From Candidatus Poribacteria bacterium (GTDB lineage: Bacteria; Poribacteria; WGA-4E; PCPOR2b): a stretch of 64,000 bases of DNA. The stretch spans positions 1,472,001-1,536,000 of the forward strand of contig OZ220744.1 in the NCBI GenBank assembly GCA_965116925.1, in the 5' to 3' direction. Positions 1 through 64,000 of the stretch are shown one piece after another. A program made the position numbers and the translations under genes. Position 1 is the first letter of the stretch, and each line of letters starts with the position of its first letter. The notes beneath the pieces were generated by a model that did not search any database, was not told the DNA's origin, and was given only the letters and a program-made list of their open reading frames with translations.

Positions 1-1
1 G

Positions 2-601
2 CATATTGAGCGCACGAAGATGCTTCTCCACATCATTGATGCTGCCGCCGTCGATGGACGCGATCCAATCACCGATTACGAACAGATTAATACAGAACTC
101 GAACGATATAATCCCCGTTTAATCCGCCTGCCACAGTTAATTGTCCTCAATAAAATCGACCTTCCTGATGCTCAGACCAATTTGCAGCAAGTCAAAGATT
201 ATTTCGGAAAACGTCGTGTCTTTCCAATCTCTGCGGTTACCGGCGAAGGAATAGACCGACTCATCAGAGCAGCCTATCAGCTTTTGCAGCGGATAAATGA
301 ACGTATCCGCGAACGCCAAGAAACTGTGGAACCGCAACCGACCTTCTACCTCCCCAAGCCTAGCGAGCGATTTGAACTCATCACGCGGGCAGATCGTTTT
401 ATTGTGCGTGGCGAGGAACCGCGTCGCGCCGTTCTCATGACCGATATGGAAAATGATCAGGCACTGGTTCTCCTCCATCGAAAACTGAAAAAAATGGGCG
501 TCCTGAATGCGCTCATCAAAGCTGGTATCACGGCAGGCGATACTGTTCAAGTCGATACCTTTGAATTTACGTTCAGCCCTGATGAAATCAACACAAATTG
601 A
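2..601 (+). CDS. obgE: GTPase ObgE, C-terminal part (5' truncated by window edge)
   Basis: HIERTKMLLHIID, NKID (G4) and ISA (G5) motifs plus the C-terminal OCT domain (L.KMGV..AL..AG...GD.V); lies upstream of proB, the usual synteny. Confidence 0.93.
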   Translation, partial: HIERTKMLLHIIDAAAVDGRDPITDYEQINTELERYNPRLIRLPQLIVLNKIDLPDAQTNLQQVKDYFGKRRVFPISAVTGEGIDRLIRAAYQLLQRINERIRERQETVEPQPTFYLPKPSERFELITRADRFIVRGEEPRRAVLMTDMENDQALVLLHRKLKKMGVLNALIKAGITAGDTVQVDTFEFTFSPDEINTN

Positions 602-1730
602 ACCTCGTCAACTGTTAGCACGTACTCGACGCGTTGTCGTGAAGGTTGGCAGCACAACCGTTTCAAAGAACTTCGATCTTGATTCCGATCGTCTAGATGC
701 CTTGGTACAAGATCTTGCCTTGGTAAAACAAAGGGGTAAAGAGATTATCCTCGTTACCTCTGGTGCGATCGCTGCGGGTACGGGCAGATTGGGGCTCACG
801 CAACGCCCGCAAACACTCCCCGGATTGCAGGCAGCGGCATCGGTCGGACAGACTCGCTTGATGCACGCTTATGAGCATCGGTTTTCGCAATACAACCAGA
901 TTACAGGGACGATGCTGCTGACGCAGGATGACTTCAATTTCCGCGAACGCTATACACATATGAGCAATACATTACGTGCTCTTCTGCGGCTTGGCGTCCT
1001 TCCCATCATCAACGAAAATGATACTGTAGCGGTAGAGGAGATTAAGGTTGGCGACAACGATACGTTAGCGGCATATGTAACGAATCTCGCAGAAGCGGAC
1101 CTGCTAATTATCTTGTCGGATCAGGATGGGTTTTATACCGCAGATCCCCGCAGAGACCCGGACGCCAAATTAATTAGCCTTGTTTATGACGTTACTGATG
1201 AACTCAAACGTTCAGCCGGAAATGCGGGCAGCCAGAGCGGCACCGGGGGTATGGCTACAAAACTACACGCTGCTGAAATTGTGACCGGATCAGGTGAGAT
1301 GATGGTGCTTGCAAATGGCACCGAACCCCAAATCATTAACCGAATTTTAGCGGGTGAAAAGGTCGGGACCCTCTTCCTCCCACAGGAGCGGATGTCAGGA
1401 CGGAAACGCTGGATTGCCTATTCACGCCCTCCGAAAGGTCGTCTGTTTGTAGACAACGGTGCACGTCGTGCTTTGGTCCATCACGGTAGAAGCCTACTCC
1501 CCTCCGGGATTCAGCGAGTAGAGGGAAACTTCAATCACGGGGACACTGTCTCTTGTCAAGACGAAGACGGTGTCGAACTCGCCAGAGGACTTGTTAATTA
1601 TAACACTCACGATTTGAAACGGATTATGGGCAAACAGACCAGCGAAATTGAAAAGGTTCTCGGCTACTACTATTATAACGAAGTGATTCATCGGGATAAT
1701 TTGGTTGTGATGCACAGGGTTGAAACGTGA
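582..1730 (+). CDS. proB: Glutamate 5-kinase with PUA domain
   Basis: VVVKVGS, SGAIAAG, NENDTV, GDNDTL, GTGGMATK motifs; C-terminal PUA domain; start taken at ATG 582. Confidence 0.95.
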   Translation: MKSTQIEPRQLLARTRRVVVKVGSTTVSKNFDLDSDRLDALVQDLALVKQRGKEIILVTSGAIAAGTGRLGLTQRPQTLPGLQAAASVGQTRLMHAYEHRFSQYNQITGTMLLTQDDFNFRERYTHMSNTLRALLRLGVLPIINENDTVAVEEIKVGDNDTLAAYVTNLAEADLLIILSDQDGFYTADPRRDPDAKLISLVYDVTDELKRSAGNAGSQSGTGGMATKLHAAEIVTGSGEMMVLANGTEPQIINRILAGEKVGTLFLPQERMSGRKRWIAYSRPPKGRLFVDNGARRALVHHGRSLLPSGIQRVEGNFNHGDTVSCQDEDGVELARGLVNYNTHDLKRIMGKQTSEIEKVLGYYYYNEVIHRDNLVVMHRVET

Positions 1731-1803
1731 GAAGCGTATGACACTCAATCCAGAATATCCGACAGCAACAAAGCCAACCGTGATAGTGGAGGAGGAATAG
1801 GAC

Positions 1804-1841
1804 AAAAAACGGGCTTCAAAGATTAAATCTCTGAAGCCCGT
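1804..1841 (-). terminator. Intrinsic terminator downstream of the peroxiredoxin gene (between convergent genes)
   Basis: ACGGGCTTCA...TGAAGCCCGT stem followed by a 6-U tract on the minus strand. Confidence 0.85.
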
Positions 1842-1881
1842 CGATTACTGCTGTATTTCAGATTGGATTTGAAATACCGAT

Positions 1882-2349
1882 TTAGCTTAATTTATCAAGT
1901 TCACTCAGTACCTGATTCACGGCAAGGGTGTTGTCCGGTGGTGCATCTTCGACGTGCTTGAAAGCGATATTGCCTTCTGTATCAATGATGATAACACCGC
2001 GGTTCGTGATGCCGACCTCTTCAAGTGCCATCCCAAACTGTTTTGATACTTCAAGATTCATGTCGGCAAGGAGTGGGAACTTAACGCCGCCCAGATCCTC
2101 GCTCCACGCTTTATGTGCAAACGCTGAATCACGGTTTATCGCAATAATCTCAGCATTTTTTGCGCGAATCTCATCAACCTTTTCATTAAAATCGGGAATC
2201 TGTTCAGAGCAAACCGGCGAGAAGTCGAGCGGATAAAATATCACCACTAGATTCTTCCCTTTGAAGTTGTCTAGAGAAACCTCTGTGTCCTCGGAACCGA
2301 GAGTGCCTGTCAGTGTAAAATCAGGTGCAGCACTTCCTACATTTGCCAT
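1882..2349 (-). CDS. Peroxiredoxin (AhpC/TSA family, single Cys)
   Basis: FYPLDFSPVC peroxidatic motif, FPLLAD, RGVIIID; GGAGG RBS. Confidence 0.92.
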   Translation of the reverse strand: MANVGSAAPDFTLTGTLGSEDTEVSLDNFKGKNLVVIFYPLDFSPVCSEQIPDFNEKVDEIRAKNAEIIAINRDSAFAHKAWSEDLGGVKFPLLADMNLEVSKQFGMALEEVGITNRGVIIIDTEGNIAFKHVEDAPPDNTLAVNQVLSELDKLS

Positions 2350-2418
2350 ATAAGCAACCTCCTTCTAAACATTTGATGTTGTGGTTCAATAGTTGGTACA
2401 GTTATATTTGCAGCGCAA

Positions 2419-2447
2419 AGTCTATCACAAATTCATAGAAGTGTCAA
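2419..2447 (-). promoter_or_regulatory. Sigma70-type promoter for the peroxiredoxin gene
   Basis: TTGACA-N17-TAGACT on the minus strand. Confidence 0.6.
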
Positions 2448-2466
2448 GTGGAGAGTCAGGCTATTA

Positions 2467-2585
2467 GGGGCATTTAGTTTTTGGTTTTTTGACCGGTTTT
2501 GGAACGACCCGAACCCGTAGGCGGGGCATCTTGCCCCGCCGTTGCATTAACCAAGACATCGAGCTACGGAAGAATTAAATGACCC
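2467..2585. mobile_element. MITE family A (119 bp, TA-flanked) with internal GTAG-REP hairpin
   Basis: Imperfect TIRs GGGGCATTTAGTT / AATTAAATGACCC with TA on both sides; internal GTAGGCGGGGCATCTTGCCCCGCC; near-identical inverted copy at 63893-64000. Confidence 0.8.
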
Positions 2586-2663
2586 TATCAGGCTATAAAT
2601 ACTTGAACTTTCGCAAGATAGAGGTAGGACAGATAAATTGTTTGCAGGTTATGTTTTTCGTGC

Positions 2664-2939
2664 TCATCCCTTGTTGATGAGCCACCGCCGCCATCGATGC
2701 CACATCAATTTTCGTTTGAGGATTTTCACATGGATCCGATGCACAAACAGCTGTTTCCCTTCCAATTCAAGCACGGGAATTAGCTCTTTATATTTTGTGA
2801 ATAGCCCCAAGTTCGCCGTGATGTCAATTTCTTCGATTTGGATTGGACACTGCGCTGCAAGTAGTTCAAGTGATTCCTTCGCTTCATCGCAAAGCGGGCA
2901 ATCCGCTTTCGTGTAAAGTTGGAGTTTGATTTTATCCAT
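2664..2939 (-). CDS. Glutaredoxin-like protein (DUF836-type)
   Basis: YTKADCPLCDEA CxxC motif and IPVL; 91 aa. Confidence 0.85.
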   Translation of the reverse strand: MDKIKLQLYTKADCPLCDEAKESLELLAAQCPIQIEEIDITANLGLFTKYKELIPVLELEGKQLFVHRIHVKILKRKLMWHRWRRWLINKG

Positions 2940-3063
2940 TAGTTGGATCCCTCAGATTTTATGGCGGTGTATTGGGCTGATTGAGCGATGGGCGGATAGG
3001 CAGCAATCGGATACATCTCTATTTTCGCAGAAGTATGTTTCAGCGTCAAACCTTTTTAGCGTC

Positions 3064-3180
3064 GGGCTATTCAGTTTTCGGCTTTTTAACCCTTTTGTTT
3101 GAAAAACCACAACCGGGAAATCGTACCTACAGTGAGGTGTCGGGATTCGGCGATCCCTCCTACAGTAAAACTAAATGCCC
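3064..3180. mobile_element. MITE family A variant with a different REP cargo
   Basis: Ends GGGCTATTCAGTTTT...AAAACTAAATGCCC(TA) resemble family A TIRs; internal minus-strand GTAGGAGGGATCGCCGAATCCCGA hairpin. Confidence 0.6.
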
Positions 3181-3201
3181 TAATTTTTACATCATTCTGG
3201 C

Positions 3202-3230
3202 TTGACATGCGGGCTGCCATGCAGTATAAT
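3202..3230 (+). promoter_or_regulatory. Consensus sigma70 promoter for the argF-like operon
   Basis: TTGACA-N17-TATAAT, perfect consensus, 30 nt before ATG 3261. Confidence 0.85.
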
Positions 3231-3260
3231 CAGGGCTTTCAAACTTTTGGGAGATCTATC

Positions 3261-4175
3261 ATGAATCTTGTTTCACTAAAAAACTGGTCTACAGAGGATA
3301 TTATTGAGGTTGTTGAGGGCAGCATCGCAATCAAAAACAATCCAGAACGATATGCGGATACTACCAGTCGGCGTAGTCTCGCTATGCTATTCCAGAAGAC
3401 CTCAACCCGAACCCGCTGTGCTGGGGAAGTCGGTATGACTCAATTGGGTGGCCATGCAGTTTATCTGGATTGGCGTACCACTAATTTCGCGCTTGCTGAC
3501 TTACGCGATGAAATTCGTGTGCTATCGGCTTACTCAGACCTTATTCTCGCTCGTTTTCTCAAACATACGGATGTCGCCAAGGCAGCCGGGAGCGCGACGG
3601 TTCCAGTTATCAACGGGTGCTGCGACCGTTATCATCCGACACAAGCACTCGGTGACTTGATGACCATACAGGAAAAATTTGGACGTATTGAAGGGATTAA
3701 ACTCACTTACATTGGAGTGCACAATAACGTATGCAATTCATTGATTACTGCCGGGCTAAAGGTGGGAATGGAAGTAACTGTCGTTGCGCCGGAGATGAAT
3801 CCTGCAGCTGTTGATGAGGAGCTTTATGAAGCAGCACGTAGAGCAGGCACTTATAAAACATCAGATCAGCTCCACCAAGCGATTGCACATAGCGACATTG
3901 TGTATACGGACACATGGGTTGATATGGAGTTTTTCACGGATCCAGCGTTTAAGGAGGAGAAGGAACGACGCATTAAGACACTTTCCCCGTATCAGTTGAA
4001 CGCAGAGTTACTCGCAGGGCAGGATGTTCTCGTTATGCACTGTTTGCCCGCCCACCGTGGTTATGAGATTTCCGGTGAAATTGTTGAAGACCCAAGATCG
4101 ATTATGTTCGATCAATCGGAGAACCGACTCCATAGTATGAAGGGATTAATACTGAAACTGTTGGGAGGCCTATGA
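3261..4175 (+). CDS. argF: Ornithine carbamoyltransferase family protein
   Basis: STRTR, HPTQ and HCLP motifs; start at ATG 3261 (the track's upstream extension runs through a MITE and the promoter). Confidence 0.85.
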   Translation: MNLVSLKNWSTEDIIEVVEGSIAIKNNPERYADTTSRRSLAMLFQKTSTRTRCAGEVGMTQLGGHAVYLDWRTTNFALADLRDEIRVLSAYSDLILARFLKHTDVAKAAGSATVPVINGCCDRYHPTQALGDLMTIQEKFGRIEGIKLTYIGVHNNVCNSLITAGLKVGMEVTVVAPEMNPAAVDEELYEAARRAGTYKTSDQLHQAIAHSDIVYTDTWVDMEFFTDPAFKEEKERRIKTLSPYQLNAELLAGQDVLVMHCLPAHRGYEISGEIVEDPRSIMFDQSENRLHSMKGLILKLLGGL

Positions 4176-5320
4176 GTTATTTCACTCATCTCGAATGCAG
4201 CCGTTGCGCCCAAACCTATGATCTCAACGTTCCACAGAACTTGTGCACGAAGTGCGGCAAACCGCTATTTTCGCGTTATGCGTTGGATAAGATCGCTCAA
4301 ACTTGGGATAAATCTTCCCTTTTGGAACGTGAGGCATCAATGTGGCGATATGCTGAACTCCTTCCTGTGATTGACTCATGCAATATTGTTTCCCTCAATG
4401 AGCCAATGACGCCGCTCCTACCAGCACAACGGCTCGCCGCCTTTTTTGGAATTGGAGCGTTGTGGGTGAAAGATGAGTCCCGTCTACCGACCGGCAGTTT
4501 TAAGGCACGCGGATTGGCAATGGCAGTTTCCAAAGCCAAAGAGCTCGGTTTGACCAAACTCGCGATCCCGTCTGCCGGTAATGCGGCGACTGCCCTATCT
4601 AGCTACGCTGCCCAAGCGGGCATGGAGGCGTATATCTTTATGCCTCAAGATGCTCCCCCGTTTAATCGTAACACTTGTCAACTGGCGGGCGCAGATGTTA
4701 CGCTTATTGACGGATTGATTACGGATGCGGGAAAAGTCGTTGCCGAGCGTAAGGAAGATGAAGGGTGGTTTGATGTTTCAACGCTCAAAGAGCCGTATCG
4801 CGTTGAGGGGAAGAAGACGATGGGGCTTGAGATTGCGGAACAGTTCAATTGGGAGCTTCCTGATGCTATCATCTACCCGACAGGTGGAGGTACGGGGATC
4901 GTCGGAATGTGGAAGGTATTTCAGGAGTTGGAAACTATCGGATGGATTGACGAAAAACGTCCGCGTATGATCTCTGTACAATCAGCGGGCTGCGCTCCAA
5001 TCGTCAAAGCGTGGCAGGAGGGTGCAGCTGAAGCCGAGTCGTGGTCAAACGCGCAGACAACCGCAGCAGGCTTGCGGGTGCCACAGGCTGTCGGTGATTT
5101 TCTGATTCTTGATGCTATCTATCAGAGCGGTGGGGCTGCAGTCGCTGTCAGCGATGATGAGATACGAGAGGCGATGGGGACCTTGGCGGCGCATGAAGGT
5201 ATTCTCGCTTGCCTTGAAGGCGCGGCAACGGTTGCCGGACTTCGCAAGCTGGTGGAGGCGGGGGAAATCCAACCCAAAGACAGAGTGGTGTTATTCAACA
5301 CAGGTGGGTATCAGGTGTAA
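4172..5320 (+). CDS. Threonine synthase family PLP enzyme
   Basis: N-terminal CxxC..CxxC, PTGSFKARG PLP lysine, SAGNAA, PTGGG; ATGA overlap with argF. Confidence 0.85.
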   Translation: MSYFTHLECSRCAQTYDLNVPQNLCTKCGKPLFSRYALDKIAQTWDKSSLLEREASMWRYAELLPVIDSCNIVSLNEPMTPLLPAQRLAAFFGIGALWVKDESRLPTGSFKARGLAMAVSKAKELGLTKLAIPSAGNAATALSSYAAQAGMEAYIFMPQDAPPFNRNTCQLAGADVTLIDGLITDAGKVVAERKEDEGWFDVSTLKEPYRVEGKKTMGLEIAEQFNWELPDAIIYPTGGGTGIVGMWKVFQELETIGWIDEKRPRMISVQSAGCAPIVKAWQEGAAEAESWSNAQTTAAGLRVPQAVGDFLILDAIYQSGGAAVAVSDDEIREAMGTLAAHEGILACLEGAATVAGLRKLVEAGEIQPKDRVVLFNTGGYQV

Positions 5321-5361
5321 ATCCTCCTGTCAACTTTTTATTCTACATATAAATAAAAACT

Positions 5362-6147
5362 ATGGACACAACAGCACCAATTCTTGAAATTACCAACCTG
5401 AGCAAGCATTTTGGTGGCGTGACCGCCGTGTCAAATGTCGATATATCTGTGCACCAAGGGCAGATCGCCAGTCTCATTGGTCCTAACGGTGCCGGAAAAA
5501 CGACACTTTTTAACTGTATCACAGGGCTGGAGCCTCCAACCGAAGGGAGTGTCAAGTTTCAAAATCGAAATATTGTTGGTTTGCGTCCGGATCAGATTGC
5601 GGAAATTGGAATGGCGCGGACATTTCAAAACATCCGCCTATTTTCTGAACTGACGGTTTTGGATAATGTGAAAATCGGCAGGCACTGCCGGTCAAAAAGC
5701 CGCCTCTGGAACTCAATCAGTCGTAACCAAAAACAGCGTCAAGAAGAATCTCACATTACGTCATATGCGTTTCAACAACTCAGTTTCGTTGGGTTGGATG
5801 GATTTAGGGACCAACTCGCCGGCAATCTTTCCTATGGAGATCAGCGGCGGGTTGAAATTGCGCGGGCGTTAGCGATGGGACCAGCACTGCTGCTTTTGGA
5901 TGAACCCGCGGCGGGAATGAACCCACAGGAAACACAACAGTTGATAGAGCTTATCCATGCCATCCGTGAACAAGGAATCACGATTCTGCTGATCGAACAT
6001 GACATGAAACTGGTCATGGAAATCTCAGAATGGGTCACTGTAATCGCGCAGGGTGAAAAGATTAGTGCCGGCGAGCCGGAAGCCGTCCAAAACGATGAGC
6101 GTGTTATCAAAGCATACCTTGGGGAATCTTACGATGCTCAAACTTAA
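5362..6147 (+). CDS. livG: Branched-chain amino acid ABC transporter ATPase
   Basis: GPNGAGKTT, ARTFQNIRLF, LSYGDQRR, LDEPAAG. Confidence 0.92.
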   Translation: MDTTAPILEITNLSKHFGGVTAVSNVDISVHQGQIASLIGPNGAGKTTLFNCITGLEPPTEGSVKFQNRNIVGLRPDQIAEIGMARTFQNIRLFSELTVLDNVKIGRHCRSKSRLWNSISRNQKQRQEESHITSYAFQQLSFVGLDGFRDQLAGNLSYGDQRRVEIARALAMGPALLLLDEPAAGMNPQETQQLIELIHAIREQGITILLIEHDMKLVMEISEWVTVIAQGEKISAGEPEAVQNDERVIKAYLGESYDAQT

Positions 6148-6838
6148 CGAGATTCACACCTACTACGGCAATATTCGGGCTATCAGAGGCGTCTCACTTT
6201 ACGTCGAAGAGGGGGAAATGGTCTGTCTGATTGGAGCCAATGGGGCGGGCAAATCAACGACGCTGATGACGATATCGGGTATTCATCACCCCGCGCAAGG
6301 GACCATTACCTTCGAGGGGGACGATCTAACTACAACCACAGCGGAAAAGCGTGTTGAATTGGGCATTTCGCAGGTCCCCGAAGGGCGGCTTATCTTTCCT
6401 GAAATGACGGTGTTAGAAAATCTTGAACTTGGCGCATTCTTGCGCAGGGATACCGCCGTCATCAGAGAGGATCTTGATCGAGTGTTCGATCTTTTTCCGG
6501 TTTTGCGGGAGCGCAGAGCGCAGCAGGGAGGTACATTAAGCGGTGGTGAGCAGCAGATGCTGGCTATTGGTCGTGCGCTCATGTCACATCCCCGTCTCCT
6601 GCTGCTTGATGAACCTTCGCTTGGACTTGCACCACTTCTGGTTGAGCAAATTTTCGAGATAATCCAGGAGATTAACAAACAAGGAACGACTATTCTTCTG
6701 GTTGAGCAGAACGCGTATCTCGCCTTACAGACTACCCATCGCGGCTACGTTATGGAGACCGGGGAGATAGCAATTGAAGGCACATCATCGGAACTTCTGA
6801 ACGATGCACGAGTACGGGAGGCGTATTTGGGGGAATAG
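6134..6838 (+). CDS. livF: Branched-chain amino acid ABC transporter ATPase
   Basis: GANGAGKST, VPEGR, LSGGEQQM, DEPSLGLAP; start at ATG 6134. Confidence 0.92.
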   Translation: MLKLNEIHTYYGNIRAIRGVSLYVEEGEMVCLIGANGAGKSTTLMTISGIHHPAQGTITFEGDDLTTTTAEKRVELGISQVPEGRLIFPEMTVLENLELGAFLRRDTAVIREDLDRVFDLFPVLRERRAQQGGTLSGGEQQMLAIGRALMSHPRLLLLDEPSLGLAPLLVEQIFEIIQEINKQGTTILLVEQNAYLALQTTHRGYVMETGEIAIEGTSSELLNDARVREAYLGE

Positions 6839-6872
6839 CGGCGAGGTGGGACGGCTCATTTTCGGCTGTGAG

Positions 6873-6971
6873 TGTTGGGTTTCACTTTTGCTGCTGTAAG
6901 AACGTCGTGTTGGGGGCAAAAACTTGACTGGCGTTGATAGTGAGCTCCTTTCAGGCGTTCAACCCAACCTA
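6873..6971. repeat. REP/REPIN-like inverted repeat between convergent genes
   Basis: GTTGGGTTTCAC...GTTCAACCCAACCTA arms about 75 nt apart; the minus-strand TAG of the repeat doubles as the stop codon of the PhyH gene. Confidence 0.55.
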
Positions 6972-7934
6972 TCTATCTTCTAGCCGTGTCCAACCCCGTC
7001 CGGGATGGAATGCTCCCGCTCCCTGAAAGCGTTCTCGGATTCTACGAAATTCTTCTGGGCTGCGAACCTCTTGCTCCGGGGCTTCGGGATTACGCAGGAC
7101 AAAATCGGCTTCTGGTGGGTAACACGCCATCGTAACAGTTTCTCGCTCCGGTGTATAGGATTCAGGACCTTCGTCTGCGTTGTTTGGGGCTTCAGCGTTT
7201 TGATACCGCAGATCCACACTCCAACGTACCTGATCGCTGTGATTTTCAAACGAGGCGTGCGGCGTTAGGTTGGTCAAGAATAGCACATCTCCTGCCTTCA
7301 TCTCCATCGGAATAGGTCCTGTATCTGGAAATTCATCGGTAGGCACCTCAAGGTATCCACCATGCCCCCCGGTATAATGTCGAAAAACTCCCCCCCGATG
7401 TACCTTCGGCATCACATAGAGACAGCCGTTATTCACGGTCGAATCAATTAGAGGAATCCAGCAGGTGACGAGCAGGTGTTTATCACAGTGGGGAAGAAAA
7501 TAACCAGAGTCTTGATGCCACGGCACCTCACCGCGTTCCCATTCCGGCAGCTTTGGGCGAATACGATACGCCGAAGCACCGATAATGGTGGGACCGATAA
7601 GGCTTTCGACACAAGACAGTAAAGGCGGGTGGGTGAGCATACCGAACATCGATTCTCCACTAAAACCGCCACCACCTGATCCCATGACACCTTTGGTAAT
7701 CTCTACTGCAGCGTCGAGGTTGGACTTTCTGATACGTCCCAGACGGTTACCGAACGGTTCGTCAGGAAAAATGTCTTCCAACACACCCTCAGATTGTATG
7801 CGCTTTGCTTCTGTATCGACTATTTCGCTAAGGGCATCTTGGATTGGTTGTAGGGCTTCCATCGAAAAGACAGCAGATTTCACCACATAGCCTTCTTCAT
7901 TAAACTGTTGCAATTCTGTGTTGGTGAGGCTCAT
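6969..7934 (-). CDS. Phytanoyl-CoA dioxygenase (PhyH) family Fe(II)/2OG oxygenase
   Basis: PWHQD...H iron triad, WIPL, NGCL, RWSVDLRY; AAGGAG RBS before ATG 7934. Confidence 0.9.
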   Translation of the reverse strand: MSLTNTELQQFNEEGYVVKSAVFSMEALQPIQDALSEIVDTEAKRIQSEGVLEDIFPDEPFGNRLGRIRKSNLDAAVEITKGVMGSGGGGFSGESMFGMLTHPPLLSCVESLIGPTIIGASAYRIRPKLPEWERGEVPWHQDSGYFLPHCDKHLLVTCWIPLIDSTVNNGCLYVMPKVHRGGVFRHYTGGHGGYLEVPTDEFPDTGPIPMEMKAGDVLFLTNLTPHASFENHSDQVRWSVDLRYQNAEAPNNADEGPESYTPERETVTMACYPPEADFVLRNPEAPEQEVRSPEEFRRIRERFQGAGAFHPGRGWTRLEDR

Positions 7935-8036
7935 CAATATCTCCTTCAAGGCTAGTTGAGTCCGTTTTGGCAGTTTTTCAAAATAATTAAAGATAAGTTT
8001 ACCAAAGTCAGATTAAAAAAGGCAAGCAGGAAAAAT

Positions 8037-9869
8037 ATGAGCAAAAAACAGACATGGGATGTCATTGTTGTGCGGGACGTTATGGTGCCCATGCGGGATG
8101 GCGTGAATCTGGTCGCAGATCTCTACTTTCCTGCGGAACATGGTCGTCCGTTGGAGGGCAAACTCCCCGCCGTTTTACAGCGAACTCCTTACAAGAAGGA
8201 AAGTTATGAGAACATGGGGAGTTTCTTCGCGGAGCACGGTTATCTATCGGTGGTGCAGGACTGTCGTGGTCGCTTCAAATCTGGTGGCGATTTTTTCCCG
8301 TTTCGGGATGAGCCGCAAGATGGCTATGACACTGTGGTATGGCTTGCAGACCATCCCTCTTGCAACGGGAAGGTAGGTATGTATGGTTGTTCGCACATGG
8401 CATGGGTACAGTTCCACGCAGCGACGCAGAACCCGCCGGGATTAGCCACAATAATCCCGTATGAAGGTCCCATCAATGCGTATCATTACAGTATGCGTGT
8501 GGGCGGTGCGCTGCATCTGGGGCTTTTGAAGTGGATTCTTGAAACGGCAATAACCAGCCAAGAGGCACAACAGAATCCCGCTATCGCCGAAGCAGTTCGG
8601 ACGATGAGTTCGGGTCAGAACTTTCTGAACTGGGCTTCTCGGATCCCGTGGCAACGTGGACAGACACCGCTTAGCATTGTGCCCAAATATGAAGATGCTG
8701 CCTTTCAGTTGTATTTTGAACATTACGACTATACGGACTTTTGGCGTCAACCCGGCTTTGCGATGGACGAGTATTTTGAATGTTTTCCGGAGATTCCTAT
8801 CCTATGGGTCGTCGGTTGGTATGATTGGTATCCGCGCACCATTATCGACGGTTACCAGAAGATGGTGCAGATGGATCGAGAAAACCAGTATCTCCTCGTC
8901 GGTCCTTGGACGCATAACAACTTTAATTCGTTATGTGGGGATGTGAATTTTGGGGTAGCAGGAACCATTCACAACTACGACGATTTCTTAAATTTGGAGT
9001 TGGCATGGTTTGATCGCTGGCTCAAGGAGGATCAGAGTGCTGATATTGGAACGCCCGTCAAGGTATTTACGATGGGAGGTGGAGATGGAAGACGCGACAA
9101 TAACAGGAGACTAAAGCACGGTGGAGAATGGCATTACGGCGATATTTGGCCCCCTGAAAGTGTTCAGCCGACACCATTCTACCTACACCCAGATGGTGTG
9201 CTATCACAAGACAAACCGAGTCAGGAGAGCGCGTGGACGACCTACACTTATGATCCACGGAACACAGTTTCCAGCAATGGCCGTTGTATCATTCCCTATG
9301 GCCCAGCCGCCGAAGGAGGGTTCTCCGGGATGGGACCACGCGATCAGATTGATTTGGAAACCTTGCCGGGGCACGGCATTCCGGGTATGCCCATTGCTTC
9401 CCGTCCTGATGTATTGGTCTTCCAGACTCAACCTCTGTTTGAAAAAGTCCGAATTGCCGGAAACATAAAGGCTATTCTATATATATCATCAGATGCACCC
9501 GACACTGATTTTTTCGTGAAGCTGATTGATCTTTATCCCCCAAGCCCCGATTATCCGACGGGTTACGCCTTCCCGGTATCCGAAGGTATCCTCCGTGCAC
9601 GGTATCGGGAGGAGTGGGATACATCGAAGCCGATGGAGCCGGGAAAGATATATCAGATCGAGATCCCACTTGAACCATCAGCTAACCTATTTGCAGTGAA
9701 TCACAGGATTCGTATTGACATTTGTAGCAGCAATTTCCCAAACTTTGACATCAATCGCAACACCGGCGATCCAAATGATAGGCGATGGCATATCGCCGAA
9801 AACACTGTCTATCATGACATGAATCACGCTTCCCACATCGTGCTGCCCATATACCCACTTGGTTCTTAG
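8037..9869 (+). CDS. CocE/NonD family serine hydrolase
   Basis: MRDGV.L.ADLY, RTPY, QDCRGR..S.G, GCSH nucleophile elbow, GWYD, GPWTH, SSNFP. Confidence 0.92.
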   Translation: MSKKQTWDVIVVRDVMVPMRDGVNLVADLYFPAEHGRPLEGKLPAVLQRTPYKKESYENMGSFFAEHGYLSVVQDCRGRFKSGGDFFPFRDEPQDGYDTVVWLADHPSCNGKVGMYGCSHMAWVQFHAATQNPPGLATIIPYEGPINAYHYSMRVGGALHLGLLKWILETAITSQEAQQNPAIAEAVRTMSSGQNFLNWASRIPWQRGQTPLSIVPKYEDAAFQLYFEHYDYTDFWRQPGFAMDEYFECFPEIPILWVVGWYDWYPRTIIDGYQKMVQMDRENQYLLVGPWTHNNFNSLCGDVNFGVAGTIHNYDDFLNLELAWFDRWLKEDQSADIGTPVKVFTMGGGDGRRDNNRRLKHGGEWHYGDIWPPESVQPTPFYLHPDGVLSQDKPSQESAWTTYTYDPRNTVSSNGRCIIPYGPAAEGGFSGMGPRDQIDLETLPGHGIPGMPIASRPDVLVFQTQPLFEKVRIAGNIKAILYISSDAPDTDFFVKLIDLYPPSPDYPTGYAFPVSEGILRARYREEWDTSKPMEPGKIYQIEIPLEPSANLFAVNHRIRIDICSSNFPNFDINRNTGDPNDRRWHIAENTVYHDMNHASHIVLPIYPLGS

Positions 9870-11050
9870 GTCTCCGAACAGAGAATGAGTGCCCCTGTGT
9901 AGGTGTGTGCGAAATTTCGATTACCGATGGGCGCAAATTCAGCATTTCCGAAGAAACCGATAATTGGCAGATCCGGAAATTTCTCCTTGATAATCTGAAT
10001 ATCGTGATTTACTTCACCGTATAATCCTGCGCCCCTACCCAAGCAATTGAAGTAAAGCCCAAAAGCTGGCGGATGTGCCTGTGCGCTTTCATGCAGCCGA
10101 TTCACGATGGCATGGATATCTTCTGACGCGGCAAAAGGATTTCGCAGATGAAACTGCACAATTTGTCCCGTTTCGATCCTTTCTGCTACTCCGACTGCAG
10201 CACTTTGTGGATCAATGCCCGTGATGTTACGAATCAGGTAGTCGCCCGGTTTCGGGGACGGATTTGATGTATCCATTGCAATACCTATGAAAATCATTCT
10301 GCCTGAACGCTGTATATCTTCCTCAGTCAGCAGTGCAAGTGATTCTTGCAACACCTCCACCGCTTCCCGACCATCCAACTCAAGAATCAGGTTGTCCTCT
10401 GCGCGAGTAATTTCAACAGGGCTACCAATGGGTTGACACCCTTGTGCGACGCCGATCTCTGCATGGAAATCTCCTGTCAGCAACACGCCTGCGACACTCA
10501 ACTCTGCAATGTCTGTCCCGCACCATTGGTGCATTTGACCGCTCATCGGATCTCCGGATGCAGCTCCACCAACGATGGGGAGTGCATCTCCATGCCCTCC
10601 GATCTGTTGGACAAGTTCGGCAGGCTGGACACATCGCACATCCGGCAATACGACCAAGAGTGAATTTTCACGGAGTTCTGGTTGTATTTGATTGCGTATG
10701 GTTGTGCCAACAGGCGACACCCCATCTTCAGAGACACAGAAAGAAAGGGCGGATAACTGATCTGAGCGCAGCACCAGGACAGCAACAACAGATTGCCCTT
10801 CAAACTCGCCGTCCGAAGTGAGGACACCCATCCCACTGCAACCGATTAGGTGTTCGCATCCTGATATTCTCTGTACTGCCTCACAGAGCTGCGTGTATTC
10901 GTTCTGATAGTCAGCCGTTGCAAAAACAAACGCAAGGTCTGCTTTAGCCAATTTTGCCTTGCCCATTGCCGTTGTGGTTGCTTGTTCAGCAGCTTCAGAG
11001 CCTGAAGCACTGAGGCTATGCCCAACACCAGCGCGTATCATCAACCTCAC
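9866..11050 (-). CDS. FIST N/C domain signal transduction protein
   Basis: LIGCSG, GGAASG, AQGC.PIG, YFNCLGRG, GFFGNAE motifs. Confidence 0.88.
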   Translation of the reverse strand: MRLMIRAGVGHSLSASGSEAAEQATTTAMGKAKLAKADLAFVFATADYQNEYTQLCEAVQRISGCEHLIGCSGMGVLTSDGEFEGQSVVAVLVLRSDQLSALSFCVSEDGVSPVGTTIRNQIQPELRENSLLVVLPDVRCVQPAELVQQIGGHGDALPIVGGAASGDPMSGQMHQWCGTDIAELSVAGVLLTGDFHAEIGVAQGCQPIGSPVEITRAEDNLILELDGREAVEVLQESLALLTEEDIQRSGRMIFIGIAMDTSNPSPKPGDYLIRNITGIDPQSAAVGVAERIETGQIVQFHLRNPFAASEDIHAIVNRLHESAQAHPPAFGLYFNCLGRGAGLYGEVNHDIQIIKEKFPDLPIIGFFGNAEFAPIGNRNFAHTYTGALILCSET

Positions 11051-11146
11051 CTTGCCTTTCTGTTATCCCAGAATGTAAGATCCTTGCTTGCTATGATTAT
11101 ATCCCATTATCGCTCAGTAAAGTTTCATCTGCAGAGTAGATTAAAA

Positions 11147-12397
11147 TTACTCCGCCGCGATGACAAATTCTAGCCGACGATGTGCTTCGCGTAGGGAGGC
11201 TTCAACGCTTTCAGGCGTATTCCCTCTCGCAAAGATAAATCCAAGATACCTTGCACCTTCCGGCAGCGGAAGAACTTCCTGCCCAATCGGTATACTGATG
11301 GTAACCTCCTCAATGCCTGAAATCTGTTCCGCGCCCGTTTTGCCTCGCACCTCCCGCAAAATCCCGGCATGGGGAATGGGAATCATCATCACACCAGCCG
11401 GTTGTCGTTCACGCTGCAACGACTCAACTTCCAGTCCGATAGCGTGCCGAATGATGAGCTCTTCTAGCGAAATACCTGTACCAAATCGCAACGTCCGTGC
11501 ACAAAGCCCACCAATCGACCGAGCGGCGATTTCGATTATCCATGCACCATGGTCGTTGACTCGCAGCTCTGCATGGATGGGGCCCTCCCGCAAGCCAAGT
11601 GTGTCTGCCGTTCGTGCCGTGCACGATATAATATTGTTTTGAACCTCAGCTGGTAAGCGAGATGGGGTAATGTAGAGCGTTTCCTCAAAGAAGGGTCCAT
11701 CTAACGGGTCAGGTTTATCAAAAATAGCGAGTACCTTGAGTCTCCCTCGAATCAGGATGCCCTCAAGAGCAACTTCTATCCCCGGTATAAAATCTTCAAC
11801 AAGAATTTGCTGTGCTCTTACATCTTTCCGCGATTTAACGTCAGATGCCCCTAAAATGCTAATAATTCTCTGAAATGCCGTTACAAATTCCTTTGGATTG
11901 TTCGCACGGATGACACCCCGACTCGCCGACAGAGAAAGCGGTTTGAGAACACACGGGAAGTTTACACCAGTTACAATTTTTGCTGGATCCGCGCTGATTG
12001 AAACCAGTTCAAAGTGCGGTGAAGGGATACCTCCCGTTGCAAGTACTTTTCGCATCTGATATTTACTGCGGGTAGTGCGAGCGGATTCCACAGAATTATG
12101 CGGTAGGGACAGTGCCTTCGCTACCATTGACACCAAAATTGTCGTGTCATCATCAACCCCGACAACTGCGTCAATCGGATGGGTTTGGGCAAACGCAACG
12201 ATCTCCTCCGTTGCCTTCTCAGGTTTGCTGAAGTTAATGACCAAGGACTTGCGCGGCGACAACTCAGACAACGTTTGTGGTTGATCTGATCCAATCGCAA
12301 CCGCCACCCCTAGCTGCGATGCAGCTGAGAGAAATGCCTTCGCCCGGTATGTTTTTGTGGGCAAGAGTAGAAGAATGCGCTTTTTGTTTGAGTTCAT
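11147..12397 (-). CDS. ATP-grasp domain protein
   Basis: FPCVLKP..LSASRGV, VEDFIPG.E, DKPDPLDGPFFEE, HAELR, EIAARSIGG. Confidence 0.85.
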   Translation of the reverse strand: MNSNKKRILLLLPTKTYRAKAFLSAASQLGVAVAIGSDQPQTLSELSPRKSLVINFSKPEKATEEIVAFAQTHPIDAVVGVDDDTTILVSMVAKALSLPHNSVESARTTRSKYQMRKVLATGGIPSPHFELVSISADPAKIVTGVNFPCVLKPLSLSASRGVIRANNPKEFVTAFQRIISILGASDVKSRKDVRAQQILVEDFIPGIEVALEGILIRGRLKVLAIFDKPDPLDGPFFEETLYITPSRLPAEVQNNIISCTARTADTLGLREGPIHAELRVNDHGAWIIEIAARSIGGLCARTLRFGTGISLEELIIRHAIGLEVESLQRERQPAGVMMIPIPHAGILREVRGKTGAEQISGIEEVTISIPIGQEVLPLPEGARYLGFIFARGNTPESVEASLREAHRRLEFVIAAE

Positions 12398-12643
12398 AAC
12401 ATATTTTCCAACGGAGAGTTCGTCTGACAAATTATACAAAATCTGCCAATCTAAAGCAATCGGAAAAAGCGTATAGAATGCAATTGCAATTCCCTACGTT
12501 CTATGTTAAACTATAAACGTTTTGAGAGAAACTTGGAAAATTCTTGAGAAACCATCGATATGACGTCATCCACCAATGCTGATAAGTTGATAATGGAAGT
12601 TTCAACACCTAAAACCCACATACCCAATTTTAAGGAGTGAAAA

Positions 12644-13462
12644 ATGATGTACCGAAAGTTTTTGGGCATCTTTGCCCTTATCACGACCATCAGCATTTTA
12701 GCGGGGTGTGCACCAAAGCCGCAGATTGAAATTTATATGGAACCTGTTGCAGGCAGAGAACACGCCCAAATCGATGCACAAACAGGCTCGATCTCCGTGG
12801 AGCATCGCGACGTTCAGATTACGCTTGAACCACTCGATGAGGTAGAATTGTTTGAACTAACAGAAGATCCACGGATTAATCCATATCTTGGGATTGACCG
12901 TTGGGGCAATGTCGAGCCGTTGTATACCGTTTTTGGTATCCACATCGAAAACAGATCTAAGTCGCGAGTCATCGTTGATTCGACAGCGATTTTAATCGAT
13001 CTCAACGGCGAACAGTATGCCTCCCTCCCCTACGATTACTTTAAAGAACTCTACGAGAACGTGAGGCCAAGAACGGTAGCATTCTACGACCCTGGCTATC
13101 GATACCGTTATCCTCGTTCTTACTATCGGATCCCCTACCGCCCTTACTACTACCACCCATATAACTATCGCTTAGGATACCGGCACCGCTACCCTTACAC
13201 ACCGTATCGGGTATATGATTACTATCCGGATCCGGCTGCTGCGAATCACGAGCGGCTGGTTGCGCGTGAGACGGTGTTCGATGGTGGTCAGCTTTTCTCA
13301 GGTGCACAACGCGACGGACTCTTGGTGTTTGATAGACTTGACATCGGTGCAACAGACGTCAAGGTTATCTTGCCGGAAGTTCAGATTATTAATAAGAAGA
13401 AAAAACGGTCAAAATCCGATTTCGTGTTTGATTTTCGACAGGTTGTCAATGTGAAAGAATAA
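12644..13462 (+). CDS. Hypothetical lipoprotein with Tyr/Arg/Pro-rich insert
   Basis: Lipobox LAGC; AAGGAG RBS; low-complexity Y-rich segment. Confidence 0.75.
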   Translation: MMYRKFLGIFALITTISILAGCAPKPQIEIYMEPVAGREHAQIDAQTGSISVEHRDVQITLEPLDEVELFELTEDPRINPYLGIDRWGNVEPLYTVFGIHIENRSKSRVIVDSTAILIDLNGEQYASLPYDYFKELYENVRPRTVAFYDPGYRYRYPRSYYRIPYRPYYYHPYNYRLGYRHRYPYTPYRVYDYYPDPAAANHERLVARETVFDGGQLFSGAQRDGLLVFDRLDIGATDVKVILPEVQIINKKKKRSKSDFVFDFRQVVNVKE

Positions 13463-13574
13463 AATCTTTGACGAGATTAGACAGAATCACTTAGATTGTC
13501 AGCAATGAAAAGTTGATAGCGATTTCGTTGCTGACAATTTTCTTTGTGACGATGAATCAATCAAGGAGATATAT

Positions 13575-14747
13575 ATGAAGAAAAATAGAGCGCGTTCAAC
13601 CGTTATACTTGTCATTTCCGTCATGACATTTGCTATGATTATAGGTTTTGCACTTACCGGATGTGAAACTAGAAATGAGATTAAAATCGCTGTTGCGGGT
13701 CCCTTTACCGGTCCTATTGCTGCTTTCGGGGAGATGATTAAGCGTGGCGCGGAACTCAAGGCGAAAGAGATTAATGCGGCAGGCGGTGTTAATGGCAAAA
13801 CACTAACGCTTGTCTTTGAAGACGACACCGGCAAAGATAAAGAAGCGAGTTTAGTTGCAGAGCGCATTGCCAGCAATCGACAGATTCTTGCAGTCGTAGG
13901 ACACTTTAATAGTTCCTGCTCGTTAGCGGGTAAACCTATCTATCAACGTGCTGGTATCGTTGAACTTTCACCTGGCTCGACCAACGTCCGTGTTGCTGCG
14001 GGCAGCGATTGGACATTCAGAAATATCTACCGTGATGATTTTCAAGCTGCATTTGCAGCGAAGTATATCAGAAACGTATTAGGGGGCATCCAAAAAGTTG
14101 CCATCTTTTTTGATAACGATGACTATGGGCGCGGCCTTAAAGATAGCTTTGCTGCTGCCGCCAAAGAACTTGGACTGGAAATCGTTGGGATGGAAGCGTA
14201 TGATCGGGATAACACCGACTTTAAGGCGCAATTGACAAGCATTAAAGCGAAGCAACCGGATCTGATTTTTCTCTCAGGGTTGTACAGTCAGGCGGGATTA
14301 ATCACCTCCCAAGCGCGTGAGGGAGGCATCACCGCACAACTCTTTGGTGCGGACGGCGTTGATTCTCCGGATTTCCTTCAAATCGCAGGCGATGCGGCTG
14401 AAGGTACGTACGTCACGACACCGTTTGTTTTTGGACTCGACGACCCCAAAGCTCAAAAGATGGCGGTGGCGTTTGAGGAAATGCATGGGGTTGCTCCTGA
14501 TACGTGGGCAGCACTAACGTATGACGCGGTCGGCATGATTGTCGAAGCGATCGAAACAGGCGGTGAAAATCGAAAAGCGATTCGCGACCATTTGGCGTCA
14601 ATTGACACTCCCGAAGAAGGGTACAACGGTATCACAGGTCTGACCTATTTTGATGAGAACGGGGATTGCGCCAAGCCTGCTTATGTCAAGATTGTCAAAG
14701 ATGGTCAGTTCGTCCCCGCTCCGGAGCAGATGCTTGGTGTGGAGTAA
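13575..14747 (+). CDS. livK: Branched-chain amino acid ABC substrate-binding lipoprotein (LivK/LivJ family)
   Basis: Lipobox LTGC, INAAGGVNG, VVGHFNSS, DDYGRG, TDFKAQLT, YDAV. Confidence 0.88.
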   Translation: MKKNRARSTVILVISVMTFAMIIGFALTGCETRNEIKIAVAGPFTGPIAAFGEMIKRGAELKAKEINAAGGVNGKTLTLVFEDDTGKDKEASLVAERIASNRQILAVVGHFNSSCSLAGKPIYQRAGIVELSPGSTNVRVAAGSDWTFRNIYRDDFQAAFAAKYIRNVLGGIQKVAIFFDNDDYGRGLKDSFAAAAKELGLEIVGMEAYDRDNTDFKAQLTSIKAKQPDLIFLSGLYSQAGLITSQAREGGITAQLFGADGVDSPDFLQIAGDAAEGTYVTTPFVFGLDDPKAQKMAVAFEEMHGVAPDTWAALTYDAVGMIVEAIETGGENRKAIRDHLASIDTPEEGYNGITGLTYFDENGDCAKPAYVKIVKDGQFVPAPEQMLGVE

Positions 14748-14861
14748 CGTGCACAGCCGTGTCTCACGTAGCTGCTGTGAAAACTTTTGCTCTGTTTCGC
14801 TAACCTTCTCGTTGACATTTTACATTTCACACATAACGTCGTAGGAGCTTTTAATTTCTTT

Positions 14862-15755
14862 ATGGCCCAATTTCTGGAACAAATCATAAACGGACTTGTG
14901 CTTGGCGGCATCTACGCCCTGATTGCCGTGGGCTATACGATGGTCTACGGCATCATCCAGCTCATCAACTTTGCACACGGCGAGATTTTTATGTTCGGTG
15001 CGTACTTTGCCTTCTTATGTGTCACGACCTTCGGCCTTTCATTTTGGGTTGCATTACCGGTCAGCATGGGCATGTGTGCCTTGATGGGCATGTTAATCGA
15101 CTTTGTCGCCTACCGGCCGCTCCGTAACGCGCCACGTCTCTCCGCACTGATTACCGCCATTGGTATCTCTCTGATGCTACAAAATCTTGCTCGATTGATT
15201 TGGGGGGCAAGATGGCGTAAGTTTCCTGTCGAAGCAACGCCTACGGTCTTGACGGGAAATGCTATCCCGCTACCCGGTGGAGCACAAGTTTCATTCCTAG
15301 ATGTCTTTATTATCCTGCTCGCCGTTGTTTTGATGATTGGCTTAAACCGGTTAATTCGCTTGACGAAGATCGGAAAAGCGATGCGGGCTTGTGCTCAAAA
15401 CAGAGCCGCAGCCAGCTTGATGGGTATTGATACCAACCGCGTAATCACGGTGACGTTTGCGATTGGATCCGCGCTGGGAGCCGTTGCTGGTGTCATGGTA
15501 GGACTCCGCGAGGTTACGGAGCCTGCAATGGGGTACTACAAAGGGGTTGCAGCATTTGCCGCAGCTGTGCTTGGAGGGATTGGTAATATTACGGGCGCAA
15601 TGCTTGGTGGCGTGGTCCTCGGCGTTGCTGAGGCCCTTGGAGCTGGCTATATCTCATCTGAGTACCGTCTTGCGATTGCTTATATCATTATGATTCTCGT
15701 TATTATCTTTCGACCATCTGGACTGCTGGGAAAATCAACAGCAACACGGGCTTAA
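14862..15755 (+). CDS. livH: Branched-chain amino acid ABC permease
   Basis: YALIAVGYTMVYG..LINFAHGE, GKAMRA, AAVLGGIG; start at ATG 14862. Confidence 0.92.
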   Translation: MAQFLEQIINGLVLGGIYALIAVGYTMVYGIIQLINFAHGEIFMFGAYFAFLCVTTFGLSFWVALPVSMGMCALMGMLIDFVAYRPLRNAPRLSALITAIGISLMLQNLARLIWGARWRKFPVEATPTVLTGNAIPLPGGAQVSFLDVFIILLAVVLMIGLNRLIRLTKIGKAMRACAQNRAAASLMGIDTNRVITVTFAIGSALGAVAGVMVGLREVTEPAMGYYKGVAAFAAAVLGGIGNITGAMLGGVVLGVAEALGAGYISSEYRLAIAYIIMILVIIFRPSGLLGKSTATRA

Positions 15756-15769
15756 TCCGATAAACCAAC

Positions 15770-16756
15770 ATGCCGAAAAAACTATTCACTCCTAAAACCA
15801 TTGTCCTCCTTGCGGCGGTGTGTCTCTTTCCGCTGATAGTCTACGGTTCCGACCGTATTGCAGATCTGTTCTATGAACGCGGCATCATCTTACCGCTACC
15901 GAGTGGATCCTATGTCCTCCGAGTCGCCGTGATGGCTTATCTTTATATGCTCCTGGCTTTAGGGCTCAACATCGTACCGGGATTCACAGGATTGCTTGAC
16001 TTGGGATATGTCGGATTTTACCTCGTCGGTGGGTATACGGCGGGGTTGTTGATGGCGAGGCTCGGTTGGAGTTATTGGATTGTGCTGCCGCTTGCTGCAA
16101 TTCATGGTGCCCTCTGGGGTCTATTACGCGGTGCCCCTACGTTGCGTCTGACAGGCGATTATTTTGCCATTGTGACCTTTGGGTTCGCGGAACTGCTTTT
16201 CAGAATTGTGAAAAATGAGGAGTGGCTCATCGGTGGTCCCAACGGATTTGTAAACGATATTCCACCCCCTACGCTTTTTGGATATGGACTCGATGCACGC
16301 TGGCAACAGTATTACCACATCCTGATCTTGCTAGCTCTCACAATTGTCGTTGTGCATCGTCTGCAGCATTCGCGCGTTGGGCGAGCGTGGGCAGCAATCC
16401 GAGAGGACGAACGGGCGGCAGAGAGCATGGGGATTAACCTCCGCGAATACAAATCTCTCGCCTTTGCTGTCAGCGCGGCAATCGGAGCTGTTGGAGGGGC
16501 ATTTTTCGCACCATTTCAGGTCAATATCAGCGCAGGCGCGTTTGAATTCTGGGAATCTATTTTCATTTTATGTATGGTCGTGCTCGGTGGAATGGGAACC
16601 ATCAAGGGCTCAGTTATCGGAGCCGGCCTCCTCGGGGTTTTAGGAGAGCTCCTACGTCCATTCGGTGGATGGCGCTATCTAATTTTTGGCATTATCCTAA
16701 TCCTCATAATGCGTTTCCGTCCGGCAGGCTTGCTATCAACGAAAGAACAAGATTAA
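15770..16756 (+). CDS. livM: Branched-chain amino acid ABC permease
   Basis: GLLDLGYVGF, LRLTGDYFAIVTFGF, GRAWAAIREDE, VLGGMG. Confidence 0.92.
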   Translation: MPKKLFTPKTIVLLAAVCLFPLIVYGSDRIADLFYERGIILPLPSGSYVLRVAVMAYLYMLLALGLNIVPGFTGLLDLGYVGFYLVGGYTAGLLMARLGWSYWIVLPLAAIHGALWGLLRGAPTLRLTGDYFAIVTFGFAELLFRIVKNEEWLIGGPNGFVNDIPPPTLFGYGLDARWQQYYHILILLALTIVVVHRLQHSRVGRAWAAIREDERAAESMGINLREYKSLAFAVSAAIGAVGGAFFAPFQVNISAGAFEFWESIFILCMVVLGGMGTIKGSVIGAGLLGVLGELLRPFGGWRYLIFGIILILIMRFRPAGLLSTKEQD

Positions 16757-16774
16757 CCCTAGCTGGCAAAGAAA

Positions 16775-17872
16775 TTAGCCTGATAACAACGGCAGCTGCA
16801 CCGGCTGTCCTGTTTCATAACACTGCAAAGCCGCAAAAGCAATCTCGTGCGTTTTGATCGCGTCCTCCAGATTGCAGTGTGATTCCCGATCATTCAAGAT
16901 GCAATCGACGAAATGGTCCATCTGCCCTTGGAATGGGTGGTGCGTAACGTCGGCGCTGTCGGGTAGGATAGCAGGGATCTCGACCCACCCATTTTGTCCG
17001 GGATACTTATGTGACCAGATCCGATTGTCCTTAATTGATCCCCGATTGCCAAAGATCTCAAGTGGAAAGGTGTAGGGCATGATGCAGCCGTAGTTGACAG
17101 AGACCTTGCCCAACACACCGTTGCTAAACTTGACCAGACAGATCTCAAAATCGTCATATTCTAGCGGGGGCGCCTCTTGCCATTGGGAGGTGAAGTAGTC
17201 ATACTCCTCCGAAACCCCTTTGCGGTAACCACCAGAATAAGCGAATACTTCGATGGGATCGGCAGCCTCATACTCACCTTTGGCGGCAAACCAACGCAGT
17301 GAATCGGCGGCGTGGCAGCCTCCTGTGATCATCGCACTCACACCTGTTGATTTCTTTCGGGCATCTTCGTAACCTGTCCACCAACTAGCAATATCATGCT
17401 GATAGTCCGTTTCGACAAAGTACGGATCACCAATCGCGTTGTCTGCAACCATCGCCTTGAGCGTTTCAAAAAGGGGATTCCAGCGTAAGACGAAACTCAC
17501 TATTGTCTTCACCCCTGCTGATCGGACTGCATCACGCATCGCCTTGATTTCTTCTAGATTATTGGCAATCGGCTTTTCAATAACGATATGCCTCCCGTTC
17601 TCTGCTGCGGCAATCGTATTTTCTGCATGTAAGTATTGAGGTGTACATACAGAAACGATGTCTACACCATCATGCTTGAGGGCTTGTTCATAGTTATCGT
17701 AAAGCCCGATATTTTCCAATCCTGCTTCCGTCGCACGGGCTTGACAACTTGTCAATTTTCGGCTTGAGATTGCGACCACCTCTGTGTGTGGATTCGTTTC
17801 AAACGCTTTAATGTGTTGCGTCGATACCCAACCTGCTCCGTGGACCAATACCCCTAATTTTTTTTCAGCCAT
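16775..17872 (-). CDS. Gfo/Idh/MocA family oxidoreductase
   Basis: GAGWVS Rossmann motif, EKP, GGCH; AAGGAG RBS. Confidence 0.9.
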   Translation of the reverse strand: MAEKKLGVLVHGAGWVSTQHIKAFETNPHTEVVAISSRKLTSCQARATEAGLENIGLYDNYEQALKHDGVDIVSVCTPQYLHAENTIAAAENGRHIVIEKPIANNLEEIKAMRDAVRSAGVKTIVSFVLRWNPLFETLKAMVADNAIGDPYFVETDYQHDIASWWTGYEDARKKSTGVSAMITGGCHAADSLRWFAAKGEYEAADPIEVFAYSGGYRKGVSEEYDYFTSQWQEAPPLEYDDFEICLVKFSNGVLGKVSVNYGCIMPYTFPLEIFGNRGSIKDNRIWSHKYPGQNGWVEIPAILPDSADVTHHPFQGQMDHFVDCILNDRESHCNLEDAIKTHEIAFAALQCYETGQPVQLPLLSG

Positions 17873-17892
17873 CTTAATCTCTCCTTTCCGGA

Positions 17893-18055
17893 TCGTAGTG
17901 TTAGTAAATAGCTTGACATACTCCCCGCCCTAAAGGAGGGGGATTGTTTTGATTTCCCTGTCCAATAGTTTTGGGAATTGCGCTATCAACAAGGACCGGA
18001 CGGCGAACCGCCTCTTACGTCCTCTCCTTCAAGGGTTGATGCCCCAACCCTATAG
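17893..18055 (-). ncRNA. TnpB omegaRNA (scaffold overlapping the tnpB 3' end plus flanking guide GCTATTTACTAACACTACGA); boundaries approximate
   Basis: Hairpins GGGTTGGGGCATCAACCC and AGGAC..GGCGG-TTCG-CCGTC..GTCCT plus the right-end hairpin ending TCAA; homologous to the orphan copy at 35.8 kb. Confidence 0.75.
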
Positions 18056-19122
18056 ATGTTAATTGCGGCGTTACGGTCACGGTCATGGATTGTGCCACAA
18101 TCGTCGCAACGCCAGTTTCTATCACGCAGATTCAACGTTTCATTGATAGCAGCGCAAACTGAACAGGTCTTACTAGAAGGATACCACTTATGAATGAACA
18201 CGATTTTGACACCCTTTTTAGCTGCAAGGTATTTCAACTTTTTAACGAAATCGGCAAAGCCGAGGTCACTGACTTTGCGTCCCCAAAGTGATTTCATGCC
18301 TTTAAGATTCAAATCCTCAAGCCGTATCTCGTCGTATGCGTCAGTCAGTTGGTGTGCAAGTTTCCAGTGGAAGTCCTCTCGTTGCCGTTCAATCTTACGG
18401 TGCTTGCGTGCCAAGTCAAGCCGTGTGCGTTCCCGATTCTTTGACCGCTTCTTAGTTCGTGAATGTGCTCGACTTGCACGTTTGATAGCGTTGAGACTCC
18501 GCTTAAAAAACTGAGGTGATTCTATATCATGTCCATTATGACCGGTGAGATACCTTTTGAGACCAAAATCAAAGCCTGCGATTTTACCCGTCATGACTCG
18601 ATTGGGGTCAGGTTCTACATAGTCCGTTAAGATACAGATATAGACATCGCCGATACTATCCCGTTTAATCGTGCAACGTTTCGGGTTGCCCAGAATATCA
18701 CGGGACTTGAAATAGCAATAAATACGCTTTCCTATCTTGATACGATTACCCGGTAGAAGTTTCCAACCGGCTTGTAGTAAAGTGAATGACTTATACTTAC
18801 GACGGGGTTTGAAACGCGGTCTTCCCCATTTCTTACCACTAGCACGGGCTTCAAACATTGCTTTGTAGCCTTTGTCAATTCGTGCTACTACGTCTTGAAC
18901 GGCTTGGCTCGGTAATTGATTCCAATGAGCAAACTTGGGCAACCGTTTGAGTTTAGAGATATGGTTAATCAACCGAAACCTGCTGATATATTTACCGTAG
19001 CGGGTATAGTAGCGACGTTGAAGGGCTACGCAATGATTCCATACATGAGCGTGTCCGTCTATGGTCTTGTGCAACTCACGATTGCCGTGATTAGAATACA
19101 TTTTGAACTTGTAGGTTTTCAT
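17986..19122 (-). CDS. tnpB: RNA-guided endonuclease TnpB
   Basis: RuvC residues in GFDFGLK, RLEDL and DRDRNAA all present; CSVC...CDDC zinc finger. Confidence 0.95.
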   Translation of the reverse strand: MKTYKFKMYSNHGNRELHKTIDGHAHVWNHCVALQRRYYTRYGKYISRFRLINHISKLKRLPKFAHWNQLPSQAVQDVVARIDKGYKAMFEARASGKKWGRPRFKPRRKYKSFTLLQAGWKLLPGNRIKIGKRIYCYFKSRDILGNPKRCTIKRDSIGDVYICILTDYVEPDPNRVMTGKIAGFDFGLKRYLTGHNGHDIESPQFFKRSLNAIKRASRAHSRTKKRSKNRERTRLDLARKHRKIERQREDFHWKLAHQLTDAYDEIRLEDLNLKGMKSLWGRKVSDLGFADFVKKLKYLAAKKGVKIVFIHKWYPSSKTCSVCAAINETLNLRDRNWRCDDCGTIHDRDRNAAINIYRVGASTLEGEDVRGGSPSGPC

Positions 19123-19220
19123 TATGGATTGTCTTTCTGTCTTTCATACCTTTTCAACGAGGTGTAGGGGACGTTAGCGAGGGTGCTAACGGTTGAAATC
19201 CCCTACAGAAAGACAAGAAA

Positions 19221-19249
19221 AGTATACCATATTTCACCTGCAAATTCAA
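19221..19249 (-). promoter_or_regulatory. Internal IS promoter for tnpB
   Basis: TTGAAT-N17-TATACT with extended TG; same layout at 36047-36075. Confidence 0.7.
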
Positions 19250-19416
19250 CTTTTTTGATTAACTAACAGGATTTGCCGTTCTGTATCCCCGCCTTGAAAG
19301 ACGAGGTTTTAGAACGGAAGATTTTGATAAAACACCCCATCAGCCAAGTCAACTACTTTTCTGCATCACCTTGCTCACCTCCTACATCGTGAGACGACGC
19401 CAACCGAACTTTCCCG

Positions 19417-19444
19417 TTGACACCGATCTGATAATTTGTATAAT
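19417..19444 (+). promoter_or_regulatory. Sigma70 promoter for the SelA-like gene
   Basis: TTGACA-N16-TATAAT. Confidence 0.7.
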
Positions 19445-19550
19445 CAAGCCCACACTGTTAAATTGATTTTGCGAGAAGAAACAATAGGGATAGGGGTTAG
19501 CTTCGGAGAGGTTCATCAGGCAACACACTTGAACGCAAGGAGAGAAATGG

Positions 19551-20798
19551 ATGCGTTATTCAGCCGAACAACAGGTAACAGAAGGAACAGATCACAGCTT
19601 TGACGCCAACGTTTATACCCGCTTAGGTGTCAAACCGTTCATCAATGCCAACCTCCCGTTTACGTTTTTGAGCGCGACGGTGGTGTGGCCAGAGGTGCGC
19701 CGGGCAATTGATGAAGCAGCGCATTATATGGTTGATGTGGTCGAATTGCAAAGGGCTGTGGGCAGACGGCTTGCGGAGATTTCGGGGGCAGAATCCGGCC
19801 TGGTCTCCTCCGGTGCTGCTGGATCTATGGCGTTGGCAACAGCAGCGTGCATCGCAGGCACGGATCCAGAGAAGATTTGGCAATTGCCCGATACCACTGG
19901 ACTCAAGGATCAGGTAATCATGTGGGGTGGGCGTAATATCTTCGACAGTGCGCTGCGACTGGTAGGAGGAAAACCGGTGGTGGTTAGGTCGCTGGACGCG
20001 TTGCGTCATTCCATTAACGATAAGACCGCCATGCTTTGCACGGGATACTCTGCTGATCCAGATCCGGTCGATCCACCACCGCTAGCAGAGATGGTGTCGA
20101 TTTGTAAGGCTGCGGATATTCCTGTATTTGTAGACGCAGCCGGCGGCATTCCACCCATTGACAATATCCGGCGGTATGCCGGTATGGGTGTAGATCTATA
20201 TGGGTTCAGTGGCGGCAAAGGATTACGGGGACCGCAAGCTAGTGGGCTATTGTTTGGACAACGGGACTTGATTGAAGCGGCACTTGCCAATGCCACGCCA
20301 GTTGAAGGTGCGGTATGCCGCGCAATGAAGGTCGGAAAGGAAGAGATTATCGGTTGTATGGCAGCTCTTGAAAAATGGTTGACTGTTGACCTTGAGGCAT
20401 TGTATCACGAACAGACGGAGACGTTGAAGATAATCGCCGGATTTCTAGAATCTGTATCCGGTGTTGAAACTAAGATTGAGCTCCGCAACGGCAGTAACCG
20501 CTTCATGCAGCTGGTTGTGGATTGGGATGTAGAGGTTTTTGGGCTTACTGCAGATGAGTGTGGACGCGAGTTGCGAGAAGGCGATCCGCCTATATCGGTG
20601 CTGTGTAATTACAATCCCTATGTGACGCGGGTACGCGAACTCTTTCCACCGGCTCCGCCTGATGACAAATCGGCCAAGCGTCAAAGTACCTCATTGACAG
20701 TGTTCTCACTCAGCCTTCAGCCCGGCGAAGAGCAGATTGTTGGCACCCGACTTCGCGATGTATTGATGGCAGCCCTTAATGGGACTTCATCACATTAG
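19551..20798 (+). CDS. SelA-like/DgaE-like PLP-dependent enzyme
   Basis: LGVKPFINA, SSGAAGS, VDAA, FSGGK(PLP)GLRGPQ, RAMKVGKEEI. Confidence 0.8.
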   Translation: MRYSAEQQVTEGTDHSFDANVYTRLGVKPFINANLPFTFLSATVVWPEVRRAIDEAAHYMVDVVELQRAVGRRLAEISGAESGLVSSGAAGSMALATAACIAGTDPEKIWQLPDTTGLKDQVIMWGGRNIFDSALRLVGGKPVVVRSLDALRHSINDKTAMLCTGYSADPDPVDPPPLAEMVSICKAADIPVFVDAAGGIPPIDNIRRYAGMGVDLYGFSGGKGLRGPQASGLLFGQRDLIEAALANATPVEGAVCRAMKVGKEEIIGCMAALEKWLTVDLEALYHEQTETLKIIAGFLESVSGVETKIELRNGSNRFMQLVVDWDVEVFGLTADECGRELREGDPPISVLCNYNPYVTRVRELFPPAPPDDKSAKRQSTSLTVFSLSLQPGEEQIVGTRLRDVLMAALNGTSSH

Positions 20799-20850
20799 AG
20801 TTTTAGAATGAAGGTGCTACTGGAGTGGGAGAGCTATTGAGAAATTAATC

Positions 20851-23604
20851 CTAACGACGCCGAATCGTGAGATTCAAGGGCAAAAATAGCAGAACTGCAC
20901 AGAATGCGAGCATCCATTGCCACTCTTGGACGAGTGGTGCAAAACCGAATATCTGTTGTGTTGTTGGTAGATAGACGAAAGATAGATGCAGCACAATGCA
21001 AGCCAAGATAGTGAAACATAGGGGAAGATTTGCCTTTATTCTTTGGAAAACAGATTCCCAAAAGAAGCGATGGCACTGGAAATTTGAAATCAACAACCCT
21101 AAAATCAATGTCGTACATGCTGCCGTTTGCGCCGCGGCATGAGGATTCTGCTGGGTTGCATCTGCACTCACAGCTGTAAGAATAAAGCTAAAAATAGTCA
21201 TTGATGCAATGACAAGGCTGCGTAGCAGCATATCGTAGAAATCGGCGCGCGCTAGGAAGGGAGGAATCTCTTTGGGTTTGCTATATCTGATATCACCACG
21301 GACGCGATCATATCCGAGACTTATCAGCGGGATCAGACTTACGAGTAGATGGGCCCAAAACAGTTGAAGCAGGGTCAACGGCATGGGTAAATCACGTAGC
21401 TTAGGAAAAAAGAAACCGATATACGGCAGCGCGTATCCAACGATGAGCGTGATAACTTGTGCAAGACTGCAGGAGAGCAGCCAGCGCATAGAACTCCTTA
21501 AGTTGATATAAGATTCACGGACTTGACGCATGAGATCTGTGATAACAGCAAAACCGTCTTTAAGGATCACACACCCTGCGCGGTGTTGAACAATATGAGA
21601 TGAGCGTGCAGCGGCAGCGAAACTGACATCTGCCATTCGCATCGCCCGCAAATCGATCGGTAATTTTCCCCAAAATCCAACAGAATAACCGAGGCGTTTC
21701 AAATGTTGTACCAAATTCTGTTTTTGTTCGGCGGAAGGACGGCAATATACAAGTAAACGATTTACAATTGATTCATAGTGCTCATCACTGAACTCAGCTA
21801 GGTCTTCTTGCGTAACAACTCCATGTTTATCCTGAACAATGGTGAGTTCTTTGGCAATATCGAGAGCGGCGTTTCTGTCTCTATCTGTTATTGTGATAAT
21901 TTTAAGTCCTGCATCAAGACTAGATTCGATAATCTCCTTTGAATCAGGATACTCTAGCTCCATAAAAGTAATGAAGCCTAAAAAAGTCATGTTGTGCTGT
22001 GTTTCTTCCAGTGGAGGCGGAGTGTTTAGGTTTCGATAAGCGACAGCAAAAGCCTGAGTTTTACTGTTTGATAGGTATCCGATTGCCTGATGTATCAACT
22101 GCTTCTGATCGAAGCTCATGTAATTAGCGTTTCCATCAAGTTGAATGCGATGACAAGTTTGCAGGATTGCCTCTGCCTTCCCAAACATTAGCTTTAAGAA
22201 TTTTCCATCTTGAAGTGCAAAAACGAGCGTTTTATATGGGCGTTCTGATGTCTGAATCTGTTCATCAATCTTAGTGAAAGTCGCATTGTAACGTTCCAAG
22301 TCAAATCCAATTCTTTCGGCAATTTGGTTTAGCGTAGTGCTGATGCTTACTTCCGCTACGGTCGAAGTTTCGTCCATATTACTCCTGTCTCTATCCGCGG
22401 CACAGCGACTCGCGAGCAGAATCAACAGTGGGAATTCGCGTGGCACGTCTGAATCTGGCAACGCCATTGAAATTGTATCTTCGCCACCTTCATCCGATAG
22501 ATGTTGATCCCGGGATTTCAACCAAGCTTCCCACGTCTCCTGATCGACGAGATTGTCATCAACAAAAACGTGCGAAGCAGTCATCTCTCCCGTCATAAAA
22601 TTGCCGACTTCATCGACACAGACTGCCGTAAGTTTGCTCAATCTTTCCAGATTGACAAGATTACGAATTGCGATGCCCTTCTGTAAGAGTGTATAAGCGT
22701 GTTGGGTCAGGATAGCTCGACTCGTTGAGACAATCCCTTCTGGAATAGCAGCGACAACAAAACCGAAACCAAGAAACAGGAGTTCACTCCAATGGGCACT
22801 TTTATCTTGAAACAGAAACGCTAGGGCGATCGCTACTACTGCCAATATACCCCCGCCAATTCGGAAATAATCGTAGAAGAAGCCCATCTGTACTTCCGCT
22901 TCGGCATCTAGGTCCACCATCGCTGGCGTCCGCTTGTCGGATTTGCTTATCTGCATCTGATCGCCGGTCTCAACAACAATTGCTCTGGCTTCTCCTTCAA
23001 GAACATAGGTTCCTCCAAAGATCATGTTACTTTGCTTGTCGGGTGGCAAGTTCGGAGTAGAGATATCTTCATCGGTTTTTTGCGTGTTCGTTGTTGTTCC
23101 AAACACCGGTGCCTCATCGACAACTAGGGCATCAGCCTCAACAATGCGAGCATCAGCAGGGACAGAATCTCCTTCCTTCAGGAGTAATAGATCCCCGGGG
23201 ACAATCGCTGTAGGGGATAGTTTGATAATCCGCTCACCTCGAATAACGGATATACTGACCTCTAAATGGGTTTTAATCGATTGAAGCTGCGAATGCGTCC
23301 GTCCAGCCTGAATGAATCTCCAGAGGACATGAAAACAGAGAATGGCTGAAAACACTAAGATCTCGTGAATAGTACGTTGGAGATAGAAAAGGAGGCAGAT
23401 GACAATAAACAGGAGAATAACTGTTAAATTGGCAAATTGTTTCAGTAAGAGGGCAAGAAATGAACGTTCATAGGTTTGCAGAATTTCGTTGTTCCCATAT
23501 TTGCTACGTTGGGAAGTGGCTTCCTCACTACTCAACCCATGATTGAGGTCTGTTTTGAATTCATGTAGAAGATGTGGAATTTTTTGGGAGTACCAATTTG
23601 ACAT
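20851..23604 (-). CDS. P2-type cation-transporting ATPase homolog with degenerate catalytic motifs
   Basis: GLSSEEA..YG.N, VPGD..L.EGD.VPADAR, TM4 AAIPEG and full-length architecture; DKTGT appears as DEVGN. Confidence 0.85.
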   Translation of the reverse strand: MSNWYSQKIPHLLHEFKTDLNHGLSSEEATSQRSKYGNNEILQTYERSFLALLLKQFANLTVILLFIVICLLFYLQRTIHEILVFSAILCFHVLWRFIQAGRTHSQLQSIKTHLEVSISVIRGERIIKLSPTAIVPGDLLLLKEGDSVPADARIVEADALVVDEAPVFGTTTNTQKTDEDISTPNLPPDKQSNMIFGGTYVLEGEARAIVVETGDQMQISKSDKRTPAMVDLDAEAEVQMGFFYDYFRIGGGILAVVAIALAFLFQDKSAHWSELLFLGFGFVVAAIPEGIVSTSRAILTQHAYTLLQKGIAIRNLVNLERLSKLTAVCVDEVGNFMTGEMTASHVFVDDNLVDQETWEAWLKSRDQHLSDEGGEDTISMALPDSDVPREFPLLILLASRCAADRDRSNMDETSTVAEVSISTTLNQIAERIGFDLERYNATFTKIDEQIQTSERPYKTLVFALQDGKFLKLMFGKAEAILQTCHRIQLDGNANYMSFDQKQLIHQAIGYLSNSKTQAFAVAYRNLNTPPPLEETQHNMTFLGFITFMELEYPDSKEIIESSLDAGLKIITITDRDRNAALDIAKELTIVQDKHGVVTQEDLAEFSDEHYESIVNRLLVYCRPSAEQKQNLVQHLKRLGYSVGFWGKLPIDLRAMRMADVSFAAAARSSHIVQHRAGCVILKDGFAVITDLMRQVRESYINLRSSMRWLLSCSLAQVITLIVGYALPYIGFFFPKLRDLPMPLTLLQLFWAHLLVSLIPLISLGYDRVRGDIRYSKPKEIPPFLARADFYDMLLRSLVIASMTIFSFILTAVSADATQQNPHAAAQTAACTTLILGLLISNFQCHRFFWESVFQRIKANLPLCFTILACIVLHLSFVYLPTTQQIFGFAPLVQEWQWMLAFCAVLLFLPLNLTIRRR

Positions 23605-23742
23605 GGTTCAAAATTCTTGTCTGAAAACGTAAGAAAGTATGAGAAATAAAATAGTTGAGTCAAATAGGATCGGTCCGATAAGATCTGCCGTGTTCTAAAG
23701 AGCGGAGAATATATTTTACCACGTAATCATACGTCTGAAAAC

Positions 23743-23771
23743 AAAAAAGCCTCGCCTAATGACGAGGCTTT
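23743..23771 (-). terminator. Intrinsic terminator after rpmA
   Basis: AAAGCCTCG...CGAGGCTTT stem with U tract on the minus strand. Confidence 0.85.
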
Positions 23772-23800
23772 GAATTTAACGATTTTGATGGGATAAAGCA

Positions 23801-24067
23801 CTAGAAATCGGGGCGTTCTGGATAAACGCTAACTTTCCTACGGAATTTATCTTTCCGCTCAAACCAGACATAGCCATCAATTTTCGAGAAAAGCGTGTAA
23901 TCGTTTCCCACCCCAACGTTCCTTCCGGCGTGGATGTGCGTACCGCGTTGTCGAACCAGAATGCTCCCAGCAGTCACAGTGCTCCCAGAAAACTGCTTGA
24001 CACCGAGCCGTTTACCAATACTATCTCGTCCATTGCTTGTACTTCCACCGCCTTTTTTATGAGCCAT
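23801..24067 (-). CDS. rpmA: 50S ribosomal protein L27
   Basis: [16 protein letters not shown]...ILVRQRGT; true start 24067, overlapping the rplU end. Confidence 0.97.
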
Positions 24068-24410
24068 TTTCGTTTTCCTCCTCAGATGCGTTATTTCCGT
24101 CTCGTATTTCAGTAATGCGTAATCGGGTAAATTGCTGCCGGTGTCCAAGTTTCCGCTTATACCCTTTGCGCCTTTTCGACTTGAAAACGACAATTTTTTT
24201 GTTCTTAGCTTGTTGTACGACTTCACCAACGACAGCGGCATTTTCGAGGTACGGTGTACCGACTTGCACGTTGCCGTTACCGTCGCCTATAGCCAATATT
24301 TCTGGTAGGGTCACTTCTTCACCGACAGGCGCGTCTAACTTTTCAATATCAATTAGCGTATCCACCTGAACACGATGCTGTTTCCCACCCGAGGCAAATA
24401 CAGCATACAT
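24057..24410 (-). CDS. rplU: 50S ribosomal protein L21
   Basis: [28 protein letters not shown]. Confidence 0.97.
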
Positions 24411-24481
24411 CTTTCTTTCTCCTTAAAAAAATCTGTGTAGTGTTCGCGTCCCCTTCCAAGCAAGCGGAGATGCAAGTAAGA

Positions 24482-24510
24482 ATTATAACAAAAATTCTCT
24501 CAACAGTCAA
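24482..24510 (-). promoter_or_regulatory. Promoter of rplU-rpmA
   Basis: TTGACT-N17-TATAAT with extended TG. Confidence 0.8.
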
Positions 24511-24512
24511 TG

Positions 24513-26060
24513 TTAATTCAAGTAAATCTCGCGATTAGAACCCTCTGCAAAGATTTGATAATCCTCAAGATGTACATCCGCATCCCCTTGCAGCCGAATC
24601 TGTAGATTCATTGACTTCTCAAGTTGTCCCAATCTACCGGCTTTCTCGTCAAGCAGATGGGATACAATGTGTTCATTTGCAACTACCCTCAATCGGCGTT
24701 TCCGGGATTTCCGATGGGCTTTCTTGATAGATCGGAACAGATCAATCGTAATTGTATCAGTTGAAAGGACTGATCCGTGCCCATCACAATAGGGACAAGA
24801 TTCAGTGAGAACAGTGGCCAAGCTGGGACGGGTCCGTTGCCGCGTCATTTCTACGAGTCCAAGATCGGATATGTGTAACAGGTTCGTTCGGGCCCGATCT
24901 TTATCTAGTGCCTGCTGCAGCAACTTATAGACCATTCGTCGATGCTCGGGATTATCCATATCAATAAAATCAATGACGATAATTCCGCCAAGATCTCTCA
25001 GGCGAATCTGCCGCACCACTTCCTCAACAGCCTCTAGGTTTGCGCTCAAGATGGTACTGTCGGGGTCTCCTTTCCCGACAAATTTCCCGGTATTGACATC
25101 AATAGAGACCATCGCTTCCGTCTGTTGAATAACGAGGTGTCCACCACATTTGAGCCAGATTTTTTCACTCAGTGCCTTCTTGAGTTCTTTTTCAATACCG
25201 TAGGCTTCAAAAATAGGGGTTGATTTGTTATAAAACTTGACCTGTGAACGTAGTTCCGATCCAGAAGATGAAAGGTACTCCATCGCATCCTGATGTTGTT
25301 CCTTGGAATCAATGACAAGCCGTGTAACTTCGCTTGTGAACGAATCTCGAATAACTCGCACAATGAAGCTGTGTTCCTTATGAACAAGACTTGGAGCTGG
25401 CATCTTCTCAGCTTGTTTAACAATCCGTTTCCATTGGCCAACAAGGTACTGGATCTCTGCGGTAAAGTCCTTCTCACTTTTTCCTTCAGCAGAGGTGCGA
25501 ATAATAAATCCACCTTCGACATCAGCACGTATCGCTTCGGCAATGCTCCTGAGACGCTGCCTCTCTTCTGCTGACTCAATCCGGCGGGACACACCGATGT
25601 TTGACGCGGTGGGCAGATAGACAACATAACGCCCAGGCAGCGTGATACAGGTTGTTACCCGGGGCCCCTTTGTCCCAATTGGCTCTTTTCCAACCTGTAC
25701 TAGAATCTCTTGGTTTGGGTGAATAAGGTCGCTGATAGAATACGAATATCCCCTTCCGGGTTTTGGTGAGTTGTTCGATTTTCTATTGAGATCGAGTTTT
25801 GTGGAATCATCATTGGAGCCATCTTCTTCCAAATCACGAATGATATCCGAAATATGCAGAAAAGCGTGCCGCTCCAGTCCAATATTCACGAAGGCAATCT
25901 GCATACCGGGAAGGACGTTCTCTACGCGACCCTTATAAGTGTTGTTGAGCGTGTGCTCGTCATTTTTGCGTTCAATATCAATCTCGGTTAGAACGCCATC
26001 TTCAAGTACAGCACATCGCGTTTCATATTCATCGTCAGAAATGATAATCTCTTTTTGCAT
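24513..26060 (-). CDS. rng: Ribonuclease G/E family endoribonuclease
   Basis: S1 domain (VLPGMQIAFV), KEPIGTKGPR, IDVNTG, RLRDLGGIIVIDFIDM, CPYC zinc link; GGAGG RBS before ATG 26060. Confidence 0.93.
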   Translation of the reverse strand: MQKEIIISDDEYETRCAVLEDGVLTEIDIERKNDEHTLNNTYKGRVENVLPGMQIAFVNIGLERHAFLHISDIIRDLEEDGSNDDSTKLDLNRKSNNSPKPGRGYSYSISDLIHPNQEILVQVGKEPIGTKGPRVTTCITLPGRYVVYLPTASNIGVSRRIESAEERQRLRSIAEAIRADVEGGFIIRTSAEGKSEKDFTAEIQYLVGQWKRIVKQAEKMPAPSLVHKEHSFIVRVIRDSFTSEVTRLVIDSKEQHQDAMEYLSSSGSELRSQVKFYNKSTPIFEAYGIEKELKKALSEKIWLKCGGHLVIQQTEAMVSIDVNTGKFVGKGDPDSTILSANLEAVEEVVRQIRLRDLGGIIVIDFIDMDNPEHRRMVYKLLQQALDKDRARTNLLHISDLGLVEMTRQRTRPSLATVLTESCPYCDGHGSVLSTDTITIDLFRSIKKAHRKSRKRRLRVVANEHIVSHLLDEKAGRLGQLEKSMNLQIRLQGDADVHLEDYQIFAEGSNREIYLN

Positions 26061-26654
26061 TGTCGCCTCCGTCCTTAAGTTCAAGAACTAGGTCACACAA
26101 CTCACAACCGATCTATCTATGGAGGCAACGAACAAAACAATCAGGCTTAGGGAGAGGTAATCTTTTAATCAATAATGGTAATCCGTATGCTTTTGCATCG
26201 TTCGGGCATATCGTATAACACCGCCCGGCGTAAGGTCTACGATAGATACAGCTTCACTTTTTTCGTTGTTACTGCACCATCACTATATTCATGATAATCT
26301 TCACCATGACCGCATCCAGAGTTGAAACGCGAAGCACCTTTCTCATCCCGTTTCATGTATTGTATCCAAATTCTTAAATTATTGAGAAAATTGTAAGAAC
26401 TTGAAAATTAAAAGATTAAGTGAGCATGTGCACTATCACCAAAGATGTGAGAAAATCTCATGAGAACAGGATTAACACCAAAAATGTCAAGCCGTTAGAA
26501 GCGGGGGAAATTAAGTGGCGGTATGAGGAAGCGTTCCTCTACCCGTTCACTTTTCGATTCTGTATCCGCCCACACTAGACGGGAAATGCTGTTCTACGAA
26601 ATTCTTCACAGGCGATCTGTGAGTACACTCTTTCAACCTGATTTGTTTAGAACC

Positions 26655-28229
26655 TTAACTTTGTTCGCGCGGAGTCATTGTGACCACTGGTATAATCAAT
26701 TCGCCCGTCGAGATACCACCATGTTGGAAGCCCCCTCGAAATTGGCGGGTATATTCATTGAATTGATTGGGGTAAACAAAGTAATAATCTTCTTTTGCAA
26801 TAATGTAGTTTTTACTTGCGTTTTCGGCAGGTAATCCATACCGTTTCGGATCGTCAATATAAATCGCTTGATCCGTATCGCAGCCTAAATTTGTACCAAC
26901 TTTAAAGCGCAGACTTGTAGAGGTTTCGCGGTTTCCATACGCTCTTGATGGTCGATTACAGAGAACCGAACCGTGATCTGATGTTAGAACGATAACGGCG
27001 TCCTGTTTCGAGATGATTTTTAGGATCTCGAACAGTGCCGAGTGAGCGAACCACGACTTTGTCAGAGATTGAAAGGCGGATTCATCCGGCGCAATCTGCT
27101 GAAGAATGTCTGACTGGGAACGCTGATGTGTCAACATATCAATAAAATTCACGACCAAAGCGGATAGGCTGATCCGATCAAACGAAGAGACTTGGCGTAT
27201 AAACTCATTGCCTCCCTTAGTATCGAAGATCTTAAAGTACTTTAATCCCGGTTTAAGCTTGATTCCTGCACGTTGGAGTTGGAGTTGGAGGAGTTGCCTT
27301 TCATAACGGTTCGTGCTAGTTTCGTCTGTGGCGTCCTCCTGCCAATACTGTGGGAATCTTTCCGCTAGCTCTTGCGGAAACAGGCCACTAAAAATAGCAT
27401 TGCGCGAGTAGAGCGTTGCGCTAGGTAGAATTGAAAAATAGTAATTCCTATCGATATAGAAATAGGGTTGGAGTACGGGTTCAATTGCTATCCAATGATC
27501 CAGTCGTAGGCAATCAACGACAATCAAATACACCTGGCGTTCCTGTTTCAGGTGAGGAATAACAAATTTATCAACAACATCAACTGATAGAATTGGGGAA
27601 TCCTTACCTTGTAACCAACGGAGGTAGTTTCCCTGCACATAATCAGAAAACAGTGCGTTACACTCTTTTTTTTGCTCTAAATGTGTTTCTTCAAGCCCTG
27701 TTTGTGCTAATTGATTCAACTCAAGATCCCATTCGAGCAACTTGAGATAGATATCTATCCATTCTCGCCAGTCCGGATTTGCGTCCTTACTGGCGCGGAT
27801 TTGGTTAAAATCGTGGGTATAGTTGCGTGGCACCTGTGCTTCAATGATATTAGTCTGATCTAGAACACGTTTTAAGGTCGAAGCGATCTGAGCCACACCA
27901 ATGGGCTTCACCAAAAAGTCGCTAACCCGTTTTCCTAGTGCCTCATTAATTAACTGGTCTTCGCTGCCTTGCGTGACCATAATCACAGGTAAGATAGGGT
28001 TAATTTCACGGATTTGGTCGAGTGTTGCCATGCCATCCTGCCCCGGCATAACCTGATCGAGCAAAACAGCATCATAGTAGGATTCCTTGAGTAGTGAAAT
28101 CGCATCAGTTCCATTGGAAACTGGTGTCACATCGTAAGATTTCTCACGGAGAAGAAGGATGTGGGGTTTCAGTGCATCAATCTCATCATCAACCCACAAG
28201 ATTTTACGCGTTATGTTTTGCGCTAACAC
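26655..28229 (-). CDS. PorX-like response regulator (REC plus PglZ/alkaline-phosphatase-fold domain)
   Basis: ILWVDDEI and LLDQVMPG receiver; VVDCLR, PSATLYSRNAIFSG, NFIDMLTH, TSDHG, FQHGGIS. Confidence 0.85.
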   Translation of the reverse strand: MLAQNITRKILWVDDEIDALKPHILLLREKSYDVTPVSNGTDAISLLKESYYDAVLLDQVMPGQDGMATLDQIREINPILPVIMVTQGSEDQLINEALGKRVSDFLVKPIGVAQIASTLKRVLDQTNIIEAQVPRNYTHDFNQIRASKDANPDWREWIDIYLKLLEWDLELNQLAQTGLEETHLEQKKECNALFSDYVQGNYLRWLQGKDSPILSVDVVDKFVIPHLKQERQVYLIVVDCLRLDHWIAIEPVLQPYFYIDRNYYFSILPSATLYSRNAIFSGLFPQELAERFPQYWQEDATDETSTNRYERQLLQLQLQRAGIKLKPGLKYFKIFDTKGGNEFIRQVSSFDRISLSALVVNFIDMLTHQRSQSDILQQIAPDESAFQSLTKSWFAHSALFEILKIISKQDAVIVLTSDHGSVLCNRPSRAYGNRETSTSLRFKVGTNLGCDTDQAIYIDDPKRYGLPAENASKNYIIAKEDYYFVYPNQFNEYTRQFRGGFQHGGISTGELIIPVVTMTPREQS

Positions 28230-29784
28230 TTTGTTCCCCTTTCTTTCTCCCCTTAAACTTCGTCCAGAACAGTGAACTTTTCGTCAGAAGTTTGGCTGTT
28301 TTCTCGTTTTCGGCGGTTTCTACGGGCAATACAATCTCAAAGGTTGTTCCCTGTGAACTAGTCTCAATGAGCCGAATCCGCCCATGATGATATGCTTCAA
28401 TGATTCGTTTAACAAGCGTCAAACCAAGTCCCCATCCATGTTTCTTTGTTGTCATCCCCGGACGAAAGATTTTATTCCGGTTTTGCCGGGGAATTCCTTG
28501 TCCATTATCTTTATACCGGACGACAATCTGATGCTGCTTTGGATGGAGCCGAGGATCGATTTCGATGACGCCATTTTCTTTGTCTATTGCATCCAGTGAA
28601 TTCCGGATCAGGTTTTCAAACACCCATTGTAACAGATCTGCATTCGCTACAATTTCGGGCAGTTCGTGGTCAATAACGCGCAACTCAACCTGTTTGCTTA
28701 GATTCGGCAAACGTTTTTGAAAGTATGCAACGGCATCGCCTATAACTGTGTTAATATCAATTCGGGTTTGTTGCGGATACGATCCAATCTTGCCGAAACG
28801 TTCCGTGATGCGCTGGAGTCGCGTAATATCGCTCTGCATATTTGCATAAATTTCGGCAGTTCTATTGTCTCCTCGATGCTTGTCCAACTCCATTGATAAC
28901 TCAACCCACCCCATCAAGGAAGAGATTGGTGTGCCAAGTTGATGTGCGGTTTCCTTCGCAAGTCCGCCCCAAATTGATGCCTGTTCAACGGTTTTAATCC
29001 GCCGATAGCTCAAAAAACCGACAATTAGAACCGTCGAGAAAACAACCACTAACACGATGGGCATAACGAAGATGCCGTAGTCGGGGGTGATTTCGTGGTA
29101 CAGATGTCCATGGAGGGAGCCAAGGTTAGTTTGCAGTGGGGTGTACCGCTCCATGGCTTTGGAATTTTGAACAAGCCGCTTTGCCCGCTCATATTGCTCC
29201 GCCGTAGCGGTTTCTGGCGTGAGCAATTCATCCCAGATTTTCCATTGTTTCGGGTTGTCTTTCAAATCCGTGAAAACAAACGGAAGCTGATCTATCGCAT
29301 TTCCATCTGCTTCACCATGATATAAATATCCATCAATCAGAAAATTATGAAGCGGCTTGGGATCATCGTACCGCTTCATCCGATTGAGAATATTATCAAG
29401 TTTTAACTTCTCAGCGTCAGAGAGCGGAATGTTATTATAAATCTTGCTTTCAATGGTCTTATCGCTGAGATTTTTCGCGACTTTGACTTGACCATCCTCG
29501 GCATCCGTGATGATAAATGAGAGCCGGCTTTCAGCTAACAGCTCCTCCTTGATAATCTGGCTCAACTGGCTTTGCAGCTGTACATCGTTGATCCTGGGAA
29601 GCAAAGCCTCAAGCTCCGCCAGCGGCTTCACCTGCTTCTCGAAGACCTCATTGTGTTGGAGAAGCAGTCGTGTATAATAGACAAAAGCAAGCGAAAGAAT
29701 CAGCAGCCCGACAATGAAGCAAGTAAGCAAGAAATTGGAGGCAGCGTAGCCGGTGGGAACAGTCCTCTGACGTTTGAAAAACAT
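28204..29784 (-). CDS. Membrane sensor histidine kinase
   Basis: Two TM segments; H-box KETAHQLGTP, ENLIRNSLDA, DNGQG, GWGLGL; start could alternatively be GTG 29805. Confidence 0.92.
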   Translation of the reverse strand: MFFKRQRTVPTGYAASNFLLTCFIVGLLILSLAFVYYTRLLLQHNEVFEKQVKPLAELEALLPRINDVQLQSQLSQIIKEELLAESRLSFIITDAEDGQVKVAKNLSDKTIESKIYNNIPLSDAEKLKLDNILNRMKRYDDPKPLHNFLIDGYLYHGEADGNAIDQLPFVFTDLKDNPKQWKIWDELLTPETATAEQYERAKRLVQNSKAMERYTPLQTNLGSLHGHLYHEITPDYGIFVMPIVLVVVFSTVLIVGFLSYRRIKTVEQASIWGGLAKETAHQLGTPISSLMGWVELSMELDKHRGDNRTAEIYANMQSDITRLQRITERFGKIGSYPQQTRIDINTVIGDAVAYFQKRLPNLSKQVELRVIDHELPEIVANADLLQWVFENLIRNSLDAIDKENGVIEIDPRLHPKQHQIVVRYKDNGQGIPRQNRNKIFRPGMTTKKHGWGLGLTLVKRIIEAYHHGRIRLIETSSQGTTFEIVLPVETAENEKTAKLLTKSSLFWTKFKGRKKGEQSVSAKHNA

Positions 29785-29905
29785 CTGTGTGCCCCAATCA
29801 AACACGACAAAAATTTATGCACGCACGAAATATATGTCTGATAGTATTGTATCAGACAACATAGTGTAAAGTCAAGCACTCGTTTGGGAGCTATCAAAAA
29901 CAGGC

Positions 29906-29935
29906 TTGACAGAGCCTTCTAGATTCCTTTATAAT
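29906..29935 (+). promoter_or_regulatory. Sigma70 promoter (divergent from the kinase gene)
   Basis: TTGACA-N18-TATAAT. Confidence 0.65.
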
Positions 29936-29983
29936 CAACTTCAGTTTTTTTACTCTTAATGTCAGTAAGTGGAAGGAATTTTG

Positions 29984-30931
29984 ATGAAACTTGTAGGTAG
30001 CAGTCTTCACTTGATCATCTCCATCTTGTCTGGTTTTCTCTGGTTCGGTTGCCAAGGCGGTGGATTTAACATCGGCGATGTAGGCACTAGCGAGAATCCA
30101 CTCCAAAAATCCGGTGAGTTGATGGAGAACGAGGTCTGGGCGGGAAAGGTTCAAATTGTCGGCGATGTCATTGTCCCCGAAGGGAAAACGTTGACTATTC
30201 GATCCGATTCGGTTGTCGGCCTGGATTCGGAAACAGGCACCCATCAACTGATTATCCGGGGATCGCTGTATGCAGAAGGCAAGCCGGACCGTATGATTAT
30301 ATTTGGTTTACTCGGATCCGAGACAAAACCGCCCAAAACCGGCGATTGGATCGGCATCCGATTTGAAGGGACTAGTCCCAATTCTCATCTGAGTTACTGC
30401 CGCATTCAGGAAGCTGCGATCGCACTATCTTCGCAATCTGACGGCGTGCAGATTGAAAGTTGTCTACTACAGAATAACGAGATGGCAATCCTCTGTGACG
30501 ATAGTTCCCCAACGATAAGTGACAATCAAATCGACAAGAATGGCACGGCAATTAAATGCCTAAAAAATGCGTCCCCAGAAATAGCCCGAAACTCAATTCT
30601 AGCGAATGAGTTAGGGATTGTTTGCGATGATGGCTCCCGACCGACGATTCACTACAACGAAATCTCCAGCAATTATCAAGATGCGATTAGATGTCACGCC
30701 TCTGCTTCGCCCGAGATCGTTTCCAATAATATCACTTCCAATGGAGGATGGGCGGTATATGATGGGGGTCGTTTACGCGAAAATTATATCAGTGGGAACA
30801 AGGAGATAGGGGCAGGGGTTGTTGACCGTGGCACGGGACGTGAGAGTGGGCAATTCTACGGCGTAGATGAAGTTTTGGATCCGCGCGCTGCTCCTGTGCC
30901 TGATGCCGGCACACAACGGGAAGGATACTAG
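29984..30931 (+). CDS. Right-handed beta-helix (NosD-like) lipoprotein
   Basis: Lipobox-like WFGC; V.VPEGKTLTI; repeated I.C...SSP.I..N.I..N units. Confidence 0.75.
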   Translation: MKLVGSSLHLIISILSGFLWFGCQGGGFNIGDVGTSENPLQKSGELMENEVWAGKVQIVGDVIVPEGKTLTIRSDSVVGLDSETGTHQLIIRGSLYAEGKPDRMIIFGLLGSETKPPKTGDWIGIRFEGTSPNSHLSYCRIQEAAIALSSQSDGVQIESCLLQNNEMAILCDDSSPTISDNQIDKNGTAIKCLKNASPEIARNSILANELGIVCDDGSRPTIHYNEISSNYQDAIRCHASASPEIVSNNITSNGGWAVYDGGRLRENYISGNKEIGAGVVDRGTGRESGQFYGVDEVLDPRAAPVPDAGTQREGY

Positions 30932-30938
30932 GCATGAT

Positions 30939-31634
30939 ATGGCGAAAGCTACTCAAAACTCAGTAGGTCATCATAACTGGTCAGCGTGGGTCGGCACAGA
31001 TGAAGCGGGCAAAGGGGATTATTTCGGGTCGTTGGCAGTAGCTGGTGTATATGTTGACCCTGAAGTCCGTGAAATACTGCACACATTGGGTGTCCGTGAC
31101 GGGAAACAACTTTCTGATCCGCAGGTCAAGAAACTTGCCAAAGCAATGCGGGTGCGCTGCGGTGAAAATATCTCGTGGGCAAGCCTTGAACCGACCGGAT
31201 ATAATGAACGATACGCTTTATTCAGGAGAAGCGGCCGAAATCTGAACCATCTGCTTGCGTCGCTTCACGCCGAAGTGATTCGGGACCTCCTCAAACGGGT
31301 GGACTGCCGTTACGTCCTTGTAGACCGTTTCGCCAAGGAAGAAGTATTGGAAACAGAGATGCAGGTTGTTCTGAATCCCAACATCACGTTGGTGCAAATG
31401 CCGAAGGCAGAGAGCGATATTGCTGTCGCTGCTGCATCAATTATTGCCCGTGACATTTTTCTTCAACAACTAGAACAACTCTCCAAAAAATATCAAATCC
31501 AATTACCCAAAGGCGCGTCGCAAGTCATTGACGCAGGCAAACAGTTTGTTAAACAGCACGGTGCTAGATCTTTGTATCATGTCGCTAAGCTGCACTTTCG
31601 GACAACGACGGACATTTTAGGAGATGAACAGTAA
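30939..31634 (+). CDS. rnhC: Ribonuclease HIII (catalytic domain only)
   Basis: GTDEAGKGDYFG, GVRDGK, VAAASIIAR, LPKGAS, AKLHF. Confidence 0.85.
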   Translation: MAKATQNSVGHHNWSAWVGTDEAGKGDYFGSLAVAGVYVDPEVREILHTLGVRDGKQLSDPQVKKLAKAMRVRCGENISWASLEPTGYNERYALFRRSGRNLNHLLASLHAEVIRDLLKRVDCRYVLVDRFAKEEVLETEMQVVLNPNITLVQMPKAESDIAVAAASIIARDIFLQQLEQLSKKYQIQLPKGASQVIDAGKQFVKQHGARSLYHVAKLHFRTTTDILGDEQ

Positions 31635-31666
31635 GCTGAAAGCGCAATAAAAGGGGGGAAAACGTT

Positions 31667-33169
31667 ATGTTGACTCGCTTAAAAGTTTCTGGCTTCAAAA
31701 ACCTTGTTGATGTTGATGTTCCCTTAGGACCCTTTACCTGTGTTGCTGGTGCGAACGGCACAGGCAAATCGAATCTGTTTGATGCAATTCAGTTTCTCAG
31801 TGCCTTAGCCAATGATACATTGATTGATGCAGCCCGGTCAGTACGCAGTGAGGAAGGAAGGACAAGTGATGTGCGTAATCTGTTTCATCGTATTGGCGAT
31901 ACGGATACCACAGAGATGTCCTTTGAAGCCGATATGATAATTACCCAAACAGGGATAGATGACTTGGGACAGCAGGCAAAAGCAACGACGACGTTTCTCC
32001 GTTACCGTGTTGCACTTGCGTATCGTGTGGATCATAGCTTACCCTCGTTGGGCACCCTCGAACTCATTGAGGAGAGACTTGAGCGTTTAAAATTAAATGA
32101 CTGGAAAAAACATCTACCATTCGCGGACCAAAGAAAAAAATGGCGCGATTCTGTATTAAAAGGTAGGAGAGCGGTCCCTTTTATTTCAACTGAAGACCAG
32201 GAAGGGAATTGCGTTATTAAGTTACACAAAGACGGCGGAAGTAGTGGTAGACCTCAAGCTATTTTGGCGAAAAACCTTCCACGCACTGTACTTTCTACTG
32301 TCAACGCCGCGGAAAGTCCAACAGCACTGTTGGCGCGTCGCGAGATGCAGTCCTGGCGGTTACTCCAATTGGAATCTTCTTCGCTGCGTGAACCTGATGA
32401 GTTCACAACACCGCCTGGGTTAGGTAGCGATGGCTCCCACTTACCGGCGACTTTATATGGATTGGCAAGGTCTCAAGAAAACATAGATCCAGCCTCTAAC
32501 GGGCAGCAGATATATGATCGGGTCGCCGCTCGGCTATCGGAGCTAATTAATGATGTAGCAGCGGTTGGGATTGATCGGGACGAGCGACGTGAATTACTCA
32601 CTTTGGAAGTCAAAGACCATACCGGTACAGTTCACCCAGGGCGCTCGCTTTCGGATGGCACCTTGCGCTTTCTGGGTCTATCGGTTTTAGAATTAGATCC
32701 GAAAGCGAGTGGCCTTATCTGTATGGAGGAACCGGAAAACGGTATTCATCCAGCGCGAATTCCCTCAATCTTGCGACTACTTCAAGACATCGCCACCGAT
32801 GTGGGTTACCCTGTTGGACCGGATAACCCACTTTGTCAAGTAATCGTGAATACACATTCCCCATCCGTTGTGCAGCAAGTGTTTGACGACATGCTTTTGA
32901 TTGCAGACTTAAGAGAAGTAGTACAGAATGACCAGCGATTTAAGGGGGTGCGTTTTAGCTGGTTACCTGAAACGTGGCGGGCAGAAGCCCTACCCCACGT
33001 TCAACCAGTAGCCAAAGGTCAGTTGTTAGCTTACCTAGGGGCTACCGAGCCAATAGACTCGGAGTCTACCGAACCAATAGACTCGTCACCGAAACCAAAG
33101 CCGAAAAAACCTCAACGAGTTATAGATAGTCTCCAACTCTCATTATTTGAGTATAGTGGTACAGAATGA
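31667..33169 (+). CDS. ABC-type ATPase (AAA_15/AAA_21-like)
   Basis: GFKN, GANGTGKS Walker A, LSDGT signature, CMEEPENGIHP Walker B, NTHSP. Confidence 0.88.
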   Translation: MLTRLKVSGFKNLVDVDVPLGPFTCVAGANGTGKSNLFDAIQFLSALANDTLIDAARSVRSEEGRTSDVRNLFHRIGDTDTTEMSFEADMIITQTGIDDLGQQAKATTTFLRYRVALAYRVDHSLPSLGTLELIEERLERLKLNDWKKHLPFADQRKKWRDSVLKGRRAVPFISTEDQEGNCVIKLHKDGGSSGRPQAILAKNLPRTVLSTVNAAESPTALLARREMQSWRLLQLESSSLREPDEFTTPPGLGSDGSHLPATLYGLARSQENIDPASNGQQIYDRVAARLSELINDVAAVGIDRDERRELLTLEVKDHTGTVHPGRSLSDGTLRFLGLSVLELDPKASGLICMEEPENGIHPARIPSILRLLQDIATDVGYPVGPDNPLCQVIVNTHSPSVVQQVFDDMLLIADLREVVQNDQRFKGVRFSWLPETWRAEALPHVQPVAKGQLLAYLGATEPIDSESTEPIDSSPKPKPKKPQRVIDSLQLSLFEYSGTE

Positions 33170-33807
33170 CAGAGATACGTTATACCTTTGTAACAGATGG
33201 AAGTTCAGACGCTGCATTAATCCCGATTCTTACATGGTTATTGAGGGAAAATGGTGTTGAGTTTGCTATTCAGCCCGCATGGGCTGACTTGACTGGGATT
33301 CCCCATCGCAAGCGAAGGCGATTAGAGGACAAAATCTACTGGAGTCTCGAATTTTATCCTTGCGACCTTCTGTTTGTTCACCGCGATGCCGAAAGGGAAC
33401 CACGCGAGAACCGTGTCAACGAAATTACAACAGCGATCCAAAGAGTTCGTATCTCGGTTCCACCAAGGATTTGCGTTGTGCCAGTGCGTATGCAGGAGGC
33501 ATGGTTATTATTTGATGAATTAGCTATCAATCATGCAGCGGGCAATCCTTCTAACCGTCACTCACTAAATCTTCCTACAATTAATCGGCTAGAGGCCTTG
33601 CCAGATCCGAAAACGGAACTGCATGAGCGTCTCAAGCAAGCGAGTAACTTCAGAGGACAGCGTTTAAGCAGATTTCCGGTGAGTGAATATGCACGTCATG
33701 TTACTGAGTTTATTCAGGATTTTTCACCTTTGCGTGGATTATCTGCCTTTGCTGCATTGGAGTATGAGGTCCAAGAGATAATCAAACAACAAGGTTGGAA
33801 CGCTTAA
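33166..33807 (+). CDS. DUF4276-like/TOPRIM-like partner of the ATPase
   Basis: TDGSSD, FVHRDAE, VPVRMQEAWLL, PDPK motifs; ATGA overlap with the ATPase. Confidence 0.65.
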   Translation: MTEIRYTFVTDGSSDAALIPILTWLLRENGVEFAIQPAWADLTGIPHRKRRRLEDKIYWSLEFYPCDLLFVHRDAEREPRENRVNEITTAIQRVRISVPPRICVVPVRMQEAWLLFDELAINHAAGNPSNRHSLNLPTINRLEALPDPKTELHERLKQASNFRGQRLSRFPVSEYARHVTEFIQDFSPLRGLSAFAALEYEVQEIIKQQGWNA

Positions 33808-33825
33808 CCAAATGACAGGACTTCA

Positions 33826-34998
33826 ATGAGCCTTATGGAAAAGCTATTTCTAGTGCACTACGGTGAGATTGGGTTAAAACGCGGGAACCGCTCCTATTTT
33901 GAAAAGAAACTCGTTCAGAATATAAAGCTGGCATTGAAGGGCATGGGAGGTGCCGGGGTGCGGCGCATATACGGACGCATTCTAGTGATGCTGCGACCCG
34001 AAGCGGATGTTGCAGCAGTCCAAGAGCGGTTGGGCAAGGTTATGGGGATTGCTCATTTTGAACTCGTTCTCGCAGCAGAACTGACCATTGATGCGATTCA
34101 AGATGCCGCATTGGAGCTCGTCAAGGATCAGCAGTTCAAGACGCTCAAAGTGGAAACGAAGCGGGCAAATAAACGTTTTCCGCTTACTTCGCCTGAGATT
34201 AGTGCAGCGGTGGGGGCGCATCTGCTCGGCGCGACTGGTGCATCGGCAGATATGCACACGCCTGACTTGCGCTGTAACATTGAAATTGTCGACGAAGCAG
34301 CATACATCTATGTGGAAAAACTTCGAGGGGTTGGCGGGCTGCCGGTGGGTGCGAGCGGAAAAGTCCTCGTTATGCTCTCTGGTGGGATTGATTCGCCGGT
34401 TGCGGCATGGCGGATGATGAAACGTGGCGTCAAAGCACTCTTCGTCCACTTTTATAGCTATCCCTACACAGACAGAGCATCGCTTGAGAAGGTAGAGGAA
34501 CTCGCAGAGATCTTGGCGACTTGGAACTATCGGACACAGATTTACCTTGTCCCATTTGCAGAAATCCAGCAGGAAATTGTAACTCAAACTCCCGCCCCGT
34601 TTCGGGTTATCCTTTACCGTCGAATGATGGTACGTATTGCACAGCAGATTGCAGCGGCTGCGAAAGCGCAGTGCCTTGTTACTGGAGAGAGTCTTGGGCA
34701 GGTCGCCTCACAAACGTTGGGTAACCTTCGCGTGATCGAGGAGGTTGCGGAGATTCCTATCTTGCGCCCGCTGATCGGCGATGATAAGGCAGAGATTATG
34801 GACTTGGCGGAGCAGATTGGGACCTTTGAGATTTCGACGCTTCCCCATGATGACTGCTGTTCGCTCTTTGTTCCTGAACATCCAGCGACCAACGCATCGG
34901 TTGAAGCAGTTCAAGAGGCGGAGGCAGCCCTAGACATCGACGCGCTTGTGAAGTTAGCAGTGGAATCGGTCGAAAAAAAGATAGTTGACAGTTGTTAG
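33826..34998 (+). CDS. thiI: tRNA 4-thiouridine synthase (no rhodanese domain)
   Basis: HYGEIGLKRGNR, THUMP domain, SGGIDS PP-loop, TGESLGQVASQT, DCC. Confidence 0.95.
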   Translation: MSLMEKLFLVHYGEIGLKRGNRSYFEKKLVQNIKLALKGMGGAGVRRIYGRILVMLRPEADVAAVQERLGKVMGIAHFELVLAAELTIDAIQDAALELVKDQQFKTLKVETKRANKRFPLTSPEISAAVGAHLLGATGASADMHTPDLRCNIEIVDEAAYIYVEKLRGVGGLPVGASGKVLVMLSGGIDSPVAAWRMMKRGVKALFVHFYSYPYTDRASLEKVEELAEILATWNYRTQIYLVPFAEIQQEIVTQTPAPFRVILYRRMMVRIAQQIAAAAKAQCLVTGESLGQVASQTLGNLRVIEEVAEIPILRPLIGDDKAEIMDLAEQIGTFEISTLPHDDCCSLFVPEHPATNASVEAVQEAEAALDIDALVKLAVESVEKKIVDSC

Positions 34999-35023
34999 TT
35001 TTGAGTTCTGAGTTGAATTCCTG

Positions 35024-35749
35024 CTATTCGTATTCTGTGAGTATTGCCTTTAATCGTTCCGGATAGTTCGTCAGAATCCCATCAACGCCGATTTCGATGT
35101 AAGCTCGCATATCTTCAGGGGTATCCGCGTAAAAGACGTGCACGATTCGGCCTGCCGCATGTGCCTTTTGAACAAACTCCCGAGTAGTGATGTCCCGTCC
35201 CGGTTGCATCGTACGCAGGCCCATCTCTACCGATTTTTGGATATATTCCTCTGGAGTGCGGTTTGCACGAAAGATCCGACATTCGATCCGTGAGTCAATC
35301 TCAGCAAAAATACCAACGCTTGCATCGCTGCATGTCAGAATAGAATCCTCTACCATGTGGAAATCGCTCAACGCCTTTGCGACCTTGCGTTCGTAGTGTC
35401 CGTCTGGATTGCCACCTTCTTTGAGGTGGACATTCAGTCCAACTTTCCCTTGCACAAGCTCTAACGCTTCTTCCCATGTCGGCACGCGTTCGCCCCGAAA
35501 CTGTTCACCAAATACTCCTCCAGCGTCGAGAGCTTTGATTTCAGTTAGTGTGAGATCTGAAATCGCGCCTGTGCCGTCTGTCGTTCGATCTACGGTTGGA
35601 TCGTGCATGATGATTAGGTGGTCATCTTTGGTCAAGTAGAGATCGAGCTCGATCTCATCAACGCCAATTTCTAACGCCTTCTGAAAAGCGAGTAATGTAT
35701 TTTCGGGGTAGTTTCCTGACGCGCCTCGATGGGCAACATTAACGACCAT
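35024..35749 (-). CDS. Glycerophosphodiester phosphodiesterase
   Basis: AHRGAS..PENT, ELD, HD.TVDRTT, GVDGILTN. Confidence 0.92.
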   Translation of the reverse strand: MVVNVAHRGASGNYPENTLLAFQKALEIGVDEIELDLYLTKDDHLIIMHDPTVDRTTDGTGAISDLTLTEIKALDAGGVFGEQFRGERVPTWEEALELVQGKVGLNVHLKEGGNPDGHYERKVAKALSDFHMVEDSILTCSDASVGIFAEIDSRIECRIFRANRTPEEYIQKSVEMGLRTMQPGRDITTREFVQKAHAAGRIVHVFYADTPEDMRAYIEIGVDGILTNYPERLKAILTEYE

Positions 35750-35767
35750 GTTTATACCTCTTGAACT

Positions 35768-35925
35768 AACAGTGAAAACTTGCTAAATTGACATACTCCG
35801 CAAACCTAAAGGATTGGGATTCTTATGAGCCCCTTCCCGATAGGAGAGCTAATTGTGGTATCAACAGCACTTGCGAGGCGAACCCCGTCTTACAGTGCCT
35901 ACTCCAATGGACAATGCCCTGCCCA
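35768..35925 (-). ncRNA. Orphan omegaRNA-like scaffold plus guide TTTAGCAAGTTTTCACTGTT; boundaries approximate
   Basis: Colinear with the tnpB omegaRNA, with compensatory stem changes and shared GGGCA loop, GTAAGA, TTCG loop and TGTTGATA. Confidence 0.7.
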
Positions 35926-36181
35926 CTGCCCCAAAGGGCAACTTGGGTGAGGTTTATTAGGGGATTCTAATACCCGTCGGTATACGCCAACTATTGCGGA
36001 TTTTACGCCTGCTAATAGTCAGTAGAATCCCCAATCTCTGAAAACAATTATACTATATTTCACGATTAGATTCAAGGTTGAAACCTTGAGAAAAACTATG
36101 CTAAAGCAATCTGTATAGGCTGCGCCCCAACTGCTCCAAGCATAAATGCTTGAGCTTTAGACCTAAAGGAGGTTTCGGTAA
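35788..36181 (-). mobile_element. Non-autonomous IS200/IS605 derivative (no tnpA or tnpB)
   Basis: Right end GAATCCCAATCCTTTAGGTTTGCGGAGTATGTCAA; left hairpin GCTCAAGCATTTATGCTTGGAGC; left boundary either 36181 (after TTTAT) or 36177 (after TTTAC). Confidence 0.75.
36047..36075 (-). promoter_or_regulatory. Internal promoter of the orphan omegaRNA element
   Basis: TTGAAT-N17-TATAAT; spacer GTGAAATAT shared with 19221-19249. Confidence 0.7.
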
Positions 36182-36282
36182 ATAAATATCTTCCTACTAT
36201 CAGACACAGTTAGCAATATAACACAAGCAAAAATTTCACGTCAATATAAAAATTGATAGCTCATGTAAAGAAATCATGCAAC

Positions 36283-36316
36283 AGAAACCGAGTTTTCAAG
36301 AAAAAACTCGGTTTCT
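36283..36316. repeat. Short palindromic repeat AGAAACCGAGTTTT...AAAACTCGGTTTCT, copy 1
   Basis: 14-bp inverted repeat; second copy at 37537-37570 and a half copy at 54650-54663. Confidence 0.75.
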
Positions 36317-36401
36317 CTTCATGCTTCGCACTCTCTTTTTATATGAACGAAATTGGTCTGTAGGAAGCGGATGGACATTGATTGTTATGAAAGGAAATTT
36401 T

Positions 36402-37427
36402 ATGGATGAAGTACGTCTAAAAACAATTCTGGAAGGGTTTCGAGAACGAAAGATATTGGTCGTCGGGGATTTTTACCTTGACGCATATTGGCTAGTTGAT
36501 AAAACGAAATCAACCCTATCGTTAGAGACGCCTTGGCACACAAATCCTGTCGTAGAACAACGGTATAGTCCCGGTGCAGCGGGTACTGTTACTAACAACC
36601 TTGCTGCATTAGAGATTGGAGAAGTTTATACGCTCAGTGTGATTGGCGAAGATGGATTTGGCAGCACTTTGCTTGAACGCTTAGAAGCCAACGGTTGTAT
36701 CACAGATTTCATGATAAGCACTCCAGATCGAGTTACCCCAACCTATCTCAAACCCATCCACCGAGGATATGAAGGGATTGAAACGGAAGGTCCGCGATTT
36801 GATATTGAGAACCAATCTATGATGCAATCTGAGGTGGAGGATAGATTGCTTCATGCCTTGCGCGAATGTGTGCTGCAGGTGGAAGGAATCATTGTTGGAG
36901 ATCAGATGCCACATGATAATTGGGGAGTGGTAACAGATCGGGTGCGATCAGAAATCTGCCAACTTGCTGTGGAGTTTCCCGATAAAATCTTTTTTGTGGA
37001 TTCTCGGACACGAATCGGAAAGTATCATCACATTACTATCAAGCCGAACCGATTTGAGGCGAAACGCGCCGTTGATCCGGATTGGACTGGGGAAGAAGTC
37101 GATATAGAGGAAGCAACGAGATGTGGGCAGATCTTGACGGAGCGGACAGAAAAGCCACTTTTTGTAACCGTTGGTCCGGAGGGTATCTTGGTATTTCACA
37201 ACGGACAGGTTGAACATGTACCGGGCATCCCACTCGAATCGGAGATCGATCCGGTGGGAGCGGGGGATAGTGTCTCTGCTGCAACTGTTGCGACACTCTG
37301 CGGTGGCTCTAGCCACCTTGAAGCGGCACAGGTCGGAAACCTCGTCGCATCGGTTACCGTTACTAAAATTGGGACAACCGGCACCGCCTCACACATTGAG
37401 GTGATCGAGCGATTCGGGCAGATCTGA
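36402..37427 (+). CDS. PfkB-family carbohydrate kinase (HldE/RfaE domain I-like)
   Basis: LVVGDFYLD, PGAAG, KPNRFE, DPVGAGD; start at ATG 36402. Confidence 0.85.
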   Translation: MDEVRLKTILEGFRERKILVVGDFYLDAYWLVDKTKSTLSLETPWHTNPVVEQRYSPGAAGTVTNNLAALEIGEVYTLSVIGEDGFGSTLLERLEANGCITDFMISTPDRVTPTYLKPIHRGYEGIETEGPRFDIENQSMMQSEVEDRLLHALRECVLQVEGIIVGDQMPHDNWGVVTDRVRSEICQLAVEFPDKIFFVDSRTRIGKYHHITIKPNRFEAKRAVDPDWTGEEVDIEEATRCGQILTERTEKPLFVTVGPEGILVFHNGQVEHVPGIPLESEIDPVGAGDSVSAATVATLCGGSSHLEAAQVGNLVASVTVTKIGTTGTASHIEVIERFGQI

Positions 37428-37536
37428 CTTTTGACGTGAGATTTCACTTGAACAGTCTATAGAGAAGTGGTATACATATGTTATGTGTAGTAATGAAAAA
37501 CGATGTTCGCGTCACAAGAAAGTGCAAAGTGCTAAG

Positions 37537-37570
37537 AGAAACTGAGTTTTGAAGAAAAAACTCGGTTTCT
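37537..37570. repeat. Short palindromic repeat, copy 2
   Basis: AGAAACTGAGTTTTGAAGAAAAAACTCGGTTTCT. Confidence 0.75.
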
Positions 37571-37713
37571 GTTGGAAGATTTCTTAACGTGAGATAAAAG
37601 CGGTAGTTTTATGGATGAAGAATGGAATATTTTTGGGGTTCATAACATAACGCAGTTGTTAATCAATGATCGAAAAATCGTTAGCTTTCGCAATTTACGC
37701 AAAGGAGGCATGG

Positions 37714-40587
37714 ATGAGAGAGACAATCAGTATAAGAGGCGCGAGGGAGAATAATCTGCAAGACATCAATATCGAAATACCTCGAAATAAACTGGTAGTC
37801 GTGACGGGTATTAGTGGTTCCGGGAAATCGTCGCTTGCGTTTGAAACGGTTTATGCCGAAGGGCAGCGTCGCTTCCTAGAGTCAATGTCCACCTATGCCA
37901 AACGTTTCGTCGCACAGCTGAAGAAACCGGACGTGGATTTCGTTGATGGATTATCCCCTGTTGTCTCAATCGAACAGAAAACCATTACCATGAACCCGCG
38001 CTCAACCGTGGGCACAATGACCGATCTCTACGACTATATGCGGATGCTATTTGCCACAATCGGGATCTCTCACTGCCCCTATTGCAGCACCGAAGTTCCA
38101 ACCCGAACCCCCTATCAATTGATGGAGCATATACTATCATTGCCTGAAGGGACAGAACTCGAGATCTACGCCCCGGTCTTCAAGATCTACGGCGAAGATT
38201 ATCCCTACCTCTTTGATGATGTCCGCTTGAAGGGGTGCCGCAGGGTTCGGATTAATGGTGGTTTGCATGATCTGAGTGAAGAGATTGAGCTAGACGAACA
38301 GGTAGAGTACAACATTCAAGCCATCATCGACAGATTCGTTATCAAGCCGGATATTGACAAACAGATCCTTGCTGCCCTCGACCACGCTATACTCGTTGGC
38401 GAAGGATTTATGAGTTTCCATATCCTGAGTCCCGAAATAGCCGATAAAGATATCCGTGCCTTCTACAAGGATTTTGGTTGCGCTGAACATCGCGTTGTTA
38501 TGGGGGAATTAGGACCACATCACTTCACCTTCAATGAACCGACTGGTGCCTGTGTTACATGTTCTGGGTTAGGCACTTACCTCCAAGTTCATCCGAACCT
38601 ACTTGTCCCGGATAAAACTCGAAGCATCATAGAGGGGGCATTCGTGAAGCAAGCCTTCAATTACGATCCAGACCGTTGGGATGGTCGGATGATGTACAGT
38701 CTCGCCCAACATTACAATTTCAGCCTTGACGCTCCCTTCAAAGACCTCCCCGACGAGGTTGTCGATCTGGTATTCTACGGAACCAGAGGAGAAAAATTTA
38801 AGATTGTTATGCCGGAAGGTGCGAAGCAGATGACCCACCATCATATTGGCAGAGAAATGCAGTTTGATGGAATTATCAACCGGATTGATCGGCACTATCG
38901 ACATTACCGCAAGCGCGGGGAAGCGCATTCGGGAATGGAGGAGTACCTACGGAAGGTGATGGTCGAACATACCTGTCCCGATTGCGATGGAAGTAAGCTG
39001 AAGAAACAGAGACTTCTTGTCACCATCAATGATAAACATATCCATGAATTGGGCGATATACATCTTGAGGAATTAAAGGTTTTTCTGGAGGGAATCAGGT
39101 CGATCCCAGCGCAGAAAAGAGAGGCGGGAACACGGGTCATTAAAGAACTCACGACCCGGATTGAACTCTTACTCGGTATCGGTCTGGACTATCTCAACCT
39201 TAACCGGAGATCAGCGACGCTTTCGGGTGGAGAATCGCAGCGTATTCGCCTCTCAACGCAGATCGGTTCTGGTCTGATGGGGATGCTGTATGTGCTGGAT
39301 GAGCCTACGATTGGGCTTCACCCTAAAGATAACATTAAGATGCTCAAAACGCTGAGACATCTGCGCGATATTGGGAACACTGTGATTGTGGTCGAGCACG
39401 ATGAAACGACAATCCGAGCCGCAGACCATATTATTGAATTGGGTCCCGGTCCTGGGATTCATGGCGGGACGGTGGTTGCTGAGGGACCTGCTGATAAAGT
39501 CTTGAAAAATCCGGTGTCGTTAACCGGGCAGTACATGAGCGGAGAGAAGGAGATTGAAATCCCGCAAGATCGACGAGAAGCGAACGGCGTTTCAATTATC
39601 ATCCGTGGGGCGCGAGAAAATAACCTAAGAGATATTGATGTGGAGATTCCGTTAGGACTTTTTATCTGCATCACAGGAGCATCGGGATCCGGCAAGAGTA
39701 CGTTGATTAACGAAATCCTCTATAAGAAACTCTATTCCATCTTTCACGATAGCCGTGTCCTATCTGGAGACCACGATAACGTTGAGGGTTATGAATATAT
39801 CAGTGATGTAATCAACATCGATCAATCGCCAATTGGACGTTCCCCACGCTCCAATCCAGCGACCTATATCGGGTTTTACGACAATATCCGAAAGCTATTT
39901 GCAAACACTCCACAATCAGAAGCACGCGGTTATACGCCATCCCGATTCAGTTTTAATGTCAAAGGTGGGCGATGTGAGGAGTGCGGTGGTGAGGGTCAGA
40001 TTACGACTAAACTGCACTTTATGCCCGATGTGGAAGTTCCTTGTCCTGCTTGCAAGGGGGCGCGATACAACGACGAAACCCTTGAGGTAACATATAACGG
40101 GAAAAACATTGCGGAAGTGTTGAAGATGTCGATCGAAGAAGGCGTTGACTTCTTTGCGAATCAGCGGCTCATCCATCATAAACTGGGTGTCCTGAACAAT
40201 TTGGGTATGGGGTATTTACAGATAGGGCACCCGGCACCGATTCTTTCAGGTGGGGAGGCGCAACGGATCAAACTAGCAAATGAACTCGGAAAAATCAAGC
40301 GCGGCAAGCACAATTTCTACATCCTTGATGAACCTACCACCGGATTACACCTCGCCGATATTCAGAAGCTGTTGGATAGCCTAAATCAGCTAGTCGATGC
40401 GGGGCATACTGTGCTGGTGATTGAACACCATCTTGATGTGATTAAAACCGCAGACCATATCATTGATCTCGGTCCAGAAGGGGGACATCGCGGGGGAGAG
40501 ATTATTGCCCAAGGATTGCCGGAGGCGGTTGCTCAAACCTCCGGTTCCTATACTGGACAATTCCTTAAGCCATACCTTACCCTATAA
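37714..40587 (+). CDS. uvrA: Excinuclease ABC subunit UvrA
   Basis: Two ABC modules ([23 protein letters not shown] twice), zinc fingers, [20 protein letters not shown]. Confidence 0.95.
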
Positions 40588-40680
40588 GTAACTTGGATTG
40601 GAGATTATTCTGGTTTGCCGGTTTCTCTATGACAACGATAGCAGCGATCAAGATGAAGATGTATAGATAAGTGCTCGCAA

Positions 40681-41490
40681 TTAGTAGTTTTGGACTTGTT
40701 TTTTGAATTGCATTGATAATATCGCTGAAAGTTCCCTTGCCAATAATCCGGGTACTTGGCGATCTATTTCGTTTGAAATCTCGCTATACCCCTCTTCCTG
40801 CATATCCCCATCCGCTTCTTGGTGGTCTACATTTTTATCACATTCAGGGCAATGAATACGATAGAGTCGATCGTTGAAAAGATGCAGGTTATGTTTGATA
40901 GCTTTCAAGCTGAGGATCATTGGTTGTGTTATTCTAGGAATCCACTCTCTCCAAAGATTTATATCATATTCCCACAGACGAATGACTTCTTTGGCTTCAA
41001 CCTCTATACAAGGGAACGACAGTTTTCTGAATGCCTCCCATTTTGCATCATCAACGGGATGCGTGTCCCGGACCTCTATTCCGTAAGCAGCTTTTCCATT
41101 TCGGAGAAGCGCGACATCCACTCTGTATCTGTCAACATCAACTTCACATTTGACCTCAGCACCATAGCCTTTAACTATTTGACTATGGGTGCCATACTGC
41201 GAACAGTTTGGGCACTTTCGGAATACGCTAACATGCCCCGGTCCCTCCGTGTGAATACTTCTCCAATACATCAGATAGATCATCTGCTTTGCGATCTTAT
41301 GGCGAACACCTTCGCCAGAACACCCTGTATCTGGCTTATGGGCAAAATGAGGCTGCCTGATGTCTCCACGTCTCAAGACAACTTCGTCATCACATATTGG
41401 ACATGAGAAATCTTGTCCTTTTTCTGCAACTTGAGGGGACACAGGAACATCACCGTTAATCAAGGCGTAAGGAATCTGTAAATTCTGCAT
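40681..41490 (-). CDS. CoiA-like zinc-finger plus PD-(D/E)XK nuclease-family protein
   Basis: CPIC..V.LRRG..RQPHFAH...C...H..AK; E..V..YRVDV..IEV..TH. Confidence 0.7.
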   Translation of the reverse strand: MQNLQIPYALINGDVPVSPQVAEKGQDFSCPICDDEVVLRRGDIRQPHFAHKPDTGCSGEGVRHKIAKQMIYLMYWRSIHTEGPGHVSVFRKCPNCSQYGTHSQIVKGYGAEVKCEVDVDRYRVDVALLRNGKAAYGIEVRDTHPVDDAKWEAFRKLSFPCIEVEAKEVIRLWEYDINLWREWIPRITQPMILSLKAIKHNLHLFNDRLYRIHCPECDKNVDHQEADGDMQEEGYSEISNEIDRQVPGLLARELSAILSMQFKKQVQNY

Positions 41491-41510
41491 TTTGGTTGCT
41501 TCTTTCGTAA

Positions 41511-42008
41511 TTATTGCTTTTTTGCGTAGACCGTTAAACCGATTACGAGGTCATCAGGTTGTTGTCTGGTTGAGACAGTCTTCTGAACAACACGGATATC
41601 AGAAGCACGGACATTCAACGCAATACGGGTAGTTGTGTGGATATATCCCTTAAACTGTTTTACCAACTTCCATACATCGCCGTCAGATCGTCGTGTATAG
41701 ATATCAACATTCTTGATGGGACCTCCAAGCGTTTCGATGTGCATAAAACGCATGAATTGCGATTTGTCAGTAGAGAACTGATAAACTCGTGCTATCCCTT
41801 CATAGCCGCGTAGGAATGGAGGTGTTAATAATGTATTTCCCGTCGTAGGCGACCAGTAATTATCGGAAAATCTGCCTTGTATCAATTCAGATTCACCGTC
41901 GTCAAGATATGGCAAGGCAGAGGAACACCCTAGAACAACTACTATGCAAAATAAGAATAGAAATCCTATTGTTTGAACATTAGATTGTATATACTTGCGA
42001 AAATTCAT
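41511..42008 (-). CDS. Hypothetical lipoprotein
   Basis: Hydrophobic signal with VLGC lipobox; GAGG RBS before ATG 42008. Confidence 0.6.
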   Translation of the reverse strand: MNFRKYIQSNVQTIGFLFLFCIVVVLGCSSALPYLDDGESELIQGRFSDNYWSPTTGNTLLTPPFLRGYEGIARVYQFSTDKSQFMRFMHIETLGGPIKNVDIYTRRSDGDVWKLVKQFKGYIHTTTRIALNVRASDIRVVQKTVSTRQQPDDLVIGLTVYAKKQ

Positions 42009-42025
42009 TGGGATTTTTCCTCGCT

Positions 42026-42184
42026 TCATTCGTAGATGAAGAAGCCTATATCTACACATTCCCTTTTTGCAGTCTGCCGCATCGTTTCAAAGCGCATGTC
42101 GGACTCGTGAGGCAGCGTCCATTGTAGGTGTCCGTCAGTGATGAGATCTCTTGGATCAAGGAAGATACGGGTGGGGCGTTTCAT
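42026..42184 (-). CDS. Small hypothetical protein, 52 aa (MKRPTRIFLDPRDLITDGHLQW...)
   Basis: GGAGGT RBS 5 nt before ATG; fills the gap between two co-oriented genes; below the ORF track cutoff. Confidence 0.5.
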   Translation of the reverse strand: MKRPTRIFLDPRDLITDGHLQWTLPHESDMRFETMRQTAKRECVDIGFFIYE

Positions 42185-42198
42185 CTGTTACCTCCGCG

Positions 42199-42615
42199 TT
42201 AGAGGTTTAATGTTTTTGTACCTTTCTCACCTTTTTGGTTCATCCAGTTCACGATAAAAGTCAAGGGGCGATTTGGGTGTATTTGCGGGTAGGTAAATGC
42301 CCACTTCTGATAGTAACGAAACTTAGCACCATCCCATGCTGGGCCAACGGGCGATAAAGTAGCCCTCCCGTTTCGCTTCCCTTCAACCGTCACCTGATGG
42401 ACGGGCGCGCTGAATGCTAAAACAAAATGCTGTTTTTCGAGATCGCCGTGTTTGACGATGACGCGACGGGGAGATAGATTAGAGGTGCGTTTGATAGAAA
42501 CCGTCGTGGTTCTATCCAGTTCTATCCCACGTGGTTCTATCCAGTTATGGGATGACGAACAAGCGAGTATCCCCCCCATCAGTAACAACGCTTGCATTTT
42601 CACATCGATTTTCAT
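42199..42615 (-). CDS. Hypothetical lipoprotein
   Basis: Signal ending ILAC-SS; start uncertain. Confidence 0.55.
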   Translation of the reverse strand: MKIDVKMQALLLMGGILACSSSHNWIEPRGIELDRTTTVSIKRTSNLSPRRVIVKHGDLEKQHFVLAFSAPVHQVTVEGKRNGRATLSPVGPAWDGAKFRYYQKWAFTYPQIHPNRPLTFIVNWMNQKGEKGTKTLNL

Positions 42616-42816
42616 CTGTTTTCTCTCGCCGTTGTATCGCTTCTGGATGCACCTAGACACCAGTGCAAGGTCTCGATTTGATGCTCAGGGATTCCTGTTG
42701 CACCACATATCGCACCTGACAAGCACCGTCACGGTGGGTTACCCGCCGATTCCATGCTGCCCTGTCCCCAGCGGAGGGCATGAAAGTTCTTGGGTGTCAA
42801 GGGGTTTTTGCAATTA

Positions 42817-42913
42817 TAGTGGATCTTAGAATTAATGAGACACGTCAAACCGGTGCGGTTACAAACCGCACCTACCGGGGGCGAGAATGTCTGTTTATTT
42901 TTAGAATCCACTA
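42817..42913. mobile_element. MITE family B (97 bp, TA-flanked) with REP hairpin
   Basis: TA-TAGTGGATCTTAGAATTAA...TTTTAGAATCCACTA-TA; internal minus-strand GTAGGTGCGGTTTGTAACCGCACC; homolog at 50718-50820. Confidence 0.85.
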
Positions 42914-42959
42914 TAGTATGCGGCTCGCTTGCTGCGATTACTTCGTCCATTGGGAACTT

Positions 42960-44327
42960 TCATTCAAAGGTGCGGTAATTGAGAAATGTTTTATCATTTT
43001 TCCGAATTACGATATCCTCCAACGTATCCGTTTTAACCCGTCGGTTAGCGCGGTCAGAAAACGAAAGTGTGATATTGTGTGTACCTGCTGGTAAGCGCAT
43101 CCGCACAAGAAAAATCTGATTCGGTAGGGTCTGCCATGAACGGGTGTCTGCACTTTCGGTGGCGACATTCAGTAAATTGACAAGCTTGCCGAGCGTCTCT
43201 CCCTCTTGATTGGCACGACGGAAACCGAGATACTTTAAGACGCCACGTACAACCGTGCGGAGCATAATAGTCGGCAGCTCGGATTCAAACGTTTTCATCG
43301 CTGCGGCTTCGATATCTTCAACCAAAACCCCGGAGGCACCCCCATGCGCTGTAGATGCGTCAATACCCACGATTCTTGGGCGATTTGAGCGATAAGCGGG
43401 AATTGCGACGCGCAAGAGGTATTCGATTTCAACTTCTTTATACCGTCGGTTACGTCTGCGTATCAATGTGCGCCCATATTCCCGCATCTCTTTTTCGTCT
43501 CGATCGGCATCCTCCTGCACAATGGGATCGACCTTGAGAATGGGGAAGACTATGTTTTCTTCAATTTTGAAGGGGGCGAACCCTGTTTCGTAGAGTAGGA
43601 TAAGTTCGCCTGAATTGGGAGCGCGTTCAGGCGGTTCCCCGTAGGTTGCCGCGTATTTTTCAAACTCCTCTTGAAAACCTAACTGCCCCGCGAGACGCAC
43701 CAGAGACTCCCCCACATCCTGTGGAAAAGGAACCCCTAGGGCTCCATACTGTTTATATGCTCTTTCCGCCCAGCGATAGGCGATGAACGCATCGTTCCAA
43801 TCCCCCGCCCACTCATAGAGAATGCCCGATAAATACGCGGTGAAAGCAGCACCGACAAACTCGTAATTCTCGTCGGCATCGGCGTAGAATTGCAGCAGCC
43901 TGCTCGCTTTCCGGCACTCAACGAGTGCGTCATCCGGCATGTTCAGATAGACGTAATTGAATGCGCGATAGTAATGAATCAGCAGCCGTTCATATTGGCT
44001 CCCAGCGTATGAGCGGAGGTTATCTGAAGTGAGGAGTGAGACCGCTTCTCGCGAGATGCTTTTGGTGTATAGGTCATCCGAAGTAATCTCGGCAAGCTCA
44101 AACGTACGGTTGCTCTCATCGAACTGGGTGCCGTAGTGGGTGATAAGTCCACGTTCAAAAAGATACGGTAATTTGGCTTCTCCCTTACCGTCTGCATCCA
44201 GTTCAATCAGCGCAGCATCAAAATCGCCTTGTTCAAAAGCGATCCGTACCTCCTCCATGCTGTAAGGGCTACATCCAAGCCCTAGGTATAGCAGTACCAG
44301 GAGCGGAAGAATTTTCACGATTTGCAT
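42960..44327 (-). CDS. TPR-like lipoprotein (COG3014-type), commonly adjacent to lpoB
   Basis: GLGC lipobox, YLFERG, ALVECR, ADTRSWQTLP. Confidence 0.75.
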   Translation of the reverse strand: MQIVKILPLLVLLYLGLGCSPYSMEEVRIAFEQGDFDAALIELDADGKGEAKLPYLFERGLITHYGTQFDESNRTFELAEITSDDLYTKSISREAVSLLTSDNLRSYAGSQYERLLIHYYRAFNYVYLNMPDDALVECRKASRLLQFYADADENYEFVGAAFTAYLSGILYEWAGDWNDAFIAYRWAERAYKQYGALGVPFPQDVGESLVRLAGQLGFQEEFEKYAATYGEPPERAPNSGELILLYETGFAPFKIEENIVFPILKVDPIVQEDADRDEKEMREYGRTLIRRRNRRYKEVEIEYLLRVAIPAYRSNRPRIVGIDASTAHGGASGVLVEDIEAAAMKTFESELPTIMLRTVVRGVLKYLGFRRANQEGETLGKLVNLLNVATESADTRSWQTLPNQIFLVRMRLPAGTHNITLSFSDRANRRVKTDTLEDIVIRKNDKTFLNYRTFE

Positions 44328-44339
44328 GGCTTGCTCTTT

Positions 44340-44945
44340 CTAAAAAGCTGCGCGCTTTCGCTCAATGAACTTCTTAATTTTCTTTTGACCAAGCCATATT
44401 TTTTCATTGGTTTCGATGTTGGTCAAGGTCAGGTCGGTTTGATAAAATGTGACCTGTTTACCGCCTTCACGGTCTTCGATGGTGTTGATCTGTCCTGTCA
44501 TCATATAGTCCGCGCCCAACTCTTGACCCATCGCCTTGACGGTTTCGAGGCTGGCAAACTTGCTCTGATCTCCCTTTTCATCGCGTAATTCACCTCGCTC
44601 GGTGGCACTAGCAACAACAGACACCAAACCGGAATTGATAAACGCACGCTCAATATCGCTGACAAACGTAGGAATTGCGATATGCTCTGTGCTGCGGTTG
44701 CGAATTGCACCAACGATAACAACCGGCTTTTTGCCTGCGGCACCGACCATGTGCTGTGAGATCCACGGGTGATTGAGACAGTCCGCGATCATCGCCTCTG
44801 AAACTTGACGAGAATCGGTGTCATTCCATCGTCCCGAAAGGTCAATGGTTGTGTCGACTTCGATACGCTCGACTGTTTTTGCCGAACCGCATCCTGCAAG
44901 AGTGATGAACAGAATGCAAGCGATTGGGATGATTACCTGTTTCAT
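44340..44945 (-). CDS. lpoB: Penicillin-binding protein activator LpoB-like lipoprotein
   Basis: LAGC lipobox, DLSGRWNDTD, NRSTEHI, GADYM..G.I, E.IW...KIKK. Confidence 0.8.
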   Translation of the reverse strand: MKQVIIPIACILFITLAGCGSAKTVERIEVDTTIDLSGRWNDTDSRQVSEAMIADCLNHPWISQHMVGAAGKKPVVIVGAIRNRSTEHIAIPTFVSDIERAFINSGLVSVVASATERGELRDEKGDQSKFASLETVKAMGQELGADYMMTGQINTIEDREGGKQVTFYQTDLTLTNIETNEKIWLGQKKIKKFIERKRAAF

Positions 44946-45379
44946 GATTCCTCCTAATTTTTGAGAGTGTATAGATTATGTTGAGGTTTCAACTTAGCCA
45001 GATAAAATCTGATACGAATCGTTACTAAACAAAGTTTACATAACAACTTAACGACTAGCAATTTAGATGCCACAATTATCTCGAATCATACACAACGTAT
45101 TGTATCAATAACCGAGTTTTTCGGCAAACGCTTTCTCAGGCTGATTTTGGGTATGTTTTTGACATGGGCTATGATTTAAGAGAGAATTGCATAATCACAG
45201 AGCGGTTGTCGAAACTTTGCCACACTATTGTCGTAAAAATGCCACACTGACGCCTAGAATGGGAATCGAAGTTCAGTTGGGCAGCTTGAGCAATCAACGA
45301 TATAGGATTATACCATACATTTATTCGTAAGTCTATAATCTCAGAAACGAAAGGACTGCCTCATAGGGTTGGCATTATA

Positions 45380-46093
45380 TCACTTAGGCTTGGTAACGAA
45401 AGTAATCGTCGCCTGTAGTGCATTGCCAGCCCCATCTCGGACATCAATTTCAATCTTGTAGGTTGTTTCGTTGACTAGTTCCTGTCCTGCAACTGCGGTC
45501 AATGTTGCCGTCTGATCCGCCACGTTGGCAATCCAGTTGAGGTCAGCCCCCGCCTCATCGGTCAGTTTAATAGTTCCTGTGACGGGTTCGTCAAAATCGA
45601 ACCGGAAGCCGCCGGCATTGATTGGCGCGGGGTCAGCATCTGCATCTCCATCGGAAACTGTACCACTCGTAATTGCAGGAGGCACATGGTGAACTACCCA
45701 AACTGTATAAGGGCCAACTAATTGAGAACCGGTCGAGCCATCACGGGTCTTCCACTCGATTGCTAAAACTTGTCCTGCTTTCCATTCTAACGACAGATTG
45801 TAGGACCACACACTCCAATTCTGTCCTGAACCTGTAGCGGTTGCACCATTGACTGTCACTGCTGCAACCTCTTGATTAAACCGCAATGTGAATTCTGTTC
45901 TGTCCACGTCAATGTCTGAACCGGGCGGCGGATCGACCACGACCGTAATTGCAGGGCGAGGTGGAGCGTCAGCCTCTAATTGTGGCGGTTCCACAACTTT
46001 TTCGGGTAGATCATCATCGCCGCAGCCGCCGAATATACAGATAATGAGCATCCCAATCGTGATTAGAATGTCTACTCTTAAAAGTCTGTGCAT
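45380..46093 (-). CDS. Ig-like surface lipoprotein, array copy 6
   Basis: MHRLLR..GGC signal; conserved C-terminal ITSGTV...FVTKPK domain. Confidence 0.8.
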   Translation of the reverse strand: MHRLLRVDILITIGMLIICIFGGCGDDDLPEKVVEPPQLEADAPPRPAITVVVDPPPGSDIDVDRTEFTLRFNQEVAAVTVNGATATGSGQNWSVWSYNLSLEWKAGQVLAIEWKTRDGSTGSQLVGPYTVWVVHHVPPAITSGTVSDGDADADPAPINAGGFRFDFDEPVTGTIKLTDEAGADLNWIANVADQTATLTAVAGQELVNETTYKIEIDVRDGAGNALQATITFVTKPK

Positions 46094-46136
46094 TGAGTTA
46101 ATCCTTTCTGGGACACGGTCCCTTCAGTCTGTAGTA

Positions 46137-47184
46137 GGGCCTTATGCTAGTTAACTCCCCTCTTTTTATAGCAACTAAAAAAAGGGGAGTTAAAAAGTCC
46201 TCCAATCTGTTACTATAGATGGACTCAACACCCCATCTAAAACTGGAGGATACTCATAATGATAACCGATTTTGATGACCTGTGTCTATGGACTTATGTC
46301 ATTGTTGATGACATTGTAAAAAAACTCGCACCCTTACTCCGGCGCCCCGGTCCCTGTCCCAATTGTAGCGATAGCGAGTTAATCACTATGATATTGATTG
46401 CCGAGTGTAAGGGGTGGGATATCGAAACACAACTGCTATCCGAATTTAGCCAACACCGGCATCTGTTCCCGATACTGCCTTGTCAGTCCCGATTCAACCG
46501 ACGCAGACGCAATTTGGGAGCAATCATCAATCAGATTCGGCAGATGCTCTTGTCAGACATCGAAGGGACTGAACAGAAGTTATGTGTTATTGATAGTTTG
46601 CCGATTCCAGTCATGCAATTTCATCTGGTGCCTTCGTCCTCAAATGATTGGTCATGCTATGGTGCTGATTATGGTCGAGTCGAATCAATGAAACAGACCA
46701 TTTTCGGCTATAAATTGCATCTGTTAGTCACCGCAAGTGGAGTGATTGTTGATTTTGTACTGGCACCCGCTTCTGAAACCGATTTATCTGTAGGTCACGA
46801 ATTGCTCTCTAAACACTACAATAAGCAAGTGATAGGAGATAAAGCCTATATCAGCACCGACATCAAAGACCAATTAGCCCAACTCAACGGTATCGAGCTG
46901 ATAACGATACCCCGCCGCAACCAGAAACAGCAAATCTCCAGACAAACCCAGCGGTGGATTAACCAAATGCGGCAGATAGTTGAAACCGTTAATGGGCAAT
47001 TGACTCAACAATTTCATATTAAAAAGAATCATGCACATACGTTCTGGGGAGTCTGCACGCGGTTACACGCCAAACTCACCGCTCATACGTTATGTATTTA
47101 TCTGAATCAGCTATTCAAAAAAGAGGCATTTCTACAGATTAAACAGTTGGCTTTTCCTGTGCATTAGGAACTAGCATAAGACCC
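46137..47184 (+). mobile_element. IS982-family insertion sequence
   Basis: TIRs GGGCCTTATGCTAGTT / AACTAGCATAAGACCC; TAGTA duplicated at 46132-46136 and 47185-47189; empty paralogous spacer at 50400-50497. Confidence 0.9.
46259..47167 (+). CDS. IS982-family DDE transposase
   Basis: SDSELIT, FNRR, IDSLP, FGYKLH, GDKAY, RQIVET. Confidence 0.9.
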   Translation: MITDFDDLCLWTYVIVDDIVKKLAPLLRRPGPCPNCSDSELITMILIAECKGWDIETQLLSEFSQHRHLFPILPCQSRFNRRRRNLGAIINQIRQMLLSDIEGTEQKLCVIDSLPIPVMQFHLVPSSSNDWSCYGADYGRVESMKQTIFGYKLHLLVTASGVIVDFVLAPASETDLSVGHELLSKHYNKQVIGDKAYISTDIKDQLAQLNGIELITIPRRNQKQQISRQTQRWINQMRQIVETVNGQLTQQFHIKKNHAHTFWGVCTRLHAKLTAHTLCIYLNQLFKKEAFLQIKQLAFPVH

Positions 47185-47244
47185 TAGTAAGGTAATTGAT
47201 TGTGTAGTTGGACACGCGATAATTCGCTTTATTGAGGAGAAGCA

Positions 47245-47949
47245 TCACTTGGGTTTAGTAACGAAAGTAATTGTTGCTTGAGTCGCATTGCCAGCCCCAT
47301 CGTGGACATCAATTTGAATCTTGTAGGTTGTCTCGTTAGCAAGTTCCTGTCCTGCAACCGCAGTCAACGCTGCTGTCTGACCGGCCACGGTGGCAATCCA
47401 GTTGAGGTTGGCACCTGCTTCATCGGTCAGCTTAATGGTGCCTGTGACGGCTTCGTCAAAATCGAACCGGAAGCCGCCGGCATTGATTGGTGCAGGATCG
47501 ACATCTGCTGCCCCATCTGCAACTGTACCACTCGTAATTACGGGAGGTTCACCGCTGCCCCATACAACTTCATAAGGACCTACTTTTGCAAAAGCCGTAG
47601 AGCCATCTCGGTTTGTCCACATGATTTTCAGTGTGTGAGGTCCTTCGGGTAAAATAGGTTTCGCACGCCACTTCCAATTGAGTCCCGAACCTGTAGCGGG
47701 TGTACCGTTGACTGTCACCGCTACAACCTCCTCATTAAACGTCAATGTGAATTCTGTGTGGGGTAGAATATAGCCTCCCGATGCTGGATCTACTATAACT
47801 GTTATTGTCGGGGGTGACGGTACATCATCTTCTGGTTGTGGTGGGTCTACAACTTCCTCAATTAGATCATTGTCGCCGCAACCGCCGATTATACAGATAA
47901 TGAGCATCCAAAACGTGATTAGAATGGCAGTTCTTAAGAATTTGTGCAT
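47245..47949 (-). CDS. Ig-like surface lipoprotein, array copy 5
   Basis: Same signal peptide and C-terminal domain as the other paralogs. Confidence 0.8.
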   Translation of the reverse strand: MHKFLRTAILITFWMLIICIIGGCGDNDLIEEVVDPPQPEDDVPSPPTITVIVDPASGGYILPHTEFTLTFNEEVVAVTVNGTPATGSGLNWKWRAKPILPEGPHTLKIMWTNRDGSTAFAKVGPYEVVWGSGEPPVITSGTVADGAADVDPAPINAGGFRFDFDEAVTGTIKLTDEAGANLNWIATVAGQTAALTAVAGQELANETTYKIQIDVHDGAGNATQATITFVTKPK

Positions 47950-47978
47950 CGTTTGAGTCCTTTCTTAAAGAGGATATA

Positions 47979-48701
47979 TCACTTGGGTTTAGTAACAAAA
48001 GTAAGCGTCGCTTGAGTTTGATTGCCCACACCATCGTGGACATCAATTTGAATCTTGTAAGTTGTCTCGTTGATCAGTTCCTGTCCTGCCGCCGCGGTCA
48101 ACGTTGCTCTGTGACCCACCACGTTGGCAATCCACTTGAGGTCAGCACCCGCCTCATCGGTCAGTTTAATAGTTCCTGTGATGGGTTCGTCGAAATCAAA
48201 CCGGAAGCCACCCACATTGATTGGCGCAGGGTCGACATTTGCCTCCCCATCTGATACGGTACCACTCGTAATATAGGCGGGGTCTTCATCGTCCCATACA
48301 ACTTTATAAGGACCAACCTCCATAGTACCCGTTGAGCCATCGCGGTTTATCCACTCGACAACCACAAGTACTAATCCCGCGGGTAAATAAGGCTGCGCGC
48401 TCCACCTCCAATCGCGCCTCCGACCTTTAGCGGGTGTACCATTGACTGTCACTGCTACAACCTCCTCATTAAACGTCAACATGAATTCTGTGGCTGGGTT
48501 AATAAGATAGACAACTCCATCAGTGCTTGCACGTGGTGGTGGATCCATCACAACCTCTGTCGCAGAGGCGAGTCGAACATAATCTTCTGATTGTGGTGGA
48601 TCCGTAACATCTTCAGATGGATTATCGCCACAACCGCCGATTATACCGATAATAAGCATCCCAAACGTGATTAGAACCCCTGCTCTTAAAAGTCTGTGCA
48701 T
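47979..48701 (-). CDS. Ig-like surface lipoprotein, array copy 4
   Basis: Same signal peptide and C-terminal domain as the other paralogs. Confidence 0.8.
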   Translation of the reverse strand: MHRLLRAGVLITFGMLIIGIIGGCGDNPSEDVTDPPQSEDYVRLASATEVVMDPPPRASTDGVVYLINPATEFMLTFNEEVVAVTVNGTPAKGRRRDWRWSAQPYLPAGLVLVVVEWINRDGSTGTMEVGPYKVVWDDEDPAYITSGTVSDGEANVDPAPINVGGFRFDFDEPITGTIKLTDEAGADLKWIANVVGHRATLTAAAGQELINETTYKIQIDVHDGVGNQTQATLTFVTKPK

Positions 48702-48729
48702 TGTTTGAGTCCTTTCTTAAAGGGATATA

Positions 48730-49437
48730 TCACTTGGGTTTCGTAACAAAAGTAATCGTCGCCTGTAGGCCATTTCCAACCGGATCTTGGACATTTATCT
48801 CAATCTTGTAGGTTGTCTCGTTAGCAAGTTCTTGTCCTGCAATTGCATTTAACGTTGCTGTCTGACCCGCCACATTTCCGATCCAATGGAGGTCGGCACC
48901 TGCCTCATCAGTCAGCTTAATGGTGCCTGTGATGGGTTCATCGAAATCAAACCGAAAGCCACCTGCATTGATTGGCGCAGGGTCGATATCGTTAGCCCCG
49001 TCGCTTACTGTACCACTCGCAATATAGGGAGGTTCTCCGGGGCACCCTGATACAACGTGATAAGGACCTGCTTCCGCAAAAGCCGTAGAGCCATCTCGGT
49101 TTGTCCACATGATTTTCAGAATGGACGTTCCTTCGGATAAAGAGCCGCCGAACCATTCCCAATTGAGCCCCGAACCTGTCGCGGGTGTTTCATTGACTGT
49201 CACTGCTACCACTCCCTCATTAAACGTCAAAGTGAATTCTATGCATTGAGGAATAACAACATTTCCTCGTGGTGGTGGATCTATCACAACCTCTGTCGCA
49301 GAAGCGGGGCCAATATCATCTGCTGATTGTGGTGGATCCGTAACATCTTCAGGTGAATTATCAGCGCAACCGTTGATTATACTGATAATAAGCATTCCAA
49401 ACATGATTAGAACCCCTGCTCTTAAAAGTCTGTGCAT
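48730..49437 (-). CDS. Ig-like surface lipoprotein, array copy 3
   Basis: Same signal peptide and C-terminal domain as the other paralogs. Confidence 0.8.
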   Translation of the reverse strand: MHRLLRAGVLIMFGMLIISIINGCADNSPEDVTDPPQSADDIGPASATEVVIDPPPRGNVVIPQCIEFTLTFNEGVVAVTVNETPATGSGLNWEWFGGSLSEGTSILKIMWTNRDGSTAFAEAGPYHVVSGCPGEPPYIASGTVSDGANDIDPAPINAGGFRFDFDEPITGTIKLTDEAGADLHWIGNVAGQTATLNAIAGQELANETTYKIEINVQDPVGNGLQATITFVTKPK

Positions 49438-49466
49438 CGTTATAGTCCTTTCTTAAAGAGGATATA

Positions 49467-50399
49467 TCACTTGGGTTTGGTAACGAAAGTAATTGTCGCC
49501 TTTAGTTGATTGCCACACCCATCTTGGACATCAATTTCGACCTTGTAGGTTGTCTCGTTGACAAGTTCCTGTCCTGCAACCGGCGTCAGAGTTGCTGTCT
49601 GACCTACAACGATTCCAATCCAGTCGAGGTCTTCACCCGCCTCATTGGTCAGGTTTATGACACCTGTGACGACTTCGTCGAAATCAAACCGAAAGCCACG
49701 CGCATTGATTAGCGCGGGGTCGACATCTGCCGTCCCATCTGCCACTGTGCCACTCGTAATTACGGTAGCATCACAATCAATAATATATCCAACGTAATAG
49801 GGACCAACCCTTCTAGCCTCTGCAGAACCATCGCGGTTTATCCACTCGATACTCAAAAATTCTGCTTCCCCTGGCGGTACATGGTCGGACCAGACCCTCC
49901 AATCACGCCCCGACCCCTCAGCAGACCTGCTGTTGACCTTCACCTCCAGAACCCCTGTACTGAACCGTAATGTCAGTTCCTGTCCGTGATTGATATACGA
50001 GAGACGCCCTGGTGCTGGATCTACTATGACGGTCACTGGCTTTAAGACGTAGAAAGTGATCGCCTTAGACCCAGCAAGGAAATTATCTCGATTTCTCCAT
50101 TCAACGGTGACCGTGTTCTCTGCACCAAGAATTATGTTGGGCAAATCTTTAATTTCCACAATTGCAGTACTGTCTTGGATTATTGCTGATTTCCCGTCCA
50201 CATAAACGGACTTGGGAAAACCATCAAAGGTCATCTTGAGTTGCCCCGCTGCCGAAACTATTCCTCCATCTTCAGGAACGGTGGTAAGTAACTTAATCTC
50301 ATCATGCTCAGTCGGGTCATCATCAGTGCAACCGCTGATAGTACAGATAATAAGCACCCCAAACGTGATTAGGATGCCTGCTCTTAAAAGTTTGTGCAT
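49467..50399 (-). CDS. Ig-like surface lipoprotein, array copy 2 (one extra variable domain)
   Basis: Same ends as paralogs; the V.VN/DG..A...EW.NRD module occurs twice. Confidence 0.8.
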   Translation of the reverse strand: MHKLLRAGILITFGVLIICTISGCTDDDPTEHDEIKLLTTVPEDGGIVSAAGQLKMTFDGFPKSVYVDGKSAIIQDSTAIVEIKDLPNIILGAENTVTVEWRNRDNFLAGSKAITFYVLKPVTVIVDPAPGRLSYINHGQELTLRFSTGVLEVKVNSRSAEGSGRDWRVWSDHVPPGEAEFLSIEWINRDGSAEARRVGPYYVGYIIDCDATVITSGTVADGTADVDPALINARGFRFDFDEVVTGVINLTNEAGEDLDWIGIVVGQTATLTPVAGQELVNETTYKVEIDVQDGCGNQLKATITFVTKPK

Positions 50400-50497
50400 T
50401 GAGTTAATCCTTTCTGGGACACGGTCCCTTCAGTTGGCAGTAAGGTAATTGATTGTGTGATTGGACACGCGATAATTTGCTTTATTGACAGGAAGTA

Positions 50498-51328
50498 TCA
50501 CTTGGGTTTGGTAACGAAAGTAATCGTCGTCTCTAGCCGATTGACAGCCCCATCGTGGACATCAATTTGAATTTTGTAGGTTGTCTCGTTGACCAGTTCC
50601 TGCCCTGCAACTGCGGTCAACGTTGCTGTCTGACCCGCGACGGTTGCAATCCAGTTGAGGTCAGCACCTGCCTCATCGGTCAGCTTAATGCTTCCCGCGA
50701 CGGCTTCGTGGAAACTATAGTAGATTTTAGAATTAATGAGACACTCCAAATCGGCGCAGTTGAAAACAGCGCCTACCAAACATGGGGGCGCAAGTGTTTC
50801 TTTATTTTTTGAATTCACTATAAATCGGAAACCACCGGCGTTGAGCGGCGCAGGATCGACATTTACGGTTCCATCAGTTACCGTGCCACTCGTAATTCTT
50901 GGTGGCGTCGTATCCGGGACCCTAACCGTATAAGGACCAACCGCCTGAGAGCCGGAACGACCGTCTCGGTATGTCCAGCCAACATTCAGACTTTGACCGT
51001 CTCCTTCCTGTAGCGTCAGCGATACGGTCCAGTTGAGGCCGGATCCGGTGGCTGCAACACCATTGACTGTCACCGCTACAATACCCGGATCATCAAAGTT
51101 CAGTGAAAACTGGGTATTTGGGGGAATTTCCACACCCGGAGCAGGATCTACGTAGCCTAGTATTTGATGCGGAGGTCCCTCATCAATTCGTGGGGGTGTA
51201 ACCCCGCTTGTTGTTGGATTGGACGGGTCCGTAACCACTTCCGGTGAGTCATCACCGCAACCGCTGATTATACCGATAGTAAACATCCCCAACGTGATTA
51301 GGATGGTAGTTCTTAACATTCTGTGCAT
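50498..51328 (-). CDS. Ig-like surface lipoprotein, array copy 1, with an in-frame MITE insertion
   Basis: Same ends as paralogs; 35-aa insert after GGFRF. Confidence 0.8.
   Translation of the reverse strand: MHRMLRTTILITLGMFTIGIISGCGDDSPEVVTDPSNPTTSGVTPPRIDEGPPHQILGYVDPAPGVEIPPNTQFSLNFDDPGIVAVTVNGVAATGSGLNWTVSLTLQEGDGQSLNVGWTYRDGRSGSQAVGPYTVRVPDTTPPRITSGTVTDGTVNVDPAPLNAGGFRFIVNSKNKETLAPPCLVGAVFNCADLECLINSKIYYSFHEAVAGSIKLTDEAGADLNWIATVAGQTATLTAVAGQELVNETTYKIQIDVHDGAVNRLETTITFVTKPK
50718..50820. mobile_element. MITE family B (103 bp plus TA duplication) inserted in frame in a CDS
   Basis: TA-TAGTAGATTTTAGAATTAATGAGACAC...GAATTCACTA-TA; homologous to 42817-42913; absent from the five paralogs. 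Confidence 0.9.
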
Positions 51329-51731
51329 CGTTTTAGTCCTTTCTGTGGAGTTTTCCCACCAATAACTTTCTCTCTATATCAAACCTTTAACTGTATGAAG
51401 TTCCAAAGGGGGAAAAAATCATCCCGGAACTTGAATGTCAAGGTTGTGGTCGTAGAAAATGTGCCTTCTGATGAGGTTAGTTGATAGCTAGCCTGTAAAA
51501 TCTTTGGCAAAAAATACAGAGGGGATAGGAAAATTCGTCCCGATGATACAATTTCAATGATCACGTTCACCCTGAATCGACAATTTTTTTCCTTGATTAT
51601 TTCCGCAGAATCGCCTATCATCTCTGAAGATTTAAGGTTCAAAGGTATCCGGGAAATAGGAATCGGTGACACGAAGATGCTGAAGTGAAATTTGGGAGGA
51701 CTACGCACAAATCTGAGGGGAAATAATAGCG

Positions 51732-52550
51732 ATGAACGGATCAAACCTTATTGAACCCCTTCGTCCGTGGCTAGACGAGAAGATAGGGGCAAAGCTGGAT
51801 CTGATAGGTTCAGATCCGATACCGGTATATGAGACTGAGGAAGGAGCACCGAGCCCACTATTCGCAGCGAGGGTTGGTGAGCGTGGGCTTGTTACAGCAC
51901 AAAGGCAGTGGTTGGAACAGCTCAAACCGATCGTTGCAAATCTGACGTTGGAGGAGTTGTTTTCCACTTTTGGCGGGTATGAGCTTGCGCGTGTATTGCT
52001 CCCTGATGGATGCGGGGTGTGGGGACCGAGCTGGTTCTATGTCGGAGACGAGAGCTGTTTTCGGGATGTGGGGGATAGCCGTCCTGTGCAGCTTTCTGCG
52101 GAGGAATTGGCTGAAACGGTCGATCACCGTATTTTCTGGCACTGCTTTGAAGATGAGGCGATGACCGGTTTCGGCATCTTTGAGGACGGTAAATTGGTGT
52201 CACTCGCAGCGGTTCGCGCTGAAGATGATAGCGTTTGGGAGATCGGCATTGATACCGCGCCGGAAGCGAAAGGACGCGGACTAGGGCGTGCCGTCACGAG
52301 CGCAGCTGGACGTTGGATACTGAAAAATAATCGGTTCGTCTTTGCTTCAACCGCCCCTTGGAATGTACGCTCTGCTCGCACACTTAGGTCGGTGGGGTTG
52401 CAATTTATCATGTCGGTGATGATAGGAATGCCGGGACCGTTTTATGCGCCGCCGCAGCCGCTCGGCACTCCATACCCCGGCGCCGAGGTGTATAACTACT
52501 ATCCCGACTGGGCGATTAATAAAGAGATCAAACCGCCGCTAAAGGACTGA
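51732..52550 (+). CDS. GNAT-family N-acetyltransferase
   Basis: WEIGIDTAPEAKGRGLG acetyl-CoA motif; N..S...L..VG. Confidence 0.8.
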   Translation: MNGSNLIEPLRPWLDEKIGAKLDLIGSDPIPVYETEEGAPSPLFAARVGERGLVTAQRQWLEQLKPIVANLTLEELFSTFGGYELARVLLPDGCGVWGPSWFYVGDESCFRDVGDSRPVQLSAEELAETVDHRIFWHCFEDEAMTGFGIFEDGKLVSLAAVRAEDDSVWEIGIDTAPEAKGRGLGRAVTSAAGRWILKNNRFVFASTAPWNVRSARTLRSVGLQFIMSVMIGMPGPFYAPPQPLGTPYPGAEVYNYYPDWAINKEIKPPLKD

Positions 52551-52564
52551 TCGACGCAAGGGAT

Positions 52565-53305
52565 TTAGGTGCGTCCCCTCACATAGGGATCGGGGTTGTT
52601 CTTGACTTCGCGCAGGAGGGTATGGATATATTCCTGAATACGAAAGAGTCGGCAGTTAGAATTTCCCAGCAGTCCTCGGTTTAGCGTCCCTACTTCGTCC
52701 CAGAATGCCCCAAGCAGCGGTCTATCCAACCCGGGATAGGGTATTTCGGGGTCCTGTTCAAGCAGTTCATGCCAATAAAGCACTTCCACAAAATGAACAT
52801 ACGTCGAAGTGTTGTAGTCCACGCCGAGCATGAGCAGTTTGCCATCGGCTTTATACGCCTTCTGCATTGGGGAGTGTGTACCGTAAGTTTTGCCCCACGG
52901 CTCACGGTCCCACGGCGATTTGTACCCCTCACGGCTGAGGTGGGTGCTTACAAACGCTTTCGCATCTTTTCCCCGTGCAGCAACTGAATGGGAGTAATGG
53001 TTGGAGCGGTAGGTATCAGGCATCTGGCGAAAAAATTCGGTGAGCCATCCGACTGTGGACGGCGTTGTTTCGAGGTTCCATGTGCTCACCCGCAACTCTC
53101 TTCCATCTAGGAGATTGAACGAAGGCATCAAGATGAGTCCCTCTCGTCCAACGGCGTCCTCTAGTGCGCCGACTACAGTTCCTGCCCCACCTTCGACAGG
53201 TCCGAGGCTCTTGAATGAGGAGTGAATAAAGAGCGTATCCCCTAGTTCAACGCCCAAGTTTCTCAGGTCGTGTGTGAGTGTTTCGCTTGTATGTGGTGTT
53301 TTCAT
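52565..53305 (-). CDS. AAC(3)/YokD-family N-acetyltransferase
   Basis: LG...GD.LFIHSS..SLG.VEGG, G.LTEFFR, RSNH.SHS, LLMLGV...TYVH..E. Confidence 0.85.
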   Translation of the reverse strand: MKTPHTSETLTHDLRNLGVELGDTLFIHSSFKSLGPVEGGAGTVVGALEDAVGREGLILMPSFNLLDGRELRVSTWNLETTPSTVGWLTEFFRQMPDTYRSNHYSHSVAARGKDAKAFVSTHLSREGYKSPWDREPWGKTYGTHSPMQKAYKADGKLLMLGVDYNTSTYVHFVEVLYWHELLEQDPEIPYPGLDRPLLGAFWDEVGTLNRGLLGNSNCRLFRIQEYIHTLLREVKNNPDPYVRGRT

Positions 53306-53343
53306 GTTAGCCTTAATTATAATTGATCAGATTGGAAATATCT

Positions 53344-54546
53344 ATGGGAATTTACGAACAGTTTGGAGTTACCCCGATTATCAACGCCTCCGGCGCGGTA
53401 ACCCGTCTCGGCGGTGCGCCGATGCCCGATGCGGTGCTGAATGCGTTTAACGAAGCTGCCCGTGCGTCGGTGCCGCTTGAACAGCTTCAGGCAGCTGCTT
53501 CCAAAGTTATCGCGGCGGCGACGGGGACGGAAGCCGGTTTAGTTTCCGCCGGTGCTGCGTCCGCGCTGACCTTGGGAACCGCTGCAATCTTGACAGGCTA
53601 CGACTTGGGGCGGATGGAGCGGTTGCCCCACTGCGACGGATTTCCCAACGAGTTTATCGTCGCCCGCGAGCAGCGAAGCGGTTATGATCACGCCGTAAGA
53701 GCCGCCGGTGCACGGCTCGTTGAGGTCGGTTTCAATGAAATCGTTGCCAACGCAGGGGTCCGGCGAACTGAAGCGTGGGAGTATGAAGCCGCCTTTGGAC
53801 CGAATACCGCAGGCGTCCTCTATGTATATAGCCCGACCTCCAGACCTCCGCTCGAAGAGATTGTTGATGTTGCACATCGGCATCAACTGTCTGTATTGGT
53901 AGATGCAGCGGGTGAACTTCCGCCGCGTAGTAATCTTAAATCCATTGCAGCAAGGGGTGCCGATTTGGTAGCCTTTAGCGGCGGTAAGTCCATTCGGGGT
54001 CCCCAGTCAACCGGGATTCTCTGTGGTCGTCGAGATCTTATCGGACCAGCAGTGGCACAATTGTTGGATATGGATGACCACTTAGAACTTTGGGATCCAC
54101 CGGCGTCGCTCATTGATAAGGCAAAGCTTCGTGGTATTCCGCGACACGGTATAGGGCGAGGCTTTAAGGTGTCAAAGGAGGAGATTATTGCTCTGCTTGT
54201 GGCGTTGCAGCTTTTCACCTCCGGTGCCTATGATGAAGAAATCTCCAAAGCGCACGCACGTCTCAACCGGATAGCGGAAGTGCTCAAAGACTCTCCGGCA
54301 GAATGCAGCCTCCGTGATAAAGGTGATGGCGAAAGCCTTCCGCTTTTGGAAATCACGATTGATGAAGCAGCTATCGGTCGAGGGGCGATGGCGATCTGCC
54401 AAAGCCTCCGAAACGGTGTCCCACCGGTTTATGTCAGCCACAGTGGTCTCCGAGAGGGAAAACTTTTGATTAACCCACTGCACTTGAACGACAGCAACAG
54501 TGAGACGCTCGCCGAGCGAATTCGTCAAGAATTGGAACAGGGTTGA
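53344..54546 (-). other. Placeholder note: no feature supported on the minus strand here; see the plus-strand SelA-like CDS at the same coordinates
   Basis: Minus-strand ORFs in this interval are antisense shadows without motifs. Confidence 0.05.
53344..54546 (+). CDS. SelA-like/DgaE-like PLP-dependent enzyme
   Basis: GVTPIINASG..TRLGG, VDAA, FSGGK.IRGPQSTG, GIGRGFKVSKEEI. Confidence 0.82.
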   Translation: MGIYEQFGVTPIINASGAVTRLGGAPMPDAVLNAFNEAARASVPLEQLQAAASKVIAAATGTEAGLVSAGAASALTLGTAAILTGYDLGRMERLPHCDGFPNEFIVAREQRSGYDHAVRAAGARLVEVGFNEIVANAGVRRTEAWEYEAAFGPNTAGVLYVYSPTSRPPLEEIVDVAHRHQLSVLVDAAGELPPRSNLKSIAARGADLVAFSGGKSIRGPQSTGILCGRRDLIGPAVAQLLDMDDHLELWDPPASLIDKAKLRGIPRHGIGRGFKVSKEEIIALLVALQLFTSGAYDEEISKAHARLNRIAEVLKDSPAECSLRDKGDGESLPLLEITIDEAAIGRGAMAICQSLRNGVPPVYVSHSGLREGKLLINPLHLNDSNSETLAERIRQELEQG

Positions 54547-54695
54547 ATGATAAGCGTGAAACGTGATGCGTGAAACGTGACAAACCATTTGTTCATTGGT
54601 GGAGTCGGGCTAGGAAACCCGATCTATGGACCTCATATTAAAAGAAAACAAAACTCGGTTTCTATTGCACGATTTTTTACGTGAGCGAATTAATT

Positions 54696-55178
54696 ATGCC
54701 ACGAAAGAACAAGATTCTCAACATCGGTGATAAGGCACCGCTATTCACATTGACCTCTGTTCAGCGTCAAACCGTGAGTCTGGAGTCGTATTTCGGTCGG
54801 CAGCCTGTCATCCTTGCCTTTTTTCGGGGAACGTGGTGACCGAACAGCCGTCGCCAGTTAGGAGACCTCCAGCGCGCTAGCAATGAATATACAGAACTAG
54901 AGGCTGCGGTTCTTAGTATCGTGGGTCAATGGCCCCGTGAGGTGCGCCGATATGCTGAAACACACGATATTACCTTTCCGTTGCTCACGGATAAGGAGCG
55001 ACAGGTGATTAAAAGCTATGGGGTGTATCATTGGCTAGGACTTGATGCGTATAACATCGCTCGGCCTGCGACATTTGTGATTGATAAGGATTTAATTATC
55101 CGGTTCATGTATATTGGCTCACATCAGTTTGATCTTCCCAAACATGAGGATATTATCGCAGCCTTGAAAGGGCTTTAA
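54696..55178 (+). CDS. Selenocysteine-containing peroxiredoxin-like (AhpC/TSA) protein, 160 aa, U48
   Basis: IGDKAPLFTL...VILAFFRGTW-TGA-PNS..QL continues in frame into FPLLTD..YGV..ARPATFVID; TGA 54837-54839 occupies the catalytic Cys position. Confidence 0.85.
54852..54876 (+). promoter_or_regulatory. Candidate bacterial SECIS hairpin
   Basis: CGC(CA)GTT(A)GGA-GACC-TCCAGCGCG; G-initial loop begins 24 nt after the TGA; folded by eye. Confidence 0.5.
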
Positions 55179-55206
55179 GATAGTAACAGATAAAGAGAGG
55201 ACTCAG

Positions 55207-55887
55207 ATGATTCTTACTGGACACCGGGGCGCAGCAAAACTTGAACCAGAGAATACGCTGCTATCCATTCAAAAAGCGATAGATCTCGACGTTGATCAGG
55301 TTGAGATTGATGTGCATCTCACGCGCGATCAGCATCTGGTGGTCATCCATGACACCACTGTGGATCGGACAACCGATGGGCAAGGGGCAATCGCCGATTT
55401 TACGTTAGCAGAAGTGAAACAGTTGGATGCCGGCAAAGGAGAGCGCGTCCCAACGCTACAGGAGGTGATGGATCTGGTGCGCGGGAAAGTGATTCTCCAG
55501 ATTGAACTAAAAGGGCCCGACACCGCTGAGCCGGTCATCCAAGCGGTCGAACAAAATAGTATGGAAAACGAGGTGCTGCTGACTTCGTTTGTCCATGACC
55601 GGCTACGCGAAGCGCGCCAGATTAATCCGAATTTGAGGCTAGGTGCGTTGTGGGCGCATCCGCCGCCTGATGCGTGTGAACAGGCAATTGATATGGGGGC
55701 AGAGGCGATACACATCCAACATCTGAACATTGACCCCCAACTAGTTCAGAAAGCACATGCACACGGTCTCAAGATTCGTGCTTGGAACCCTGACACGGTT
55801 GAGGAGATACAGCGTGTTGTTGATCTGGGGGTTGACGCGATTGGCTCAAATCGTCCGGATCTGTTAATCGCGGTTAGAGGCACGTGA
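55207..55887 (+). CDS. Glycerophosphodiester phosphodiesterase
   Basis: GHRGA..PENT, EIDV, HDTTVDRTT, IELK, GVDAI.SN.PD. Confidence 0.92.
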   Translation: MILTGHRGAAKLEPENTLLSIQKAIDLDVDQVEIDVHLTRDQHLVVIHDTTVDRTTDGQGAIADFTLAEVKQLDAGKGERVPTLQEVMDLVRGKVILQIELKGPDTAEPVIQAVEQNSMENEVLLTSFVHDRLREARQINPNLRLGALWAHPPPDACEQAIDMGAEAIHIQHLNIDPQLVQKAHAHGLKIRAWNPDTVEEIQRVVDLGVDAIGSNRPDLLIAVRGT

Positions 55888-56427
55888 TTCTTGTTGCTCA
55901 ATCGTCCACTTTGTATATCTTGCGATTTTTTTCTTATCATCAGAGGGAGTTACTTCTAATTGTCGGAGCGCGGGCAGGGCGTATGAATCTCCGATAGCAC
56001 CAAGTGCCTCTGCAATCGCCGAACGTAAGTGACCTCCTATATCGTTATTATCATCAAGGGTGTCCAGTACAGAAAGCAACGGTTTAACTGCCCGTGAATC
56101 GCCAAGGTCACGAAAGATTTGTGCAATTTCCTCTCGCCCTGCCGTTGGATTCTCAACAAATATTTTAGACAGGACTGGTACCGCTTCTCTAGTCGGACAC
56201 TCCCACAGGGCACAAATCAGAGCGTATTCAGCGGCACCCGTGAAGTTTTCTCCGGACTTAAACGCTTGATATTGTGCCTCCAATTCCTCCACAAGGATTT
56301 TACTAAAAGGTTCAGCCTGCTGTTGAGCAAATTTGACAAAGCTACGAACACTCGTCAGAAAACTCCCGTCAGGTGCTTTTTCGACTCTATCGAGCATTTC
56401 CTTGGTTTTGATTCTTATCTCTTCCAT
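55864..56427 (-). CDS. HEAT/PBS-lyase repeat protein
   Basis: LGDSRAVKPL and AEALGAIGD..ALPAL repeats. Confidence 0.75.
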   Translation of the reverse strand: MEEIRIKTKEMLDRVEKAPDGSFLTSVRSFVKFAQQQAEPFSKILVEELEAQYQAFKSGENFTGAAEYALICALWECPTREAVPVLSKIFVENPTAGREEIAQIFRDLGDSRAVKPLLSVLDTLDDNNDIGGHLRSAIAEALGAIGDSYALPALRQLEVTPSDDKKKIARYTKWTIEQQESRASNRD

Positions 56428-56434
56428 GAACCCT

Positions 56435-57700
56435 TTACGTTTCACCATACGGTCCCGCGATTGCGATACTGCATAGATCCGGGTGCAGATATTTCTGGGC
56501 AGCCGCGTTTACGTGTGCACGGGTGACGTTCCAGTAGATTGATTCATGCCGCTCAAGATAGTCGAGTCCCAACCCGTACAACTCTGCGGTTAGGAGCACT
56601 GCGGCGAGTCCCCTGTTCGTTTCGAGGGCGAGCGCGAAATTTCCGACAATTAGGTTCTGGGCGTCCGACAATTCTTCTGCCGTGATACCATCGGATTTCA
56701 TCAACTCAATTTCGTGCAGGATACTGTTAATGGCTTTATCGACGTTGGCGGGATTGACGCCTGCGCTTGCATGGAAAAGCCCTTCGCCGATTGATGGAGT
56801 GAACGAGCTCCAGACGCTGTATGCGAGTCCTTGCACATCACGCACCCGCCCAAATAAGCGGGCAATCCCCGCGCTTCCACCCAAGACAGCGTTCATGAGA
56901 TTGATCGTGTAGAAGTCTGGATTTGTTCGGGTAATCCCTTTATGCCCCAACTCGATATTTGCTTGCGATTTGTCCATCATCGGTTGGACCACAATCTGCT
57001 TTTCGCCATATTCCACCGCCGGTATGGTGAAGGGTGGTTTTTCACCATTTGCCTTCCAATCCCCCATTGCGGCGTCAATTTTTTCAATAATCGCCTGTGT
57101 CTCCACATCACCAACAATCGCCAGAACCAGCGAGTCGGGACGATAATAAGCCGCATGGAAATCAACGAGTGTTTTCCTTTGAATGCGTTTGAGCGATGCC
57201 TCCGTCCCCTGCACGCGCCAATGATAGGGGTGTTCGTCGGGATAGACAGCCTCTCGAAGTAGCCGATCTGCGACATCATCCGTCTCATCTTCCCACGCCT
57301 TCAGCCAGCTATAAACCTGATGCCGGTGTTTTTCAATCTCTTCTTGTGGGAAGTTCGGGGTACGCAGGATGTCGTTGAGTACGTCAAGCACCCGATCAAA
57401 ATCCTTTGACAGCAGCCGTCCCTCAATACTTACGGTCTCGGTACTCCCTCCAGCATTTAGACTCGCGCCGACAGATTCGGTTGCCTCGGCAATTTCTTCC
57501 CACCCCCGGTTTTCGGTTCCTTTGGTCAGCATATTGGCAACGACATCTGAAAGCCCGTAGAGACCTTGTGGGTCATACATGCTGCCCGCCTTCAAGCGTC
57601 CACTGATCGCAACGGTTTGATTGAAATGGTTTTCTTGGATGAGCAGCGTCAAACCGTTGTCAAATATGTGGCGTGTGGTTGGTGGTTGATGGCTACTCAT
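56435..57700 (-). CDS. M16B peptidase, non-catalytic subunit
   Basis: M16 fold lacking HxxEH but retaining the R..GLAY (R/Y) pair. Confidence 0.85.
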   Translation of the reverse strand: MSSHQPPTTRHIFDNGLTLLIQENHFNQTVAISGRLKAGSMYDPQGLYGLSDVVANMLTKGTENRGWEEIAEATESVGASLNAGGSTETVSIEGRLLSKDFDRVLDVLNDILRTPNFPQEEIEKHRHQVYSWLKAWEDETDDVADRLLREAVYPDEHPYHWRVQGTEASLKRIQRKTLVDFHAAYYRPDSLVLAIVGDVETQAIIEKIDAAMGDWKANGEKPPFTIPAVEYGEKQIVVQPMMDKSQANIELGHKGITRTNPDFYTINLMNAVLGGSAGIARLFGRVRDVQGLAYSVWSSFTPSIGEGLFHASAGVNPANVDKAINSILHEIELMKSDGITAEELSDAQNLIVGNFALALETNRGLAAVLLTAELYGLGLDYLERHESIYWNVTRAHVNAAAQKYLHPDLCSIAIAGPYGET

Positions 57701-58977
57701 CTTTCAACTCCTCCTTGTTCCGGTGAAATTGGTTGAAAATATCCGACTGTGCGGTTATCTTCGGTGAAGTACTTCTGAGCAACTTCACGAATTTGCTCGC
57801 GGGTGACAGACCGAATATTGTCGAGATAGGTATCGAGGTATCTGTAATTGTAGACAGTTTCGTAGTAACCGATCTGCGCTGCCTGATTTGAGACGCTGTC
57901 GAGGGAGAAGATGAACTGTGCTTCTGTTTGGTTTATTGCTTTTTCCAGTTCGGTTTCTGTGAGTGTGTTGTTCTGCATAAAGTCTATCTGTCCTAGCAAT
58001 GCCTTTTCGAGCGTGGCTGGATCTACACCGACCTGTGCTTCTGCGAATGTCCAAGCCAATCCTGCATCTTTGGAAAAATCTGGATAGAAATAGGCGGAAG
58101 TTGCCAACTGTTTATCGACCAAGGCGCGATAGAAGCGTGAAGTTTTGCCCATACTCAGCACGGTGCTGATTACTTCCAGCGGGTAGAAGTCTGGATGCCC
58201 GGCTGCGGGGATATGATAGACGATAGCAACATAAGCGAGTGTTCCTTCCTTACGAACTGTGACCCGTCTTTCGCCTCGCTGTTCAGGTTCAGTCGTCGAG
58301 GGACCCGTAATCGGCTCGCCGGGGGGAAGAGAGCCGAAGTGGGTTTCAACCTGTTCCATCAGTTCTGCCGTATCGAAATCTCCAACGAGGACGAGGGTTG
58401 CATTGTTCGGAACGTAGCGTTGGCGGTAGTAGTTGTAGAGGTCATCGCGGGTCATCGTTTTGAGGTCTGAGGGCCAACCGATGATACCCCACTGATAGGG
58501 GTGGGCTTTGTAGGCGGTTGCCTGTACCTCTTCCCTCAACCCGAAATGGGGTGTATTCTCATATCCCTCGCGTTCCGAAAGGATTACTGTGCGTTCCGCT
58601 TCGACCTCGTCTGGATCAAAGACGCTGTTCTGCATCCGATCCGACTCCAAGGCAAGCGCGACCGAAATTTTGTCCGCAGGCAGGGTTTCATAATAGGCGG
58701 TATAGTCGTTGCTGGTAAAGGCATTCCATCTGCCGCCGTTGCCTTCGATAAAGCGTCCGAGCTCCTCTTTCGAGAATTTGGGTGTGCCTTTGAAAAGCAT
58801 GTGTTCGACCCAATGGGAAACGCCTGTGAGTCCGGGGCGTTCATTGCGTGAGCCAACTTTGTACCAGATATAACTGCTGGCGACCGGGGCGGCGTGGACC
58901 TCCTTCGTTAAGACCTTCAAACCGTTGATCAGTTGGTGTTCGATGATTTCAGACTGGGTTTCGACCTGTTTGGTCAT
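57697..58977 (-). CDS. M16B zinc peptidase, catalytic subunit
   Basis: VGSRNE, HWVEH, NAFT, E.DRM, HPY. Confidence 0.9.
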   Translation of the reverse strand: MTKQVETQSEIIEHQLINGLKVLTKEVHAAPVASSYIWYKVGSRNERPGLTGVSHWVEHMLFKGTPKFSKEELGRFIEGNGGRWNAFTSNDYTAYYETLPADKISVALALESDRMQNSVFDPDEVEAERTVILSEREGYENTPHFGLREEVQATAYKAHPYQWGIIGWPSDLKTMTRDDLYNYYRQRYVPNNATLVLVGDFDTAELMEQVETHFGSLPPGEPITGPSTTEPEQRGERRVTVRKEGTLAYVAIVYHIPAAGHPDFYPLEVISTVLSMGKTSRFYRALVDKQLATSAYFYPDFSKDAGLAWTFAEAQVGVDPATLEKALLGQIDFMQNNTLTETELEKAINQTEAQFIFSLDSVSNQAAQIGYYETVYNYRYLDTYLDNIRSVTREQIREVAQKYFTEDNRTVGYFQPISPEQGGVER

Positions 58978-58993
58978 AATGGGATCCTTTCAC

Positions 58994-60172
58994 TTACAGC
59001 ACGGCTAAAATCGCTTCTACAACATAATCCAAGTTCTTGGGCGAAAGCCCTGCCACGTTCAGGCGACCGTTTGTCGGCATGTAGATAGCATATTCTTCTC
59101 GCAACCGATCCACAGCATCTTTGGAAAGCCCGGAATAAGAGAACATCCCGTTCTGCTTGTACATGAAGCTAAAATCCACTGAGCTGCCGCCTGCGTTTAA
59201 GCCTTCCGCCAACGCCTTGCGCATACCAGAGATTCGGTCTCGCATGACTGCCAGTTCACTCTCCCATTCCTGTCTTAGCGTGTCAGAGGCGAGCACCGCC
59301 GCAATGATGCGCGAGCCATGTAGAGGTGGGTTGGAATAGTTGGCACGGATGATTCGCATGACTTGAGACTTGACCCGTTCAGCAGTTTCCACATCAGCCG
59401 TAACAACATAGAATCCGCCGATTCGCTCCCCATAAAGCCCAAAGTTTTTGGAATAGGAGTTTGCGACTAGCATCTGATGACCTTCAGCGAGAAAATGACG
59501 GACTGCCATTGCATCTTCATCAATGCCGCGTCCAAACCCTTGATACGCGAAATCAAATACGGGCAGCAGCCCCTGCGTCTTGATGGCTGTGGAGATTTCC
59601 TTCCAATCCACAGGTGTTGGATCGAGTCCGGTTGGGTTGTGGCAACAGGCGTGAAGTAGGATTGGGCTTCCGCTGGGGATGGATTTAATGACTTCGATCA
59701 TGCGCGACTTGGTAAACTCCCTGCGCTTTGCATCATAGTAGGGATATGATGCGACCTCCAGACCAGCCCTTGCAAAAACTTGGTTGTGATTTGCCCAAGT
59801 TGGATCCGGAATGTAGATGACTTGGCTTCCGATTTGGGCGAGAAACTCGGCAGCGAGTCGGACACCGGCTGTTCCGCCGGGTGCTTGCGCCCCGAAAATA
59901 TTGTCTTGTTCCGTATCGAATACCAATTTGATGGAATGCTTCACGTATTCTGGGTCGCCATCTTGAGAGAGGTACTCCTTATCCATACCTTCCGTGAGGA
60001 TTTGCCCCTCTGCTTTCCTGACAGCTGCAAGCACAAGCGGCTGGAGGTCATCGGTCTTGTAGGCACCAATACTCAAGTTTACTTTGTTTGACCGCGGATC
60101 CGCTTTGAAAGCCGCGTTAAGTCCCAAGATGGGATCGGGGGGTGCCATTTCTATTGTGTCGAAAAAATTCAT
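58994..60172 (-). CDS. aspC: Aspartate/aromatic amino acid aminotransferase (class Ia)
   Basis: PPDPILG, HACCHNPTG, DFAYQGF, SYSKNFGLYGER. Confidence 0.92.
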   Translation of the reverse strand: MNFFDTIEMAPPDPILGLNAAFKADPRSNKVNLSIGAYKTDDLQPLVLAAVRKAEGQILTEGMDKEYLSQDGDPEYVKHSIKLVFDTEQDNIFGAQAPGGTAGVRLAAEFLAQIGSQVIYIPDPTWANHNQVFARAGLEVASYPYYDAKRREFTKSRMIEVIKSIPSGSPILLHACCHNPTGLDPTPVDWKEISTAIKTQGLLPVFDFAYQGFGRGIDEDAMAVRHFLAEGHQMLVANSYSKNFGLYGERIGGFYVVTADVETAERVKSQVMRIIRANYSNPPLHGSRIIAAVLASDTLRQEWESELAVMRDRISGMRKALAEGLNAGGSSVDFSFMYKQNGMFSYSGLSKDAVDRLREEYAIYMPTNGRLNVAGLSPKNLDYVVEAILAVL

Positions 60173-60248
60173 CTTGTTTGCTCCTAAGTTTGTGCAGTTT
60201 TAACCGAGATAATAAAAGAGAGAGGGTGACATTTTGGAATGGCGTCCC

Positions 60249-61481
60249 TTAGAGCGTGGTCATCAATTTTCGGAATGCGTTCAGTTGGGGTTGAATTACA
60301 TGAGGTTCAGGCACTCGTCGCTCAAGTGCTTCAATGGTCTTCAGTCCGTTGCCCGTGATGCTGACGACAATGCGCTCATCTCGACTGATGTGTCCACTTT
60401 CGATTAGCTTTTTCGCCACTGCGAGCGTGACACCGCCAGCTGTTTCAGTGAAGATACCTTCCGTCGCCGCAAGGAGCTTGATTGCTTCGACGATTTCATC
60501 ATCACTCGCATGTTCGCCGTGTCCACCCGAATTCCGCACCGTATCCGCAGCATAAATTCCGTCAGCGGGATTACCGATCGCAAGGGATTTGGCGATGGTA
60601 TCCGGTTTAACAGGCTTGACAAAATCGCTGCCCTCTTTGACCGTTGTAGCAATGGGGCCGCAACCTTCAGCCTGTGCGACGTGGATGCTTGTTTGTGGCT
60701 TGTCGATCAGCCCTAGCATATGAAATTCTTTCAACGCCTTGCCCACCTTTGTGATGAGTGAACCGCCTGCTGCTGGAACCACAATGTGATCCGGTGCTTC
60801 CCAACCGAGTTGCTCGATAATCTCATAGGTGAAGGTTTTGGAGCCTTCTGCGTAAAATGGACGGATGTTGATGTTAGCAAACGCCCAAGGGTAGACACCG
60901 GCGATCTCGCTGCATAGTCGGTTGACATCGTCATAATTTCCTGCGATCCCGACCACCGTTGGAGCGTAAACGAGCGAAGCTACCACTTTCCCCATCTCCA
61001 GATCGGCGGGGATAAAGATGAAACAGTTGAGGTTTGCGATTGCTGCGTTTGCCGCGACAGAGTTGGCTAGATTGCCGGTCGAGGCGCACGATACGGTGTC
61101 GAATCCAAACTCCTTTGCTTTACTTAGCGCAACTGCAACGACACGATCTTTGAAGGAGAGGGTCGGGTGACATACCGAATCATCTTTGATATATAGTGCC
61201 TCCACACCGAGCACTGCCTCTAGATTTTTGGCACGGATTAACGGGGTAAATCCCGAATGGAAGCCATCGGTCGGCTCACCATCAATTGGCAGTAGGTCGG
61301 CATAACGCCAGAGGCTTTCGGGACCTCGCTCAATGGATTCCCGCGAGATCGACCTCTGGATTACCTCGTAGTTGTAGTCTACCTCAAGGGGACCAAAACA
61401 GAACTCACATACGTGGAGTGGTTCTTTGGGATACTGCCTTCCACATTCACGACATTTCAATCCTAGTACTTTTTCTTGCAT
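60249..61481 (-). CDS. thrC: Threonine synthase family PLP enzyme (possibly a sulfhydrylase; see findings)
   Basis: CREC..CEFCFGPL, PTLSFKDR, ASTGNLA, N.RPFYAEGSKT, SLAIGNP, ITGNGLKT. Confidence 0.8.
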   Translation of the reverse strand: MQEKVLGLKCRECGRQYPKEPLHVCEFCFGPLEVDYNYEVIQRSISRESIERGPESLWRYADLLPIDGEPTDGFHSGFTPLIRAKNLEAVLGVEALYIKDDSVCHPTLSFKDRVVAVALSKAKEFGFDTVSCASTGNLANSVAANAAIANLNCFIFIPADLEMGKVVASLVYAPTVVGIAGNYDDVNRLCSEIAGVYPWAFANINIRPFYAEGSKTFTYEIIEQLGWEAPDHIVVPAAGGSLITKVGKALKEFHMLGLIDKPQTSIHVAQAEGCGPIATTVKEGSDFVKPVKPDTIAKSLAIGNPADGIYAADTVRNSGGHGEHASDDEIVEAIKLLAATEGIFTETAGGVTLAVAKKLIESGHISRDERIVVSITGNGLKTIEALERRVPEPHVIQPQLNAFRKLMTTL

Positions 61482-61585
61482 GTTCGTCTCCGTTAGTTCA
61501 AAATATAAGGAAATTCTGCTAGCAAACAGTCAGTCAATTTTACGAGACAATATCGACTGACCGTTTCGTTAAAAATGTAGACAAT

Positions 61586-61619
61586 AAAAAAGCCTATCAT
61601 CACGGCTGTGACAATAGGC
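61586..61619 (-). terminator. Attenuator terminator in the thrC-like leader
   Basis: GCCTATTGTCAC-AGCC-GTGATGATAGGC followed by TTTTTT; 12-bp stem with two G-U pairs that form only on the minus strand. Confidence 0.88.
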
Positions 61620-61665
61620 AATTCTGTCAAGTATATATGTTGTTAAAAACAATCCCAATTCATAT

Positions 61666-61803
61666 CTAAATTTGCCTATTTTCACCTTGCCCCGCACGCA
61701 TGGACACCGCAACAGCAATGCCCATGCCCGGCATGTACATAGTCATATTCGCAAAGGAAGCAAAGTGAATAATTGTGGAAAAGTTGAAGTGAGATTGCCG
61801 CAT
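61666..61803 (-). CDS. Met-rich leader peptide, 45 aa (MRQSHFNFSTIIHFASFANMTMYMPGMGIAVAVSMRAGQGENRQI)
   Basis: Five internal ATG codons clustered just 5' of the antiterminator strand; start codon uncertain. Confidence 0.6.
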   Translation of the reverse strand: MRQSHFNFSTIIHFASFANMTMYMPGMGIAVAVSMRAGQGENRQI

Positions 61804-61917
61804 CTTTCTAATTCGCCTACCTATGTTATTTATTAAAAGACCACTTAATTTTAGCATACACCCCTATATAAAGGCAAGGGAAAATTAACAATCGCTGGAG
61901 CTTGATGATTAACGTCG

Positions 61918-63852
61918 TTACGAAAGATTCTCAACCATCACCGGCTCTATAGTGTCCGCAGGCACAAATCCAAAGACCTGTGCATAAAAATAGAGTTCCG
62001 CTTCAAGTGATCGCTGGATATTCTCGCTGCGGCGGAATCCGTGCTGCTCACCTTCAAATGGGACATAAGCGACAGGCAACCCTTTCGCACGCAACGCCTC
62101 GACCATCATCTCCGCCTGATTGGGGGGAACGACTTTATCTTCGAGACCCTGAAAGAGGATCAAGGGACATGAAAGGTGATCCGTAAAGTGGATTGGTGAG
62201 CGTTCTCGGTAGAGATTCTGTTCTTCAGGATAGGGTCCAATCAAACTATCCAGATAGCGGGATTCAAACTTATGTGTGTCCCTTGTCATCGCCTCAAGGT
62301 CGCTGATTCCGTAGTAGCTGGCACCCGCTTTGAAAACGTCCCGGAAGGTCAGTGCTGAGAGTGTTGTGTAGCCGCCTGCACTTCCGCCTCGAATTGCCAG
62401 TTGATCCGCGTCCACATAGCCGTGTTCGGCGAGGTATCGCGCCCCGTTCACACAATCGTCAACGTCAACAAGACCCCACTGACCGTTGAGCCGCTGGCGA
62501 TAGGCGCGTCCATAGCCGCTGCTGCCGCCGTAGTTCACATCAAGGACAGCAATGCCGCGGCTTGTCCAGTATTGGATCTCTAGGTCGAGTGCGGTTGAAG
62601 TTGCTGAGGTCGGTCCCCCGTGGCTGATGACGAGGAGTGGGGGTAGATCATCGGCAGGTGCGGTGTAGTCACGGTTTTGTGGCGGATAGAAGAAGGCGTG
62701 AGCACTCAATCCACCTTCGGTTGGAAACTCAATTGCTTGGGGCGGTGAGAAGTATCCGGCATCAATTTTTATCTCGCTTGAACGACATACGACCTCGAGT
62801 TGTCTCGTGGCGAGGTCAAGCCGGACAATTGAGGCGGACTCTGTCGATGAACTGGCGTTGAACAGGATTCCGCCGGGGAGCACTTGCAAATTAGAAATTG
62901 ATGTGTAGGGAGTCTCAATCGAATCAAGTCTGCGTGTTACCGTGTCCAAACTTGCTAGATGCCAGACACCATCCTGCGTGTAGGTACAGATAATCTGATT
63001 GACGGAAACGAATTTATAAGTGGACATCCCAAATATCCACTGCGGTCTTCCAAACTCCGCTTCCATTTCGCATAACGGTTCGACGGTTCCATCCTGATAG
63101 CGATAGAGATTCCACCAGTTCGTTCGATCGGAAACGAAGTATAGCGTCCCATCGGGTGACCATTCGGGTTGAAAGATTGATTCATCAACACCACCTGCTA
63201 CACATTCAGTGTGGTTCAGAGATCCGTCGGCACCTATCTCACCGACCCAAAGTTCAGCACCATCCCAAGGCATATTTGGGTGGTTCCAAGTCATCCATGC
63301 CAAACGGGTGCCATCAGGACTCAGGCGAGGTGAAGAATAAAAATCGTTGCCACTGACAAGAACCCGTTGGTCGTCCGTTCCATCCAACGGAATACCCACC
63401 AATGCGTTGGTGGCTTCGCGCTCGGTATCTGTATGGTCTTCGCGTACACAGAGCAGACGGTTCCGTTCGGTATCAATAACACCATCCGCATAACGTAGAT
63501 CCGCTTCGGAGGTAATCGGTTGTGGCTCTGATCCGGTAGACTGGCGGTATAACCGCTGATCCTCAAAGTTTGAAAAGTAGACCGTTCCATCATTGACGAG
63601 GAACGCCGCACCACCGTATTCATGGACTCGCGTCCGCGCGCTGAAAATGGGTGGAGTCACATCGGTCGTTTCTCCGTCCGGGGTCCGTCGAACGATGACA
63701 TAGCGACCGTTCTCGATCGAGCGCATCTCAATCCAATAGATATCTTCTCCATCGGCTACGGCTTCTATTATTCTGCGTCCTTCCGTCGAAATCAGATCTG
63801 CGCTGATTGGGGATTTCCAAGAACCGTAGGGTGCTACCTGTGGTTGCGTCAT
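61918..63852 (-). CDS. S9 family peptidase (prolyl oligopeptidase/acylaminoacyl peptidase-like)
   Basis: [28 protein letters not shown] catalytic triad. Confidence 0.93.
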
Positions 63853-63892
63853 CGTTGTCTCCTTAGAGCCTTACAGATTTGGTTCAAGTATA

Positions 63893-64000
63893 GGGTCATT
63901 TAATTCTTCCGTAGCTCGATGTCTTGGTTAACGCAACGGCGGGGCAAGATGCCCCGCCTACGGGTTCGGGTCGTTCCAAAATCAGTCAAAAAGCCTAAAA
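63893..64000. mobile_element. MITE family A, inverted copy truncated by window end
   Basis: Reverse complement of about 2478-2585 with roughly five differences; preceded by TA. Confidence 0.8.

Follow-up and report, generated by a model that had tools for sequence, protein, structure and literature searches.

The 64,000-nt stretch of DNA analysed here (the window) holds a 390-bp element with IS200/IS605 ends and no gene, which is cleanly inserted in the leader of a glycerophosphodiester phosphodiesterase (GDPD) gene and belongs to a mobile family whose conserved RNA structure is homologous to TnpB omegaRNAs. Judging from the sequence comparisons, we consider it likely that the element is a PATE which has a promoter and, in its RNA, a folded 5′ head as well as a complete TnpB scaffold, and that this RNA would be loaded in trans by TnpBs of the family encoded at 17986–19122 and would cut the element's own excision site. 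The source genome (G000) is a single contig of 6.47 Mb, in which the window occupies C1:1472001–1536000.

The element, its insertion site and its mobility

The original prediction described an element of about 390 bp with IS200/IS605 ends and without a gene. This observation is confirmed at 36177–35788 on the minus strand, where the measured length is 390 bp, the longest open reading frame inside has 41 aa and no transposase gene is found. The span first given, 35768–36181, contains a real element, but it also takes in the 20-nt guide and the target tetranucleotide. Along the minus strand the order is left end with its hairpin, promoter-like site, 95-nt head, linker hairpin, omegaRNA core and right end TCAA. 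The features are as follows.

36178–36181, minus strand: target tetranucleotide (TAM) TTAC, outside the element and abutting its left end
36136–36177, minus strand: left end with the DNA guide AAAG (36158–36155) and the subterminal hairpin (36154–36136), from guide-target covariation
36047–36075, minus strand: putative internal sigma70-type promoter TTGAAT-N17-TATAAT, from a sequence match
35945–36039, minus strand: 5′ RNA head of 95 nt, with an invariant A as predicted +1, from covariation and folding
35926–35941, minus strand: linker hairpin joining head to omegaRNA core, its tip accepting insertions, from the alignment
35788–35927, minus strand: TnpB omegaRNA core with terminal TCAA, from model R2
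35804–35813, minus strand: 10-nt direct repeat, with a second copy at 36161–36170
35768–35787, minus strand: predicted guide in the host flank, sense strand of the GDPD 5′ UTR, by analogy to TnpB omegaRNAs
35024–35749, minus strand: GDPD gene (PF03009)
17913–19326, minus strand: tnpA-less tnpB element of 1414 bp, TAM TTAT (NF040570, 236 bits)

Subterminal palindromes are present at both ends (hairpins 36154–36136 and 35822–35797), and there are no terminal inverted repeats. The GDPD-leader site is empty in 15 of the 17 full-length GDPD orthologues of the genus, with no target duplication, and in 8 of these 15 empty relatives TTAC is fused straight to the guide sequence. The two remaining orthologues are a rearranged one and L185, the GDPD leader of G008. 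In the latter, 13 nt of right-end sequence stand directly before the guide sequence and the target motif is absent; this is likely the scar of an insertion at the same site, with the reservation that the native sequence there is similar. In X4 and X2, a deletion between the 10-nt repeats, with its joint running from 35803 to 36161, has reduced the element to 33 bp. A joint of precise excision did not appear among the contigs, which may miss one. Both loss alleles, collapse and scar, avoid restoring target plus guide, which fits retention, and repeat slippage explains them too.

The family comprises 80 loci that are distinct by their flanks, among loci fetched from one Poribacteria genus; kin are not independent in this or any other of the counts. 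Its 69 measurable members are 298–433 bp long, with a longest open reading frame of 98 aa; TTAT precedes 58 of the 70 members with a called left end, and 77 different guides occur in the family. A sister copy in G000 at C1:4.657 Mb is 80% identical and follows TTAT, and G018 has ten near-identical copies of 430–433 bp with unrelated flanks. The family's RNA is bounded by left and right ends of several types that tnpB elements have too. The family is thus mobile, as judged from its many loci, differing flanks and interchangeable ends. A deletion stub of the neighbouring tnpB family was considered as the origin of the element and rejected, there being no leader match and no significant coding similarity; true tnpB deletion stubs in G000 keep the tnpB leader and coding remnants, unlike the gene-less family.

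Target choice follows the left end. Among 70 left ends of two types, taken from G000 and the fetched loci, the DNA guide tracks the target (AAAA with TTAT in 49 of 53, AAAG with TTAC in 6 of 7, AAAT with TTAA in 8 of 8, and 2 others), so that the expected target is matched in 63 of 68 cases for the three main guides. Such covariation between left-end guide and target is described for ISGst elements (10.1101/2023.03.14.532601). The 5-nt target TTTAT/TTTAC that had been proposed does not hold: the motif has 4 nt, which read TTAC next to the window copy and TTAT next to most family members. Five relatives possess autonomous tnpA-tnpB elements whose left ends are of the same types (L159, L161 and L163–L165); one of them combines TTAC with AAAG, and L161 has a left end nearly identical to that of the window copy. 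In G000 no full-length IS200 TnpA was found (the best match, at 58.4 bits, covers profile positions 6–92 of 126 and is truncated), and therefore the window copy may be immobile now; the other Y1 matches in that genome look REP-associated. G000 also contains eight terminal-only minis of 52–54 bp (C1 positions 367518, 725294, 3131676, 3178763, 3255352, 4153579, 4386242 and 5232946), all of which follow TTAA and have the DNA guide AAAT.

Regarding transcription, the promoter-like pattern is not above chance by itself (3 found, 1.5 ± 1.2 expected); a -10-like hexamer is located 5–9 nt upstream of the head in 66 of 69 family members. The proposal that element and tnpB element retain the same internal promoter stands in part: TTGAAT-N17-TATAAT is present in the element, but the -10 of the tnpB element reads TATACT, not TATAAT. 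In the metatranscriptome run X5, a 205-nt contig spans 35837–36039 with one mismatch and a depth of 7.6, and ends at the invariant A (36039), 8 nt past the -10 box, which is the predicted +1. Positions 36049–36090 are uncovered in this run at ≥93% identity, and a 90-nt contig containing the family's stem 1 has a depth of 200. These contigs, all from one study, strand-less and without a silent-stretch or DNA control, are a weak hint that the element is transcribed from the predicted +1 at 36039.

The element lies 38 nt before the GDPD start codon and below a host promoter-like site (36244–36215), just downstream of which an X4 (RNA) contig starts (36207). Since no terminator-like site was found in the element, read-through from this position may alter GDPD expression, and the RNA or the promoter could be a host-domesticated regulator of the phosphodiesterase gene. 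We regard such a role as very improbable, given that the site is empty in nearly all relatives and collapsed in another strain, that the guide is sense to the GDPD mRNA, that the occupied allele splits the target motif from the guide match and that the partner nuclease is catalytically intact. Gene starts are not enriched either: 11 of 78 elements have one at most 50 nt from their right end, as against 15% of random TTAT sites. The guide had been correctly placed in the phosphodiesterase leader, but the significance attached to this position is not borne out, and the position looks incidental. Domesticated TnpB regulators (TldR-like) combine a nuclease-dead protein with a fixed locus and a conserved guide. 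A regulator of this type was rejected for the intact catalytic triad, the 77 different guides and the locus that is not fixed.

The omegaRNA core and its candidate partner

The core consists of stem 1 (35927–35906), stem 2 (35898–35866), a conserved motif (35864–35851) and the right-end hairpin (35822–35797). It scores 108.5 bits (E 5e-29) on model R2, which was built solely from 13 tnpB-linked 3′ ends, and this score is partly due to the right-end hairpin, which is required by TnpA anyway. The 3′ likeness to the tnpB element that had been noticed at the outset is borne out by the alignment, in which the 3′ 141 nt agree with it in 97 of 144 columns (by blastn, 70% over a length of 135 nt), and all the stems that had been named for their compensatory changes are found where they had been placed. 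The stem-1 flank pairs at long range with the conserved 3′ motif, and 79 of 82 elements preserve this pair (37 with G-C, 37 with C-G, 4 with U-G and 1 with U-A). Covariation in the core exceeds that in shuffled and slid controls, and insertions fall at stem tips.

In metagenomes, the family's stem-1 type and core are located behind the stop codon of an intact tnpB in 27 of 44 matches, the long tnpB matches having 42–48% identity to the window TnpB. The occurrence of the same core behind intact tnpB genes indicates that it is a real omegaRNA. Within the genus, on the other hand, tnpB was found upstream of none of 77 stem-1 matches, so the partner must act in trans. Two gap patterns for tnpB upstream of the core likewise gave no match in 176 and 29 genomes, respectively (the control recovered 10); the gap in the 176-genome pattern is too short for scaffolds behind a stop codon, a case that the 29-genome pattern and the survey of the 77 matches cover. 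The standalone guide RNA of about 270 nt that the original prediction envisaged finds its counterpart in a self-promoted, predicted omegaRNA of about 250 nt plus guide, which is multi-copy and has its pairing preserved.

The window tnpB (19122–17986) encodes 378 aa with an intact RuvC D/E/D triad. G000 has 10 intact TnpBs of this family with the RuvC triad, most of them after TTAT and two after TTAC (an intact TTAC-flanked copy lies at about 3.085 Mb), and the family is present at E<1e-100 in 14 of the 15 head-bearing genomes. In G006, it occurs only in pieces, on a fragmented assembly. G013 has 30 matches to the window TnpB, every one of them a fragment, while at least five largely intact elements (L107, L123 and L283–L285) are kept beside five broken ones and 5 of 6 model matches are broken; this genome leaves the dependence on the partner neither proved nor refuted. 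A remnant of the gene-less family (L082) also lies beside a broken GDPD gene in G013; together with the fragmented TnpBs, this looks like genome-wide IS decay. As a separate observation, a tnpB leader RNA in the window (19122–19215, minus strand) is shared with tnpB copies of four families in G000, upstream of which it recurs. It combines two helices that cross in a pseudoknot-like manner with a closing stem and, ahead of the start codon, a motif present twice; its stems covary by eye across 13 copies, and it has no Rfam match at gathering score.

The element had also been thought to derive from the tnpB element 18 kb away, which the data do not support. A tree of 77 columns unites the 19 tnpB-type cores in a single clade (99/94) that contains none of the family's gene-less cores, the groups being defined by stem 1 and the result hence partly circular; in addition, the head is absent from tnpB elements. 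Stem 1 of the element differs in sequence from that of the partner TnpB family. Cores that form lineages apart from the partner clade, with this circularity, and the persistence of intact-looking copies in G013 would be in keeping with an RNA that worked with another protein (a distant TnpB or a head-binding factor) or as a TnpB-titrating decoy. To this we assign a low probability. Ten headed elements with a full core score 71–112 bits on R2, compared with 22–34 bits for elements of another TnpB family; the G007 copies have a stem 2 that is nearly that of the partner family; and the other TnpB families in G000 possess ends and gene-less derivatives of their own.

Under the explanation that we favour, TnpA of autonomous IS605 elements would move the element in trans, and the internal promoter would yield an RNA of about 270 nt from 36039. 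TnpB would bind the core and probably trim the 5′ part. The TnpB–RNA complex would then cut TTAC plus guide at the empty allele, by analogy with the published retention model (10.1101/2023.03.14.532601), and repair from the occupied copy would restore the element. A TTAY-adjacent 10-nt guide match occurs nowhere else in G000, which makes the empty allele the only evident target.

Related sequences of other kinds were observed as well. L224 and L225 (G000, 4.170 and 4.595 Mb) are degenerate and omegaRNA-like, scoring 38 and 34 bits on R2; they contain expanded inserts, lack a clear left end and are possibly old or domesticated. Outside Poribacteria, L235 is a minimal gene-less element next to dnaK with promoter and core and without a head, and L275, on a viral contig, is gene-less with the same core, its own promoter and a different 5′ region.

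The 95-nt 5′ head

The head is built from a closing stem, a long stem and a three-way junction. It has a GGUAAAAU-type loop in the hairpin 36012–35996 and a GACG tetraloop in the hairpin 35983–35970, and it is followed by RCCA after the closing stem in 53 of 82 elements (9 unparsed); the window copy has ACCC instead, and mismatches in the closing stem. The long 5′ stem of the original prediction is present, but it is one arm of this 95-nt three-way-junction domain, which the tnpB element lacks.

In an alignment of 22 sequences, picked as non-redundant out of about 40, 89.5% of the cells are paired, compared with 35–47% in slid controls, and two-sided change is seen in 18 of 32 pairs, a number equalled in 3 of 500 shuffles. 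Folding of the head is significant (z -3.79), whereas that of the whole RNA is not significant alone (z -1.54). The loops GGU(A/C)AAAU and GACG are nearly invariant while the stems change, and both are retained in the divergent G013 heads that the covariance model missed. The former presumably resembles a T-loop. Conserved G-U pairs, together with insertions that fall only at stem tips, point to an RNA rather than a DNA structure. A subtype without the first loop has spread to at least nine loci (L110–L117 and L278), and so that arm is dispensable for spread.

A copy count with a covariance model had been set beforehand as a check on the prediction. The head model R3 gave 73 matches in 15 of 151 genomes of the phylum, all in one genus (14 of 19 relatives), with the pairing kept; the element is thus more than one decayed copy with unpaired stems. 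Among the 131 other genomes of the phylum there was no match, with 27 candidates scored per genome and a model that misses the divergent G013 heads; there were no viral matches. Of 33 matches to the exact head pattern, 31 are labelled Candidatus Poribacteria and the other two fail the covariance model. Hence, as far as these searches reach, the head appears to be a conserved, undescribed RNA domain that is found only in these elements of one sponge-symbiont genus. As candidates for its identity, known Rfam RNAs (riboswitch, ribozyme or tRNA) were rejected, nothing reaching gathering score and the element giving only matches of E≥1.7. An origin from tnpB coding sequence was likewise rejected, since the likeness of the first loop to the codons for GKIA (13/14) falls short of significance (against shuffles, one of 22 heads reached 1/40 and most about 20/40).

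Heads of other sizes occur on further gene-less scaffolds. L218, L219, L220, L279 and L280 are elements of 270–300 bp with the same core and a small hairpin head, of which L279 and L280 occupy the same site in two species. L019, L120, L121, L125 and L281 have the same core and heads of about 200 nt with extra hairpins, which are unmatched by R3 or Rfam; no larger head variant gave a significant Rfam match. L221, L222 and L223 (G000, 2.585, 4.280 and 5.589 Mb) represent a second family of gene-less elements with promoter and omegaRNA; it belongs to another TnpB family, and its head is a diverged tnpB leader. The presence of small, large or leader-derived heads on other gene-less scaffolds suggests that a folded 5′ end is generally useful.

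These heads also bear on whether the family is a passive relic, moved by TnpA alone and carrying a nonfunctional RNA. Its source would be a tnpB element, extinct or unsampled, that had the head as its leader and the omegaRNA behind its stop codon and then suffered a deletion. Such an origin would agree with the tnpB elements that have the same core behind the stop codon elsewhere, with the diverged tnpB leader retained as head by other gene-less elements of G000, and with the elements that G013 retains without an intact partner. However, no open reading frame lies beside the head in any of the 73 model matches, and the head as a tnpB leader was rejected, the model having no match on tnpB or tnpA-tnpB loci or on sampled outside elements. 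Furthermore, the genus-wide tnpB leader differs in topology, and neutral decay would not produce the two-sided changes that are found throughout head and core in different species. We therefore hold the relic to be quite improbable.

Returning to an RNA that is loaded by TnpB in trans, we most likely see in the head a protective, processing or loading aid. More specifically, and with slightly less than even confidence, we propose that it takes the place of the tnpB mRNA, supplying a protected 5′ end that folds by itself and would keep the RNA stable and loadable. It seems unlikely that the head is a hijacking module that captures TnpB against the mRNA-embedded guide, or that it is cut after RCCA by tRNA-processing enzymes to free the omegaRNA, the family then being an independently evolving TnpB RNA parasite rather than a product of deletion. 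A hijacking module would parallel, in bacteria, the structured heads at the 5′ end of SINE RNAs.

Relation to described systems

Gene-less omegaRNA elements are an already published class, and what is new here is the head and the independence of the family. The standalone demonstration of Altae-Tran 2021 reportedly concerned IscB, with the guide at the 5′ side and with outside transcription needed, whereas the Poribacteria element is of TnpB type and has an internal promoter and a head.

Closest are the omegaRNA-bearing PATEs of ISGst elements, which require TnpB in trans (Meers et al., 10.1101/2023.03.14.532601). In that paper, as compared without its supplements, they are presented as relatives of full elements; the Poribacteria RNA, by contrast, forms its own genus-wide lineage with no cis-linked tnpB, swapped ends and an extra conserved 5′ domain. 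Standalone omegaRNAs of OMEGA systems, according to the account in PMC10691335, are mobilised without effector or transposase, in genomes with effector loci, and function in trans. The Poribacteria element is alike in having neither effector nor transposase and in the effector loci elsewhere in the genome.

In its architecture, the element further recalls the Haloquadratum PATEs, which are described as having subterminal palindromes, no terminal inverted repeats and no target duplication, and as shrinking to a terminal-only form of 52 bp when the core is deleted between repeats (PMC3119063). The 33-bp collapsed allele and the 52–54-bp minis of G000 match this deletion. The Haloquadratum PATEs were described before omegaRNAs were known, and the account given there defines no RNA cargo. 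TnpB is reported to process the 5′ end of its own omegaRNA, the precursor of which is the tnpB mRNA (PMC10278001). Here the precursor would be a non-coding head, and processing by TnpB could likewise free the core from it. In the literature searched, which covered few subscription papers and no supplements, we found no account of a standalone TnpB omegaRNA that has a dedicated 5′ domain and no prior description of these Poribacteria elements.

The family thus presents a gene-less omegaRNA element as a lineage of its own, with 80 loci in one genus, a structurally constrained RNA and an extra domain. Its natural head variants (full, arm-less, small and larger) offer a ready test of guide uptake by TnpB in trans. 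A head that improves loading or stability would be of use in the design of TnpB guides, and a hijacking module would act in nature as an enhancer of the trans loading of guides. If the head is merely a stabiliser, the family would illustrate a class already known, in a clean but modest way.

Follow-up and report, generated by a model that had tools for sequence, protein, structure and literature searches.

A conserved methionine-codon leader with the layout of a classical attenuator precedes a metM-type gene in Candidatus Poribacteria

Introduction

Attenuation by translated leaders is best known from trpL, hisL, thrL, pheL, leuL and ilvL of E. coli and Salmonella, where an open reading frame rich in cognate codons is combined with alternative antiterminator and terminator helices and a putative pause hairpin. 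Methionine genes are usually controlled in other ways, by SAM riboswitches, T-boxes or repressors. One predicted leader, the Thr/Ile/Met attenuator of thrA in Pasteurellales, is said to have been put forward by Vitreschak et al. in 2004 and would, like the locus described here, use Met as a control codon in a classical attenuator; there Met is reportedly one of three signals before an aspartokinase gene, whereas here it stands alone, before a gene whose product is most likely Met-specific. Against leaders of the trpL type, the present locus has the same kinds of elements but differs in its cognate residue, in a longer ORF (45 codons), in the lack of a match to any Rfam leader family, and in an antiterminator strand that lies inside the last leader codons and pairs with a segment about 50 nt downstream.

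The principle of leader-peptide attenuation is laid out in PMC1183508, and the word methionine is absent from the accessible part of that article. In Streptomyces lividans, metL is a short upstream ORF with Met codons before the methionine locus metNIQ, as in our case, but its ORF is leaderless and contains Cys and Thr codons besides Met, and it has no intrinsic terminator and serves a transporter; it is a proposal, with no conservation or functional test described in the accessible part of the source (PMC8079986). Cysteine attenuators, comprising mycobacterial polycysteine sORFs and uORFC-8-2 before cysS, resemble the Met leader in that a stalled ribosome would sense a sulfur amino acid and, for uORFC-8-2, in that a tRNA synthetase gene follows; they differ in residue, lineage and RNA architecture, and methionine does not occur in the accessible part of PMC8632094. 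Finally, actinomycetes place metM-metO, of the same clade as the gene studied here, under a SAM-I riboswitch with the same off-when-ample logic (Hasebe et al. 2024, as relayed in the accessible parts of PMC13759103 and PMC12172450). The Poribacteria family f1 has a putatively translated leader instead of that aptamer, and metO is not adjacent.

The sequence-only reading that drew attention to the locus held that no well-characterised Met-codon attenuator is known. We likewise found no experimentally characterised classical Met-sensing attenuator in open-licence PMC and bioRxiv literature (older subscription papers on attenuation genomics fall outside this scope), but the statement needs softening in view of the Met leader proposed for S. 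lividans metNIQ (PMC8079986, accessible part). Poribacteria were not mentioned in the papers matched by one such search of these two collections.

Results

A leader with conserved in-frame methionine codons

The analysed window is a 64,000-nt stretch of a Candidatus Poribacteria genome, and positions are counted from its first letter unless a genome coordinate is given. The following elements lie upstream of a gene annotated as threonine synthase, in order of transcription:

61848..61877, minus strand: sigma70-type promoter-like site TTGCCT-N18-TAAAAT with extended -10 TG (pattern match; predicted start about 61841)
61666..61803, minus strand: leader ORF of 45 codons, MRQSHFNFSTIIHFASFANMTMYMPGMGIAVAVSMRAGQGENRQI (ORF reading and 24 aligned leaders)
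61790..61797, minus strand: 5' strand of helix A in codons 3-5, pairing with 61657-61650, a candidate anti-antiterminator arm in the untranslated leader
61699..61746, minus strand: Met control codons M20, M22, M24, M27 and M35, the initiator being 1 (alignment)
61698..61727, minus strand: hairpin B, 13 bp, -21.3 kcal/mol, containing M27 and M35, a candidate RNA-polymerase pause hairpin
61672..61685, minus strand: antiterminator strand within the last leader codons, 13 of 14 pairs with 61621-61608, -15.4 kcal/mol
61650..61657, minus strand: 3' strand of helix A directly past the stop codon, pairing with 61797-61790
61586..61619, minus strand: intrinsic terminator, 12 bp plus six U, stem 61619-61592, -16.2 kcal/mol

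The ORF runs on the minus strand from ATG 61803 to TAG 61668-61666 and contains five internal Met codons. Those five had been recognised at 61699-61746 in the sequence-only reading, correctly. That reading also implied that translation begins with the cluster's first Met, a start that was rejected, as the conserved one (ATG in 23 of the 24 aligned leaders, GTG in the other) lies 19 codons upstream. Judged by eye, the leader has only a weak SD-like sequence, and the predicted peptide had no match in NCBIfam.

Conservation was assessed in an aligned set (A3) of 24 leaders, of which 20 come from genus g1 and one each from g2, g3, g4 and g6; since most rows are from a single genus, they are not independent events. 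ATG is found at M22, M24 and M35 in all 24, at M27 in 23 and at M20 in 7, with an additional ATG at codon 33 in two, so that every leader has between four and six internal Met codons. M22 is invariant, yet both of its flanking codons vary, including the one between M22 and M24. As many as 105 of the 108 internal ATGs are in frame, bearing out the expectation that the Met codons would be conserved and in frame. The frame from the start to the antiterminator is open in 24/24 leaders (the other two frames in 15 and 14 of 24), and indels within the ORF are multiples of three, the one exception being L007, with a +1 two codons ahead of its stop. Column identity reaches 93% in the Met block, silent positions included, and 78% in the N-terminal half of the leader. 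As the Met block is conserved at silent sites and CATG is self-complementary, RNA structure contributes to the conservation of the ATGs.

At the genome Met frequency of 2.0%, at least five Met among 44 codons would be expected with P = 0.002. Ranked by single-residue clustering among 148 leader-ORF-plus-terminator candidates across the genome, the leader comes sixth and is the top Met candidate; this rank alone would fail multiple testing, and it is conservation that makes the element more than chance.

Conservation of the RNA elements

The promoter-like site, the 13-bp hairpin (61727-61698), the pairing of 61685-61672 with 61621-61608 and a 12-bp terminator with six U about 100 nt before the gene had all been described from the sequence, and all were recovered, with the site at 61877-61848 and the terminator about 105 nt from the gene ATG at 61481. 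By number alone such motifs carry little weight: three promoter-like sites were found against 2.0 +/- 1.3 in shuffles, which is not significant, and terminator-like hairpins were at chance level (1 found, 1.8 expected). Across genomes, a matching promoter pattern lies upstream of 22 of the 24 aligned orthologous leaders; between terminator and gene, no promoter-like site was found in this genome.

All helices are well preserved in the 24 leaders. The terminator is paired in 100% of cells, with 6 of its 12 pairs varying on one side only, and the outer 10 pairs of hairpin B in 99.6%, with a single G-C to C-G change in one sequence. Helix A is paired in 95.8% of cells, with one pair changed on both sides in three related sequences; when the naked RNA of this genome is folded, helix A belongs to a longer rod. 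Taken together, these three helices show two pairs changed on both sides, in four cells. The antiterminator helix, with one mismatch in 14 in this genome, is paired in 92% of cells but shows no covariation: no pair is changed on both sides, a result that 500/500 shuffles reach. An alignment of orthologs had been proposed as a check, and it thus returned the conserved Met codons but not the antiterminator covariation. At the gathering score, Rfam gave no riboswitch, T-box or leader family in positions 60500-63000 of the window (one chance snoRNA match, E 1.7) and no match at eight further loci, so neither a SAM riboswitch nor a T-box match explains the switch.

An imperfect inverted repeat at 61520-61555 (minus strand), between terminator and gene, varies among genomes. 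Similar repeat insertions part promoter from leader in L003, L008, L009 and L015. RNA data consisted of contigs from four of nine runs, and contig ends do not mark transcript ends. In runs X1-X3, from one study, contigs cover leader and upstream gene evenly, which may reflect DNA, and carry an insertion near 61510, by this inverted repeat. Run X5, also from one study, contains a contig of 170 nt that matches 61626-61795 exactly, while the sequence to either side is uncovered; a short leader RNA would look like this, but we give the contig no weight as evidence.

The downstream gene most likely encodes MetM

Two genes follow the terminator:

60249..61481, minus strand: MetM-type PLP enzyme, predicted thiocarboxylate-dependent homocysteine synthase (clade and gene context)
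58994..60172, minus strand: aspartate/aromatic aminotransferase, 77 nt downstream of metM (PRK09257 above cut-off)

The first had been described as thrC-like. By HMM this holds, for it passes the TIGR00260 thrC cut-off and is annotated accordingly, and a PDB search with the protein at E <= 1e-30 returned threonine synthases only; as a true threonine synthase it was rejected, on clade and gene context. In a quick tree, with long-branch warnings for outgroups, MetM-type proteins form one clade apart from three paralogues in this genome (SH-aLRT 99). One of these, 37% identical to the MetM-type protein, belongs to a separate hom-thrC-ask operon, named from its ORF sequences. Two more ThrC-like paralogues lie at 4172-5320 of the window (plus strand; passes PRK08197) and at G000:C1:3007063-3008190.

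Outside Poribacteria, we examined 53 homologues with 62-68% identity, 48 of them with at least 400 nt of flanking sequence. A MetO-like gene lies directly downstream in 43 of these 48, and the other five are from Aquificota (L096, L102, L104, L106, L129). SAM-I riboswitches were found upstream of 2 of 20 homologues scanned, and Nonomuraea places SAM-I, a homologue with 51.5% identity and a MetO-like gene side by side. The accessible parts of GapMind 2026 (PMC13759103) describe a MetM/MetO/Mec/MoeZ route from O-phosphohomoserine to homocysteine, and its supplement calls MetM 'often misannotated' as threonine synthase. Against a MetM function, in the accessible part of PMC12172450 a Microcystis homologue 51.6% identical to MetM acts mainly as threonine synthase/deaminase in vitro, although its induction is reversed by methionine.

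In the present genome, 99% complete, neither MetA nor MetX families were matched, and the one Cys/Met PLP enzyme is closest to Met gamma-lyase. The MetO-like carrier gene is not adjacent to metM. A ThiS-family carrier gene, whose product is 52% identical to that of Nonomuraea, is followed by a JAB gene at 187.8-188.6 kb of the genome, as part of a row of cysK-like, cysH-like, MoaD/MetO-like and JAB (Mec-like) genes at G000:C1:185818-188568; the carrier has residues beyond its GG motif. This cysK-cysH-metO-mec-like cluster is the likely sulfur-carrier supply for MetM. Clade and context make it most likely that the 'thrC' gene encodes MetM, a homocysteine synthase that depends on a sulfur carrier, and that it would supply the methionine precursor homocysteine. 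Met codons before a supposed Thr gene are then no longer puzzling, as the gene is most likely of MetM type and not a threonine synthase.

The aminotransferase follows metM at most loci in genus g1 and was not listed there in other genera, so it is possibly co-transcribed with metM in this genus only. Cobalamin-dependent methionine synthase appears to be split into four separate genes (G000:C1:4018223-4019065 and 4268972-4281478).

Distribution in Poribacteria

Among Candidatus Poribacteria, all 41 genomes searched have a close homologue of the downstream gene, and we examined the loci of the best 30 of these 41, plus five added. Within family f1 (29 genomes), 25 have a Met-rich ORF and the same terminator before the gene, namely the 24 aligned leaders and L141 from genus g14, and the hairpin and antiterminator strand are also kept in 25 of the 29. 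A covariance model built from A3 and run on 121 sampled genomes of the phylum matched 28 of them, 18/18 in f1 and 9/9 in f3 among them, with no match in f2 (0/82), f4 (0/3) or f5-f8 (0/8). A DNA search of the genome itself for a second copy returned only the element.

The leaders of f3 keep the terminator and have mostly 15-25-codon ORFs with 0-2 internal Met (the two-Met case being L224, by eye); L063 lacks a stop before the terminator and L223 lacks a clear homologous ORF. As side observations, in f3 (L023-L025, L063, L138, L218-L224) a 10-bp helix abuts the terminator, the ORF is mostly short and conserved with few Met, and a TATACT-like hexamer stands some 10 nt ahead of the ATG; the transcripts may be near-leaderless. 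In g2, g3, g4 and g6, Cys codons join the Met cluster.

Genus g5 presents a different arrangement. All four of its genomes have metG preceded by a homologous leader that contains 2-3 internal Met codons (L213-L216) and outscores the metM copy in the covariance model (4/4 genomes). These metG leaders keep M-S-M and 0-1 further Met, lack most of hairpin B, and in two of the four start with ATC. Such a leader was found at 4 of 30 metG loci, all g5, and the A3 model had no match before the other 26. The metM copies in g5 (L027, L137, L139, L140) keep antiterminator and terminator with 0-1 Met codons; one of the four has an in-frame stop, and the ORF is absent or broken in some. Cys and Tyr codons appear in another frame of these metM leaders, which may have decayed or been re-specified. 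In the present genome, no Met-rich leader was found upstream of metG, valS, a cysS-like gene, hom or cysK, nor before the four split metH parts, a second homocysteine-binding-domain gene or the Met gamma-lyase-like gene. The element is thus real and conserved, and it is tied to methionine through two different genes, metM and metG.

Sister leaders in the same genome

A degenerate terminator pattern searched against the whole genome returned four loci through five strand-wise hits, against one in the reversed control. They lie before ileS, leuS, a DAHP synthase gene and the metM-type gene. Every one of them has a leader of 41-45 codons in which Ile, Leu, Tyr/Phe/Leu or Met, respectively, is abundant, with the antiterminator strand inside the last codons. 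Because the pattern had been written from three of the four loci, only the DAHP synthase match counts as a prediction. The three sister leaders are:

G000:C1:822129-822330: Ile-rich leader of 42 codons with GTG start, antiterminator and terminator, before ileS (L142)
G000:C1:1126519-1126730: Leu-rich leader with the same terminator module, before leuS (L143)
G000:C1:6257798-6257995: Tyr/Phe/Leu-rich leader of 41 codons with terminator, before DAHP synthase (L228)

The Ile-rich leader recurs at 24 of 27 ileS loci of the family. Of 26 leuS loci, three without the motif and one with a short flank were dropped, and a Leu-rich leader was scored by a crude filter in 12 of the remaining 22, two of the 12 being in a doubtful frame.

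Folding models of the proposed switch

To model the switch, we folded just the stretch of RNA lying between the ribosome and the polymerase, ending directly past the terminator loop. In this model, each of the 24 leaders gave an antiterminator probability of 0.79-1.00 while the ribosome sat on a Met codon, whichever one, and 0.00 once it had reached the stop. This outcome is close to built in, because the strand is free whenever the ribosome stands anywhere upstream of it. The Ile, Leu and Tyr/Phe leaders switch like the Met leader. L141 does not switch (0.25 throughout), and the g5 metG leaders, with the ribosome at the stop codon, gave 0.00-0.30 for a 15-nt footprint and, for three of them, 0.5-0.8 for 12 nt. 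When pairing around the ribosome was allowed, antiterminator values for this genome dropped to 0.01-0.06 at three of its five Met positions, and L026 gave 0.00 at every one of its Met codons. Of eight leaders folded at full length, seven favour the terminator, which means that switching, if it occurs, has to be kinetic. Naked, untranslated RNA gave antiterminator probabilities of 0.00-0.21 in four of eight leaders and 0.65-1.00 in the other four.

Discussion

We consider it likely that the element acts as a transcription attenuator of the classical, ribosome-mediated kind, with charged elongator Met-tRNA as its signal and the MetM route to homocysteine under its control. Its geometry had been likened to the trp, his and thr attenuators, and the comparison is borne out at sequence level by a conserved ORF, cognate codons, a terminator and a mutually exclusive antiterminator in 24 aligned leaders. 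Transcription would start about 38 nt before the leader ATG, and the polymerase would pause past hairpin B while a ribosome catches up. With ample Met-tRNA, the ribosome would reach codons 39-45 and cover 61685-61672, and the terminator would form. With scarce Met-tRNA, it would stall at one of the five AUGs, the last of which lies 16 nt before the antiterminator strand; the strand 61685-61672 could then capture the 5' arm of the terminator before the 3' arm is made, and metM would be transcribed. MetM would convert O-phosphohomoserine to homocysteine, with sulfur from the MetO-like carrier encoded at 185.8-188.6 kb of the genome.

Among other explanations, an RNA switch that binds a protein or a ligand, such as an undescribed SAM or Met aptamer, and acts through this terminator and antiterminator, with an incidental ORF and CATG palindromes that build its helices, would account for the conservation of the Met block at nucleotide level, silent sites included, and of helices A and B with some covariation; homologous genes elsewhere do lie behind SAM-I, and the g5 and f3 leaders keep the terminator without Met clusters. 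We nevertheless regard it as unlikely. Not only is there no Rfam match, but indels keep the frame, ATGs are biased to the in-frame positions, and M22 stands outside hairpin B among variable neighbours. Furthermore, the metG copies have lost most of hairpin B, yet keep M-S-M, and the sister leaders share the terminator module with codons cognate to their own genes.

If the leader is translated, stalling might instead depend on the nascent peptide or on a general signal, for instance through an arrest peptide, an arrest induced by SAM, or a response to fMet or to sulfur status (Cys included). A 45-codon ORF is long for a sensor, residues QSHF, GIA and ENRQ are kept besides Met, Cys codons occur in the cluster of g2, g3, g4 and g6, and the f3 ORFs are conserved despite few Met. 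The non-Met residues that are conserved, however, coincide with the antiterminator and with helices A and B; in its N-terminal half the leader varies freely, at the column identity given above; and the metG copies keep Met codons but little other peptide sequence. Stalling of this kind is therefore, in our judgement, distinctly improbable.

The hairpin could also be an ordinary terminator, ending the upstream peptidase transcript or a small RNA, and the following gene a true threonine synthase that is expressed through leakage or from its own promoter. This would suit the TIGR00260 score and the commonness of such hairpins but is most improbable, given that the element accompanies metM and metG beneath different upstream genes, that a conserved promoter-like site separates peptidase and leader and none was found between terminator and gene in this genome, that just 50-55 nt separate the start of the terminator from the gene in L022, L027 and L030, which leaves almost no room for a separate promoter, and that a separate hom-thrC-ask operon exists. 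A terminator serving only the upstream S9 gene had been named as what would speak against attenuation; by a crude motif test the peptidase C-terminal motif was not found above 9 of the 24 leaders, the leader being kept there and before metG.

The attenuator reading carries a difficulty of its own. Met starvation also blocks initiation with fMet-tRNA, and a textbook attenuator would thereby be forced to terminate. Half of the leaders that we folded go to read-through by default when untranslated, which may make the element a sensor with two inputs. A joint reading, which we offer as a tentative and rather doubtful extension, is that of a portable Poribacteria cassette whose codons have been rewritten for Ile, Leu, Tyr-Phe or Met, which moved between metM and metG, and whose Met form is such a two-input sensor. 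The Met version may then replace the SAM riboswitch and sense both initiator and elongator Met-tRNA, and the Met-poor f3 leaders would sense through initiation alone.

The Met leader offers a compact test case, with the sister Ile, Leu and Tyr-Phe leaders, the Met-less g5 copies and the metG copy as natural controls, and makes testable how a ribosome can sense an amino acid that is also required to initiate its own leader. In this sponge symbiont a stalled ribosome probably signals methionine shortage. The leader also provides regulatory evidence that a widespread 'thrC' clade is most likely MetM, which would fill an apparent gap in methionine synthesis in a major sponge symbiont.
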